IMG/VR virus record: IMGVR_UViG_2657245112_000034
Strand: one strand, 5' to 3'
From: a virus
Lineage: Duplodnaviria > Heunggongvirae > Uroviricota > Caudoviricetes
Length of the DNA: 9,239 bases
In this document: positions 1-9,239 of the stretch, one piece after another
How the letters are laid out: the number at the start of each line of letters is the position of its first letter
How positions within the stretch are numbered: the stretch's first letter is position 1
Program-made: the position numbers and the translations under genes
Notes under the pieces: generated by a model
Told to the model about the DNA's origin: nothing
Database searches by the model: none
The model's input: only the letters and a program-made list of their open reading frames with translations

Positions 1-192
1 TTGTTCTGGTGTTATCGGAGAGGCTTTTGGTGTTTTGCCCTGACGCTCATCACGCAGTTGTTTGACCCATCTTGTCATTGTGGAAAGGCCAACATCCATA
101 GCTTTGGCGGCATCTGCCACCGTGTATGTCTGGTCAACAACCAGTTGAGCGGATTCGCGTTTAAACTCTGCGCTAAAATTTCTTTTTTTCAT
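1..192 (-). CDS. IS3-family transposase OrfA (HTH DNA-binding part), N-terminal 64 codons; 3' part lies outside window
   Basis: Hand translation from ATG (forward cat 190-192): [64 protein letters not shown], matching from memory the IS911 OrfA N-terminus. Not in the ORF track because it runs off the window. Confidence 0.8.
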
Positions 193-264
193 TGGAGCAC
201 CTGTGTTGTTCTGAGGTGAGCATATCACCTCTGTTCAGGTGGCCAAATTCAGTAAACCACTTCA
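1..264 (-). mobile_element. Partial IS3-family insertion sequence (IS911-like), left end only; element continues beyond window start
   Basis: Minus-strand translation of 1..192 is a recognisable IS3-family OrfA N-terminus; terminal sequence on minus strand begins TGAAGTGG (forward ccacttca at 257-264, repeated at 265-272), consistent with IS3-family TG...CA ends. Exact end (264 vs 272) uncertain. Confidence 0.7.
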
Positions 265-292
265 CCACTTCAGAGCAGACGAGACAAAAAGA

Positions 293-865
293 ATGGTTGA
301 CGCATCAGCTCAACCCCATATAGTTGTAACACTTGAGCCAAACCCTTGGGCCGCTTTTTACTTTGATATTAACATTGCTAATACAGGGAACGCACCTGCC
401 TATAATGTTGAGGTTGTGTTTGATCCTCCACTAGTAAATGCGGAGCATAGAGAAAAAAGTGAGATTCCGTTTAGTAAGGTAAGCGTGTTAAAAAATGGGC
501 AATCACTTACCAGCAATCTCTGTAAGTATGAACAAATCAAAGATCAAATTTATAATATTAATATAAGCTGGGCAAGCAAACCTAAATCAAACGATAGAGA
601 AACAAATGAATATGTGTATGACATGGCGACATTTGAAGGAATAAGTTATCTAGGAGCGAGAAGCCCATTGACGCAAATTGCAGAACAAATTAAAGGTATA
701 AGAGAGGATTGGAAACCTATTGCACAAGGAGCTAAAAAAGTAAAAGCAGACGTATATACTTCAAGCGATAGAAACGAAGAACGCACGTATCTGCAAGAGC
801 AACACGATTTGGCAATAAAAAGGAGAGATGAGAAAAGAGAAAAAAGATTAGAGTCTGGTGAATAA
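293..865 (+). CDS. Hypothetical protein, 190 aa from ATG 293 (frame open from GTG 239 inside the IS end); possibly 5'-truncated by the IS insertion
   Basis: ORF track 239..865; first ATG at 293 with weak purine-rich upstream (gacgagacaaaaaga). AT-rich codon usage; charged C-terminal tail RRDEKREKRLESGE. No family recognised. Confidence 0.5.
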   Translation: MVDASAQPHIVVTLEPNPWAAFYFDINIANTGNAPAYNVEVVFDPPLVNAEHREKSEIPFSKVSVLKNGQSLTSNLCKYEQIKDQIYNINISWASKPKSNDRETNEYVYDMATFEGISYLGARSPLTQIAEQIKGIREDWKPIAQGAKKVKADVYTSSDRNEERTYLQEQHDLAIKRRDEKREKRLESGE

Positions 866-874
866 TTTTAAAGG

Positions 875-895
875 GAGTGGGTAACTAACCCACTC
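875..895. terminator. Hairpin between convergent genes (8-bp stem gagtgggt/acccactc, 5-nt loop), possible bidirectional terminator
   Basis: Perfect inverted repeat gagtgggtaactaacccactc lying between the stop at 863-865 (+) and the stop at 914-916 (-); no long T-tract on either side, so weak as an intrinsic terminator. Confidence 0.35.
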
Positions 896-913
896 GTAAC
901 TATAAACCTGTAA

Positions 914-1738
914 TTAATCACTTATTTTTGACAACAGATAATTACTGAACGCACTGCAAGTGACTAACATAAATTTAGCTTCAGCTAAGGTAGGATTTAC
1001 ATCTTCTTCTGTTAGCGCATGACGTATTCCACCCTGATCACTTGTATAACCATAGAGCTGACTAAAAGCGCCTTTCATTGCAGAGTGTATATATCCTTTT
1101 TCCTCTATAGCTTTAAGACAAGCCCCCAAGGTTCCTTTATCATTGCCCGTGATTTTCCTGCATAAAGATTCAATTGCAGAGATAGACTCTTTAATCGAGT
1201 TTCTGTAGTCTGGCTGCTCTCTATCCGTCATTAGTTGTAACGCCCTTTCGAAATGGCTACGCGATGAATCAGTGCCATTATCAACTGCGTTCTGAACACT
1301 TTCAATTTCGTTATCATTTGAAATAGGAGTAATACAACCATTTATTATGGTATAACCAACGCCATGCTTTTTAAAGATGGAATTGAGATGCTTCGATAGA
1401 TTAATATATGAATTAGTTCTCTCAATGATGAACTCAATTAAATCATATACCAAATACCATGCTTCCCCATATATATAATCTCGGATAGCAGTCAGCAACG
1501 TCTTATCACTTTTGTATCCACTTTCATAACGAGGAATATTATCCGCAGGTTGATTTAGATAATATATCCACACAGACTGCGCACATTTTGTTGCTGTAGC
1601 AGTTTGACGATTGTTAGTCCAAAGGAAAAGATATAAGCAATTCCACAATGCCATGCGTGTATCAGAATTAAGATCATTCAGCTGGACATGCTCTCTAACG
1701 TCAACATGACCATACCTCACAGAAAATGGCTTTATCAT
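914..1738 (-). CDS. Hypothetical protein, 274 aa, AT-rich; function unknown
   Basis: Long uninterrupted ORF; ATG at 1738 preceded by purine-rich caggcaggggaaga; W/Y-rich N-terminal half and helix-like C-terminal half. No catalytic motif confidently recognised by eye. Confidence 0.65.
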   Translation of the reverse strand: MIKPFSVRYGHVDVREHVQLNDLNSDTRMALWNCLYLFLWTNNRQTATATKCAQSVWIYYLNQPADNIPRYESGYKSDKTLLTAIRDYIYGEAWYLVYDLIEFIIERTNSYINLSKHLNSIFKKHGVGYTIINGCITPISNDNEIESVQNAVDNGTDSSRSHFERALQLMTDREQPDYRNSIKESISAIESLCRKITGNDKGTLGACLKAIEEKGYIHSAMKGAFSQLYGYTSDQGGIRHALTEEDVNPTLAEAKFMLVTCSAFSNYLLSKISD

Positions 1739-2271
1739 TCTTCCCCTGCCTGATTGTTATGTTCGTTTAAATTATGCAGTCTAAGTTTGATACAATCATA
1801 TATTAAGCAATAGAATCCATAAAGCCCCGTTGGTGGTAAGACAACAAGCGGAGCCTCTTGCGACTTCATCAGGGTTATGTCAGTTAGTGAGGCTTATCAG
1901 GATGACCATGTACCCAAGGGGAGCGAGGCCGAACCGCTGGCAGAGCTTGCATATGGTCTGCAAGTACCGTGACCACCATAAACCTGTTTATCCCCTGCGG
2001 CGTCTCGCGACGGCGACAGAATGGGGGCATCGGGCTAAAATGCGCTGCACTAAAAGTTTTGGGATTGTTTAGAGACGGTGGCTACGTCATAGCTTTCAAG
2101 TTGAGTCAGTACGTGTTTGACGCTTGGAACGACACGCCGCTATGAGTTAACATCCCAATTACCACTATCAACCACAGCGGCTTTTTCAAGGGACATAACA
2201 GAGCATTTCTTACAGGCAAAAGAGACAGATTTAATCGTCTAACTAACTGTATTGTAAGGAATTTAGTAACT

Positions 2272-2292
2272 TGGTGCGAAGGCCGGACTCGC
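2272..2292 (-). other. att-like site: partial copy of a tRNA-Leu (leuX-type) 3' end, probable satellite attachment-site repeat marking the left boundary
   Basis: Minus strand reads GTGCGAGTCCGGCCTTCGCACCA; the 15-nt CGAGTCCGGCCTTCG plus CACCA matches, from memory, the T-arm/acceptor 3' end of leuX (P4 integrates at leuX) with one G missing. Upstream sequence is AT-rich and not tRNA-like, so this is a fragment, not a gene. Confidence 0.45.
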
Positions 2293-2374
2293 ACACACAT
2301 TTAACCTATTGTAAAAATTGAAATTTAATTATAATTAATTCAATTATGCCCCTTTTTGTGCCCCCACCATTCTC

Positions 2375-2583
2375 TGTTCACATTTTGATTTTTGTTGATT
2401 ATTTATCCAAAAATCATCAGAGAAATAGTCAATCTAGTTAGGTTCCGTTAAACGGATCCAAACCGGGACTTGACTCTACAAAAAATACTTTTTTTTCGCA
2501 AAACCATGCACACTATTCACCCTGCCATTTTTAACTTATATATCAATTGTTTACGTGTTAACAGCGAGGTGAAGAGTGAACAG
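2375..2583. repeat. crr-like patch of alpha-iteron-like octamers downstream of the alpha gene
   Basis: TGTTCACA at 2375-2382, TATTCACC at 2514-2521, tandem GGTGAAGA/GTGAACAG at 2568-2583; these resemble the P4 type I iteron TGTTCACC / GGTGAACA in both orientations. Confidence 0.3.
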
Positions 2584-2605
2584 CTATCTCTACATTTGTG
2601 CGTTT

Positions 2606-2632
2606 CCAATAAGAAGCCCGGCATCAGCCGGG
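2606..2632 (-). terminator. Probable intrinsic terminator after the alpha gene
   Basis: Forward cccggc atca gccggg (2617-2632) forms a 6-bp GC stem; on the minus strand it is followed by the U-rich CUUCUUAUUGG, 12 nt after the alpha stop (2644-2646). Confidence 0.45.
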
Positions 2633-2643
2633 TTAGTTAATCG

Positions 2644-4977
2644 TTATTTTAATATTGGCTCATCACACTTGGGCAGCCAGTCTGCATTACTCTCCTCTTT
2701 CAAAGTGAGGTTAGTTTGCATTCCCTGATTAGTTCGCCGTTTCTCATAATGTAGCCCGTACTCCTTCAGCATGACTGGCAACCCTTTGCCAAACATCGTA
2801 AGACTCAGGGTGTTTTTATAGCCATTAGCCTCCATGTATACGAGGTAGGCATGGTAAAGGTATGTACGTGGCTGGCGTGGGACAATATTGGCGTTCCCCA
2901 TAAACATACCGTTGGTGTCAGGTAATGCCTCAAGGTAGCCACAAAAATCAAATGCTGGATCAGCATCACGCTTGATGGTGAGAGCCTCATCAGAATTCTG
3001 CTGCGACTGAAGCAATGTTCTGGCGCTCATCGGATCGCTGAAACGCTGCATGAGCTGACGAACAATCACAGCCAGTTCTCGTGCAATTTTATCTTTCAAC
3101 TGCGGATCGCGTTCTTCCGGTGCTATCTGCTCAGGAAAATGCAGAATAACTCTCCTGCGGGACACACCACCACTGCGATCAGTGAAGCGCATAGGATTAT
3201 TATTTACGGCCAAGATAACCGCCGGAATATGTGTTGAATAAGCATTCTGATATTTGGGGTCCACAGATACTGCATCGCCACCAGTTATAGCCTTAAGCCC
3301 GGCGCCGTCGCCGCTCCACTTCTCCTGATCAGGCAGGCGAATAAGAGAAAAACCTATCAGAGCCGCACGTTCTCGCGGGGACTCCAGCGTTTCAATGGTC
3401 GCAGAGGTGGCGTTATCCTCTCCAGCAAGCATGGTCGCAATTTCAGCCAGAATACTTTTGCCACTTCCACCAGGGCCAGTCACTTCCAGAAAGAGCTGCC
3501 AGTCATAGCGGTTCGCCAGCACCATAAATAACGCTGCAAGAATAATGTCGCGTTTTGCTGGCTTGTGTCCGGCGGCCCGGTCCAGCCAACGCCAGAATGC
3601 CGGGGCATGAGTTTCAAGCGTTTCCCCCTTTACCGGTGGCGTGAAATCGACTTCACACAGGGTACGCAGCCAGTTCTCTTTACAGTGCGGACTAAAAAGC
3701 CCTGTTCGCGTATCGAGAACGCCATTACGAAAACCAATCAGATGACGTGACGGATTTTGCTGCTGCGGAACAATTAACTTTAATGTTTCCACCAGTGAGG
3801 CAATTTTTCCTGAGGAAAACGGTGCCCCGAGGCGCTGGAAAAGGGCTGCGACATCTCGGGCAAAATCTGACTGAGAAATAACTTTCCACGCTCCAGACTC
3901 GTAGCGGGATAAAAGCTGCCCGTTCGGATCAACCGCCAGTGCATCCCTGTAATGCTCCCGAACCCTCTGAGCTTTTTCGCTGACACTCATCGCTGTGAAT
4001 TCTGCTTCACTCATTGTGTCGAAAGGACTGGCGTTATGTGGCTTCAAAGCCTCAAGAATTGCCTTCCGGGTGGATTCCTCTCCGTATTGGGTAAGCGCAT
4101 CATTCCAGTCACCAAAAACCGGTGGCAGCACAATGTCACACTGACTCGCTTTTGCAGCAGTTTCAGCCCTGTTCTGGCCTGAACCATTCAGATCGCGGTC
4201 CGCTGCAATAATTAACTGATATCCCGGATACTTATTATGGGCAACGCTGCTCAGAGAAAGAAAGTTGACCGACGAAAATGCCACCATGACGGCTTCTCCT
4301 GTCAAATAATGAATGGTAAGCGCCGTGGCGTAACCTTCCGCAATCCAAATCCTTCTTACAGAACTCCCGCCCCCTTCTATCAGATGATAGGCCTCCTTAA
4401 CCTGACCTCCTTTAAGAAAACACTTGCTACCATTGCCACTGATGAGCTGAATATTCACCAGCTCCCCGTCAGCGTTATAGAGTGGGACGATCAAATCACC
4501 GGGGCGGAACATCATACCACCGGCCTTATGAGCTGAAGTCAGCTCATGGCAAATATGCTCCGGGAAACCTTTATGTGTAAGATAAGTGTTTCCGGCAGAT
4601 TCACGCGAGGCTTGCAGCAGTCGCGCGGCAAGTGCTGCCGCTGCATCTTTCCCGCTATCGGTATCGGCGGTTAACGTCCTGACCTCGGAATTAACTACAG
4701 ACAGATCATGTGTCAGTCCATGTATCCTGTCAGCTGCTTCACTGATATCCACATTCAGTGCCCTGGTGACAAGCGCTAAACCATCCCCGGCTCCGCACTG
4801 ATTGCAGAACCATGTTCCGCGTCCTTCCTGATCGTCGAAGCGAAAACGATCTTTACCGCCACAGACCGGGCAAGGCTGATGGCGATTTTTCAATATATTC
4901 ACGCCCAGCGCTGGCAGAATCTGAGCCCAGTGACCGCGGGCAGCCTTCACGGCCTGACTGACTTTCATTCCTGACAT
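2644..4977 (-). CDS. alpha: P4 alpha-type bifunctional DNA primase / replicative helicase with C-terminal origin-binding region
   Basis: 777 aa from ATG at 4977 (RBS GAGGGAGAA upstream; ORF track extends to 5028 but has no RBS there). Zn-ribbon CPVCGGKDRFRF...WFCNQCG near N-terminus, Toprim-like IWIAEGYATA...IIAADRD, Walker A GPGGSGKS. Length equals P4 alpha as I recall it. Confidence 0.9.
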   Translation of the reverse strand: MSGMKVSQAVKAARGHWAQILPALGVNILKNRHQPCPVCGGKDRFRFDDQEGRGTWFCNQCGAGDGLALVTRALNVDISEAADRIHGLTHDLSVVNSEVRTLTADTDSGKDAAAALAARLLQASRESAGNTYLTHKGFPEHICHELTSAHKAGGMMFRPGDLIVPLYNADGELVNIQLISGNGSKCFLKGGQVKEAYHLIEGGGSSVRRIWIAEGYATALTIHYLTGEAVMVAFSSVNFLSLSSVAHNKYPGYQLIIAADRDLNGSGQNRAETAAKASQCDIVLPPVFGDWNDALTQYGEESTRKAILEALKPHNASPFDTMSEAEFTAMSVSEKAQRVREHYRDALAVDPNGQLLSRYESGAWKVISQSDFARDVAALFQRLGAPFSSGKIASLVETLKLIVPQQQNPSRHLIGFRNGVLDTRTGLFSPHCKENWLRTLCEVDFTPPVKGETLETHAPAFWRWLDRAAGHKPAKRDIILAALFMVLANRYDWQLFLEVTGPGGSGKSILAEIATMLAGEDNATSATIETLESPRERAALIGFSLIRLPDQEKWSGDGAGLKAITGGDAVSVDPKYQNAYSTHIPAVILAVNNNPMRFTDRSGGVSRRRVILHFPEQIAPEERDPQLKDKIARELAVIVRQLMQRFSDPMSARTLLQSQQNSDEALTIKRDADPAFDFCGYLEALPDTNGMFMGNANIVPRQPRTYLYHAYLVYMEANGYKNTLSLTMFGKGLPVMLKEYGLHYEKRRTNQGMQTNLTLKEESNADWLPKCDEPILK

Positions 4978-4991
4978 GACGCAGTTCTCCC

Positions 4992-5315
4992 TCAGTGTAA
5001 AACCGGCTTTTTGATGTGACGGACGCATAACTCATCCATTACGGCTATTCCGAGCTGGGAGAGTGCGGGACAGGACATTAGAGGGCCGTATTCCATCAGG
5101 TCTGAAAGCAGGGCGCAGGCGATTTCCATGCCTTTTGTTTGCCCGTGCTGTCGCAGATAAAATCCTTCAAGCTCACGGGCAATAGCGGTTTCAATTTCAT
5201 CCAGAGTGAGCTGCAGATGGCGGTTTTGCTGATAGCAGGCACTCAACCAGGCGCAGGCTACCGCGCGGCGATACAACGCTACCCGAAGTGAAAGGGAAAG
5301 AGTGCGTGATTTCAT
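4992..5315 (-). CDS. Hypothetical early-left-operon protein, 107 aa
   Basis: ATG at 5315 with RBS GGAGGTGGTG; start overlaps the upstream gene's stop in ATGA (5312-5315); ends 14 nt before the alpha start. No family recognised. Confidence 0.6.
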
Positions 5316-5536
5316 TGCACCACCTCCATGTTCATGAGGTCATCCTGGCAACGCTGTACCACGCCATCAAGCTGCTCTGTCATCAGATAAATCAGGGAAA
5401 CCAGTTGTTCACATTGAGCACTGGCAGGTTTTTCGTAGCAATCCTGAAGAACAGCCATTCCAGTGACAAACTCTCCCACGTTACGAAGATGCTTCAGGCG
5501 GAGAATATCGTCATAAGAGATTGCGGCGTGATTCAT
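5312..5536 (-). CDS. Small protein, 74 aa, at the position of P4 epsilon (function unverified)
   Basis: ATG at 5536 (forward cat 5534-5536) with strong RBS GGGAGGTGA; the ORF-track extension to 5575 lacks an RBS. Start overlaps the upstream ORF stop as TAATG. Confidence 0.55.
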
Positions 5537-5727
5537 TAGATCACCTCCCGGACAGGCAGGCGAGCAGCAAGACAAAGCACATACTCATGGACCAGTGAAA
5601 GACGTGCATGATGCTCATTGCTGGCGATGATACGCAGCATACTGATACGTGGTTTACGTTCTGCACGACGAACGGCGGCAAAAACAAATATAAATTGAGG
5701 ATGTGACGGGGCGAGGATCGTAGCCAT
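5536..5727 (-). CDS. Small protein, 63 aa ([63 protein letters not shown]), kil-like position downstream of the immunity RNA region
   Basis: ATG at 5727 (forward cat 5725-5727) preceded by GGAGGT at 7-nt spacing; it is the 3' end of the 234-aa ORF-track frame 5536..6240, the rest of which overlaps RNA elements and vis. Confidence 0.35.
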
Positions 5728-5764
5728 AAGGGCAACCTCCAATAAGTAGCGGTAAATGCCACCA

Positions 5765-5781
5765 CCGGAGTTCCTACGCTC
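5765..5781 (-). promoter_or_regulatory. seqC-like RNA target element (transcript GAGCGUAGGAACUCCGG)
   Basis: Forward gttcctacgc at 5770-5779 is a 10/10 direct repeat of 5977-5986; it sits in the loop of a stem accacc (5761-5766) / ggtggt (5785-5790). Confidence 0.45.
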
Positions 5782-5789
5782 ATGGGTGG

Positions 5790-5875
5790 TGACCCGAACG
5801 GGGGTAGGAATACCGGCCTTATTGGAAACCGGCCAGCCCGAAGGCTGCCCCGCCCGGACCACCATTATCTGAAAG
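5790..5875 (-). ncRNA. Candidate P4 CI-like immunity RNA (boundaries approximate)
   Basis: No credible ORF; holds the single complementary element (transcript CCGGUAUUCCUACCCCCG, forward gtaggaa 5805-5811) and a CAGCC-UUCG-GGCUG tetraloop hairpin (forward 5834-5847). Matches P4 seqA/seqB/seqC logic. Confidence 0.4.
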
Positions 5876-5930
5876 GGGCTAAGGTATAAGCACCGCAGCC
5901 CGAAAAATGGGTGTGCCTGAGCAACGACGT

Positions 5931-5953
5931 AAAAAAAGACGCACGGCGCGTCT
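5931..5953 (-). terminator. Intrinsic terminator / attenuator in the leader between the seqA-like element and the RNA
   Basis: Transcript AGACGC-GCCGU-GCGUCU followed by seven U (forward A-tract 5931-5937), read directly from the minus strand. Confidence 0.45.
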
Positions 5954-5971
5954 GGTGTCGCCAATAAGTAA

Positions 5972-5990
5972 CTCGGGTTCCTACGCCCGG
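5972..5990 (-). promoter_or_regulatory. seqA-like RNA target element (transcript GGGCGUAGGAACCCGAG)
   Basis: Forward gttcctacgc at 5977-5986; complementary to the UUCCUAC-CCC element at 5801-5816 (about 10 of 11 positions can pair). Confidence 0.45.
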
Positions 5991-6015
5991 CAGCCGATTT
6001 TGCGGCAGCGGGAAA

Positions 6016-6045
6016 ACTATACCTGGAAAAGATATCAGGACGCAA
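6016..6045 (-). promoter_or_regulatory. Sigma70-type promoter candidate (P_LE-like) for the immunity / early-left transcript
   Basis: Minus strand TTGCGT (forward 6040-6045), 18-nt spacer, TATAGT (forward 6016-6021), just downstream of the vis stop; predicted start near 6008. Confidence 0.4.
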
Positions 6046-6080
6046 GCCAGAAAAAAGAAGATGAGACTGCAAAGCAAGTT

Positions 6081-6341
6081 TCACGCATGGCCTCCTTGCT
6101 CGCGGGCAGCAATTCGCGCCGCCATCCATGCACTGACCTCCGACTGTACCCAGGCCACATTTTTTCCACCCAGGGATATCTGCTGCGGGAAGGCATCGCG
6201 GCTGATAAGGTCGTAGATGGTTGAACGGGATAGCCCGCAAAGGTGCATCACTTCAGGTAATCGTATGAAGCGCTCCTGCTGAGCCGGAACCGGGAGCACC
6301 GGAGCAGCTGGTGCCGGGGTGGAAACGGAAATACTATTCAT
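6081..6341 (-). CDS. vis: AlpA/Vis-family helix-turn-helix regulator / excisionase-like protein, 86 aa
   Basis: [50 protein letters not shown] is a typical AlpA-family HTH signature; ATG at 6341 with RBS GAGAGGTAG; Pro/Ala-rich N-terminal tail. Confidence 0.85.
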
Positions 6342-6830
6342 CTGGCTACCTCTCTAATATGTTTACAACAGTCCGGGCAATTCCATGCGGATTCAGGTAG
6401 CTCCTTATTATGTTTATATAAGCGGCTCGCGCATGCTTTATTTATTTTGTGTGAAATGTTGATTTCTCAAAAAATAAAACAGCTAAAAACCGTATGAAAC
6501 GAACAAAAACAAACAATTCCTTTATGGAATATAATAAGGAGCATCAATAATAAAAAAGTCTATTACACTAGGCAGGATCACAGCTCAAATCTGAACCAGC
6601 CCATATCATTCAGGGCGTTACATCATAAGCACTAAGACAACACCTGATTAATAAAAGAGCCAAAACGGCCAAAAATAAACAGCTCACCATATGTATCAAT
6701 AAATCCGATGATTAAAGAAATTAAATTACCATCTTACTTCCGCATGTATCCGGATGTGTTTAATGAACATCAGACAAATTCATTTTTATGAATATTTTCC
6801 TGAAATGCAACTGAGTGCAGGGAGGTTGAA

Positions 6831-6847
6831 TGTTTAATTATTAAACA
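6831..6847. promoter_or_regulatory. Perfect 17-bp palindrome TGTTTAAT-T-ATTAAACA, candidate operator
   Basis: 8+1+8 palindrome verified base by base; the half-site TGTTTAAT recurs at 6757-6764 and 6981-6988. Confidence 0.3.
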
Positions 6848-6886
6848 GACATAAGACATCTTTTATTCTTTACATAGAATATGTAT

Positions 6887-7100
6887 TGAATACTGGTGAA
6901 TACTGGTGAATATTGGTGAGGAGAAAAGATCCAGTAATAAACTGAAATAAATATCGCGACTTATATGAAAAAGAAATATATGTTTAATTTTATCTCTGTG
7001 AACAGTCATGAACAGTAGATGATCACTTTAATTAAAACACTACACCACTTAACCACATGTATTTACTATATTTTTATTGAAGTGAACAGTAGTGAATAGT
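6887..7100 (+). repeat. ori-like cluster of alpha-iteron-like octamers, including three tandem 10-bp units
   Basis: TGAATACTGG x2 and TGAATATTGG (6887-6916) give GGTGAATA at 6895 and 6905; GTGAACA at 6998 and 7082, ATGAACA at 7008, GTGAATA at 7092; all same orientation, paired at 10-bp spacing; about 4.5 kb from the crr-like patch. Confidence 0.45.
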
Positions 7101-7165
7101 ATGTATTAAAGGAAGCGTGTAGATCAGACATGACACCTTTCTCTGGCTAGCCAGAACAAGGTCAT

Positions 7166-7183
7166 TGTTCAGTCACTGACACA
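7166..7183 (+). promoter_or_regulatory. P_sid-like late promoter activator site, TGT-N12-ACA dyad
   Basis: TGTTCAGTCACTGACACA has an internal palindrome CAGTcACTG; centre is about 81 bp upstream of the sid-like ATG; weak -10-like CACAAT at 7218-7223 and no clear -35, as expected for Ogr/Delta-dependent P2/P4 late promoters. Confidence 0.4.
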
Positions 7184-7255
7184 ATCCTCCTCGGTAGTGC
7201 GCTTGTATGGACCCCGGCACAATTGACACAACAACAAAACACTACCGGAGCAGTC

Positions 7256-8008
7256 ATGACTACTGTTAACCAGATCCCTGATGCAAACATTACACCCTCC
7301 CTCCCACCGAAAATTCGCGAAGCGGTGGATAAAGTTAAGGCAGCAAAAGCTGTCTGGCAGGAAGAACGACGAAAACAAACTGAAGCTGCTGCAATGATTG
7401 AAACTATCCGTAAACGTCAGGAAGATACAAAAACGGAAACGCAGGCGCTTAATGATGAATGGCGAAACCTGTTTCGTGAGAATCAGGGAAATATGACGCC
7501 ACGCATGAAAAAACTGCGGGCAGAAATCGCCCTCGGACGCGAAACACTGGATGAGTTCGAAGATTTGCTGGCAGCTCAGGCGGCAGAAAATGAATTCCTG
7601 CCCTGGAAAACTGCGGATGCTGCAAACCACTACATCAGCGAACATAATCGCCTGATTGAAACTCATGCAGTGTGGCTCTGGAATGAGTTTATGAAGGAAC
7701 ACGGTCAGAAACTTATTCAGATCCTTGGACTGCTGAAAATGACTCTGGGCCGAAGCGCTTCTGCTGTTATCGGTGTAGTTCATACCGTAAACGACCCCGA
7801 AAGTGTGCTGAAGCAATTTATCAGCGAGCAACTCACCACTCCGGCACTGTCCTGTAACGTATCTTCAACCGATGATATTACCCTGCCGGGGATCAGCATT
7901 TATGCGGACGATAAAGCCATCCAGGATGCCAGACAATCCCCCAGCCCTGCAGCGCGTTCACGGATGCTTAAACAGCGTGACATGGTTAAAGGGGGCGAGA
8001 AGAAATGA
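7256..8008 (+). CDS. Sid-like protein by position (alpha-helical, coiled-coil-rich), 250 aa
   Basis: ATG at 7256 with GGAG 5 nt upstream (ORF track starts at TTG 7223); first gene after the late promoter; heptad-like charged helices (WQEERRKQTEAAAMIETIRKRQEDTKTE...). Assignment is by synteny, not recognised sequence. Confidence 0.6.
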   Translation: MTTVNQIPDANITPSLPPKIREAVDKVKAAKAVWQEERRKQTEAAAMIETIRKRQEDTKTETQALNDEWRNLFRENQGNMTPRMKKLRAEIALGRETLDEFEDLLAAQAAENEFLPWKTADAANHYISEHNRLIETHAVWLWNEFMKEHGQKLIQILGLLKMTLGRSASAVIGVVHTVNDPESVLKQFISEQLTTPALSCNVSSTDDITLPGISIYADDKAIQDARQSPSPAARSRMLKQRDMVKGGEKK

Positions 8009-8559
8009 ATGCCGGAACCATTACTCAGGAAGCACTCAACGATTACCGCTCGGCGATAAAAAGCTGGCTGACACTACGTAATACGCAAAGTACCTACCAG
8101 CTTCGTCTGGCGGCTCTGCTGGATACTGAAGAAAAACCGGCAGCATATGCCAGCCAGCTTGAGGATCTTCGTGAGCGTCTTGCAGTCCTCGAATGGCAGA
8201 TTAACTGTGCTGCACGGGATGGTCTTTATGCTCATCAGATTGTGCTGGAGAGTTGTGTTACAAGCGCAACGGAAAACTTCATGAGCGAGCATGGTGATGC
8301 ACTCACTGACGCTCTGGCTCCTTTTCTTTGCGCTCCATACGGGCTTGAGGCGGCAATGAAAATATTACGAACCGCTGTAGCCCGACAAACGGAAATGCGT
8401 ACTCCGGTAATTTCAGCAGCATATAAGAGCATTATCGACGAAACCGGATTAACGGTGGATGCATCAATGCGCGCTGATGCTTCAGCCAGTTTCACCCCGG
8501 CACAACATAAAGTTTTCCTGGCCCGCCTTAACCGACTTAATGAAAAAGGAGTGTGCTGA
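8005..8559 (+). CDS. psu: Psu-like protein (polarity suppression / capsid decoration), 184 aa
   Basis: Start overlaps the sid-like stop in ATGA (8005-8008); segments SWLTLRN, LEWQINCAA, DALAPFL and FTPAQ agree with my recollection of P4 Psu; predicted all-helical. Confidence 0.6.
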   Translation: MNAGTITQEALNDYRSAIKSWLTLRNTQSTYQLRLAALLDTEEKPAAYASQLEDLRERLAVLEWQINCAARDGLYAHQIVLESCVTSATENFMSEHGDALTDALAPFLCAPYGLEAAMKILRTAVARQTEMRTPVISAAYKSIIDETGLTVDASMRADASASFTPAQHKVFLARLNRLNEKGVC

Positions 8560-8560
8560 T

Positions 8561-8833
8561 ATGGCCCTGAAGTGTCCTGAATGTGGCGCGGTCGCTCACG
8601 CCAGAACCAGCGCCTATGAAGCTCCGTCGGTTAAACGCTCATGGTATCAGTGCCAGAATCTGGAATGTTCCTGCACATTTACCGCACTGGAAAGCGTGGA
8701 TACGATAATTATGAAGCCTCGGTGCAATGAACAGGAATCAGACAAAGCAAAAATACCGGAAAAACAACAGCAAACTCTCAATCGCTATGGCTCCGCGTCA
8801 AAGCTGTCAAACCGTCAGCAAATTCCTGTCTGA
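8561..8833 (+). CDS. Ogr/Delta-family zinc-finger late transcription activator, single domain, 90 aa
   Basis: ATG at 8561 with AAGGAG upstream (the ORF-track start at 8459 overlaps psu and is rejected); CPECGAVAHARTS...QCQNLECSCTF matches the P2 Ogr Cys4 signature. Confidence 0.85.
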   Translation: MALKCPECGAVAHARTSAYEAPSVKRSWYQCQNLECSCTFTALESVDTIIMKPRCNEQESDKAKIPEKQQQTLNRYGSASKLSNRQQIPV

Positions 8834-8854
8834 TTAGCAAAATACGACCACGAA

Positions 8855-8880
8855 GTCCCGGTCCAGTACCGGGATTTTTT
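8855..8880 (+). terminator. Rho-independent terminator of the late operon
   Basis: gtcccgg (8855-8861), loop tccagta, ccgggat (8869-8875, one G-U pair), then T6 at 8875-8880, about 20 nt after the stop. Confidence 0.7.
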
Positions 8881-8924
8881 ACGCCTTTTTCCTGGCTGGC
8901 CTGAGAGCGTATGAGTGCATATCT

Positions 8925-8959
8925 ATGGCGCATGAAAACGCATGAGTCTCATGCGCCAT
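8925..8959. repeat. Perfect 11-bp inverted repeat atggcgcatga / tcatgcgccat with 13-nt spacer, followed by TTTT
   Basis: Read directly; the spacer also carries gcatgaaaac, which recurs at 9011-9020. Confidence 0.3.
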
Positions 8960-9036
8960 TTTTGACGCGAAAGCCCTTGTGTGGTGGCTTCTGAGACGAT
9001 TTACGGGGTGCATGAAAACCAGTCTGTTAAGCGAAG

Positions 9037-9062
9037 CGGGCAGGCGGGCGGGGCATTGCGCG
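9037..9062. other. Degenerate cos-like G-rich motif (very tentative)
   Basis: cgggcaggcgggcggggcattgcgcg loosely resembles the P2/P4 cohesive-end sequence GGCGAGGCGGGGAAAGCAC as I recall it, but only with indels. Confidence 0.15.
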
Positions 9063-9142
9063 CAGGAATGTGTATACCGTTTTAGTAATGATCGCTGACA
9101 TCTCACTTTTAAGTAAGCGACTCGTCAGAACCGTATTGATAT

Positions 9143-9239
9143 TTACTGAGAGCTCAGATCAACTTTCCAGGGCAACAGATCGCGTACCCGGTTTGCCGGC
9201 CAGTCCTGGATATGTTCAATGACGTAACGCAGCCACTTT
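9143..9239 (-). CDS. 3' end of a minus-strand gene entering from the right edge (C-terminus ...KWLRYVIEHIQDWPANRVRDLLPWKVDLSSQ); identity unknown
   Basis: Hand translation of the minus strand gives an open frame from the window edge to TAA (forward tta 9143-9145); absent from the ORF track because it is truncated. Lies just past the cos-like region where P4-like elements carry variable cargo. Confidence 0.4.
   Translation of the reverse strand, partial: KWLRYVIEHIQDWPANRVRDLLPWKVDLSSQ

What the first reader, a model, noticed from the sequence alone, without database searches (positions are those of the whole stretch)
239..1738. Uncharacterised AT-rich convergent two-gene module between an IS911-like end and the satellite att fragment
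Two ORFs (293..865 plus, 190 aa; 914..1738 minus, 274 aa) are visibly more AT-rich than the satellite core, converge on a shared 8-bp-stem hairpin, and sit outside the element boundary next to an IS end. That is typical placement for horizontally acquired accessory or defence cargo near a tRNA integration hotspot. I recognise no family for either: the first has a charged K/R/E tail (RRDEKREKRLESGE), the second a W/Y-rich N-terminal half and a helical C-terminal half with no canonical HEPN Rx4-6H, Walker or PD-(D/E)xK motif that I can see. This is my best candidate for something undescribed, but the evidence is context only.
Basis: partly seen in the sequence, partly recalled or inferred. Interest (0 to 1): 0.6.

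Follow-up and report, generated by a model that had tools for sequence, protein, structure and literature searches.

The report
Catalogued defence candidate beside a broken gene
The two AT-rich genes are unrelated leftover cargo of a mobile element at the leuX tRNA gene in E. coli: one is an intact, already catalogued but untested candidate anti-phage protein, and the other is a fragment of a membrane protein gene cut off by an insertion sequence.

Summary
In detail: both ORFs, the AT-richness, the 8-bp hairpin, the IS911 end and the leuX att fragment are all present.

- **ORF1** is a 5'-truncated remnant. Full-length relatives (228-235 aa; phrog_11802, named DUF8453 in RefSeq, "lysogenic conversion protein" of the P2 Z-region) start with a membrane helix. 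The IS911 insertion removed that helix and the promoter.
- **The two are not a system.** None of 57 species-level loci with an ORF1 homologue has an AbiJ_NTD4 gene within 5 kb. ORF2 homologues sit alone in every other locus examined, usually just after an integrase, once inside prophage tail genes.
- **Both sit in a variable cargo slot** of a roughly 15-kb leuX integrative element. Other strains carry different cargo there. A P4-like satellite later integrated in tandem.

The block occurs in 479 of 5426 complete E. coli genomes, including Nissle 1917. This is ordinary, already annotated cargo of modest interest.

The parts
1..264 (-). Left end of an IS911-family (IS3) element, with the 5' part of orfA (start at 192, minus strand)
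   Evidence: 97.7% identical over 1-264 to an annotated IS911 copy in E. coli STK77-E, and homology stops at 264. RefSeq annotates 'IS3 family transposase, frameshifted' here.
265..272 (.). 8-nt repeat of the IS tip (TGAAGTGG on the minus strand) at the IS/ORF1 junction
   Evidence: Read directly from the sequence.
273..865 (+). ORF1 remnant: a 5'-truncated gene of the phrog_11802 / DUF8453 family. The annotated CDS is 293-865 (190 aa). About 37 N-terminal codons, including the membrane helix, and the native promoter are missing.
   Evidence: phrog_11802 matches at 7e-86, starting at profile position 37 of 230. Full-length homologues are 228-235 aa with an N-terminal hydrophobic helix. The DNA alignment shows homology beginning at the IS junction. 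A model of homologue P0040 has a helix at 2-49, a 7-strand beta-sandwich at 54-154 and two C-terminal helices.
875..895 (.). Hairpin (8-bp stem, 5-nt loop) between the convergent stop codons; possibly a bidirectional terminator
   Evidence: Energy -16.2 kcal/mol, z -3.1. The stem is conserved in L002 and L003 and absent from P2-EC53, where ORF1 stands alone. No T-run is present.
914..1738 (-). ORF2: intact 274-aa AbiJ-NTD4 + HEPN-fold protein, PADLOC candidate PDC-S32 (WP_000594911.1)
   Evidence: Pfam AbiJ_NTD4 scores 95.5 bits against a cut-off of 34. PDC-S32 scores 345.8 bits over the full length. 4437 homologues were found. RefSeq uses the same name.
1280..1729 (-). ORF2 N-terminal AbiJ_NTD4 domain (residues 4-153), the inferred sensor
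   Evidence: Domain limits. The model is alpha+beta with pLDDT mostly above 85. The sensor role is the hypothesis of Anantharaman et al. 2013 (PMC3710099).
920..1270 (-). ORF2 C-terminal HEPN-fold domain (residues about 157-273). Invariant residues are E190 and R239-H240; D234 and G237 are also invariant within the PDC-S32 subfamily. There is no Rx4-6H.
1800..2270 (.). Highly conserved non-coding block: the leuX-proximal backbone end of the integrative element that carries ORF1 and ORF2
   Evidence: 97-100% identical in three lineages whose flanking proteins are only 77-94% identical. It is present in 630 E. coli genomes, beside leuX or a leuX fragment in every copy whose flank was examined, and also beside other cargo. 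No Rfam hit, no tandem repeats and no excess folding energy.
2272..2294 (-). 3' fragment of tRNA-Leu(CAA) (leuX) with a 1-nt deletion: the att junction between the older element and the P4-like satellite
   Evidence: Similarity to Nissle 1917, E. roggenkampii and an ENA contig ends at 2294/2295. The homologous position in L002 is an intact tRNA-Leu(CAA).

Best explanation
Window 273-2294 is what remains of the variable cargo region at the leuX-proximal end of a roughly 15-kb integrative element. That element reads: leuX, a 470-bp conserved arm, a cargo slot, a serine recombinase, a DEAD-box helicase, small genes, then an integrase. An IS911-family insertion removed the rest of the element together with the 5' end of ORF1. 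A P4-like satellite later integrated into leuX in tandem and left the tRNA fragment at 2272-2294.

The slot holds two independent cargo genes.

1. **ORF2 is intact.** It is a single-gene candidate anti-phage protein (AbiJ-NTD4 family, PADLOC PDC-S32). The inferred mechanism is that the N-terminal AbiJ_NTD4 domain holds the C-terminal HEPN-fold domain inactive until it recognises a phage component. The HEPN domain, probably as a dimer, then cleaves RNA and stops growth of the infected cell (abortive infection). The usual Rx4-6H dyad is replaced by an invariant adjacent R239-H240 pair, so either the catalytic chemistry is non-canonical or the domain is not a nuclease.
2. **ORF1 is a remnant.** It derives from a membrane-anchored beta-sandwich protein (phrog_11802 / DUF8453, the "lysogenic conversion" gene of the P2 Z-region). 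It has lost its membrane helix and promoter and is most likely non-functional here. The intact family may act in phage exclusion at the inner membrane; this is inference from context only.

**Shown:** family memberships, the fold, the truncation, the independence of the two genes, and the element context. **Inferred:** defence activity, RNase activity, the sensor role of the N-terminal domain, and the exclusion role of the ORF1 family.
For: **ORF2 family and fold**
- Pfam AbiJ_NTD4 at 5.8e-27 and PADLOC PDC-S32 at 5.6e-104 over the full length.
- The architecture of AbiJ-NTD4 fused to a HEPN domain, and the sensor/toxin hypothesis, are described in PMC3710099.
- PDC systems are 145 untested candidates found embedded in BREX, DISARM and type I RM loci (bioRxiv 10.1101/2024.01.29.577857).

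**ORF2 occurs alone**
- It directly follows an integrase in Klebsiella, Enterobacter and Pantoea, and sits inside a prophage tail/baseplate cluster in Pectobacterium.
- It also occurs on plasmids and in phages of several phyla.

**ORF1 truncation and independence**
- Truncation is shown.
- 0 of 57 species-level ORF1-homologue loci have an AbiJ_NTD4 gene within 5 kb, and there is no universal neighbour.
- It stands alone in the Z-region of P2-EC53 and of phage R18C.
- There are 1952 cluster representatives; the 150 best listed are stand-alone proteins of 100-344 aa, with no domain fusion evident.

**Element context**
- Similarity ends at leuX.
- The same backbone carries different cargo (DUF3800/PDC-M04A and others) in E. 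coli STK77-E and Kosakonia.
- The pair is in 479 of 5426 complete E. coli genomes at 99% identity or more, and the same IS-truncated ORF1 lies beside intact ORF2 in the strains examined, including Nissle 1917.
Against: - No experiment shows defence for PDC-S32 or for any AbiJ-NTD4 protein. PDCs are explicitly untested.
- Sequence-level links to Abi_C or DUF4145 are marginal: 2 and 9 of 45 members at E values of 0.01-0.2. No solved structure matches by sequence.
- Mapping H240 onto the canonical motif's histidine is my inference from pattern, not from a computed alignment.
- The ORF1 remnant stays open in frame through the IS end and could still be translated.
- The conserved hairpin and the 48-nt spacing shared by three lineages show that the pair has travelled together for some time.
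Confidence: 0.62

Rival explanations
1. One reading: ORF1 and ORF2 form one two-gene defence or toxin-antitoxin module that works together.
For: The convergent pair, with the same 48-nt spacer and hairpin, is conserved in E. coli, Enterobacter roggenkampii and an ENA metagenome contig. A weak echo exists in the virulent Rhizobium phage RHEph01. Its gp056 is homologous to ORF2 residues about 122-274, essentially the HEPN-like C-terminal domain without most of the N-terminal domain (E 1.7e-37). Its gp054, two genes away and convergent, is a membrane protein with a beta-sandwich that resembles the ORF1 model (Foldseek E 3.8e-4, TM-score 0.24-0.29).
Against: 0 of 57 ORF1-homologue loci contain an AbiJ_NTD4 gene. 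ORF2 homologues at 41-61% identity stand alone. ORF1 stands alone in the P2 Z-region, and in Kosakonia it shares the slot with different genes. In the E. coli genomes examined ORF1 lacks its 5' end while ORF2 is intact, so ORF2 is tolerated without a complete ORF1. PADLOC models PDC-S32 as a single gene. The gp054 match has no sequence support (E 0.04 in a 5-sequence search).
Confidence: 0.07
2. ORF2 is not a nuclease. Its HEPN-fold domain has lost the Rx4-6H site and acts as a ligand- or protein-binding module, for example as a regulator, a decoy, or a sensor for an effector encoded elsewhere. Any defence role would then be indirect or absent.
For: No Rx4-6H appears in any of 45 close or 9 distant homologues. 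Non-catalytic HEPN folds (sacsin, MtlR, nucleotidyltransferase substrate-binding domains) are among the structural matches. Abi_C and DUF4145 profile hits are marginal.
Against: E190, R239 and H240 are invariant across homologues at 22-32% identity in several phyla, as expected of a catalytic or otherwise essential site. Solitary placement after integrases, inside prophages and in BREX/RM-embedded positions is typical of autonomous defence genes.
Confidence: 0.2
3. ORF2 is the toxin of a type III toxin-antitoxin pair, as for AbiV and AbiF. Its RNA antitoxin would be encoded in the unusually conserved 470-nt non-coding block upstream (1800-2270).
For: The block is 97-100% conserved while the flanking genes diverge. 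AbiV and AbiF, both HEPN toxins, are type III systems (PMC13064643).
Against: The block has no tandem repeats, no Rfam match and no excess folding energy (z +0.23). It occurs without ORF2, beside other cargo or an IS1, and lies beside leuX or its fragment in every copy examined. ORF2 homologues in Klebsiella, Enterobacter and Pantoea lack the block and sit 39-45 nt downstream of an integrase gene.
Confidence: 0.04

Closest known systems
PADLOC PDC-S32 (single-gene phage defence candidate; Payne et al., bioRxiv 10.1101/2024.01.29.577857)
   Same: ORF2 matches the model over its full length (345.8 bits, residues 3-272 against profile 8-281 of 285) and occurs as a single gene.
   Different: Nothing differs. 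ORF2 is a member. The family itself is untested, so the name carries no mechanism.
AbiJ-NTD4 + HEPN proteins of Anantharaman et al. 2013 (prototype CBY_0614; NCBIfam STM4504/CBY_0614)
   Same: Same architecture: an N-terminal alpha+beta AbiJ_NTD4 domain (Pfam 95.5 bits) and a C-terminal HEPN-fold domain.
   Different: ORF2 hits the NCBIfam model only marginally (15.8 bits against a cut-off of 150). That paper lists Rx4-6H as conserved in the AbiJ HEPN family; here it is replaced by adjacent R239-H240.
Lactococcus AbiJ and S. aureus SadR (Abi_C / PF14355 HEPN RNases)
   Same: Single-protein systems with a HEPN-fold C-terminal effector domain, and presumably abortive infection by RNA cleavage. 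SadR's RNase and defence activities need its RNEYGDAH motif (PMC13590631).
   Different: ORF2 does not reach the Abi_C model (no hit for the window protein; 2 of 45 relatives at E 0.23). It has SDQGGIRH where SadR has RNEYGDAH; this alignment is my inference. In that paper only 3 of 2815 Abi_C proteins carried AbiJ-NTD4.
P2 Z-region (Z/fun locus) 'lysogenic conversion' genes: P2-EC53 ORF1 (CAD54906.1) and the phage R18C hypothetical protein
   Same: ORF1 is 69% identical to the P2-EC53 protein over the retained part. The family is prophage and mobile-element cargo.
   Different: The window copy lacks the N-terminal membrane helix and sits in a leuX element, not in a P2 prophage. No function has been shown for any member.
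P4 satellite defence hotspot (between psu and int; Rousset et al. 2022, PMC9122126)
   Same: A variable cargo slot in an integrative element at leuX, where different strains carry different defence-type genes at one position.
   Different: The pair is not in the P4 hotspot. It lies beyond the att fragment on the alpha-primase side, in a different element built around a serine recombinase and a DEAD-box helicase.

Membership tests
Pfam AbiJ_NTD4 (PF18863) | N-terminal domain matches the model above the gathering score | tested here: met
   95.5 bits against a cut-off of 34; residues 4-153 against profile 2-151 of 152. All 45 aligned homologues match.
PADLOC PDC-S32 | Full-length match to the PDC-S32 profile | tested here: met
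   PDLC04997 at 5.6e-104 and 345.8 bits; residues 3-272 against profile 8-281 of 285.
PADLOC PDC-S32 | Single-gene organisation with no obligate partner | tested here: met
   Homologues stand alone after integrases or inside prophages. No ORF1-like partner is present there.
PADLOC PDC-S32 | Demonstrated anti-phage activity | not testable with these tools
   PDCs are described as 145 untested candidates. No paper in the held library mentions PDC-S32.
HEPN superfamily | Helical up-and-down bundle fold of the HEPN domain | tested here: met
HEPN superfamily | Conserved Rx4-6H catalytic motif | tested here: not met
   No conserved R-x(4-6)-H in 45 close or 9 distant homologues. R239-H240 are adjacent and invariant, and the position where the canonical R would sit is S, T, C or N.
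HEPN superfamily | RNase activity | not testable with these tools
   This needs biochemistry.
AbiJ / Abi_C (PF14355; DefenseFinder AbiJ, SadR) | C-terminal Abi_C domain above threshold, with the R-polar-x(3-5)-H motif | tested here: not met
   The window protein has no Abi_C hit. 2 of 45 relatives hit at E 0.23. The motif is absent.
phrog_11802 / DUF8453 (P2 Z-region lysogenic conversion protein) | Profile match to the family | tested here: met
   phrog_11802 at 7e-86 and 288.6 bits. RefSeq names the gene 'DUF8453 domain-containing protein' in some genomes. It is 69-80% identical to full-length members.
phrog_11802 / DUF8453 (P2 Z-region lysogenic conversion protein) | Complete protein with the N-terminal membrane helix | tested here: not met
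   The match starts at profile position 37. The conserved segment AALLTAVATFFLWRVT is missing, and homology starts at the IS911 junction.
Two-gene toxin-antitoxin or defence operon (ORF1+ORF2) | Conserved co-occurrence of the two families across lineages | tested here: not met
   0 of 57 ORF1-homologue loci have AbiJ_NTD4 within 5 kb. The pair is seen only in three closely related versions of one element.
P4-like satellite defence hotspot cargo | Location between psu and int of a P4-like element | tested here: not met
   The pair lies left of the att fragment at 2272-2294, next to the alpha-primase end. psu and delta are at 8005-8833.
Dpd (7-deazaguanine) island | A dpd gene cluster around the DpdF-like helicase of the related element | tested here: inconclusive
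   The helicase of the E. roggenkampii element scores 1066 bits on one PADLOC DpdF model. The annotated STK77-E element has only small hypothetical genes, an HNH endonuclease and an integrase, and no other dpd gene was seen. None of this DNA is in the window.

The most novel reading that the evidence does not exclude
Two readings remain possible.

1. The AbiJ-NTD4 clade, which includes PDC-S32, could be a HEPN lineage that has rebuilt its active site around an adjacent Arg-His pair (R239-H240, with E190) in place of Rx4-6H, and could act as an autonomous abortive-infection RNase.
2. The phrog_11802 / DUF8453 family could be an undescribed single-gene phage-exclusion protein anchored in the inner membrane. 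It has 1952 cluster representatives and is carried in the P2 Z-region, in conjugative elements and in leuX elements.

A long-shot extension is a functional link between the two folds. It is hinted at only by the virulent Rhizobium phage RHEph01, which encodes an N-terminally truncated copy of the HEPN-like domain two genes from a membrane beta-sandwich protein. That copy could be an anti-defence decoy.
Probability: 0.3. Interest if true: 0.5.

Novelty: new member of a known kind. Interest (0 to 1): 0.3.

Why it matters
ORF2 is present, intact and nearly invariant in about 9% of complete E. coli genomes. These include the probiotic Nissle 1917, the reference strain ATCC 25922 and the O26/O103/O111 Shiga-toxin-producing lineages. 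If PDC-S32 is active, it is a common and so far unvalidated determinant of phage host range in strains relevant to phage therapy and probiotic engineering.

The invariant Arg-His pair in a HEPN fold that lacks Rx4-6H is a clean mutational target. It could show whether this clade is a non-canonical RNase.

The locus also illustrates a general caution. Adjacent cargo genes in a mobile-element slot are not necessarily a system. The slot itself, between the 470-bp arm and the serine recombinase of a leuX element, looks like a defence-gene exchange site comparable to the P4 and P2 hotspots.

Tried and rejected
1. **Two-gene system.** Rejected on co-occurrence: 0 of 57 loci, plus solitary ORF2 homologues.
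2. **RNA antitoxin or ncRNA in 1800-2270.** No Rfam hit, no tandem repeats, folding z +0.23, and the block occurs without ORF2.
3. **Integrase pseudogene in 1739-2270.** A tblastn search with the Klebsiella integrase that precedes an ORF2 homologue gave only noise (E 0.38 or worse).
4. **Pair as cargo of the P4 hotspot.** Rejected by position.
5. **Dpd island.** Only the helicase matches a DpdF model. The element is a small integrase/recombinase/helicase/HNH element.
6. **Sequence links to solved structures.**
   - Full-length ORF2 profile: none.
   - ORF2 C-terminal domain profile: none.
   - ORF1 family profile: only coiled-coil noise.
8. **Literature.**
   - Nothing in the held library for PDC-S32.
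   - Nothing for DUF8453.
   - Nothing for the protein accessions.
   - The DefensePredictor supplements were not held, so I could not check whether one of its four validated HEPN systems is this protein.
9. **Residue-level alignment of ORF2 to a bona fide Abi_C or HEPN profile.** Not possible, because no such profile or sequence was available to hhalign. The H240 mapping therefore remains inference.
Full report
**1. The observation**

The window carries an ORF at 239/293-865 on the plus strand and an ORF at 914-1738 on the minus strand, 274 aa. RefSeq annotates exactly these two CDSs in identical E. coli DNA: WP_000227281.1 "hypothetical protein" and WP_000594911.1 "AbiJ-NTD4 domain-containing protein". 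GC content is 0.373 across 293-1738, against 0.51-0.52 for the P4-like genes to the right.

Between the two stop codons lies an 8-bp stem, GAGTGGGT/ACCCACTC, at 875-882 and 888-895. Its folding energy is -16.2 kcal/mol with z -3.1. The stem is conserved in two diverged relatives, one of which has a different loop. It has no T-run and the terminator scan does not call it.

To the left, 1-264 is 97.7% identical to an annotated IS911 copy, and 265-272 repeats the 8-nt tip of the IS. To the right, 2272-2294 is the reverse complement of the 3' end of tRNA-Leu(CAA) with one base missing. The description is therefore accurate.

**2. ORF2**

ORF2 matches Pfam AbiJ_NTD4 over residues 4-153 (95.5 bits against a cut-off of 34). 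It also matches the PADLOC model PDC-S32 over its whole length (5.6e-104). The protein search returned 4437 homologues, all carrying PF18863.

- **Background on the N-terminal domain.** AbiJ-NTD4 was defined by Anantharaman et al. 2013 as one of five N-terminal domains fused to AbiJ-type HEPN domains. The proposal was that the N-terminal domain senses a phage component and restrains a suicidal HEPN RNase (PMC3710099).
- **Background on PDC systems.** These are 145 untested candidates found embedded in BREX, DISARM and type I RM loci (bioRxiv 10.1101/2024.01.29.577857).
- **Sequence-level links are weak.** There is no Abi_C hit for the window protein. Abi_C matches 2 of 45 relatives and DUF4145 matches 9 of 45, both at marginal E-values. 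No solved structure matches by sequence.
- **Motif.** Among 45 close homologues the invariant C-terminal residues include H162, R179-N180, E184, E190, H218, D234, G237 and R239-H240. Among nine homologues down to 22% identity, from plasmids and phages of Pseudomonas, Rhizobium, Arthrobacter, Pantoea and Curtobacterium, the invariant residues in this domain are R173, I182, E190, R239, H240, A254 and L268.
- **Comparison with a proven relative.** The RNase and defence activities of S. aureus SadR depend on RNEYGDAH (PMC13590631). In the equivalent place, just before the last long helix, ORF2 has SDQGGIRHA. This positional equivalence is my inference, not a computed alignment.

ORF2 is therefore a member of AbiJ_NTD4 and PDC-S32 and has a HEPN fold. 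It fails the motif test for a canonical HEPN RNase, and it fails the Abi_C test for AbiJ proper.

**3. ORF1**

There is no Pfam hit in the copy used. phrog_11802 matches at 7e-86, but the match begins at profile position 37 of 230.

- **What is missing.** Full-length homologues are 228-235 aa. They begin with a hydrophobic helix (...AALLTAVATFFLWRVT...) followed by basic residues. The window copy starts at "ADETKRM", just after that helix.
- **Where the break is.** A DNA alignment with E. roggenkampii, an ENA contig and P2-EC53 shows homology starting at window position 273-275. IS911 sequence replaces everything upstream, that is about 37 codons and the promoter.
- **Other decayed copies.** Other E. 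coli copies carry different truncations or an IS1A insertion.
- **Structure.** A model of the full-length homologue P0040 (pLDDT 81.5) shows a helix at 2-49, a seven-strand beta-sandwich at 54-154 and two C-terminal helices. Fold searches return only generic Ig-like matches.
- **Size of the family.** There are 1952 cluster representatives at E 1e-3 or better. The 150 best listed are stand-alone proteins of 100-344 aa, with no domain fusion evident.
- **Known homologues.** The closest annotated ones are the "putative lysogenic conversion protein" in the Z-region of P2-EC53 and a hypothetical protein between the tail-fibre and sheath genes of phage R18C. Newer RefSeq records name the gene "DUF8453 domain-containing protein".

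**4. Are the two genes a module?**

The convergent pair with the same spacer is conserved in E. roggenkampii and in one metagenome contig.

| Comparison with the window copy | ORF1 (aa identity) | ORF2 (aa identity) |
|---|---|---|
| E. roggenkampii (L002) | 80% | 94% |
| ENA metagenome contig (L003) | 77% | 78% |

The wider evidence is against a functional pair.

- A scan of one genome per species found 57 loci with an ORF1 homologue. An HMM of ORF2 found no AbiJ_NTD4 gene within 5 kb in any of them.
- Clustering of neighbouring ORFs found no universal partner.
- ORF2 homologues at 54-61% identity in Klebsiella, Enterobacter and Pantoea sit alone directly after an integrase. A 41% homologue in Pectobacterium is an inserted accessory gene inside a prophage tail/baseplate cluster.
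- In the E. coli genomes examined ORF2 is intact while ORF1 is decapitated, so ORF1 is not a required antitoxin.

I conclude that these are two independent cargo genes.

**5. What the locus is**

Similarity between the window and Nissle 1917 (99.8%), E. roggenkampii (89.8%) and the ENA contig (81%) runs from 274 to 2294/2295 and stops there. In E. roggenkampii the next bases are an intact tRNA-Leu(CAA) followed by core genes.

The 470 nt next to the tRNA (window 1800-2270) are 97-100% identical in all three, although the genes beside them are much more diverged. The block occurs in 630 of 5426 complete E. coli genomes.

In strain STK77-E the annotated order is leuX, the block, three other genes (a hypothetical, DUF3800 = PDC-M04A, a hypothetical), a serine recombinase, a DEAD/DEAH helicase, small genes, an HNH endonuclease and an integrase. 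This element is about 15 kb. The E. roggenkampii element has the same recombinase and helicase but carries ORF1 and ORF2 in the slot. Kosakonia has an ORF1 homologue plus DUF3800 plus a 190-aa gene there.

ORF1 and ORF2 thus occupy a variable cargo slot in a leuX integrative element. In the window strain three things have happened:

- IS911 has replaced everything beyond ORF1 and joins the remnant to the fec region.
- A P4-like satellite sits on the other side of the tRNA fragment, consistent with a later tandem integration at leuX. It comprises alpha primase, C4 RNA, isrK, and sid/psu/delta.
- The P4 defence hotspot lies between psu and int (PMC9122126), which is at the far end of the satellite. 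The pair is therefore not P4 cargo.

**6. Mechanism**

- **Shown:** the architecture, the fold, the invariant residues, the solitary mobile distribution and the cargo-slot context.
- **Inferred for ORF2:** it acts as a single-protein abortive-infection system. The AbiJ_NTD4 domain would recognise a phage product and release the HEPN-fold domain, which would cleave RNA. In lactococcal AbiJ, escape mutations fall in ssDNA-annealing proteins (PMC13064643), but that protein has a different N-terminal domain. Because Rx4-6H is missing, I give about 0.2 to the rival that the domain is non-catalytic.
- **Inferred for the intact ORF1 family:** it is a membrane-anchored protein with its C-terminal domain in the cytoplasm, by the positive-inside rule applied to the sequence. 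Its place in the P2 Z-region suggests phage exclusion, because in P2 itself that locus holds Z/fun, which blocks T5 (my own knowledge, not checked here). This is context only. The window copy is most likely a pseudogene.

**7. Novelty and verdict**

ORF2 is annotated in RefSeq, belongs to a Pfam family described in 2013 and is catalogued as an untested PADLOC candidate. ORF1 is a fragment of a recognised domain of unknown function. The pair occurs in 479 complete E. coli genomes.

The finding is therefore not undescribed. It is an ordinary, partly decayed cargo region. Three points keep some interest:

- No AbiJ-NTD4 or PDC-S32 protein has been tested experimentally.
- The HEPN fold carries an invariant Arg-His pair instead of Rx4-6H.
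- The DUF8453 family is large, mobile and of unknown function.

Interest is 0.3.

Noticed in passing
window 1800-2270: A 470-nt non-coding block is 97-100% identical between E. coli, Enterobacter roggenkampii and a metagenome contig, although the flanking proteins are only 77-94% identical. It is present in 630 of 5426 complete E. coli genomes and lies next to leuX or a leuX fragment in every copy examined. It has no Rfam hit, no repeats and no excess folding energy. It is probably the att-proximal backbone arm of a roughly 15-kb leuX integrative element; its function is unknown.
   Followed up: partly
L076 (E. coli STK77-E, NZ_CP162190.1 4436800-4451600); L002; L013: A roughly 15-kb integrative element at leuX (serine recombinase, DEAD/DEAH helicase that scores 1066 bits on a PADLOC DpdF model, HNH endonuclease, integrase at the far end) has a slot between the conserved arm and the recombinase. 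Different strains carry different cargo there: ORF1+ORF2, DUF3800/PDC-M04A with two hypotheticals, or ORF1+DUF3800. It looks like a defence-gene exchange site and may be a phage satellite.
   Followed up: partly
L082 (Rhizobium phage RHEph01, JX483873.1 38521-43444): [quoted passage not shown] Two genes away and convergent is gp054, a 291-aa membrane protein whose predicted fold weakly resembles the ORF1 family (Foldseek E 3.8e-4, TM-score 0.24-0.29, no sequence support). This could be an anti-defence decoy or a coincidence.
   Followed up: partly
window 265-272: The terminal 8 nt of the IS911 end (TGAAGTGG on the minus strand) are repeated directly outside the IS. The IS tip also differs from the reference-like copy (TTT in place of CAC at positions 9-11).
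   Followed up: no
window 5782-6022 (minus strand): Rfam finds C4 antisense RNA (83.4 bits), isrK (72.1 bits) and the c4-a1b1 target (43.8 bits, just under its gathering score) in the P4-like satellite remnant. This is the expected P4 immunity region.
   Followed up: no
window 6350-7200: A second AT-rich stretch (GC 0.29-0.38) with no long ORF lies between the AlpA-like gene and the sid-like gene of the satellite. It was not examined.
   Followed up: no
L072 (E. coli Nissle 1917, NZ_CP058217.1 4363399-4378884): Nissle 1917 has the same IS-truncated ORF1 and a near-identical ORF2 (WP_000594912.1). An IS30 is inserted in the IS911 copy. Beyond the 25-nt leuX fragment lies a different element (HTH protein, membrane protein, recombinase, DUF1643, integrase) instead of the P4-like satellite.
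   Followed up: partly
L010-L012 (Pectobacterium): An ORF1 homologue sits immediately upstream of a 209-aa unknown gene and an ABC-ATPase pair matching PADLOC NsnB, PDC-M55A and AriA profiles, inside a relaxase-bearing element. This is another defence-island-like context for the DUF8453 family.
   Followed up: partly

What the first reader, a model, noticed from the sequence alone, without database searches (positions are those of the whole stretch)
2272..2292. tRNA-Leu 3'-end fragment marks the satellite boundary, with a one-base deviation
The minus strand carries CGAGTCCGGCCTTCG-CACCA, which matches the leuX T-arm/acceptor 3' end as I recall it except for one missing G, and the upstream sequence is not tRNA-like. 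This fits a P4-type att repeat at the end distal to the integrase, and it separates the satellite core from the AT-rich genes on the left. The deviation could mean a different tRNA-Leu-like target, a secondary site, or decay.
Basis: partly seen in the sequence, partly recalled or inferred. Interest (0 to 1): 0.45.

Follow-up and report, generated by a model that had tools for sequence, protein, structure and literature searches.

The report
Far-end attachment site of P4-like satellite
The 20-base tRNA-Leu fragment is the far-end attachment site of a P4-like satellite prophage inserted in the E. coli leuX gene, and its "missing G" is the usual form of this repeat behind P4-family elements in enterobacteria, not local decay.

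Summary
Confirmed. Window 2272-2291 (minus strand) reads CGAGTCCGGCCTTCGCACCA. This is the last 21 bases of leuX (tRNA-Leu CAA) minus one G of the GG pair.

The window is 100% identical to E. coli O103/O26 chromosomes. There, an intact leuX and a P4-type integrase (95% identical to P4 Int) lie 14 kb away, 5.6-7.1 kb beyond the right edge of the window.

Two E. coli genomes that lack the element join intact leuX directly to the sequence left of the fragment. That fixes the boundary to the base. The AbiJ-type gene on the left is outside the satellite.

The G-less 19-mer follows element arms in 37 viral contigs and at least 106 enterobacterial species genomes. It is present in all six sampled E. 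coli relatives of this arm, with five different right flanks, and in 5 of 5 primase-to-integrase junctions from metagenomes. Copies behind unrelated element types keep GG.

The G-less state therefore goes with a P4-family arm on its left. The mechanism is unresolved. The feature itself is ordinary; the regularity is a modest lead I did not find described.

The parts
2272..2291 (-). Distal att core (attR): a copy of the last 21 bases of leuX with one G missing, CGAGTCCGGCCTTCG-CACCA
   Evidence: The empty-site comparison fixes the element/flank boundary between 2271 and 2272.
2274..2294 (-). Near-perfect dyad GTGCGAG|TCCGGCC|TTCGCAC, which exists only in the G-less form. It is a candidate pair of integrase core-binding half-sites around a 7-bp spacer (inference).
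   Evidence: coordinates; left half-site profile over 128 distinct arms; predicted hairpin -9.3 vs -6.2 kcal/mol with GG restored.
2344..2367 (-). Two tandem 12-bp arm-type repeats, GTGGGGGCACAA and AAAGGGGCATAA. They match the annotated 'attP arm sequence repeat' pair of phage P4 (GTGGGGGCACAA, AAGGGGGCATAT).
2292..2643 (-). Non-coding P arm of the satellite, between the primase gene and the core. It holds a GC-rich hairpin after the primase gene (2617-2632), which corresponds in position to the P4 alpha terminator. It also holds octamers (2514-2582) resembling P4 ori type-1/crr repeats.
   Evidence: The same arm at 90-100% identity occurs in 172 E. coli genomes.
2644..4977 (-). Alpha-type primase-helicase, 777 aa, 73% identical to P4 alpha. 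It is the satellite gene next to the distal end, as in P4.
4992..6341 (-). Satellite early/immunity region: DUF5375 (P4 orf106-like), a small ORF, an Ash-family protein, and an AlpA-type (Vis-like) regulator/excisionase candidate. It also carries C4 antisense RNA (5782-5869) and isrK (5932-6009).
7256..8833 (+). Satellite late genes: Sid-like protein (weak Psu-family match), Psu, and an Ogr/Delta zinc-finger activator.
1..2271 (.). DNA outside the satellite, which lies directly next to leuX in genomes lacking it. It contains an IS3 remnant, a hypothetical gene (293-865, +) and an AbiJ-NTD4 gene (914-1738, -). No integrase remnant is present.

Best explanation
Window 2272-2291 is the distal attachment site (attR) of a roughly 14-kb P4-like satellite prophage, about 11.3 kb without its IS66-family insertion, integrated in the 3' end of leuX in E. 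coli.

How it works (established knowledge of P4-type integration, inferred here). A P4-family tyrosine integrase bound arm-type repeats on the circular satellite. It then recombined the satellite's core, a copy of the leuX 3' end, with leuX. This left a functional leuX next to the integrase gene and a non-functional copy of the core next to the primase gene. That second copy is what the window shows. Excision would reverse the reaction, probably with the AlpA-type protein as directionality factor.

The missing G. It is the normal state of this distal or junction copy whenever the DNA to its left is a P4-family arm. My preferred reading (inference, about 0.6) is that the G-less core belongs to the element side of the site. 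On that reading the position lies within, or 3' of, the strand-exchange region of these integrases, so the copy next to the tRNA body keeps GG and the copy next to the element arm keeps the deletion.
For: Shown by tool results:
- The window is 100% identical to E. coli O103/O26 chromosomes.
- Intact leuX (CAA) and a 420-aa integrase lie 14 kb from the fragment, in the same orientation. The integrase is 94.9% identical to P4 Int.
- Between the two repeats lie alpha, DUF5375, Ash, AlpA, Sid-like, Psu and Delta genes and a C4 RNA.
- The arm-type repeats match those annotated in P4, and the layout primase - arm repeats - core is the same as in P4.
- Strains EC21Z-063 and Z1323CEC0007 have leuX...GGCACCA joined directly to AGTTACTAAATTCC..., which is window 2271 leftwards.

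On the missing G:
- All 6 sampled E. coli relatives of this arm (90-99% identical) carry it, with 5 different right flanks.
- 37 IMG/VR contigs hold the exact G-less 19-mer, 36 of them behind P4-type arm sites. Only 2 P4-type arms are followed by GG.
- Five of those contigs hold both leuX itself with GG and the far-end copy without the G.
- 120 stretches from GTDB species genomes hold the 19-mer, 106 of them behind AT-rich element arms, in about 28 enterobacterial genera. None of 31 tested lies in a tRNA.
- 5 of 5 metagenome junctions of the form alpha - core - P4-type integrase are G-less.
- In a sample chosen by the primase gene, not by the core, 6 are G-less and 2 are GG.
- Displaced copies behind other element types keep GG: 6 of 6 long-identity arms in IMG/VR, plus O157 EDL933 and Nissle behind an element with an unrelated 636-aa integrase.
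- A scan allowing 0-4 bases at the position found only one other lesion at an element junction.
Against: - Excision was not observed, so activity of this copy is inferred.
- The only episomal attP sequence available, phage P4 itself, has GG. The G-less form is therefore not required for function.
- For PAI II of strain 536 (integrase 58% identical to this one), the far repeat is GTTCGAGTCCGGCCTTCG|ACCA. [quoted passage not shown] That places at least one crossover 5' of the lesion. It fits exchange across the position but not exchange strictly 3' of it.
- Pantoea eucrina has a full-length leuX at its native promoter with the G-less end. So the deletion can also end up in the tRNA gene.
- One arm of the unrelated element type is followed by a G-less core (L057).
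Confidence: 0.85

Rival explanations
1. Post-integration lesion. The crossover lies entirely 5' of the GG, inside GAGTCCGGCCTTCG. The distal copy therefore starts as the displaced, intact chromosomal 3' end (GG). It loses a G afterwards, either as a scar of abortive integrase cleavage or through selection: the lesion would stabilise the element and would leave a crippled leuX in cells that lose it.
For: P4's own attP has GG. The strain 536 data put a crossover in the 18-bp left block and leave a damaged leuX. Pantoea eucrina has a G-less full-length leuX. Other small lesions abut the same phosphodiester: -2 in strain 536, an 8-bp duplication in L006, and +1 in L296. The Islander paper places the third class of tRNA crossover at the junction of the T and acceptor stems, which is 5' of the GG (PMC4383910).
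Against: It needs the same one-base deletion to arise independently in well over 100 lineages, behind very different arms and next to species-specific flanks. Junctions between two elements, whose right half once completed a working tRNA, are G-less in 5 of 5 cases. Displaced copies behind non-P4-family elements stay GG in hundreds of E. coli genomes, so generic decay or host-level selection is not enough. Almost no other lesion types are seen.
Confidence: 0.2
2. Local decay of a dead site. The satellite is an immobile remnant and the missing G is a random private mutation of this lineage.
For: The element carries an IS66-family insertion, and O26 strains have an additional IS600. The junction is identical in about 107 related STEC genomes, consistent with vertical inheritance.
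Against: The same deletion is found in diverged relatives next to different flanks, and across many genera. The integrase, AlpA, alpha, sid, psu and delta genes are all intact.
Confidence: 0.03
3. A different target. The element uses another tRNA-Leu-like gene or a secondary site whose 3' end genuinely reads CCTTCGCACCA.
For: None beyond the one-base difference itself.
Against: Intact leuX lies at the other end of the element. The empty site is leuX. No tRNA overlaps the G-less 19-mer in 31 loci tested. The one full-length gene with this end (L106) has an acceptor strand one base short.
Confidence: 0.02

Closest known systems
Phage P4 attachment site at leuX (attP core annotated at NC_001609 4078-4097; X05947)
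   Same: The core has the same sequence and the same target gene. The layout primase - crr-like repeats - paired arm repeats - core - integrase is the same. The integrase is 95% identical.
   Different: P4's core is GAGTCCGGCCTTCGGCACCA, with GG. The window's copy lacks one G, and identity to the tRNA starts one base earlier (CGAG instead of TGAG). The rest of the arm is too diverged for a blastn match. The late-gene order here is sid-psu-delta.
Pathogenicity island II of uropathogenic E. coli 536 (leuX; flanked by direct repeats)
   Same: A P4-family integrase (58% identical) sits next to leuX. The far repeat matches leuX exactly up to CCTTCG and then deviates at the same position.
   Different: It is a 102-kb island, not a satellite. 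Its far repeat has lost two bases (TTCG|ACCA), and its arm repeats are of another type (GTTGGTATA).
Displaced tRNA-gene fragments as island end markers (Islander principle, PMC4383910)
   Same: The regenerated tRNA gene at one end and its displaced 3' fragment at the other end delimit the element precisely.
   Different: Here the fragment is systematically not identical to the gene, and the difference tracks the integrase family of the neighbouring element.
leuX-inserted element of E. coli Nissle 1917 / O157:H7 EDL933 with a 636-aa integrase
   Same: It uses the same target and, in Nissle, the same right-hand flank as the window.
   Different: The integrase is unrelated. The repeat is longer, starting at GGTTC, and keeps GG.

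Membership tests
P4-like satellite prophage integrated at a tRNA gene | Tyrosine integrase of the P4 family adjacent to the intact target tRNA gene | tested here: met
   A 420-aa integrase, 94.9% identical to P4 Int, starts 164 bp downstream of leuX in the same chromosome. It lies outside the window.
P4-like satellite prophage integrated at a tRNA gene | Direct repeat of the tRNA 3' end at both ends of the element | tested here: met
   15 + 5 of 21 bases are repeated 14,010 bp apart. The repeat is imperfect by one deleted G.
P4-like satellite prophage integrated at a tRNA gene | Related genomes with an unoccupied site that join the two flanks exactly at the repeat | tested here: met
   In L002 and L004, leuX is followed directly by window 2271 leftwards.
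P4-like satellite prophage integrated at a tRNA gene | P4 core gene set (alpha primase, sid, psu, delta, AlpA/Vis-type regulator, CI/C4 RNA) | tested here: met
   Pfam matches for alpha domains, DUF5375, Ash, AlpA, Psu (twice, one weak and Sid-like) and Ogr_Delta. Rfam gives C4 at 83 bits and isrK at 72 bits. No epsilon homologue was looked for.
P4-like satellite prophage integrated at a tRNA gene | Arm-type integrase binding repeats flanking the core | tested here: met
   GTGGGGGCACAA and AAAGGGGCATAA at 2344-2367 match the annotated P4 arm repeats. GGGGGCA repeats also lie on the integrase side. Binding itself was not tested.
P4-like satellite prophage integrated at a tRNA gene | Excision, helper-dependent packaging, cos site | not testable with these tools
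   No circular form or attP of this element was found in the phage, plasmid, viral or metagenome collections.
Functional tRNA gene | Complete cloverleaf with a 7-bp acceptor stem | tested here: not met
   ARAGORN and Rfam find no tRNA in the window. Only the last 20 bases are present.

The most novel reading that the evidence does not exclude
The one-base deletion is a conserved, heritable feature of the attachment sites of P4-family elements that target leuX. It would lie inside the strand-exchange region, the acceptor 3' strand. The two ends of an integrated element would then never be identical, and exchange would produce a heteroduplex. Only products that keep GG in the tRNA survive selection. 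Excision could leave a crippled leuX behind, a 'tRNA hostage' that stabilises the element. This would reconcile four observations: the G-less state follows the left neighbour, P4's attP has GG, strain 536 is left with a damaged leuX, and Pantoea eucrina has a G-less leuX.
Probability: 0.35. Interest if true: 0.55.

Novelty: already known. Interest (0 to 1): 0.3.

Why it matters
For this window, the fragment gives a base-exact left boundary of the satellite. It shows that the AbiJ-type gene and its neighbour are not satellite cargo. They belong to DNA that sits next to leuX even without the satellite.

More generally, tools that look for a perfect repeat of the tRNA end will miss or misplace the far end of leuX elements. 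Searching for GAGTCCGGCCTTCGCACCA would find it.

If the G-less core really is part of the P4-family site, it locates the strand-exchange region of a widely used integrase family. As far as I could find, that region has not been mapped. It would also suggest a simple way for such elements to make their own loss costly to the host.

Tried and rejected
- blastn of the arm region against the phage collection found nothing. The arm is too diverged from P4 at the DNA level, so P4 was fetched by accession instead.
- A megablast with the 89-nt P4-type arm plus core against E. coli genomes returned nothing, probably because of the low-complexity filter. I therefore have no E. coli-wide count of G-less versus GG behind P4-identical arms.
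- Searches for an episomal attP of a natural satellite gave only P4 itself. These covered plasmids, phages, IMG/VR with the pattern TTTGAG...CACCATT, and metagenomes. The five metagenome junctions are probably chromosomal tandem arrays: one contig is 349 kb, and that junction's integrase (seen on two contigs) is frameshifted.
- The 15 plasmid hits to core plus K-12-type flank all have GG. The two I inspected are a chromosomal fragment and a junction behind an anticodon-type arm, so they are uninformative for P4-family attP.
- I looked for an integrase remnant in window 1-2271, which would have indicated a second, older P4-like element. None was found.
- I considered that L237 and L268 were secondary-site insertions that could map the crossover. 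L237's flank looks like a diverged version of the usual flank. L268's other end was not in the stored locus. Both were set aside.
- Williams 2002 (sublocation of crossover in tRNA genes) is not held in the library. Only its restatement in the Islander paper could be cited.
- I did not find a published mapping of the P4 Int cleavage sites.

Full report
**Observation**

The minus strand of the window reads ...AATGTGTGTG CGAGTCCGGCCTTCGCACCA AGTTACTAAATTCC... The 20-mer occupies 2291..2272. It is unique in the window even with three mismatches allowed, and none of 200 shuffles produced a match. No tRNA gene is predicted in the window, and Rfam gives no tRNA match.

**Where the window comes from**

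The window is 100% identical over its whole length to chromosomes of E. coli O103 RM8385, O26:H11 11368 and about a hundred related strains. In many O26 strains the match is interrupted by an extra IS600.

In RM8385 the window corresponds to 18001-27239 of locus L001. On the same strand as the fragment, 14,010 bp further on, lies an intact tRNA-Leu gene with anticodon CAA between ahr and the island. This is leuX. It ends ...GTGCCGGTTCGAGTCCGGCCTTCGGCACCA.

The fragment is thus the last 21 bases of leuX with one G of the GG missing.

Starting 164 bp downstream of leuX is a 420-aa tyrosine integrase that is 94.9% identical to P4 Int. In window coordinates the integrase lies at 14855-16117 and leuX at 16281-16365.

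**The element between the repeats**

Reading from the fragment, the element contains:
- a non-coding arm;
- an alpha-type primase-helicase (73% identical to P4 alpha);
- a DUF5375 protein, an Ash-family protein and an AlpA-type regulator;
- a C4 antisense RNA (83 bits) and isrK;
- a Sid-like protein, Psu and an Ogr/Delta activator;
- the IS;
- two cargo genes;
- the integrase.

This is the P4 gene set in the order expected for an integrated P4. The arm shares four features with the corresponding P4 region: a GC-rich hairpin after the primase gene, GTGAAYA octamers, a tandem pair of 12-bp arm repeats (GTGGGGGCACAA / AAAGGGGCATAA, against GTGGGGGCACAA / AAGGGGGCATAT annotated in P4), and then the core about 50-65 bases further on.

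**The boundary**

Strains EC21Z-063 and Z1323CEC0007 lack the element. They have leuX...CCTTCGGCACCA followed immediately by AGTTACTAAATTCCTTACAATACAG..., the sequence to the left of the fragment in the window, and then the AbiJ-NTD4 gene.

Everything from 2272 rightwards is therefore the satellite, and everything from 2271 leftwards was already next to leuX. I found no integrase remnant in that left part. Nissle 1917 has a different 7-kb element at the same place.

**The missing G is not private to this genome**

- About 107 E. coli genomes have the identical junction, and 172 have this arm at 90% identity or more.
- I fetched six relatives at 90-99% arm identity. All have ...CGAGTCCGGCCTTCGCACCA, followed by five different right-hand sequences. 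One also has a small duplication at the site.
- An exact scan for the G-less 19-mer found 37 IMG/VR contigs. In 36 it follows P4-type arm repeats, and most have a P4-like primase gene just upstream.
Of these, 106 follow AT-rich element arms of several types, in about 28 enterobacterial genera. Nine are chance hits in GC-rich genomes and three have tRNA-like sequence on the left.
- ARAGORN finds no tRNA over the motif in 31 loci tested.
- The matching scan for the GG 20-mer in IMG/VR found 40 contigs. About 24 of these hits are leuX itself followed by an element's integrase-side arm, and about ten lie in other tRNA genes. Only two are P4-type arms followed by GG.
- Five contigs carry both ends, with GG in leuX and the deletion at the far end.
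- In a sample chosen by the primase gene, not by the core, 6 of 8 leuX-type cores are G-less.
- A scan allowing 0-4 bases at the position found only one other lesion at an element junction.

**The state follows the left neighbour**

Displaced copies behind other kinds of element keep GG. These are elements whose identity with the tRNA begins further 5', or the Nissle/O157 element with an unrelated 636-aa integrase. The count is 6 of 6 in IMG/VR, plus EDL933, Nissle and a plasmid-borne junction.

With the K-12-type downstream sequence, 273 E. coli genomes have the exact G-less form. About 2,450 differ by one gap. Most of these are leuX itself; about 7 of 47 sampled rows had no tRNA annotated under the match, and EDL933, the one I inspected, is a GG copy behind the 636-aa-integrase element.

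Junctions of the form primase - core - P4-type integrase are places where the right half once completed a working tRNA. They are G-less in 5 of 5 metagenome contigs.

GG therefore goes with tRNA body or a non-P4 arm on the left, and G-less with a P4-family arm on the left, whatever lies on the right. The window's right-hand haplotype is otherwise identical over 552 bases to that of empty-site genomes.

**Mechanism of the deletion: not settled**

If exchange lay wholly 5' of the GG, the far copy would inherit GG from the displaced tRNA end. The same deletion would then have to arise afresh more than a hundred times, and only behind P4-family arms.

If exchange lay at or 3' of the position, the deletion would simply travel with the element. 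Three facts stand against a purely 3' exchange:
- Phage P4's attP has GG.
- Pantoea eucrina has a full-length leuX at its native promoter with the G-less end and no integrase nearby.

A model in which the position lies inside the overlap region fits all the observations, but it is inference. In that model the products are heteroduplex and selection keeps GG in the tRNA. The Islander paper places this class of crossover at the junction of the T and acceptor stems (PMC4383910), which is compatible.

I also note that the deletion creates a near-perfect dyad, GTGCGAG|TCCGGCC|TTCGCAC. The bases left of GAG in 128 distinct arms resemble the complement of the G-less right half, with T at -3 in 107 arms and C or T at -1 in all 128. 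They do not resemble the complement of the GG form.

**Verdict**

The feature is an ordinary attR of a P4-like satellite at leuX. The deviation is the family-typical form of this site. It is not decay, a different target or a secondary site. Why it is typical is an open point, and a modestly interesting one.

Noticed in passing
window 5782-5869 (-) and 5932-6022 (-): Strong Rfam matches to C4 antisense RNA (83 bits) and isrK (72 bits), the latter overlapping a sub-threshold c4-a1b1 target match. This is the P4-type RNA immunity module, sitting inside or next to the Ash-family ORF.
   Followed up: partly
window 914-1738 (-) and 293-865 (+): An AbiJ-NTD4 gene and a 190-aa protein with no Pfam match lie just outside the satellite. 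They sit directly next to leuX in genomes lacking the satellite, so this candidate defence pair belongs to the older leuX-adjacent DNA, not to the P4-like defence hotspot.
   Followed up: partly
window 6400-7200: An AT-rich stretch (31-33% GC) with no annotated gene lies between the AlpA-type gene and the Sid-like gene. It is where P4 has its divergent promoters and origin. It was not analysed.
   Followed up: no
window 9143-9239 and L001 27143-29758: The right end of the window runs into an IS66-family element (ISCro1) inserted just after the delta gene, roughly where a P4 cos site would be expected. This insertion may have disabled packaging. O26 strains carry an additional IS600 within the window region.
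   Followed up: no
L001 30048-32611: Between the IS and the integrase, at the position of P4's variable cargo region, lie a 528-aa hypothetical protein and an MltR-family regulator. They may be satellite cargo. They were not examined.
   Followed up: no
L106 2010-2094 (Pantoea eucrina LMG 5346): A full-length leuX behind its own -10 box ends in the G-less sequence, with no integrase in the next 4 kb; a type I restriction specificity gene (hsdS) lies about 2 kb downstream. It looks like a natural counterpart of the damaged leuX described for E. coli 536 after island loss.
   Followed up: partly
L006 about 940-975 (E. coli SJC33) and L296 540-560: Other small lesions abut the same position of the core: an 8-bp duplication (CCTTCGCACCTTCGCACCA) in L006 and an extra base (TTCGCGCACCA) in L296. 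This suggests that this phosphodiester is a local hotspot.
   Followed up: no
L309 (IncHI1B plasmid C of E. coli S30) 2380-2570: A conjugative-type plasmid carries a junction made of an anticodon-loop-type element arm, the leuX 3' part with GG, and an intB-type integrase-side arm and integrase. This shows that leuX-targeting islands also occur on plasmids.
   Followed up: no

Follow-up and report, generated by a model that had tools for sequence, protein, structure and literature searches.

A probable antisense-RNA immunity switch in a P4-like satellite prophage of Escherichia coli

Introduction

In P4, CI is a stable small RNA that is processed by RNase P and PNPase from the transcript of the PLE promoter. 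Its contact with the upstream target seqA raises termination at t1, and in this way CI is autoregulated. Briani and colleagues reportedly placed t1 between PLE and cI in 2000 and found it to depend on CI and seqA; t4 and the Rho-dependent timm are also said to exist in P4, from the same work and from that of Forti and colleagues of 1999. In the immI system of P1 and P7, c4 RNA represses the translation of icd and thereby the transcription of ant, and Citron and Schuster are said to have described in 1990 the a'/b' sites and a two-site recognition by c4. For N15, the 'CA RNA' antirepressor control was reportedly described by Ravin and colleagues in 1999.

In P4-like prophages, the IsrK-like RNA corresponds to seqA and the C4-like RNA to CI (PMC3632133, PMC4825925), and the Rfam models of C4 and isrK detect relatives of CI and seqA, respectively (PMC10111431). 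P4 CI and C4 are both among the listed substrates of RNase P (PMC5499578). The eta ORF of P4 is translationally coupled to the alpA homologue and coexists with the RNAs (PMC10111431), and its translation allows the transcripts of the upstream late promoter to escape control (PMC10111431; PMC4825925). P4-like satellites are carried by more than 30% of Enterobacterales genomes (PMC8628076); the RNAs were not analysed in that large survey, and the word "RNA" is absent from its text.

Here we describe the immunity region of a 9,239-nt stretch of viral DNA (IMG/VR record IMGVR_UViG_2657245112_000034), called the window below, to which all positions refer unless P4 is named. The original prediction, made from the letters of the window, had proposed for positions 5765-6045 a regulatory logic like that of P4 CI immunity.

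Results

Identity and gene context of the element

A chromosomal segment with 100% identity to the window is carried by E. coli O26:H11 strain 11368 and by further strains, most of them O26. In the O26:H11 genome, RefSeq annotates in order genes for an HTH regulator, a protein named "Icd-like", a hypothetical protein of small size, a DUF5375 protein and a primase-helicase; the opposite strand encodes a hypothetical protein, Psu and an Ogr/Delta protein. In the window, Pfam matches were obtained for AlpA, Phage_ASH, DUF5375, primase-helicase domains, Psu and Ogr_Delta. This is the left operon of the P4 type (alpA/vis, eta/kil, DUF5375 and alpha); sid, psu and delta lie on the opposite strand. 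The alpha protein shows 73% amino acid identity to P4 alpha, and a 751-bp query around the locus matched P4 over 81% of its length with 72% identity, in a stretch of P4 that includes the old "cI" ORF and ORF88. We identify the window as a P4-like satellite prophage from E. coli that carries an antisense-RNA immunity switch, and the expression of alpha, a replication gene, is expected to be under the control of this switch. The prophage is flanked by IS elements and the integrase is distant; for this reason, the satellite may be defective even with an intact switch.

A region of 351 bp containing the immunity elements found matches in 1,181 of the 5,426 complete E. coli genomes, and 160 records matched it at 99% identity or more. 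In all 12 records sampled across the ranking, the RefSeq annotation over the region consists of a protein CDS only ("Icd-like protein"), so that the two RNA genes located there go unannotated.

For the comparison within the family, 80 loci encoding relatives of alpha were fetched from other genomes and the immunity region was located with nhmmer. The resulting alignment contains 53 full-length immunity regions, the window and P4, that is 55 sequences. The features of the window are collected in Table 1.

Table 1. Coordinates of the immunity elements and of the associated genes in the window
Feature	Position	Strand	Details
alpA/vis-like gene (P4 ORF88 homologue), upstream of immunity region	6081..6341	-	Pfam Phage_AlpA 4.2e-20
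PLE-type constitutive promoter	6016..6045	-	-35 TTGCGT 6045-6040, 18-nt spacer, -10 TATAGT 6021-6016
IsrK-like leader RNA (P4 seqA RNA)	5932..6009	-	Rfam isrK RF01394, 72.1 bits, cutoff 50
Leader parts	within 5932..6009	-	hairpin 1 6009-5990, seqA hairpin 5989-5974, A2 site, t1
seqA, upstream CI target	5977..5989	-	core GUAGGAA 5984-5978; CGGG flank 5989-5986
A2, second upstream target	5961..5968	-	CUUAUUGG, between seqA hairpin and t1
t1-type intrinsic terminator	5931..5953	-	AGACGCG-CCG-TGCGTCT stem-loop 5953-5937 and U7 5937-5931, terminator scan
CI-like immunity RNA, C4 family	5782..5869	-	Rfam RF01695, 83.4 bits, cutoff 45
B2, second recognition determinant	5818..5825	-	CCAAUAAG, in CI hairpin-2 loop
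seqB, single-stranded CI linker	5799..5816	-	core UUCCUAC 5810-5804; UUCCUAC-CCC 5810-5801
seqC, downstream CI target	5765..5779	-	core GUAGGAA 5777-5771 and CCGG 5768-5765
Alternative hairpin presenting seqC in loop	5760..5791	-	CACCACC 5791-5785 : GGUGGUG 5766-5760
Hairpin between seqC and Shine-Dalgarno	5746..5765	-	GUGGUGG-CAUUUA-CCGCUAC, -8.2 kcal/mol
C2, second downstream target	5736..5746	-	CUUAUUGGA 5746-5738; overlaps kil Shine-Dalgarno GGAGG 5740-5736
eta-like long ORF, 182 aa	5536..6084	-	Pfam Phage_ASH 4.7e-33; RefSeq 'Icd-like'
kil-like ORF, 63 aa, first translated gene downstream of PLE	5536..5727	-	ATG 5727; homologous to P4 Kil (65 aa)
alpha primase-helicase	2644..4977	-	Zn_Ribbon_Prim, Toprim, D5_N, Pox_D5

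Promoter, leader RNA and t1 terminator

The minus-strand promoter TTGCGT-18-TATAGT, as originally predicted, is present at 6045-6016 and aligns column for column, with identical spacing, with TTGCCT-N18-TATAGT of P4, whose hexamers we take to be those of PLE. The -35 TTGC and the -10 TA(T/C)AGT are conserved across the 55 loci. A generic sigma-70 scan did not report a promoter at 6045-6016, as its -35 hexamer agrees with TTGACA in no more than 3 of the 6 positions; the assignment is therefore based on the homology with P4 and on the conservation in the family. Transcription would start near G6009.

The leader matches the isrK model over its full length (model positions 1-77). In the family alignment, pairing reaches 99.2% in hairpin 1, where 5 pairs co-vary, and 100% in the seqA hairpin; the stem of the latter is CGGG/CCCG and its loop carries the repeat GCGTAGGAAC, the first copy of which had been recognised in the prediction as seqA-like. 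The predicted intrinsic terminator, with a 6-bp stem followed by U7, was found again by the terminator scan (stem of 6-7 bp at 5953-5937, T run at 5937-5931); its stem is 96.6% paired in the family, and hairpin and T-run align with the same hairpin and T-run of P4. The region thus begins with a constitutive promoter followed by a leader with seqA and an intrinsic terminator upstream of cI. The position of the terminator right after seqA matches that of P4 t1, as reported by Briani and colleagues in 2000.

The leader did not reach the cutoff of the Rfam family c4-a1b1 (RF03163), scoring 43.8 bits (E 5.7e-10) as compared to 46.7 bits; the match at 6022-5970 covers the full model, in a stretch that is also covered by isrK, and three relatives pass the cutoff with 49.9-50.8 bits. 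A match to sR53 (E 0.99) was discarded as noise.

In equilibrium folding of the window leader, the predicted probability of t1 rose from 0.69 to 1.0 when seqA and A2 were blocked. Among 54 leaders, the prediction for most was that t1 forms even when CI is absent (median probability 0.96; 0.98 in P4), and the block of seqA and A2 gave a gain of at least 0.1 in only 11 loci, as compared to 1 for the control block. A thermodynamic anti-terminator model of t1 is for this reason not claimed; equilibrium folding neither supports nor refutes a CI dependence of t1, and does not account for a requirement for CI at this site.

CI RNA and the seqA/seqB/seqC triplet

The CI-like RNA matches RF01695 over the full length of the model (positions 1-87). 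Its fold consists of a 17-bp basal stem, a UUCG-capped hairpin 1 (CAGCC-UUCG-GGCUG, 5847-5834) and a hairpin 2 with a 12-nt loop. The minimum free energy structure is the same fold (-47.2 kcal/mol, z -3.25), and in the family the basal stem is 99.7% paired and the UUCG hairpin 100% paired, with covariation. The 3' side of CI contains tRNA-like CCA-type motifs (CACCACCCA, 5791-5783); these might hint at a processing of CI from the promoter transcript, and are to be regarded as suggestive only. C4 and isrK, the families named in the original prediction, both match full-length above their gathering scores, and P4 gives the same two matches in the same order (C4 at 8507-8420 and isrK at 8692-8615 of P4).

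The elements of the pairing scheme are all where they had been predicted: the first repeat at 5986-5977 (GCGUAGGAAC), the complementary UUCCUAC-CCC at 5810-5801, the UUCG-capped hairpin and the second GCGTAGGAAC at 5779-5770, within a hairpin loop. The order of the elements, about which the prediction had expressed doubt, is the same as in P4 in the pairwise alignment. The proposal that one element pairs with both repeats is borne out by the computed duplexes. With seqA, seqB forms a 7-bp core, one C.C mismatch and a 4-bp CGGG/CCCG flank, one base pair longer than the 3 originally proposed (RNAduplex, -22.2 kcal/mol); with seqC, it forms a 7-bp core, two mismatches and then CCGG (RNAduplex, -20.0 kcal/mol). 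Two different flanks of seqB are involved, the 3' CCCG in pairing with seqA and the 5' CCGG in pairing with seqC. The 10-mer GCGTAGGAAC, at up to 1 mismatch, occurs at two sites in the window with respect to 0.28 expected from shuffles, and two or more matches were reached in 7 of 200 shuffles. This statistic alone is weak evidence, and the significance of the repeats rests for this reason on the three-way covariation across the family.

The helix of the hairpin that presents seqC in its loop (CACCACC/GGUGGUG) is 99.0% paired across the 55 relatives, with 3 co-varying pairs, and has a free energy of -13.0 kcal/mol on its own. As CACCACC 5791-5785 doubles as the 3' strand in the basal stem of CI, the seqC hairpin competes with this stem. 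Such a competition may point to a processing/termination switch.

A second pairing determinant

The loop of CI hairpin 2 (B2) is complementary both to A2 in the leader and to C2 at the kil Shine-Dalgarno. In the 55-locus alignment, the A2:B2 helix is 99.8% paired with 6 co-varying pairs, and the B2:C2 helix is 94.7% paired with 7 co-varying pairs; the covariation of this triplet is as tight as that of the seqA/seqB/seqC triplet. At the places of CCAAUAAG, CUUAUUGG and CUUAUUGGA of the window, P4 has CCUGUGAA (hairpin-2 loop), UUCACAGG and UUCACAGGA. This second determinant, the C2 site (just outside 5765-6045) and the eta/kil frame had not been part of the original prediction. The overlap of C2 with the Shine-Dalgarno may be the structural basis for a translational block of kil. 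By analogy, a two-site recognition would be expected for the C4 family, for which Rfam curates a family "a1, b1 targets of C4".

Covariation across the family

The seqA core is identical to the seqC core and is the reverse complement of the seqB core at 14 of 14 positions in all 55 loci; the 7-nt core falls into seven allelic classes. The window allele GUAGGAA/UUCCUAC is found in 14 of the 55 loci and the P4 allele GUGAGAA/UUCUCAC in 12; what separates the two is a dinucleotide swap, with compensation at each of the three sites. When both determinants are considered, 98.7% of the alignment cells are paired for seqA:seqB plus A2:B2 (39-51% in slid controls), and 97.2% for seqB:seqC plus B2:C2 (36-49% in slid controls), with 13 pairs changed on both sides in each case. 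Cognate duplexes have energies of -20 to -24 kcal/mol, as compared to -15.5 to -17.3 kcal/mol for the crosses between window and P4. Both Rfam families, C4 and isrK, match full-length above cutoff in 8 relatives that cover all seven alleles.

For the B2 triplet, 14 alleles were counted; their assortment is independent of that of the 7 seqB alleles, and 26 combinations occur in the 55 loci. Some satellites residing in the same genome differ at one determinant only. The immunity combinations differ in 9 of 9 pairs of satellites of the same genome; as we estimate that chance alone would produce this in about 70% of such sets, the count carries no information on an avoidance of identical combinations by co-resident satellites.

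The kil and eta frames

The frame of the eta-like ORF crosses the promoter, the leader and the CI RNA, and remains uninterrupted over the RNA region in 50 of the 53 relatives; its GTG start at 6084 overlaps the stop codon of alpA/vis (GTGA). The nested arrangement of eta and kil and the coupling of eta to the alpA homologue are as described for P4 (PMC10111431). The hairpin at 5765-5746 may be the equivalent of the atypical terminator t4 of P4. It is only 76.6% paired in the alignment and, judged by eye, lies in a different register in several relatives; because of this low pairing we keep the t4 assignment as a candidate. In the free downstream mRNA, the Shine-Dalgarno and the AUG are predicted to be sequestered in a long hairpin (-22.8 kcal/mol).

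Discussion

The P4 CI immunity logic, as originally proposed, is supported by the Rfam matches, the alignment with P4, the context of the left operon and the covariation. We consider it highly probable (roughly 0.9) that a mechanism of the P4 type operates at this locus, a confidence that derives entirely from sequence, structure, covariation and homology. By homology, the promoter at 6045-6016 would transcribe an untranslated leader, and many transcripts would end at t1 (5953-5931), yielding the IsrK-like RNA of about 77 nt, while those that read through would be processed to a stable CI RNA, some 80 nt long and lying within 5869-5782. CI would then act in trans on nascent transcripts of the same promoter, from both the resident and the superinfecting element. 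Upstream, seqB would contact seqA, and B2 would contact A2; downstream, seqB would contact seqC, and B2 would contact C2. The contact with C2 would mask the kil Shine-Dalgarno, so that kil is not translated, and termination ahead of the alpha primase-helicase would keep replication off. Transcripts from an upstream late promoter would escape this control, with eta being translated through the region in coupling with alpA/vis.

The same RNAs might be part of an immI module of the P1/P7 type, in which c4 would control icd and thereby ant, and not replication. The regulator indeed belongs to the same Rfam family, C4, the overlapping CDS is named 'Icd-like' in RefSeq, the leader comes near the c4-a1b1 cutoff (43.8 vs. 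46.7 bits), and the recognition at two sites resembles the a'/b' sites reported for c4. However, no ant gene was found downstream of the icd-like ORF; the operon continues instead with a 74-aa ORF without Pfam match, DUF5375 and alpha, as in P4. Moreover, the DNA homology spans the entire P4 immunity region and alpA/vis, and sid, psu and delta are adjacent. The immI reading is effectively refuted by this gene content, and we regard it as very improbable. It might also be considered that the leader works as IsrK of Gifsy-1, where the leader RNA would act in trans to open a translationally inactive read-through mRNA and a toxic or anti-terminator gene would be expressed. Such a role would be in agreement with the full-length isrK match, with the predicted sequestration of the Shine-Dalgarno and AUG in the free downstream mRNA (-22.8 kcal/mol) and with the structural homology to Salmonella, where the CI-like RNA STnc1160 lies downstream of IsrK (PMC4825925); the leader carries seqA and A2, and hence could also titrate CI. 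Nevertheless, neither gene annotation nor Pfam revealed genes of the orf45-anrP-antQ type in the window, although the isrK model matches, and a cassette of this type is missing downstream. In addition, the covariation ties the leader sites to CI, and seqA equals seqC and is not complementary to it, which makes an activation by IsrK in trans highly unlikely here.

Another explanation would be that the region is simply protein-coding (Ash/Icd-like) and that its repeats are coding repeats or arose by chance. The 182-aa ORF covers the whole locus with a Phage_ASH match (4.7e-33), it is all that RefSeq annotates there, and 50 of the 53 relatives have kept its frame. Yet nothing in coding calls for a third element complementary in reverse to two direct repeats, nor for a strict three-way compensation in two separate triplets, and both the covariance model matches and the covariation in the helices support an RNA structure. 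Coding alone is already contradicted by this covariation and has an extremely low probability; given that the eta ORF and the RNAs coexist in P4 (PMC10111431), coding is an extra layer and not an alternative to P4-type immunity by CI.

From the raw sequence alone, the original prediction had reconstructed an antisense-RNA termination switch that is real, and had named its families correctly; the sequence also gives the immunity allele directly. The family alignment leads us to a further, tentative proposal, to which we give clearly less than even odds, namely that P4-like satellites use a bipartite modular RNA immunity code, in which CI carries two independent determinants that reassort freely, together with a competing seqC hairpin. 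The covariation behind this code is solid. What is possibly new is only the family-wide picture of two reassorting determinants and the seqC hairpin; if it is undescribed for the P4 family, it would provide a heteroimmunity map readable from sequence for satellites present in roughly a third of Enterobacterales. Reassorting determinants could predict which satellites coexist or exclude each other.

Among the described systems, c4 of P1/P7 (immI; RF01695, RF03163) has the same RNA family and fold, is processed from the transcript that it regulates, and has targets both upstream and downstream, which are recognised at two sites; the downstream target lies at the ribosome-binding site of a small gene for a toxic protein or division inhibitor. 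Its output is the antirepressor Ant, whereas the replication operon (alpha) takes this place in the window and in P4. In Gifsy-1 of Salmonella (IsrK/STnc1160), a structurally homologous leader sRNA ends at an intrinsic terminator and a processed C4-like RNA follows downstream (PMC4825925, PMC3632133); there, IsrK activates in trans the translation of orf45-anrP, leading to AntQ, and these genes are absent from the window. The linear plasmid-prophages of the N15/phiKO2 type and the Stx-converting lambdoid phages share with the window the RNA module alone, and their operons and outputs are different: phiKO2 shows 80% DNA similarity over about 27% of the query, in the region of CI and its target, and the Stx phages show 69% over CI and target region.

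The closest system is that of P4, which aligns base for base over the PLE-seqA-t1-cI-seqC-kil region, with the same order of elements and spacing logic; promoter hexamers, hairpin 1, seqA hairpin, t1, CI, seqC, Shine-Dalgarno and kil start all align with their P4 counterparts. All the features that define P4 immunity and could be tested are present at the locus, and this system is already known. With respect to P4, the window has a t1-CI spacer that is shorter by 45 nt, due to a deletion that is in frame, a single 74-aa ORF stands in place of epsilon and ORF151, and psu and delta are in swapped order. The specificity allele also differs, being GUAGGAA/UUCCUAC with the loop CCAAUAAG here and GUGAGAA/UUCUCAC with CCUGUGAA in P4, and since both the seqB core and the hairpin-2 loop are different, the satellite in the window and P4 are predicted to be heteroimmune.

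A second three-way complementary set in the immunity locus

We observed a second three-way complementary set in the immunity locus, consisting of a site in the leader, the loop of CI hairpin 2 and a site near kil (see the table below). The triplet formed by these three elements covaries over the 55 loci of alignment A3 (53 relatives, the window and P4). Its 14 alleles assort independently of the 7 alleles of seqB, giving 26 combinations in the same loci.

The P4-like elements residing in the same genome (L006/L009, L012/L013/L017, L037/L038, L019/L040, L004/L054, L007/L043 and L008/L050) were compared in this respect. Every one of the 9 same-genome pairs carries different immunity combinations, a result that is statistically uninformative, being expected by chance at about 70%. 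Some co-resident elements are distinct at one determinant only: the sole immunity difference between L037 and L038 is a GA/AG swap, and the hairpin-2 loop alone differs between L012 and L013 and between L019 and L040.

Positions of the features in the window
Feature	Position	Strand	Remarks
Leader site, CUUAUUGG	5968-5961	minus	second complementary set
CI hairpin-2 loop, CCAAUAAG	5825-5818	minus	second complementary set
kil site, CUUAUUGGA	5746-5738	minus	third member of the set; overlaps kil Shine-Dalgarno
GGCGAC	5961-5956		before t1; A3 columns 89-94
CGCGCC	5949-5944		in t1; A3 columns 101-106
eta-like long ORF	6084-5536	minus	Pfam Phage_ASH; RefSeq 'Icd-like'; spans promoter, leader, terminator and CI RNA
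74-aa ORF	5312-5536	minus	no Pfam match
AbiJ_NTD4-domain protein	914-1738	minus	274 aa; downstream of alpha
ORF interrupted by IS600 elsewhere	239-865		208 aa; no Pfam match
IS600 site	~390-460		6462-7618 in L001
sid-like, psu, delta	7223-8833	plus	late genes

Alternative pairings and coding constraint

In the CI basal stem, the 3' strand (5791-5785) is also complementary to the segment directly after seqC on the minus strand (5766-5760), and this second helix is 99% paired, with three co-varying pairs. At the positions that vary in the family, the downstream strand compensates with full Watson-Crick pairs, while the same changes are absorbed in the CI 5' strand via G.U wobble. This pattern suggests that the RNA can switch its structure, taking either the CI fold or the form of a hairpin presenting seqC.

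Around t1, both GGCGAC and CGCGCC, the latter including the loop bases CC, are almost invariant in the 55 loci; such conservation of a loop is unusual in a terminator. These bases show no covariation; GGCG might base-pair with CGCC and thereby compete weakly with t1. An alternative account of this invariance is coding constraint on the eta-like ORF. The frame of this ORF is kept open in 50 of the 53 relatives, the indels that separate the window from P4 within it (45 nt) are in frame, and the ORF starts with a GTG that overlaps the stop codon of alpA/vis. The DNA of the eta region is under simultaneous RNA and protein constraint. In RefSeq (locus L001, accession NC_013361.1, plus a sample of twelve E. 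coli records), the region is labelled as a protein CDS only, either 'host cell division inhibitor Icd-like protein' or 'ash family protein', and no ncRNA feature for C4-like or IsrK-like RNAs was found in these records.

A possible cargo gene and an IS600 insertion

The gene for the AbiJ_NTD4 protein is possibly cargo of the satellite, with a role in abortive infection or defence. All the 100%-identical E. coli genomes listed (mostly O26) contain within the segment an additional IS600, about 1.27 kb long, which cuts short an ORF present at full length in the window; the window is therefore the version of the segment without IS600.

Comparison with other phages and P4

Among the phage records matched by the query around the immunity locus (H4-H25), the CI and target module (query ~328-653) matches Klebsiella phiKO2-type phages, with identity up to 80%, as well as many phages of the Stx-converting type, at 69%. 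Unrelated phage backbones share the RNA module.

The window delta is one short Ogr/Delta zinc-finger protein, and the sid-like protein gives a weak Pfam Psu match (30.6 bits). In the window the late genes run in the order sid-like, psu, delta, whereas P4 has sid, delta, psu; among P4-like elements, a frequency of about 20% has been reported for this psu/delta swap (PMC8628076). The position of epsilon and ORF151 in P4 is occupied in the window by the single 74-aa ORF.

What the first reader, a model, noticed from the sequence alone, without database searches (positions are those of the whole stretch)
6887..7100. ori-like array of alpha-iteron-like octamers with helical phasing
Three tandem 10-bp units (TGAATACTGG x2, TGAATATTGG) are followed by two pairs of (G/A)TGAA(C/T)AGT at 10-bp spacing about 84 bp apart, giving at least seven same-orientation near-matches to GGTGAACA in 215 bp. 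I read this as the replication origin bound by the alpha C-terminal domain; the three-unit tandem block is the most distinctive part and could instead be a site for another factor.
Basis: partly seen in the sequence, partly recalled or inferred. Interest (0 to 1): 0.4.

Follow-up and report, generated by a model that had tools for sequence, protein, structure and literature searches.

The report
P4-type satellite phage replication origin
This repeat array is the replication origin of a P4-like satellite prophage of E. coli, an expected and already understood kind of element, though in this lineage two of the six usual initiator sites have decayed and an extra phased repeat block of uncertain binding partner sits beside it.

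Summary
The window has a 10-bp tandem block at 6887-6916 and two pairs of GTGAAYAGT-type octamers (6998/7008 and 7082/7092), 84 bp apart. This clustering exceeds every shuffle tested.

The window is a P4-like satellite prophage of E. coli O26. The array lies between the vis/alpA gene and sid, where the phage P4 record annotates its origin. It has the same layout as P4: three 10-bp "type 2" repeats, then "type 1" iterons around an AT-rich spacer.

Thirty-three of 34 other P4-like elements from many genera carry at least five of the six iteron positions at up to one mismatch. The window and seven close relatives keep positions 1, 2, 5 and 6. Positions 3 and 4 are degenerate. The element's alpha protein carries a close homologue of the solved P4 origin-binding domain.

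So the origin reading is supported by homology, not by experiment.

The tandem block is ambiguous:
- Its units resemble iterons.
- It sits where P4 has P2 Cox boxes and where most relatives have phage-186 Apl-type sites.
- Its third unit is a recent 10-bp duplication.

It is a known kind of element in a modest variant form. Interest is low to moderate.

The parts
6887..6916 (+). Three tandem 10-bp units (TGAATACTGG x2, TGAATATTGG). They contain GGTGAATA at 6895-6902 and 6905-6912. They are part of a wider phased array spanning 6876-6923 (AGAATA ... TGAGGA / GGTGAGGAG). The block sits at the position of the P4 'type 2 repeats'.
   Evidence: Weight-matrix scores of the 12-mers are 13.1 bits at 6894, 8.0 at 6904 and 5.2 at 6884. 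One unit is a 10-bp duplication that is absent from the 98%-identical relative L086 and from at least 62 other E. coli genomes. The aligned unit in relatives is a perfect or near-perfect iteron: 18.5 bits in L085, 17.7 in L087 and 16.0 in L066.
6998..7015 (+). Type I iterons 1 and 2 (GTGAACAG 6998-7005 and ATGAACAG 7008-7015), 10 bp apart.
   Evidence: They align with P4 type 1 repeats 9310-9317 and 9320-9327. They are near-invariant in the 8 lineage members while the flanks diverge.
7019..7026 (+). Degenerate remnant of iteron 3 (ATGATCAC; 3 mismatches to GTGAACAG).
   Evidence: It lies at offset +21 from iteron 1, as in P4 (9331-9338). It scores 0.9 bits. The more distant lineage members have ATGAATAC or CTGAATAC at this position.
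7038..7045 (-). Degenerate remnant of the inverted iteron 4. The + strand reads CACTACAC; the reverse complement is GTGTAGTG (3 mismatches).
   Evidence: It aligns with the P4 inverted type 1 repeat 9353-9360. This position is at least 80% conserved, mostly at least 95%, in 39 other-lineage elements but degenerate in all 8 lineage members.
7047..7081 (.). AT-rich spacer (about 27-30% G+C) between iterons 4 and 5. It is the presumed site of unwinding and priming.
   Evidence: G+C profile. The sequence TGTATT.ACTAT.TTTTTA is conserved across both lineage sets. It corresponds to the AT-rich part of the P4 ori1 core (own knowledge of Tocchetti et al. 1999; the paper could not be retrieved).
7082..7099 (+). 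Type I iterons 5 and 6 (GTGAACAG 7082-7089 and GTGAATAG 7092-7099).
   Evidence: They align with P4 9396-9403 and 9406-9413. They score 15.9 and 14.9 bits. GTGAATAGT is the commonest form of iteron 6 in the family.
2668..2967 (-). Origin-binding (winged-helix) domain of the alpha primase-helicase, residues 671-770. The alpha gene spans 2644-4977.
   Evidence: It matches PDB 1KA8 (P4 alpha origin-binding domain) at E = 1.7e-48 over all 100 residues. Alpha is 73% identical to P4 alpha overall. Pfam finds Zn-ribbon primase, Toprim, D5_N and Pox_D5 domains.
2372..2585 (.). A crr-like cis replication region: one 120-bp unit with iteron-like sites at 2374-2381 (-), 2513-2520 (-), 2569-2576 (+) and 2576-2583 (+).
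   Evidence: (scores 9.2, 16.0, 12.5 and 12.6 bits), and the alignment to the P4 attP-crr region. Three of the six sites of a typical unit are kept.
4992..5315 (-). cnr-like gene (DUF5375). In P4 its product is the copy-number regulator of the oriI replicon.
   Evidence: Pfam PF17345, E = 2.4e-48. The P4 ORF106 carries the same family name.
7166..7221 (+). Two TGT-N12-ACA boxes (7166-7183 and 7204-7221) upstream of sid. They are the presumed Delta/Ogr sites of the late promoter Psid. They mark the right boundary of the origin region and are not part of it.
   Evidence: They align with P4 9493-9510 and 9531-9548. They are conserved in the lineage.

Best explanation
The array is the ori1-type replication origin of a P4-like satellite prophage. 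The mechanism below is inferred by homology to P4. The C-terminal winged-helix domain of the element's own alpha protein binds the direct GTGAAYAG iterons at 6998, 7008, 7082 and 7092. These lie on one face of the helix, since 84 bp is about 8 turns. They flank a conserved AT-rich spacer (7047-7081), where the helicase domain of alpha opens the duplex and its primase domain starts synthesis. A crr-like iteron cluster downstream of alpha (2372-2585) acts with the origin in cis, and a cnr-like gene limits copy number. What is shown here: position, architecture, base-level alignment to the P4 origin, family-wide conservation, and the presence of the cognate binding domain. What is inferred: binding, firing, and whether this particular copy, which has insertion sequences on both sides, is still active. 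This lineage is a variant. Iterons 3 and 4 of the canonical six are degenerate. The 10-bp phased block to the left (6876-6923) is built from iteron-like units. I consider it slightly more likely than not that at least its right-hand units are auxiliary alpha sites.
For: Gene context: alpha, a DUF5375/cnr-like gene, an Ash/Icd-like gene carrying C4 and isrK RNA matches, and AlpA on the minus strand; Sid-like, Psu and Delta genes on the plus strand. The sequence is 100% identical to the E. coli O26 RM8426 chromosome, with an integrase and tRNA-Leu at the far end of the element. The P4 record annotates rep_origin 9086-9809 between ORF88 and sid, with three 10-bp type 2 repeats and six type 1 repeats. 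The window shows the same order and spacing. In 33 of 34 other-lineage P4-like elements used to train the weight matrix (alpha 58-100% identical to the window or P4 protein), at least five of the six positions x, +10, +21, +41 (inverted), +86 and +96 match GTGAACAG with up to 1 mismatch; five more distant elements with alpha 60-70% identical to the query keep 2-5. In the 8 members of the window lineage (E. coli, Enterobacter, Scandinavium), iterons 1, 2, 5 and 6 and the spacer are near-invariant, while flanking DNA is far less conserved, with long indels. Weight-matrix hits in the window concentrate in the origin, the block and the crr-like region, and the clustering exceeds all shuffles. The alpha origin-binding domain matches 1KA8 at E = 1.7e-48, and no lineage-specific change in that domain was detected. 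PMC4234260 states that P4 alpha binds the origin repeats through a winged-helix domain and then unwinds and primes. For the block: none of 34 other lineages has a hit of 8 bits or more at that position, while 6 of 8 lineage members do, including a perfect GGTGAACAGT in L085. GGTGAATACT occurs at iteron-3 positions in other elements. The P4 record itself labels GGTGAATA in crr as a type 1 repeat.
Against: No binding or replication was measured. Only four of the six canonical iterons survive. In P4, from my own knowledge of Tocchetti et al. 1999 (not retrievable here), deleting any one iteron or inserting 6-10 bp inactivates oriI. The crr-like unit keeps only 3 of 6 sites, and the two closest non-E. 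coli relatives (L041, L066) show no iteron hits within 520 bp downstream of alpha. The prophage is flanked or interrupted by insertion sequences. The origin is too diverged for BLAST to link it to any phage record (one search finds no P4 match over 6887-7100). Homology therefore rests on layout, short motifs and a MAFFT alignment. The block is not exactly in helical phase with the core: 92 bp from the iteron-like unit at 6906 to iteron 1 is 8.8 turns.
Confidence: 0.85

Rival explanations
1. The core (6996-7100) is the origin, but the tandem block 6876-6923 is not an alpha site. On this reading it is the lineage's version of the P4 'type 2 repeats'. These act as a phased array that copies the operator of the helper phage's Cox/Apl-type excisionase-repressor. 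Through it, an infecting or induced helper switches on the satellite's late leftward promoter (PLL).
For: The P4 type 2 repeats read TTAAAGTCA, TTAAAGCCA and TTAAAGCAA. The published P2 cox-box consensus is TTAAA(G/C)NC(A/C), spaced 10-11 bp. P2 Cox binds upstream of P4 PLL and activates it, while WPhi Cox has a different specificity and does not (PMC3936717; PMC5009727). In about two dozen other P4-like elements, the block at the same position is made of TGGCAAAC-type units. These are the same units as the seven annotated Apl sites of phage 186 and, inverted, its attP Apl sites. blastn-short gives 17-22-nt matches at E = 0.009-0.04, and there are 2-6 motif copies in the block zone against 0.8 or fewer elsewhere. 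L039 has a Fels-2-like array at that position. The unit therefore varies by lineage, while alpha's binding domain and the type 1 iterons do not. The block has the expected form: 4-5 degenerate direct units at 10-bp spacing. Its copy number is polymorphic. From my own knowledge, the minimal P4 ori1 excludes the type 2 repeats.
Against: None of ten helper switch regions examined carries a TGAATA-type phased array. These were P2, 186, Fels-2, Cartapus, WPhi, P24B2, ESSI2_ev239, Chuche, P24A7b and phiT5282H. The only overlap is 9 nt (TATTGGTGA) with the presumed WPhi C-repressor operator. It is specific to the window's third unit, is not conserved in the lineage, and is probably chance. The conserved right-hand units look like alpha iterons. 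The lineage has a separate Fels-2-like array at 6466-6520 that could already serve as the helper sensor.
Confidence: 0.4
2. The array is a decaying relic. It descends from a P4-type origin but no longer fires, because two of six iterons and half of the crr sites are lost in a prophage that is now fixed in the chromosome.
For: Iterons 3 and 4 are degenerate. The crr-like unit keeps 3 of 6 sites. Insertion sequences lie at both window ends, and an IS66 element sits after delta. The 92 identical copies are in closely related large-genome E. coli, which fits clonal inheritance.
Against: The same four-iteron-plus-block design is kept in 8 diverged members across three genera. These members have intact alpha, cnr, alpA, sid, psu and delta genes and different defence cargo (Drt3b, SIR2, gop-beta-cII-like). 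Iterons 1, 2, 5 and 6 and the spacer are near-invariant while neighbouring DNA is far less conserved, which indicates purifying selection. Alpha is full length.
Confidence: 0.2
3. The repeats are late-promoter control sites (Delta/Ogr boxes or Vis/AlpA sites) rather than origin elements.
For: The region lies between two divergent operons. Iterons 1-2 happen to spell TGT-N12-ACA (6997-7014).
Against: The conserved Delta-type boxes that align with the P4 Psid region lie at 7166-7221, outside the array. The octamers match the alpha iteron matrix, not a dyad. The AlpA/Vis proteins of P4 and of class-A elements are about 70% identical, yet their blocks differ completely and match helper operators instead.
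Confidence: 0.03
4. The repeats are chance repetition in AT-rich intergenic DNA.
For: The region is 25-33% G+C, where short repeats are common.
Against: The clustering exceeds all 1000-2000 dinucleotide-preserving shuffles. The same sites are conserved in 47 elements.
Confidence: 0.01

Closest known systems
Phage P4 ori (ori1 of the oriI replicon; NC_001609 rep_origin 9086-9809)
   Same: Same location between vis/ORF88 and sid. Same orientation. Three 10-bp tandem repeats to the left. Direct GGTGAACAG-type iterons in 10-bp pairs, 84-86 bp apart, around a conserved AT-rich spacer. A cognate alpha with a 1KA8-type binding domain. A crr-like cluster after alpha and a cnr-like gene.
   Different: Four rather than six good iterons: positions 3 and 4 carry 3 mismatches each. 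Iteron 2 is ATGAACAG, a lineage-fixed variant. The left block has TGAATAnTGG units, not TTAAAGnCA. The intergenic region is about 360 bp longer. The crr has one 120-bp unit, not two. There is no BLAST-detectable DNA identity over the origin.
P2 Cox boxes upstream of P4 PLL / phage 186 Apl operator arrays
   Same: The tandem block shares their form: several degenerate direct units at 10-bp spacing. It also shares their position in the satellite, upstream of the PLL-homologous segment and 80-135 bp left of iteron 1.
   Different: Its unit matches neither TTAAA(G/C)NC(A/C) nor TTGGCAAAC, nor any of ten helper switch regions sampled. Its conserved units instead score as alpha iterons.
Iteron origins of theta plasmids (e.g. 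RepA/pi-type)
   Same: Direct, helically phased initiator-binding repeats next to an AT-rich unwinding region.
   Different: The initiator is a fused primase-helicase (Toprim plus SF3 helicase plus winged helix) rather than a Rep that recruits DnaB and DnaG. The origin is bipartite with a distant crr (own knowledge).

Membership tests
P4-type ori1 (oriI replicon) | Lies in the intergenic region between the vis/alpA end of the left operon and sid. | tested here: met
   AlpA is at 6081-6341 (-) and the Sid-like gene at 7256-8008 (+). P4 ORF88 is at 8764-9030 and sid at 9583, with rep_origin between them.
P4-type ori1 (oriI replicon) | Type I iterons (GGTGAACAG-like) at positions 1, 2, 5 and 6 of the conserved layout (x, +10, +86, +96), all direct. 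| tested here: met
   They start at 6998, 7008, 7082 and 7092 (offsets 0, 10, 84, 94). Scores are 13.1, 3.2 (a lineage-fixed ATGAACAG variant), 15.9 and 14.9 bits.
P4-type ori1 (oriI replicon) | Type I iterons at positions 3 (+21, direct) and 4 (+41, inverted), giving six in all. | tested here: not met
   7019-7026 reads ATGATCAC (0.9 bits). 7038-7045 has the reverse complement GTGTAGTG (3 mismatches). Both are degenerate in all 8 lineage members, while these columns are at least 80% conserved, mostly at least 95%, in 39 other elements. For this reason I file the array as a variant, not a typical member.
P4-type ori1 (oriI replicon) | A conserved AT-rich segment between iterons 4 and 5. | tested here: met
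   7047-7081 is about 27-30% G+C, and its sequence is conserved with P4 and 46 other elements.
P4-type ori1 (oriI replicon) | A cognate alpha protein with a C-terminal origin-binding winged-helix domain. | tested here: met
   Residues 671-770 match PDB 1KA8 at E = 1.7e-48. Alpha is 73% identical to P4 alpha.
P4-type ori1 (oriI replicon) | A second cis site (crr) with type I iterons downstream of alpha, and a cnr gene. | tested here: met
   One crr unit aligns to the first P4 120-bp repeat, with 3 sites of 12 bits or more and one weaker site. DUF5375/cnr-like gene at 4992-5315. The crr is partly decayed.
P4-type ori1 (oriI replicon) | Alpha binds the iterons, and the fragment supports alpha-dependent replication. 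| not testable with these tools
   This needs EMSA or footprinting and a replication assay.
Type I iteron (applied to the tandem block units) | A score within the range of true iterons under a matrix trained on 204 sites from 34 other-lineage origins (minimum 8.7, 5th percentile 12.2 bits). | tested here: inconclusive
   The unit at 6894 scores 13.1 (inside the range), the one at 6904 scores 8.0 (just below the minimum), 6884 scores 5.2 and 6914 scores 2.0. The unit aligned to 6904 scores 16.0-18.5 in three relatives.
Helper Cox/Apl operator mimic (P4 'type 2 repeats') | At least three direct units at 10-11-bp spacing, 80-135 bp left of iteron 1 and upstream of the PLL-homologous segment. | tested here: met
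   Units at 6876, 6887, 6897, 6907 and 6917. The block lies at -111 to -82 relative to iteron 1, against -135 to -106 in P4.
Helper Cox/Apl operator mimic (P4 'type 2 repeats') | The unit matches the operator repeat of a known P2-like helper's Cox/Apl protein. | tested here: not met
   No TGAATA-type array was found in ten helper switch regions. Counts of cox-box and Apl motifs in the block zone are 1 and 0. The helper sample is small, so this lowers the claim but does not exclude it.

The most novel reading that the evidence does not exclude
The 10-bp phased block left of the origin in every P4-like satellite may be a lineage-specific copy of the cognate helper's Cox/Apl operator: P2-type in P4, 186-type in most relatives, Fels-2-type in a few. 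On this view satellites track helper specificity at this one site. The window lineage would then be the exception. Either an unknown helper protein recognises TGAATA-type units, or the site has been taken over by the satellite's own initiator. In the second case alpha binding would be coupled to the late promoter, and would compensate for the loss of core iterons 3 and 4.
Probability: 0.3. Interest if true: 0.5.

Novelty: new variant of a known kind. Interest (0 to 1): 0.3.

Why it matters
For this window, the result mainly settles annotation. The unannotated 880-bp gap between alpA and sid in about 160 complete E. coli genomes, including O26 Shiga-toxin strains, contains the satellite's replication origin.

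There are two modest points of wider interest:
- A whole sub-lineage of P4-like satellites keeps only four of the six iterons that are otherwise near-invariant. If that origin still fires, the requirement for all six described for P4 is not general.
- The survey of P4-like satellites I could search (PMC8628076) does not mention origins, iterons or crr. The comparison made here suggests that the 'type 2' block next to the origin varies with the helper's Cox/Apl specificity. That would be a simple sequence marker of which helper a satellite responds to.

Tried and rejected
- **BLAST of the intergenic region against 50,697 phage records.** It found nothing, even at word size 11. A local blastn of the window against P4 links alpha, cnr, the C4 region, alpA and crr, but not the origin. 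Homology had to be shown by layout, motifs and alignment.
- **Primary P4 origin papers.** Tocchetti 1999 and Lindqvist 1993 are not in the library. Full-text searches for iteron sequences and terms gave no P4 origin paper. Statements about minimal ori1 and iteron deletions are therefore from my own knowledge.
- **Sigma-70 promoter and terminator scan of 6300-7300.** It found no more sites than the shuffles did.
- **Rfam.** No RNA family matches in 6887-7100. A 48-aa ORF at 6863-7009 (-) is rejected as coding, because close relatives differ by a 10-bp indel inside it and PGAP annotates nothing there.
- **Search for Cox relatives in viral contigs.** It returned 80 loci, 72 of them 100% identical to P2 Cox and the remaining eight at 84-99%, so there was almost no diversity.
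- **Search for lineage-specific residues in alpha's binding domain.** None passed the criterion, so there is no sign of altered iteron specificity.
- **Vis/AlpA as the binder of the block.** Judged unlikely. AlpA proteins are 64-70% identical across lineages whose blocks are unrelated. The int-att arm of this element is nearly identical to that of P4.
- **The 9-nt match of unit 3 to the WPhi TATTGGTGAC repeats.** Noted but treated as probable chance, because it is not conserved in the lineage.

Full report
**1. What is in the sequence**

The stretch 6887-6916 reads TGAATACTGG, TGAATACTGG, TGAATATTGG and runs on into GGTGAGGAG. Tandem Repeats Finder calls it at 6887-6919 with period 10, 3.3 copies and score 59. 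Further right lie GTGAACAGT (6998), ATGAACAGT (7008), GTGAACAGT (7082) and GTGAATAGT (7092). All are on the + strand, in 10-bp pairs that are 84 bp apart.

The clustering is not chance:
- GGTGAACA with up to 1 mismatch occurs 14 times in the window against 6.8 expected, and no shuffle of 200 reached 14.
- The region has 9 same-strand matches with up to 2 mismatches in 215 bp. The largest value in 1000 dinucleotide-preserving shuffles was 7.
- A weight matrix trained on other elements gives cluster sizes beyond all 2000 shuffles.

**2. What the window is**

The window encodes, on the minus strand:
- an alpha-type primase-helicase (2644-4977);
- a DUF5375/cnr-like protein;
- a 74-aa protein;
- an Ash/Icd-like ORF that overlaps matches to the C4 antisense RNA and isrK;
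- an AlpA-type regulator (6081-6341).

On the plus strand it encodes a Sid-like protein, Psu and an Ogr/Delta zinc finger.

The sequence is 100% identical to the chromosome of E. coli O26 RM8426. There the element continues through an IS66 insertion to an integrase next to tRNA-Leu. Alpha is 73% identical to P4 alpha. This is a P4-like satellite prophage. It has the psu-delta order swap that a published survey reports in 20% of such elements (PMC8628076).

**3. Comparison with P4**

The RefSeq record of P4 annotates a replication origin at 9086-9809, between ORF88 (vis) and sid. Within it are:
- three 10-bp 'ori type 2 repeats' (9176-9205);
- 'ori type 1 repeats' at 9310, 9320 and 9331 (direct);
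- one at 9353 (inverted);
- two at 9396 and 9406 (direct).

The window has the same order, orientation and spacing: 84 bp between pairs against 86 bp in P4. A pairwise alignment puts the window's two pairs and the AT-rich spacer on the P4 ones. BLAST does not see this similarity.

The positions of P4 iterons 3 and 4 are occupied in the window by ATGATCAC (7019-7026) and by a sequence whose reverse complement is GTGTAGTG (7038-7045). Each has three mismatches.

**4. Relatives**

A scan of one genome per species with the alpha alignment returned 80 loci. I extracted the alpA-sid intergenic region from 44 sequences: 42 of those loci plus P4 and the window.

In 33 of the 34 other-lineage elements used for the weight matrix, at least five of the six positions x, +10, +21, +41 (inverted), +86 and +96 match GTGAACAG with up to one mismatch. 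Their alpha is 58-100% identical to the window or P4 protein, and they come from more than 15 genera of Enterobacterales. Five more distant elements, with alpha 60-70% identical to the query, keep only 2-5 positions.

The window and its nearest relatives keep only positions 1, 2, 5 and 6. These relatives are L041 (Enterobacter), L066 (Scandinavium) and five E. coli variants at 74-98% identity.

In an alignment of 39 other-lineage and 8 lineage sequences:
- the iteron columns are at least 80% conserved, mostly at least 95%, in the former;
- in the latter, iterons 1, 2, 5 and 6 and the spacer are near-invariant;
- positions 3 and 4 are degenerate in all eight;
- the DNA to the left (6540-6800) has diverged much further, with long indels.

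That pattern argues for selection on a four-iteron core rather than decay in a single prophage.

**5. The initiator and the second cis site**

Residues 671-770 of the window's alpha match the solved P4 origin-binding domain (PDB 1KA8) at E = 1.7e-48. I found no lineage-specific substitution in that domain, so the same iteron specificity is expected. A paper in the library states that P4 alpha binds the origin repeats through a winged-helix domain and then unwinds and primes (PMC4234260).

Downstream of alpha, the window aligns with the P4 attP-crr region:
- an att core at 2273-2291;
- integrase arm repeats near 2347-2368;
- one 120-bp crr unit with iteron-like sites at 2513 (-), 2569 (+) and 2576 (+), plus a weaker one at 2374 (-).

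Many relatives have a single crr unit with six sites, and P4 has two units. The window keeps three of six.

**6. The tandem block**

Three facts bear on it.

*It is polymorphic.* The 98%-identical relative L086 lacks one 10-bp unit. 92 complete E. coli genomes have the three-unit form, and at least 62 have a form 10 bp shorter. Across the lineage the block is a 4-5-unit phased array: (T/C)GAATA-N4, TGAATA-N4, TGAA(T/C/A)A-GTGG, TGAGGA.

*Its units resemble iterons.* Under the matrix trained on 204 sites of 34 other origins, the 12-mer at 6894 scores 13.1 bits and the one at 6904 scores 8.0 (training minimum 8.7, 5th percentile 12.2). The unit aligned to 6904 is GGTGAACAGT in L085 (18.5 bits), GGTGAATAGT in L087 (17.7) and scores 16.0 in L066. 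None of the 34 other elements has a hit of 8 bits or more in that zone.

*It occupies the position of the P4 type 2 repeats.* These read TTAAAGTCA, TTAAAGCCA and TTAAAGCAA and so fit the published P2 cox-box consensus TTAAA(G/C)NC(A/C). P2 Cox is reported to bind upstream of the P4 PLL promoter and activate it, whereas WPhi Cox has another specificity and does not.

In about two dozen other P4-like elements, the block at this position is made of TGGCAAAC-type units. The phage 186 record annotates seven Apl sites whose sequence is ttggctaaac / atggcaagtg / ttggcaaaca / aattgcaaac / tttggctaat. It also annotates attP Apl sites with the inverted unit. blastn-short gives 17-22-nt matches between these arrays and the satellites. 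The motif is enriched 2-6 fold in the block zone. One element (L039) has a Fels-2-like array there.

The block position therefore appears to hold a copy of the helper's Cox/Apl operator, different in each lineage.

For the window's TGAATA units I found no matching helper among ten switch regions sampled. I therefore leave the block unresolved: about 0.45 for auxiliary alpha sites, 0.4 for a site for a helper or other factor, and the remainder for no function.

**7. Verdict**

The origin interpretation is supported by positional, architectural and comparative homology and by the presence of the cognate binding domain. It has not been tested by binding or replication.

The array is a variant of a well-known kind of origin. 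The variant features are a four-iteron core and an iteron-like block at the type 2 position. They are shared by a lineage present in about 160 of 5426 complete E. coli genomes and in two other genera. Whether this particular copy, which has insertion sequences on both sides, still fires is uncertain.

Noticed in passing
related loci L003-L063 (alpA-sid intergenic regions) and L001 9176-9208; L289 2057-2124 and 76-122: In P4-like satellites, the 10-bp phased block 80-135 bp left of origin iteron 1 differs by lineage and matches helper Cox/Apl operators. P4 has P2 cox boxes. About two dozen elements have phage-186 Apl-type TGGCAAAC units, and in some the units are inverted as at the 186 attP. 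L039 has Fels-2-like units. L044 shares TAATAAGGGT with the WPhi switch region. The searchable survey of P4-like satellites does not discuss this.
   Followed up: partly
window 6466-6520: A second phased array of AAAAC-type units (aataaaacag ctaaaaaccg tatgaaacgaac aaaaacaaac) lies in about 360 bp of extra intergenic DNA that P4 lacks. The matching stretch in relatives L085 and L087 has a 15- and a 14-nt exact match to the Fels-2 cI-apl switch region (CAAACCACATAAAAC). It may be a helper-response site. The window's own copy gave no significant BLAST match.
   Followed up: partly
window 6342-6440: The first 100 bp upstream of alpA, including ccttattatgtttatataagc, are highly conserved in all 8 lineage members even though the next 300 bp diverge strongly. 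This is probably the promoter and leader of the alpA operon in this lineage.
   Followed up: no
window 7166-7183 and 7204-7221: Two TGT-N12-ACA boxes align with two such boxes upstream of P4 sid and are conserved in the lineage. They are the presumed Delta/Ogr activator sites of the late promoter. All four TGT-N12-ACA matches in the whole window fall within 6997-7221. One of them (6997-7014) is formed by iterons 1 and 2.
   Followed up: partly
window 5782-5869 (-) and 5932-6009 (-): Strong Rfam matches to the C4 antisense RNA (83 bits) and to isrK (72 bits), plus the c4 target element, lie inside the ORF annotated as 'Icd-like'. This is the satellite's RNA-based immunity region.
   Followed up: no
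window 2273-2291 and about 2347-2368: An att core (TGGTGCGAAGGCCGGACTC, one base shorter than the P4 attP core) and the integrase arm repeat ATGCCCC(T)TTTTGTGCCCCCAC mark the left end of the satellite. The AbiJ-domain gene at 914-1738 (-) and the truncated ORF at 239-865 therefore lie outside it, possibly in a neighbouring island.
   Followed up: partly
window 1-264 and 9107-9239: Both ends of the window are insertion-sequence DNA: an IS3/IS911-like end on the left and an IS66-family (ISCro1) end on the right. The IS66 element is inserted just after a cos-like sequence (about 9040-9075, GGCAGGCGGGCGGGGCATTGCGCGCAGG) that resembles the P4 cohesive-end region.
   Followed up: partly
window 856-867: An isolated iteron-like 12-mer, TGGTGAATAATT (12.3 bits), lies far from the origin and crr, at the end of ORF 239-865. 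It is probably chance.
   Followed up: no
loci L004, L005, L019, L026, L033, L039, L041-L043, L049, L055, L061, L066, L078 (520 bp downstream of alpha): About a quarter of the alpha-encoding loci show no iteron hits of 8 bits or more downstream of alpha, although most of those whose alpA-sid region could be examined have a good origin. Either crr is dispensable, displaced or lost in those elements, or the prophage ends there.
   Followed up: no

What the first reader, a model, noticed from the sequence alone, without database searches (positions are those of the whole stretch)
7256..8833. Late operon order is Sid-like, Psu-like, then a single-domain Ogr-type activator
As I recall it, P4 has sid-delta-psu with a two-domain Delta of about 166 aa. 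Here the zinc-finger activator is last and only 90 aa (one Cys4 unit, closer to P2 Ogr), and the sid-like and psu-like genes are coupled by ATGA. This points to a P4 relative with a rearranged late operon; the sid-like and psu-like calls rest on position and remembered sequence features only.
Basis: partly seen in the sequence, partly recalled or inferred. Interest (0 to 1): 0.4.

Follow-up and report, generated by a model that had tools for sequence, protein, structure and literature searches.

The report
P4-like satellite late operon, swapped order
This is the intact late operon (capsid-size protein Sid, Rho inhibitor and capsid decorator Psu, zinc-finger activator Delta) of a P4-like phage satellite in E. 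coli, and its order, with the activator last and only one zinc finger, is a common and already published variant.

Summary
Window 7256-8833 holds three tightly packed + strand genes. The first is a 250-aa Sid orthologue: a profile of it and seven relatives hits the solved P4 Sid chain at E 2.9e-19 over nearly its full length. The second is a 184-aa Psu (Pfam PF07455, 123 bits). The third is a 90-aa one-finger Ogr/Delta activator with the motif CX2CX22CX4C. The sid stop and psu start overlap in ATGA, and the delta ATG begins 1 nt after the psu stop.

The P4 record confirms sid-delta-psu with a 166-aa, two-finger Delta. Upstream of sid lie two TGT-N12-ACA dyads with the same geometry as at P4 Psid: 38 bp apart, with the second 52 nt before the sid ATG. 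This geometry is kept in 80 of 85 surveyed relatives. A terminator hairpin and a cos-like site follow delta.

The arrangement is not new. Moura de Sousa & Rocha (PMC8628076) report the psu/delta swap in 20% of complete P4-like elements. Short Delta homologues are noted in PMC11718236. The same layout sits in the O157:H7 element named CP-933I in one hit's source annotation. Near-identical whole operons occur in 233 of 5426 complete E. coli genomes.

In my sample the swap always goes with a one-finger Delta, but one-finger Deltas also occur in the P4 order.

Verdict: the finding is real, correctly read and already known, so interest is low.

The parts
7136..7162 (+). Conserved box and near-palindrome (ACCTTTCTCTGGCT/AGCCAGAACAAGGT) just upstream of the first activator dyad. 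It aligns with CCTTTTCCTGGCTTGCC upstream of P4 Psid. Its role is unknown.
   Evidence: Alignment with P4 Psid; inverted repeat I7; the motif recurs at the same place in relatives.
7166..7183 (+). Distal Ogr/Delta operator of the Psid-like promoter, TGT-N12-ACA (TGTTCAGTCACTGACACA). By analogy with P4 it would be centred near -55, which puts the transcription start near 7229-7230.
   Evidence: The P4 counterpart is at 9493-9510. The consensus is quoted in PMC3931495. The -55 position is from my own knowledge of Julien & Calendar 1995.
7204..7221 (+). Proximal TGT-N12-ACA dyad (TGTATGGACCCCGGCACA), 38 bp from the first and 52 nt before the sid ATG. Both distances are identical in P4 (9531-9548).
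   Evidence: A spacing of 38-39 bp and a distance of 48-54 nt to the ATG are kept in 80 of 85 loci, although the N12 sequences differ.
7256..8008 (+). sid-like gene, 250 aa. It is the predicted external scaffold that redirects the helper capsid protein into small capsids.
   Evidence: phrog_6165 at 9.6e-94, the same PHROG as P4 Sid. PDB 7jw1_E Sid at E 2.9e-6 with the single sequence and 2.9e-19 with a profile. BLASTP against P4 Sid gives 23% over 212 aa.
8005..8559 (+). psu gene, 184 aa. It is the predicted capsid decoration protein and Rho inhibitor. Its start overlaps the sid stop in ATGA.
   Evidence: PF07455 at 1e-35 and 123 bits; phrog_6366 at 6e-72; PDB 3rx6 at 2.2e-11; 28% identity to P4 Psu. 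The helix alpha7 motif FTPAQ is conserved. The ATGA overlap is conserved in relatives.
8561..8833 (+). delta gene, 90 aa. It is a single-finger Ogr/Delta late activator with Cys at 5, 8, 31 and 36 (CX2CX22CX4C) and a clade-specific C-terminal tail.
   Evidence: PF04606 at 7e-17 and 61.5 bits, one domain. It matches both halves of P4 Delta. It is 49% identical to P2 Ogr by tblastn. Alignment and identities.
8852..8880 (+). Intrinsic terminator of the operon: an 11-bp hairpin at 8852-8878 running into a T6 tract at 8875-8880.
   Evidence: RNA fold of -15.5 kcal/mol, z -3.4; sequence.
9030..9068 (.). cos-like GC-rich site (AAGCGAAGCGGGCAGGCGGGCGGGGCATTGCGCGCA) at the position of P4 cos, about 200 bp after the last late gene. 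This is inferred and not proven.
   Evidence: Alignment with the P4 end junction. The P4 19-mer itself is not matched within 6 mismatches.

Best explanation
The region is the late (Psid-type) operon of an integrated P4-like phage satellite of E. coli. It has the gene order sid-psu-delta instead of P4's sid-delta-psu.

Inferred mechanism, by homology with P4 and P2:
1. When a P2-like helper is active, the helper's Ogr or the satellite's own Delta binds the two TGT-N12-ACA dyads at 7166-7183 and 7204-7221.
2. Binding recruits RNA polymerase to start transcription near 7230.
3. One mRNA then yields three products. Sid cages helper capsid protein into small shells that fit the satellite genome. 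Psu decorates those shells and blocks the Rho termination factor. Delta switches on helper late genes and feeds back on its own promoter.
4. The three genes are translationally coupled (ATGA overlap, then a 1-nt gap).
5. Transcription stops at the hairpin at 8852-8880, and the cos-like packaging site follows.

The one-finger Delta presumably acts as a non-covalent dimer, as Ogr does, whereas P4 Delta carries both fingers in one chain.

What is shown: gene identities, gene order, promoter architecture and its conservation, and the terminator.

What is inferred: all activities of the proteins, the transcription start and cos function.
For: Gene identities are supported.

The P4 order and Delta size are confirmed from the record.

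The promoter has the same geometry as P4. That geometry is conserved in 80 of 85 loci across three layouts and several genera.

The coupling junctions are conserved.

The terminator folds well, and a cos-like site is present.

The rest of the window is P4-like:
- alpha primase-helicase, DUF5375 (orf106) and AlpA;
- CI/C4 immunity RNA and isrK;
- TGAACAG ori repeats.

The published survey states that the psu/delta swap is the commonest deviation, at 20% of the total for complete elements (PMC8628076). The shorter Delta homologues are noted in PMC11718236.

The same layout occurs in the O157:H7 element named CP-933I in a source annotation, in a retron-carrying element and in Pantoea and Mixta.
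Against: Nothing contradicts the identification.

Several caveats bear on function in this particular copy:
- No homologue of the true helper-derepression protein epsilon (PF25738) was found among the window ORFs I tested.
- The dyad expected at the leftward late promoter is degenerate.
- In the closest sequenced genomes the element is flanked or interrupted by IS elements, and an IS66-like end starts about 45 bp after the cos-like site.
- Four of ten Rho-contacting residues of P4 Psu are changed non-conservatively.
- The cos sequence differs from the P2/P4 19-mer.
Confidence: 0.9

Rival explanations
1. The operon is an inert remnant. The element is a decaying cryptic prophage, and the three genes, though intact, no longer take part in helper exploitation in this host.
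For: In the closest genomes IS600 lies to the left of the element and an IS66-like element abuts the cos-like site. No recognisable epsilon was found. The P_LL dyad is degenerate. The 100% identity among O26 genomes reflects clonality, not selection.
Against: All three ORFs are full length. The promoter dyads, coupling junctions and terminator are intact. The same layout is conserved down to 41-58% protein identity in other genera, so the layout itself is under selection.
Confidence: 0.2
2. The 250-aa protein is a second Psu-type decoration or Rho-binding protein rather than a size-determining scaffold, so the operon is psu-psu-delta.
For: Its C-terminal half passes the Pfam Psu gathering score (30.9 bits against 27.4). 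Some RefSeq records label it 'phage polarity suppression protein'. Sid and Psu are paralogues (PMC8628076).
Against: A profile of the protein and relatives matches Sid over positions 11-236 at E 2.9e-19, but matches Psu only over the C-terminal half at 8e-8. It shares its PHROG with P4 Sid, not P4 Psu. It has Sid's length and first-gene position.
Confidence: 0.05
3. The gene order is a rare or unique recent rearrangement of a P4 genome, which is the novelty implied by the finding.
For: P4 itself and 867 E. coli genomes with near-P4 operons have sid-delta-psu.
Against: The swap is reported in 20% of complete P4-like elements. The whole operon occurs in 233 E. coli genomes, and a window-like delta in 855. 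Every inspected or surveyed case with Psu at least 41% identical to the window's has the same order, including Pantoea and Mixta. The proteins are only 23-28% identical to P4's, so the split is ancient.
Confidence: 0.02

Closest known systems
Satellite phage P4 late operon (Psid: sid, delta, psu; NC_001609)
   Same: Both have the same three gene families. Both have a double TGT-N12-ACA promoter with identical 38-bp spacing and a 52-nt distance to the sid ATG. In both, the sid stop overlaps the next gene in ATGA. In both, a cos site follows the last gene. The neighbours also match: ori repeats, AlpA/orf88, CI RNA, orf106 and alpha.
   Different: The gene order is sid-psu-delta. Delta is 90 aa with one finger instead of 166 aa with two. 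There is no 73-bp gap before the last gene. The proteins are only 23% (Sid), 28% (Psu) and 37-43% (Delta finger) identical to P4's. The cos core differs.
P4-like elements with the psu/delta swap (Moura de Sousa & Rocha 2021, PMC8628076), for example the E. coli O157:H7 element labelled CP-933I in a source annotation
   Same: The layout is exactly the same: about 250-aa Sid, 183-184-aa Psu and 90-aa Delta. The paper gives this swap as 20% of the total for complete elements.
   Different: Nothing essential differs. This copy carries different cargo (AbiJ-NTD4 beyond alpha) and different IS neighbours.
P2 Ogr (72 aa) and other single-finger late activators (186 B; phiR73 Delta, the last from my own knowledge)
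   Same: Delta here has one CX2CX22CX4C finger and is 48-49% identical to Ogr over about 50 residues. The target-type dyads are present.
   Different: Delta here is encoded by a satellite as the last gene of the sid operon, not next to a helper tail operon. It carries an extra 35-aa tail ending in ...RYGSASKLSNRQQIPV, which is conserved in its clade and absent from Ogr.
P4-order elements with a one-finger 78-aa Delta (Atlantibacter MAG and IMG/VR loci L008, L009, L064, L071, L072)
   Same: Delta has one finger (52% identical over the finger) and the same three families are present.
   Different: Delta sits between sid and psu, as in P4. The Psu of these elements is closer to P4 Psu than to the window's.

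Membership tests
Sid (P4 capsid size determination protein) | Sequence homology to P4 Sid over most of its length, stronger than to Psu | tested here: met
   The profile hits 7jw1_E at E 2.9e-19 over positions 11-236, against 8e-8 for Psu over the C-terminal half only. It shares phrog_6165 with P4 Sid.
Sid (P4 capsid size determination protein) | First gene behind a Delta/Ogr-dependent Psid promoter | tested here: met
   The double TGT-N12-ACA has the P4 geometry 52 nt upstream. Promoter activity itself was not tested.
Sid (P4 capsid size determination protein) | Redirects helper gpN assembly to small (T=4) capsids | not testable with these tools
   Needs a helper infection or co-expression experiment.
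Psu (PF07455) | Pfam model matched above the gathering score over its full length | tested here: met
   123.4 bits against a cut-off of 27.4, profile positions 1-181 of 182. PDB 3rx6 at E 2.2e-11.
Psu (PF07455) | Rho-contact residues of P4 Psu (R43, D49, E56, P171, A172, Q173, M175, R179, K180, Q183; PMC11718236) | tested here: inconclusive
   P171, A172 and Q173 are identical. R43K, D49E and K180R are conservative. E56A, M175K, R179A and Q183R are changed.
Psu (PF07455) | Inhibits Rho-dependent termination | not testable with these tools
   Needs a termination reporter or a Rho binding assay.
Ogr/Delta zinc-finger activators (PF04606) | Pfam model above the gathering score, and the Cys motif CX2CX22CX4C | tested here: met
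   61.5 bits against a cut-off of 26.3, one domain. Cys at 5, 8, 31 and 36. The motif is quoted in PMC3931495.
Ogr/Delta zinc-finger activators (PF04606) | Two tandem finger domains, as in P4 Delta | tested here: not met
   It has one finger only. Both halves of P4 Delta align to the same residues 3-70. In architecture it is Ogr-like, not P4-Delta-like.
Ogr/Delta zinc-finger activators (PF04606) | Cognate TGT-N12-ACA operators at late promoters | tested here: met
   Dyads at 7166-7183 and 7204-7221, conserved in position across relatives. Binding was not tested.
P4-like satellite (core set int, psu, delta, sid, alpA, epsilon, alpha; PMC8628076) | Co-located core components | tested here: met
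   psu, delta, sid, alpA (PF05930), alpha (PF03288 and others) and the PF10554 marker are all in the window. A tyrosine recombinase lies about 6 kb beyond delta in O26:H11. Note that PF10554 marks the ORF over the CI RNA, not the true epsilon.
P4-like satellite (core set int, psu, delta, sid, alpA, epsilon, alpha; PMC8628076) | Core gene order as in P4 (int ... psu, delta, sid ... alpha) | tested here: not met
   psu and delta are swapped. This is the variant the same paper reports as 20% of the total, so it does not exclude membership.

The most novel reading that the evidence does not exclude
The sid-psu-delta layout, together with a one-finger Delta carrying a conserved C-terminal tail, may mark an ancient sister lineage of P4-like satellites with a different regulatory logic. 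In that logic Delta, as the distal and translationally coupled gene, is made only after Psu has relieved Rho-dependent polarity in the operon. The diverged Psu (E56A, M175K, R179A, Q183R) and the diverged cos would then reflect adaptation to other helpers or an altered Rho interaction.
Probability: 0.12. Interest if true: 0.35.

Novelty: already known. Interest (0 to 1): 0.1.

Why it matters
It matters little beyond correct annotation. The 250-aa gene is labelled 'hypothetical', 'septation initiation protein' or 'polarity suppression protein' in RefSeq records and can safely be called sid-like.

The survey adds three small, checkable points:
- In this sample the swapped order always comes with a one-finger Delta, while the P4 order occurs with one or two fingers.
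- The double-dyad geometry of Psid is invariant whatever gene follows sid.
- The two-finger P4 Delta is found only in P4's own close relatives.

These points could guide the choice of satellite parts for engineered P4-type delivery particles, but they do not change current understanding.

Tried and rejected
- **DNA and tblastn searches against phage records.** Searches with the region and with the Sid-like protein found nothing. P4 is in that collection, but it is too diverged for those modes. Direct pairwise, HMM and PDB comparisons were needed instead.
- **Species-representative genomes.** The scan returned only 7 loci, so the survey rests mainly on 80 IMG/VR loci chosen by similarity to a Psu alignment. 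It is not an unbiased sample and gives no frequencies.
- **P4 cos 19-mer.** Searching for it in the window with up to 6 mismatches failed. The cos call rests only on the flank alignment.
- **Original papers on Delta and phiR73.** The -55/-18 positions and the phiR73 one-finger Delta are therefore cited from my own knowledge.
- **TGT-N12-ACA at 6997-7014.** I considered it as an operator and rejected it: it is two TGAACAG ori repeats.
- **Dyad at 7118-7135.** It is not conserved among close relatives.
- **Structure prediction.** I did not run it.
- **Repeat search of 6900-9239.** It gave no footprint of the rearrangement.

Full report
**Observation.**
The window carries three consecutive + strand ORFs at the stated coordinates:
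- 7256-8008, 250 aa;
- 8005-8559, 184 aa;
- 8561-8833, 90 aa.

The first two overlap in ATGA (8005-8008). The third starts one base after the second's TGA and has an AGGAG 10 nt upstream. RefSeq calls the same three CDS in E. coli O26:H11 str. 11368. The window is 100% identical to that genome, except that those genomes carry an IS600 at window 393-397.

**Identity of the three proteins.**

The 184-aa protein is a Psu:
- It matches Pfam PF07455 at 123 bits (cut-off 27.4) over the whole model.
- It matches phrog_6366, the PHROG of P4 Psu.
- It hits the solved P4 Psu chain 3rx6 at E 2.2e-11.
- It is 28% identical to P4 Psu.

The 250-aa protein is a Sid orthologue:
- It is only 23% identical to P4 Sid, but its best match in the whole PDB is the Sid chain of the P4 procapsid, 7jw1_E.
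- A profile of it and seven relatives raises that match to E 2.9e-19 over positions 11-236. Psu is matched only over the C-terminal half, at 8e-8.
- It falls in phrog_6165 together with P4 Sid.
- The weak Pfam Psu hit on its C-terminal half reflects the known Sid/Psu paralogy (PMC8628076).

The 90-aa protein is a one-finger Ogr/Delta activator:
- It has one PF04606 domain (61.5 bits).
- It has the exact CX2CX22CX4C motif quoted for Ogr (PMC3931495).
- Both halves of P4 Delta align to the same stretch of it.
- Over the finger it is 48% identical to P2 Ogr, 52% to a 78-aa satellite Delta, 37% to the N half of P4 Delta and 27% to the C half.

**Comparison with P4.**
The P4 record gives sid 9583-10317, delta 10314-10814 (166 aa) and psu 10888-11460.

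**Regulatory anatomy.**

Promoter:
- All four exact TGT-N12-ACA matches in the 9.2-kb window lie within 225 bp upstream of sid.
- One of them (6997) is simply two TGAACAG ori repeats of the P4 type.
- Two (7166-7183 and 7204-7221) reproduce the geometry of P4 Psid exactly. They lie 38 bp apart, with the second 52 nt before the sid ATG.
- Across 85 loci with a sid gene, 80 keep a pair of dyads 38-39 bp apart and 48-54 nt from the ATG. The internal 12 bases vary freely, and the geometry is independent of the gene order that follows.
- From my own knowledge of Julien & Calendar (1995), these correspond to sites centred near -55 and -18. That places the start near 7230 and favours ATG 7256 over the upstream TTG.

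Downstream of delta:
- An 11-bp hairpin running into a T6 tract forms a terminator (-15.5 kcal/mol, z -3.4).
- About 200 bp after the gene there is a GC-rich stretch that aligns with the P4 cohesive-end junction and its flanking boxes. It does not match the P2/P4 19-mer closely.

Surroundings:
The rest of the window completes a P4-like element.
- AlpA, DUF5375 (orf106) and the alpha primase-helicase.
- The CI/C4 immunity RNA and isrK.

**How common is the layout?**
- Moura de Sousa & Rocha state that 77% of complete P4-like elements have the P4 organisation. [quoted passage not shown]
- Gjorgjevikj et al. note Delta homologues shorter than P4 Delta in psu loci (PMC11718236).
- In 5426 complete E. 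coli genomes the whole window operon occurs at 80% or more coverage in 233. A window-like delta occurs in 855. The P4-type operon occurs in 867.
- Two elements that matched only by delta were inspected. One is in an O157:H7 genome, the type a source annotation calls CP-933I. The other carries a retron St85 downstream. Both have sid(about 250 aa)-psu(183 aa)-delta(90 aa).

**Survey of relatives.**
I classified 87 Psu-bearing loci from species-representative genomes and IMG/VR. Three layouts appear.
- (a) sid-psu-delta with a one-finger Delta of 90-93 aa. Every locus whose Psu is at least 41% identical to the window's has this layout, including Pantoea and Mixta.
- (b) sid-delta-psu with the two-finger 166-aa Delta. 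This occurs only in close relatives of P4.
- (c) sid-delta-psu with a one-finger 78-aa Delta. This occurs in an Atlantibacter MAG and four IMG/VR loci.

The swap therefore co-occurs with one finger, but one finger does not imply the swap. The two-finger Delta looks like a specialty of P4 proper. The sample was selected by similarity and gives no frequencies.

The ATGA-type overlap after sid is conserved in layout (a). P4 has it too, where delta follows sid.

**Function of Psu.**
Ten P4 Psu residues are described as contacting Rho (PMC11718236). In the window protein three are identical (P171, A172, Q173). Three are conservatively replaced (R43K, D49E, K180R). Four are changed (E56A, M175K, R179A, Q183R). 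The helix alpha7 motif (F/Y)TPAQ and a basic residue at position 180 are kept in nearly all surveyed Psu proteins. This is compatible with Rho binding but does not prove it.

**Mechanism.**
The mechanism is inferred by homology and was not tested here.
1. Helper Ogr or the satellite's Delta binds the two dyads and activates transcription from about 7230.
2. One mRNA yields Sid, Psu and Delta through coupled translation.
3. Delta feeds back on its own promoter and trans-activates helper late operons.
4. Sid builds the external cage for small capsids.
5. Psu replaces Sid on mature capsids and inhibits Rho.
6. The transcript ends at 8852-8880, before the cos-like site.

The one-finger Delta presumably dimerises on each dyad, as Ogr does.

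**Caveats for this copy.**
- No homologue of the true epsilon (PF25738) was found among the window ORFs tested.
- The dyad at the expected leftward late promoter is degenerate.
- IS elements crowd the element in the genomes that match it.

**Verdict.**
The variant is common, annotated and published, so its novelty is 'already known' and its interest is low.

Noticed in passing
L004:4840-5649, L005:4855-5667, L019:4759-5661 (also L020-L027, L035-L037); absent from the window: In about 15 relatives with the sid-psu-delta layout, a fourth gene directly after delta encodes a third Sid/Psu-family paralogue of 269-374 aa. It matches phrog_6165 at 1e-18 to 1e-21 and is 27% identical to the window's Sid. 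It is rare in E. coli (7 of 5426 genomes at 80% or more coverage). Where it is present, the C-terminal tail of Delta changes from ...GSASKLSNRQQIPV to ...ACxxxDRHAQ. I found no mention of it in the papers I read.
   Followed up: partly
window 5536-6081 (-), 5782-5869 (-), 5932-6009 (-); L002 8171-8584: Pfam PF10554 'Phage_ASH' was used in the literature as the epsilon marker. It matches the old P4 'cI ORF' and the window's 181-aa 'Icd-like' ORF. Both overlap the CI/C4 immunity RNA (RF01695), and the window ORF also overlaps isrK (RF01394). The true P4 epsilon matches PF25738 instead. No window ORF I tested hits PF25738, and the 87-aa ORF at the epsilon position (5315-5575, -) shows no similarity to P4 epsilon.
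   Followed up: partly
window 7140-7152, 8889-8901 and 6041-6053 (-); L002 9461-9473 and 8724-8736 (-): A motif T(T/C)CCTGGCTNGCC recurs in three places. It lies about 26 bp upstream of the first Psid dyad in all lineages. It lies about 55 bp after delta, followed by TGAGAGCGTATGAGTGCAT, in relatives lacking the fourth gene. It also lies on the other strand just upstream of isrK. P4's copy upstream of Psid shares the CTGAG..ATGAGT extension with the window's copy after delta. Its function is unknown.
   Followed up: partly
window 6457-6474: At the place where P4 has the P_LL dyad upstream of orf88/alpA, the window has only a one-mismatch version (TGTTGATTTCTCAAAAAA). The leftward late promoter may be weak or absent.
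   Followed up: partly
window 7118-7135: A third exact TGT-N12-ACA lies 48 bp upstream of the distal Psid dyad. It is present in some close relatives and absent in others, so it is probably chance.
   Followed up: yes
window 239-865 (+) and 914-1738 (-): Beyond the alpha gene lie a 208-aa ORF with no family match and an AbiJ-NTD4 domain protein. This looks like defence-type cargo on the side of the element opposite the usual psu/delta-to-int hotspot. In O26:H11 genomes IS600 is inserted in the 208-aa ORF at window 393-397.
   Followed up: no
window about 9111-9239: The right end of the window is the terminus of an IS66-like ISCro1 element. GTAAGCG begins at about 9111, and the transposase CDS begins at window 9143 on the - strand in NC_013361. 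It is inserted about 45 bp after the cos-like site and so might impair packaging.
   Followed up: partly
window 8775-8830 (delta residues 72-90): The C-terminal tail of Delta (TLNRYGSASKLSNRQQIPV) is conserved from E. coli to Pantoea and Mixta. It is absent from P2 Ogr, P4 Delta and the 78-aa Deltas. Its role is unknown.
   Followed up: no
L008, L009, L064, L071, L072: These are P4-order operons (sid-delta-psu) with a one-finger 78-aa Delta. In L008 and L071/L072 the Sid is highly diverged: it scores only about 71-73 bits against the Sid seeds, whereas L009's scores 307 bits.
   Followed up: partly
window 6985-7017 and 7069-7101: Two blocks of P4-type ori type-1 repeats (TGAACAG) lie between alpA and Psid, at the same place as in the P4 origin.
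   Followed up: yes

What the first reader, a model, noticed from the sequence alone, without database searches (positions are those of the whole stretch)
9143..9239. Truncated minus-strand gene at the right edge, in the variable cargo position
A gene ending ...HIQDWPANRVRDLLPWKVDLSSQ runs toward the cos-like region from beyond the window. In P4-like elements the stretch between the late operon/cos and the integrase is where variable cargo, often anti-phage systems, is carried. Only 31 codons are visible, so identity is unknown, but the remainder downstream is a priority region.
Basis: partly seen in the sequence, partly recalled or inferred. Interest (0 to 1): 0.4.

Follow-up and report, generated by a model that had tools for sequence, protein, structure and literature searches.

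The report
Insertion-sequence transposase tail, not satellite cargo
The cut-off gene at the right edge is the last 31 codons of the transposase of a common jumping element (ISCro1, IS66 family) that landed just past the packaging site of a P4-like phage satellite, so it is ordinary and already annotated, and the satellite's real cargo lies beyond it.

Summary
Window 9143-9238 (minus strand) reads KWLRYVIEHIQDWPANRVRDLLPWKVDLSSQ*, and the frame stays open to the window edge. It is not satellite cargo. It is the C-terminus of TnpC, the transposase of ISCro1, a 2699-bp IS66-family insertion sequence. The IS tip (GTAAGCGACTCG...) is at window 9113. The 31 residues alone pass Pfam's cut-off for the IS66 C-terminal element. 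The whole window is 100% identical to more than 40 complete STEC O26/O103/O111 genomes, where RefSeq annotates this gene as an ISCro1-family transposase. The IS is multicopy, with sharp shared ends. In O26:H11 11368 it carries the expected 8-bp target duplication, ACTTTTAA. A 99.7%-identical satellite without the IS (strain SJC33) shows the empty site.

The P4-like core, including a cos-like site, ends at about 9054-9064, and the variable slot begins there. The IS sits about 50 bp into that slot. The real cargo follows the IS: an unannotated 528-aa protein with a nuclease fold and an MtlR-like protein, then the integrase and tRNA-Leu. In some strains, recombination between two ISCro1 copies has inverted about 27.6 kb and moved the cargo away. 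Known element, low interest.

The parts
9143..9239 (-). 3' end of tnpC, the IS66-family DDE transposase of ISCro1: the last 31 codons, a TAA stop at 9143-9145, and one extra base at the window edge
   Evidence: Translation. Pfam PF13817 at 31.7 bits against a cut-off of 30. Identical to the C-terminus of WP_000381395.1, 523 aa.
9113..9239 (.). Terminal 127 bp of a 2699-bp ISCro1 copy (the tnpC-proximal end). The terminal inverted repeat starts GTAAGCGACTCGTCAGAACCGT at 9113.
   Evidence: Independent IS copies in E. coli genomes match query positions 201-2899 of L001:11914-15012, which places the IS tip at window 9113. The two ends match 16 of 22 bases as inverted repeats. The pattern occurs only once in the window.
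9105..9112 (.). Target site ACTTTTAA, the left copy of the 8-bp target-site duplication
   Evidence: In O26:H11 11368 (L005) the IS is flanked by ACTTTTAA on both sides. The empty site in SJC33 (L004) has a single copy.
9065..9104 (.). First bases of the variable (cargo) module of the satellite, shared only with elements that carry the same cargo
   Evidence: Matches in 824 genomes stop at window 9054-9064. Only 105 genomes continue to 9112. The window is 99.7% identical to L004 up to the IS.
9031..9064 (.). cos-like core of the P4-like satellite
   Evidence: Local alignment to the joined ends of phage P4 (NC_001609). The core is 5 nt shorter than P4's 19-nt cohesive end.
8561..8833 (+). ogr/Delta-like zinc-finger gene, the last satellite core gene before cos (context)
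   Evidence: RefSeq annotation of identical sequence, WP_001185332.1.
8005..8559 (+). psu, polarity suppression protein (context; the left anchor of the published hotspot)
   Evidence: RefSeq annotation WP_000991130.1. The ORF is listed.

Best explanation
The truncated gene is the 3' end of tnpC, the DDE transposase gene of ISCro1. ISCro1 is a 2699-bp IS66-family insertion sequence with the gene order tnpA-tnpB-tnpC. It transposed into the 8-bp target ACTTTTAA, about 50 bp beyond the cos-like site of a P4-like satellite integrated at tRNA-Leu (leuX) in the STEC O26/O103/O111 lineage. The window ends 127 bp inside the IS. The insertion lies at the very start of the satellite's variable cargo slot. 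It separates the core (sid-like gene, psu, delta, cos) from the cargo and the integrase. It also provides homology for recombination with a second, inverted ISCro1 copy about 27.6 kb away, and in some strains that recombination has inverted the intervening segment. Shown here: the gene's identity, the IS ends, the target duplication, the empty site, the multicopy nature and the inversion variants. Inferred: that transposition used the usual IS66 route (TnpC catalysis with TnpA and TnpB as accessory proteins), and that the 2.7-kb gain and the inversion impair packaging and mobility of the satellite.
For: Gene identity:
- One search gives the reading frame and stop.
- In one search the 31-aa fragment passes PF13817. 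The full-length protein from identical genomes hits DDE_Tnp_IS66 (345.8 bits), zf-IS66, LZ_Tnp_IS66 and DDE_Tnp_IS66_C. The neighbouring genes hit TnpB_IS66 and HTH_Tnp_1.
- In one search the full-length protein hits NCBIfam transpos_IS66 at 477.9 bits (cut-off 180).
- In one search the fragment equals the C-terminus of the 523-aa protein.

Genomic matches:
- In some searches the window is 100% identical to many complete genomes, where the gene is annotated 'IS66-like element ISCro1 family transposase'.
- In one search the element is present in thousands of places on chromosomes and plasmids, with ends at the same two positions, giving a length of 2699 bp.

Insertion event:
- Searches show the GTAAGCG/GTAACCG inverted ends, the 8-bp duplication ACTTTTAA in O26:H11 11368, the empty site in SJC33, and swapped flanks on the two copies in E2865.
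- Comparing coordinates shows the cargo exactly 2581 bp from the window's end in 12 genomes, 3919 bp away in the same orientation in one more, and inverted and distant in 6.
- In one search, PMC12115866 describes ISCro1 as a 2699-bp IS66-family element that makes an 8-bp duplication.
Against: Only 127 bp of the IS lie inside the window, so the window cannot show that this copy is complete. That conclusion rests on genomes identical over all 9239 bases. The ISfinder reference sequence of ISCro1 was not available for direct comparison. An exact 51-nt search of one genome per species found only two MAG contigs. The name therefore rests on RefSeq naming and on the published length and duplication size. 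No activity data were obtained.
Confidence: 0.97

Rival explanations
1. The gene is variable cargo of the P4-like satellite, possibly an anti-phage gene occupying the psu-int hotspot.
For: The position is correct. The conserved satellite core ends at 9054-9064, and relatives carry SIR2+HerA or other genes in this slot. The hotspot is published.
Against: The peptide is 100% identical to the C-terminus of an IS66 transposase. The DNA from 9113 onward is a multicopy element found on chromosomes and plasmids in unrelated contexts. A near-identical satellite lacks it and shows an intact target site.
Confidence: 0.01
2. The window holds only a dead IS remnant (a truncated end of ISCro1 left by a deletion), not the end of a complete element.
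For: The window stops 127 bp into the IS, so completeness cannot be read from it. Partial ISCro1 copies do exist in E. coli (for example the hits covering only query 201-589 or 201-1182).
Against: Both genomes inspected at this junction (E2865 and O26:H11 11368) have the full 2699-bp element with three intact ORFs. The coordinate spacing of 2581 bp in 12 genomes fits a full-length element.
Confidence: 0.02
3. The gene is a conserved P4 core gene of the gop/beta/cII region.
For: In phage P4 itself, gop, beta and cII lie immediately after cos.
Against: The protein is an IS66 TnpC. None of the relatives inspected carries gop/beta/cII here. A blastn of window 8560-9112 against phage records found nothing.
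Confidence: 0

Closest known systems
ISCro1 (IS66 family), first named in Citrobacter rodentium ICC168 and widespread on Enterobacterales chromosomes and plasmids
   Same: Length of 2699 bp and an 8-bp target duplication, as published (PMC12115866). The tnpA-tnpB-tnpC organisation. TnpC with the zf-IS66, LZ, DDE_Tnp_IS66 and C-terminal domains. RefSeq names the identical protein an ISCro1-family transposase. Like the published cases, it acts as a substrate for homologous recombination, here producing an inversion.
   Different: Nothing detected.
The cos-adjacent psu-int defence hotspot of P4-like satellites (Rousset et al. 2022, PMC9122126)
   Same: The insertion lies inside this hotspot. The conserved sequence ends at the cos-like site, and different relatives carry different cassettes before int. 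The published hotspot table already lists a locus holding IS66 genes with the same TnpA and TnpB accessions, WP_001339397 and WP_000624622.
   Different: The gene in the finding is a passenger IS, not a hotspot cassette. The cassette itself (a 528-aa PD-(D/E)XK-fold protein plus an MtlR-like protein) lies outside the window.
Phage P4 non-essential region gop-beta-cII
   Same: It occupies the same place relative to cos and int.
   Different: No sequence relationship. These genes are absent from this satellite and from the relatives inspected.

Membership tests
IS66 family insertion sequence (ISCro1) | Transposase TnpC with the IS66 DDE domain and the IS66 C-terminal element | tested here: met
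   The window fragment scores 31.7 bits on PF13817 (cut-off 30). The full-length identical protein scores PF03050 345.8 bits, PF13817 58 bits, PF13007 49 bits and PF13005 48.3 bits, and NCBIfam NF033517 477.9 bits against a cut-off of 180.
IS66 family insertion sequence (ISCro1) | Three-gene organisation tnpA-tnpB-tnpC | tested here: met
   Seen in E2865 and O26:H11 11368, both identical to the window at the junction. tnpB hits PF05717 at 136 bits and tnpA hits HTH_Tnp_1. These genes lie outside the window.
IS66 family insertion sequence (ISCro1) | Imperfect terminal inverted repeats beginning GTAA(G/C)CG | tested here: met
   The tip at window 9113 reads GTAAGCGACTCG... and the other end reads GTAACCGGCTCA... 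They match at 16 of the first 22 bases. That IS66 ends start with GTAAGCG is from my own knowledge of the family.
IS66 family insertion sequence (ISCro1) | 8-bp target-site duplication | tested here: met
   ACTTTTAA lies on both sides of the IS in L005 and occurs once at the empty site in L004. The window holds only the left copy, at 9105-9112.
IS66 family insertion sequence (ISCro1) | Multicopy element with identical boundaries in unrelated contexts | tested here: met
   The query (IS plus 200-bp flanks) matched 18,389 places in 3,990 of 5,426 genomes, a count that includes flank-only and distant ISEc8-family matches. Near-identical IS copies on chromosomes and plasmids start at query 201 and end at 2899.
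IS66 family insertion sequence (ISCro1) | Sequence identity to the ISfinder reference ISCro1 | not testable with these tools
   No ISfinder copy was available. Support is indirect: RefSeq naming and the published 2699-bp length and 8-bp duplication.
IS66 family insertion sequence (ISCro1) | Transposition activity of this copy | not testable with these tools
   This needs an experiment. The intact ORFs, near-identical copies (2698-2699 of 2699 bases) and a clean duplication suggest recent activity.
Cargo cassette of the P4-like psu-int hotspot | Lies between psu/delta-cos and the integrase of a P4-like satellite | tested here: met
   In L005 the order is psu, delta, cos-like site, IS, two cargo genes, int, tRNA-Leu. 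The conserved core ends at 9054-9064.
Cargo cassette of the P4-like psu-int hotspot | A gene belonging to the satellite's own variable module rather than to an independent mobile element | tested here: not met
   The gene belongs to a self-contained IS with its own ends and target duplication. A 99.7%-identical satellite lacks it.
P4 core gene (gop/beta/cII region) | Homology to P4 gop, beta or cII | tested here: not met
   The protein is assigned to IS66 TnpC with full-length family matches. No DNA match to phage records was found for the adjacent region. No direct protein-protein comparison with gop, beta or cII was run.

The most novel reading that the evidence does not exclude
The finding itself offers nothing new. 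The most novel reading left open concerns what lies just beyond the IS, outside the window. The slot's true cargo is an unannotated 528-aa protein (WP_000091133). It has an N-terminal PD-(D/E)XK nuclease fold and an overall Foldseek match to a chain of the NbaSPARDA complexes 9jt2_B and 9jsz_J. It has no hit in PADLOC, Pfam or NCBIfam. A 50%-identical homologue sits in the equivalent cos-adjacent hotspot of a P2-like prophage. It may be an undescribed single-gene anti-phage nuclease. The ISCro1 insertion, and the inversion it allows, may uncouple this gene from the satellite.
Probability: 0.35. Interest if true: 0.45.

Novelty: already known. Interest (0 to 1): 0.08.

Why it matters
It matters mainly for triage. 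The gene at the window edge should not be pursued as a defence candidate, because it is a routine, already annotated IS transposase. The result does confirm that this window ends at a genuine P4-like cargo hotspot, and it locates the real cargo. That cargo lies 8 bp past the far end of the IS in most identical genomes, or about 30 kb away and inverted in others. It also gives a clean example of an IS first inserting into, and then splitting, a phage satellite. Such events are a plausible route by which satellites become immobile chromosomal islands.

Tried and rejected
- Translating 9143-9239 as given produced the wrong frame. The frame was corrected.
- I first took E2865 (L001) as the model for what lies to the right of the window. 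There the IS has no target duplication and abuts an Hha/YfjI/Ag43 island, which suggested an IS-mediated deletion of the cargo and integrase. I rejected this when the cargo turned up elsewhere in the same genome in inverted orientation and when O26:H11 11368 showed a simple insertion with a duplication.
- Junction-spanning queries meant to count simple against inverted arrangements cannot separate them, because each IS end stays attached to its own flank after an intra-IS crossover. I used coordinate comparison instead.
- A blastn of window 8560-9112 against phage records found nothing. I aligned the P4 cos junction directly instead.
- An exact 51-nt scan of one genome per species, meant to confirm the Citrobacter origin of the IS, returned only two MAG contigs.
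- A sigma-70-like match straddles the insertion point in the empty site. It is no better than chance expectation, so I do not rely on it.
- The MtlR-like partner of the cargo gene is not found next to distant homologues of that gene. A two-gene system is therefore not supported.

Full report
**Observation.** The minus strand of window 9143-9238 translates to KWLRYVIEHIQDWPANRVRDLLPWKVDLSSQ followed by TAA at 9143-9145. The frame stays open to the window edge.

**Identity of the gene.**
- A 240-base query across the site matched 3,478 E. coli records. The feature under the match is annotated 'IS66-like element ISCro1 family transposase'. Only 101 genomes cover the part to the left of the gene, so the right-hand part is a repeated element and the left-hand part is unique context.
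- The entire 9239-base window is 100% identical to more than 40 complete genomes of STEC O26:H11, O103 and O111:H11.
- In those genomes the gene is WP_000381395.1 (523 aa), and its last 31 residues equal the window's peptide.
- The full protein has all four IS66 TnpC domains in Pfam and scores 477.9 bits on NCBIfam transpos_IS66.
- The 31-residue fragment alone passes the PF13817 cut-off, 31.7 against 30 bits.
- The next two genes are IS66 tnpB and tnpA.

**Limits of the element.**
- A query of the IS plus 200-base flanks showed that independent copies on chromosomes and plasmids begin at query 201 and end at 2899. The element is therefore 2699 bp long, and its tnpC-proximal tip is at window 9113.
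- The tip reads GTAAGCGACTCGTCAGAACCGT. The other end is GTAACCGGCTCATTTAAACCGT in inverted orientation, matching at 16 of 22 bases.
- The stop codon lies 30 bases inside the tip.
- A published description of ISCro1 gives the same length (2699 bp), the IS66 family and an 8-bp target duplication (PMC12115866). ISCro1 was named in Citrobacter rodentium, where it is the most expanded IS (PMC3072379).

**The insertion event.**
- Strain SJC33 carries a satellite 99.7% identical to window 2273-9112 but without the IS. There the sequence runs ...CTCACTTTTAA|TAATCATGATGG....
- In O26:H11 11368 the IS is flanked by ACTTTTAA on both sides and is followed by TAATCATGATGG. This is a simple transposition with the expected 8-bp duplication.
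- In strain E2865, the first genome I inspected, the copy next to cos is followed by CGCTGCTT and an Hha/YfjI/GTPase/Ag43 island. A second ISCro1 copy 27.6 kb away carries the reciprocal flanks (CGCTGCTT ... ACTTTTAA) and abuts the cargo, int and tRNA-Leu. This is the signature of homologous recombination between two inverted copies, that is, an inversion.
- I compared the coordinates of the window and of the cargo in the genomes listed in both tables. Twelve have the cargo exactly 2581 bp from the window's end, which is the simple insertion. One has an extra ~1.3 kb between them. Six have the inverted arrangement.
- Because the window ends inside the IS, it cannot tell which arrangement its source has. 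The identity of the gene is the same either way.

- The window holds a P4-like satellite. It has an alpha primase-helicase (2644-5028, minus), a C4 antisense RNA and isrK, a sid-like gene, psu (8005-8559) and an ogr/Delta-like gene (8561-8833).
- Window 9031-9064 aligns to the joined cohesive ends of phage P4.
- Matches to P4-like elements in 824 genomes end at window 9054-9064. Only 105 genomes continue to 9112.
- Intact relatives at tRNA-Leu carry SIR2+HerA (ET826) or a 528-aa protein plus an MtlR-like protein (SJC33) between this point and the integrase.
- This is the cos-adjacent psu-int hotspot described by Rousset et al. (PMC9122126). Their supplementary table already contains a hotspot locus with IS66 genes bearing the same TnpA and TnpB accessions.
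- So the slot is the cargo slot, but the visible gene is a passenger IS about 50 bp into it. It is neither cargo nor a P4 core gene.

**How it works.**
- Shown: an ISCro1 copy inserted at ACTTTTAA. It separates the satellite core and cos from the cargo and integrase, and it has recombined with a second copy in some strains.
- Inferred from knowledge of the IS66 family: TnpC is the DDE transposase, and TnpA and TnpB are accessory proteins.
- Inferred: a 2.7-kb gain in a satellite whose relatives span about 11-12 kb would hinder packaging in small capsids. The inversion places int and cargo about 30 kb from the rest of the element, which should prevent excision as a unit.
- A weak sigma-70-like match straddles the insertion point in the empty site, but it is no better than chance.

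**Beyond the finding.**
- The true cargo protein is 528 aa (L005 15049-16635). It has no Pfam, PADLOC or NCBIfam match and no PDB sequence match.
- It has only 23 clusters of homologues. All those that carry a source name come from Enterobacterales, and one source names it DUF4365.
- D37, E41, Q64 and K66 are invariant across the family.
- By Foldseek the best hits are chains of the NbaSPARDA complexes (probability 0.99, but TM only about 0.2).
- A 50%-identical homologue lies between gpA and the portal gene of a P2-like prophage in Cronobacter. This is the P2 counterpart of the same hotspot (hotspot definition). Another homologue is a lone chromosomal gene in Lonsdalea.
- The MtlR-like neighbour is not conserved with it.
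- This is a reasonable defence candidate, but it lies outside the window.

**Verdict.** The feature is a known, already annotated insertion sequence. Novelty: already known. Interest: low.

Noticed in passing
[not shown]
   Followed up: partly
L005 16774-17613: The second cargo gene encodes a 279-aa protein with a weak MtlR (mannitol repressor) / DUF4145-like region (Pfam 33 bits; PDB 6kcr_A E 7e-6). It is not found beside distant homologues of the 528-aa protein, so it may be an independent gene.
   Followed up: partly
L001 12114-14812 and L006 9057-11755 (E. coli E2865), compared with L005: There is an inversion polymorphism of about 27.6 kb between two inverted ISCro1 copies within the leuX island. 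Six of 19 genomes compared have the inverted form, which separates int and cargo from the rest of the satellite.
   Followed up: yes
window 9031-9064: The cos-like core aligns to the P4 cos junction but is 5 nt shorter within the 19-nt cohesive-end sequence (GGCGGGCGGGGCAT against GGCGAGGCGGGGAAAGCAC). This could be a variant packaging site or a degenerate one.
   Followed up: partly
window 914-1738 (minus strand): A 274-aa AbiJ_NTD4 protein (Pfam 95.5 bits) matches the PADLOC candidate system PDC-S32 (E 5.6e-104). It lies in window 1-2272, which is not shared with the SJC33 and ET826 relatives. Those carry an HNH endonuclease there, so this is a second variable region beyond alpha.
   Followed up: partly
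window 239-865 (plus strand): A 208-aa ORF with no family hit in Pfam, PADLOC or NCBIfam. It is annotated as hypothetical in E2865 and is interrupted by IS600 in O26:H11 11368.
   Followed up: no
window 5782-5869 and 5932-6009 (minus strand): C4 antisense RNA (83.4 bits) and isrK (72.1 bits), the P4-type immunity RNA region.
   Followed up: no
window 6887-6896: The only difference from E2865 across the window is one extra copy of a 10-bp tandem unit (TGAATACTGG), in a region corresponding to the P4 ori-type repeats.
   Followed up: no
L004 10106-10133 (empty site in SJC33): A 9-of-12 sigma-70-like match (CTGACA, 16 nt, CATGAT) straddles the ISCro1 insertion point upstream of the cargo gene. 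It is not above chance expectation.
   Followed up: no
L009 (SFGJ01000083.1, 2699 bp) and L008: Two contigs in MAGs labelled Clostridiales consist of this IS. L009 is exactly 2699 bp and matches at 2698 of 2699 bases. This is most likely mis-binning or contamination rather than true host range.
   Followed up: no
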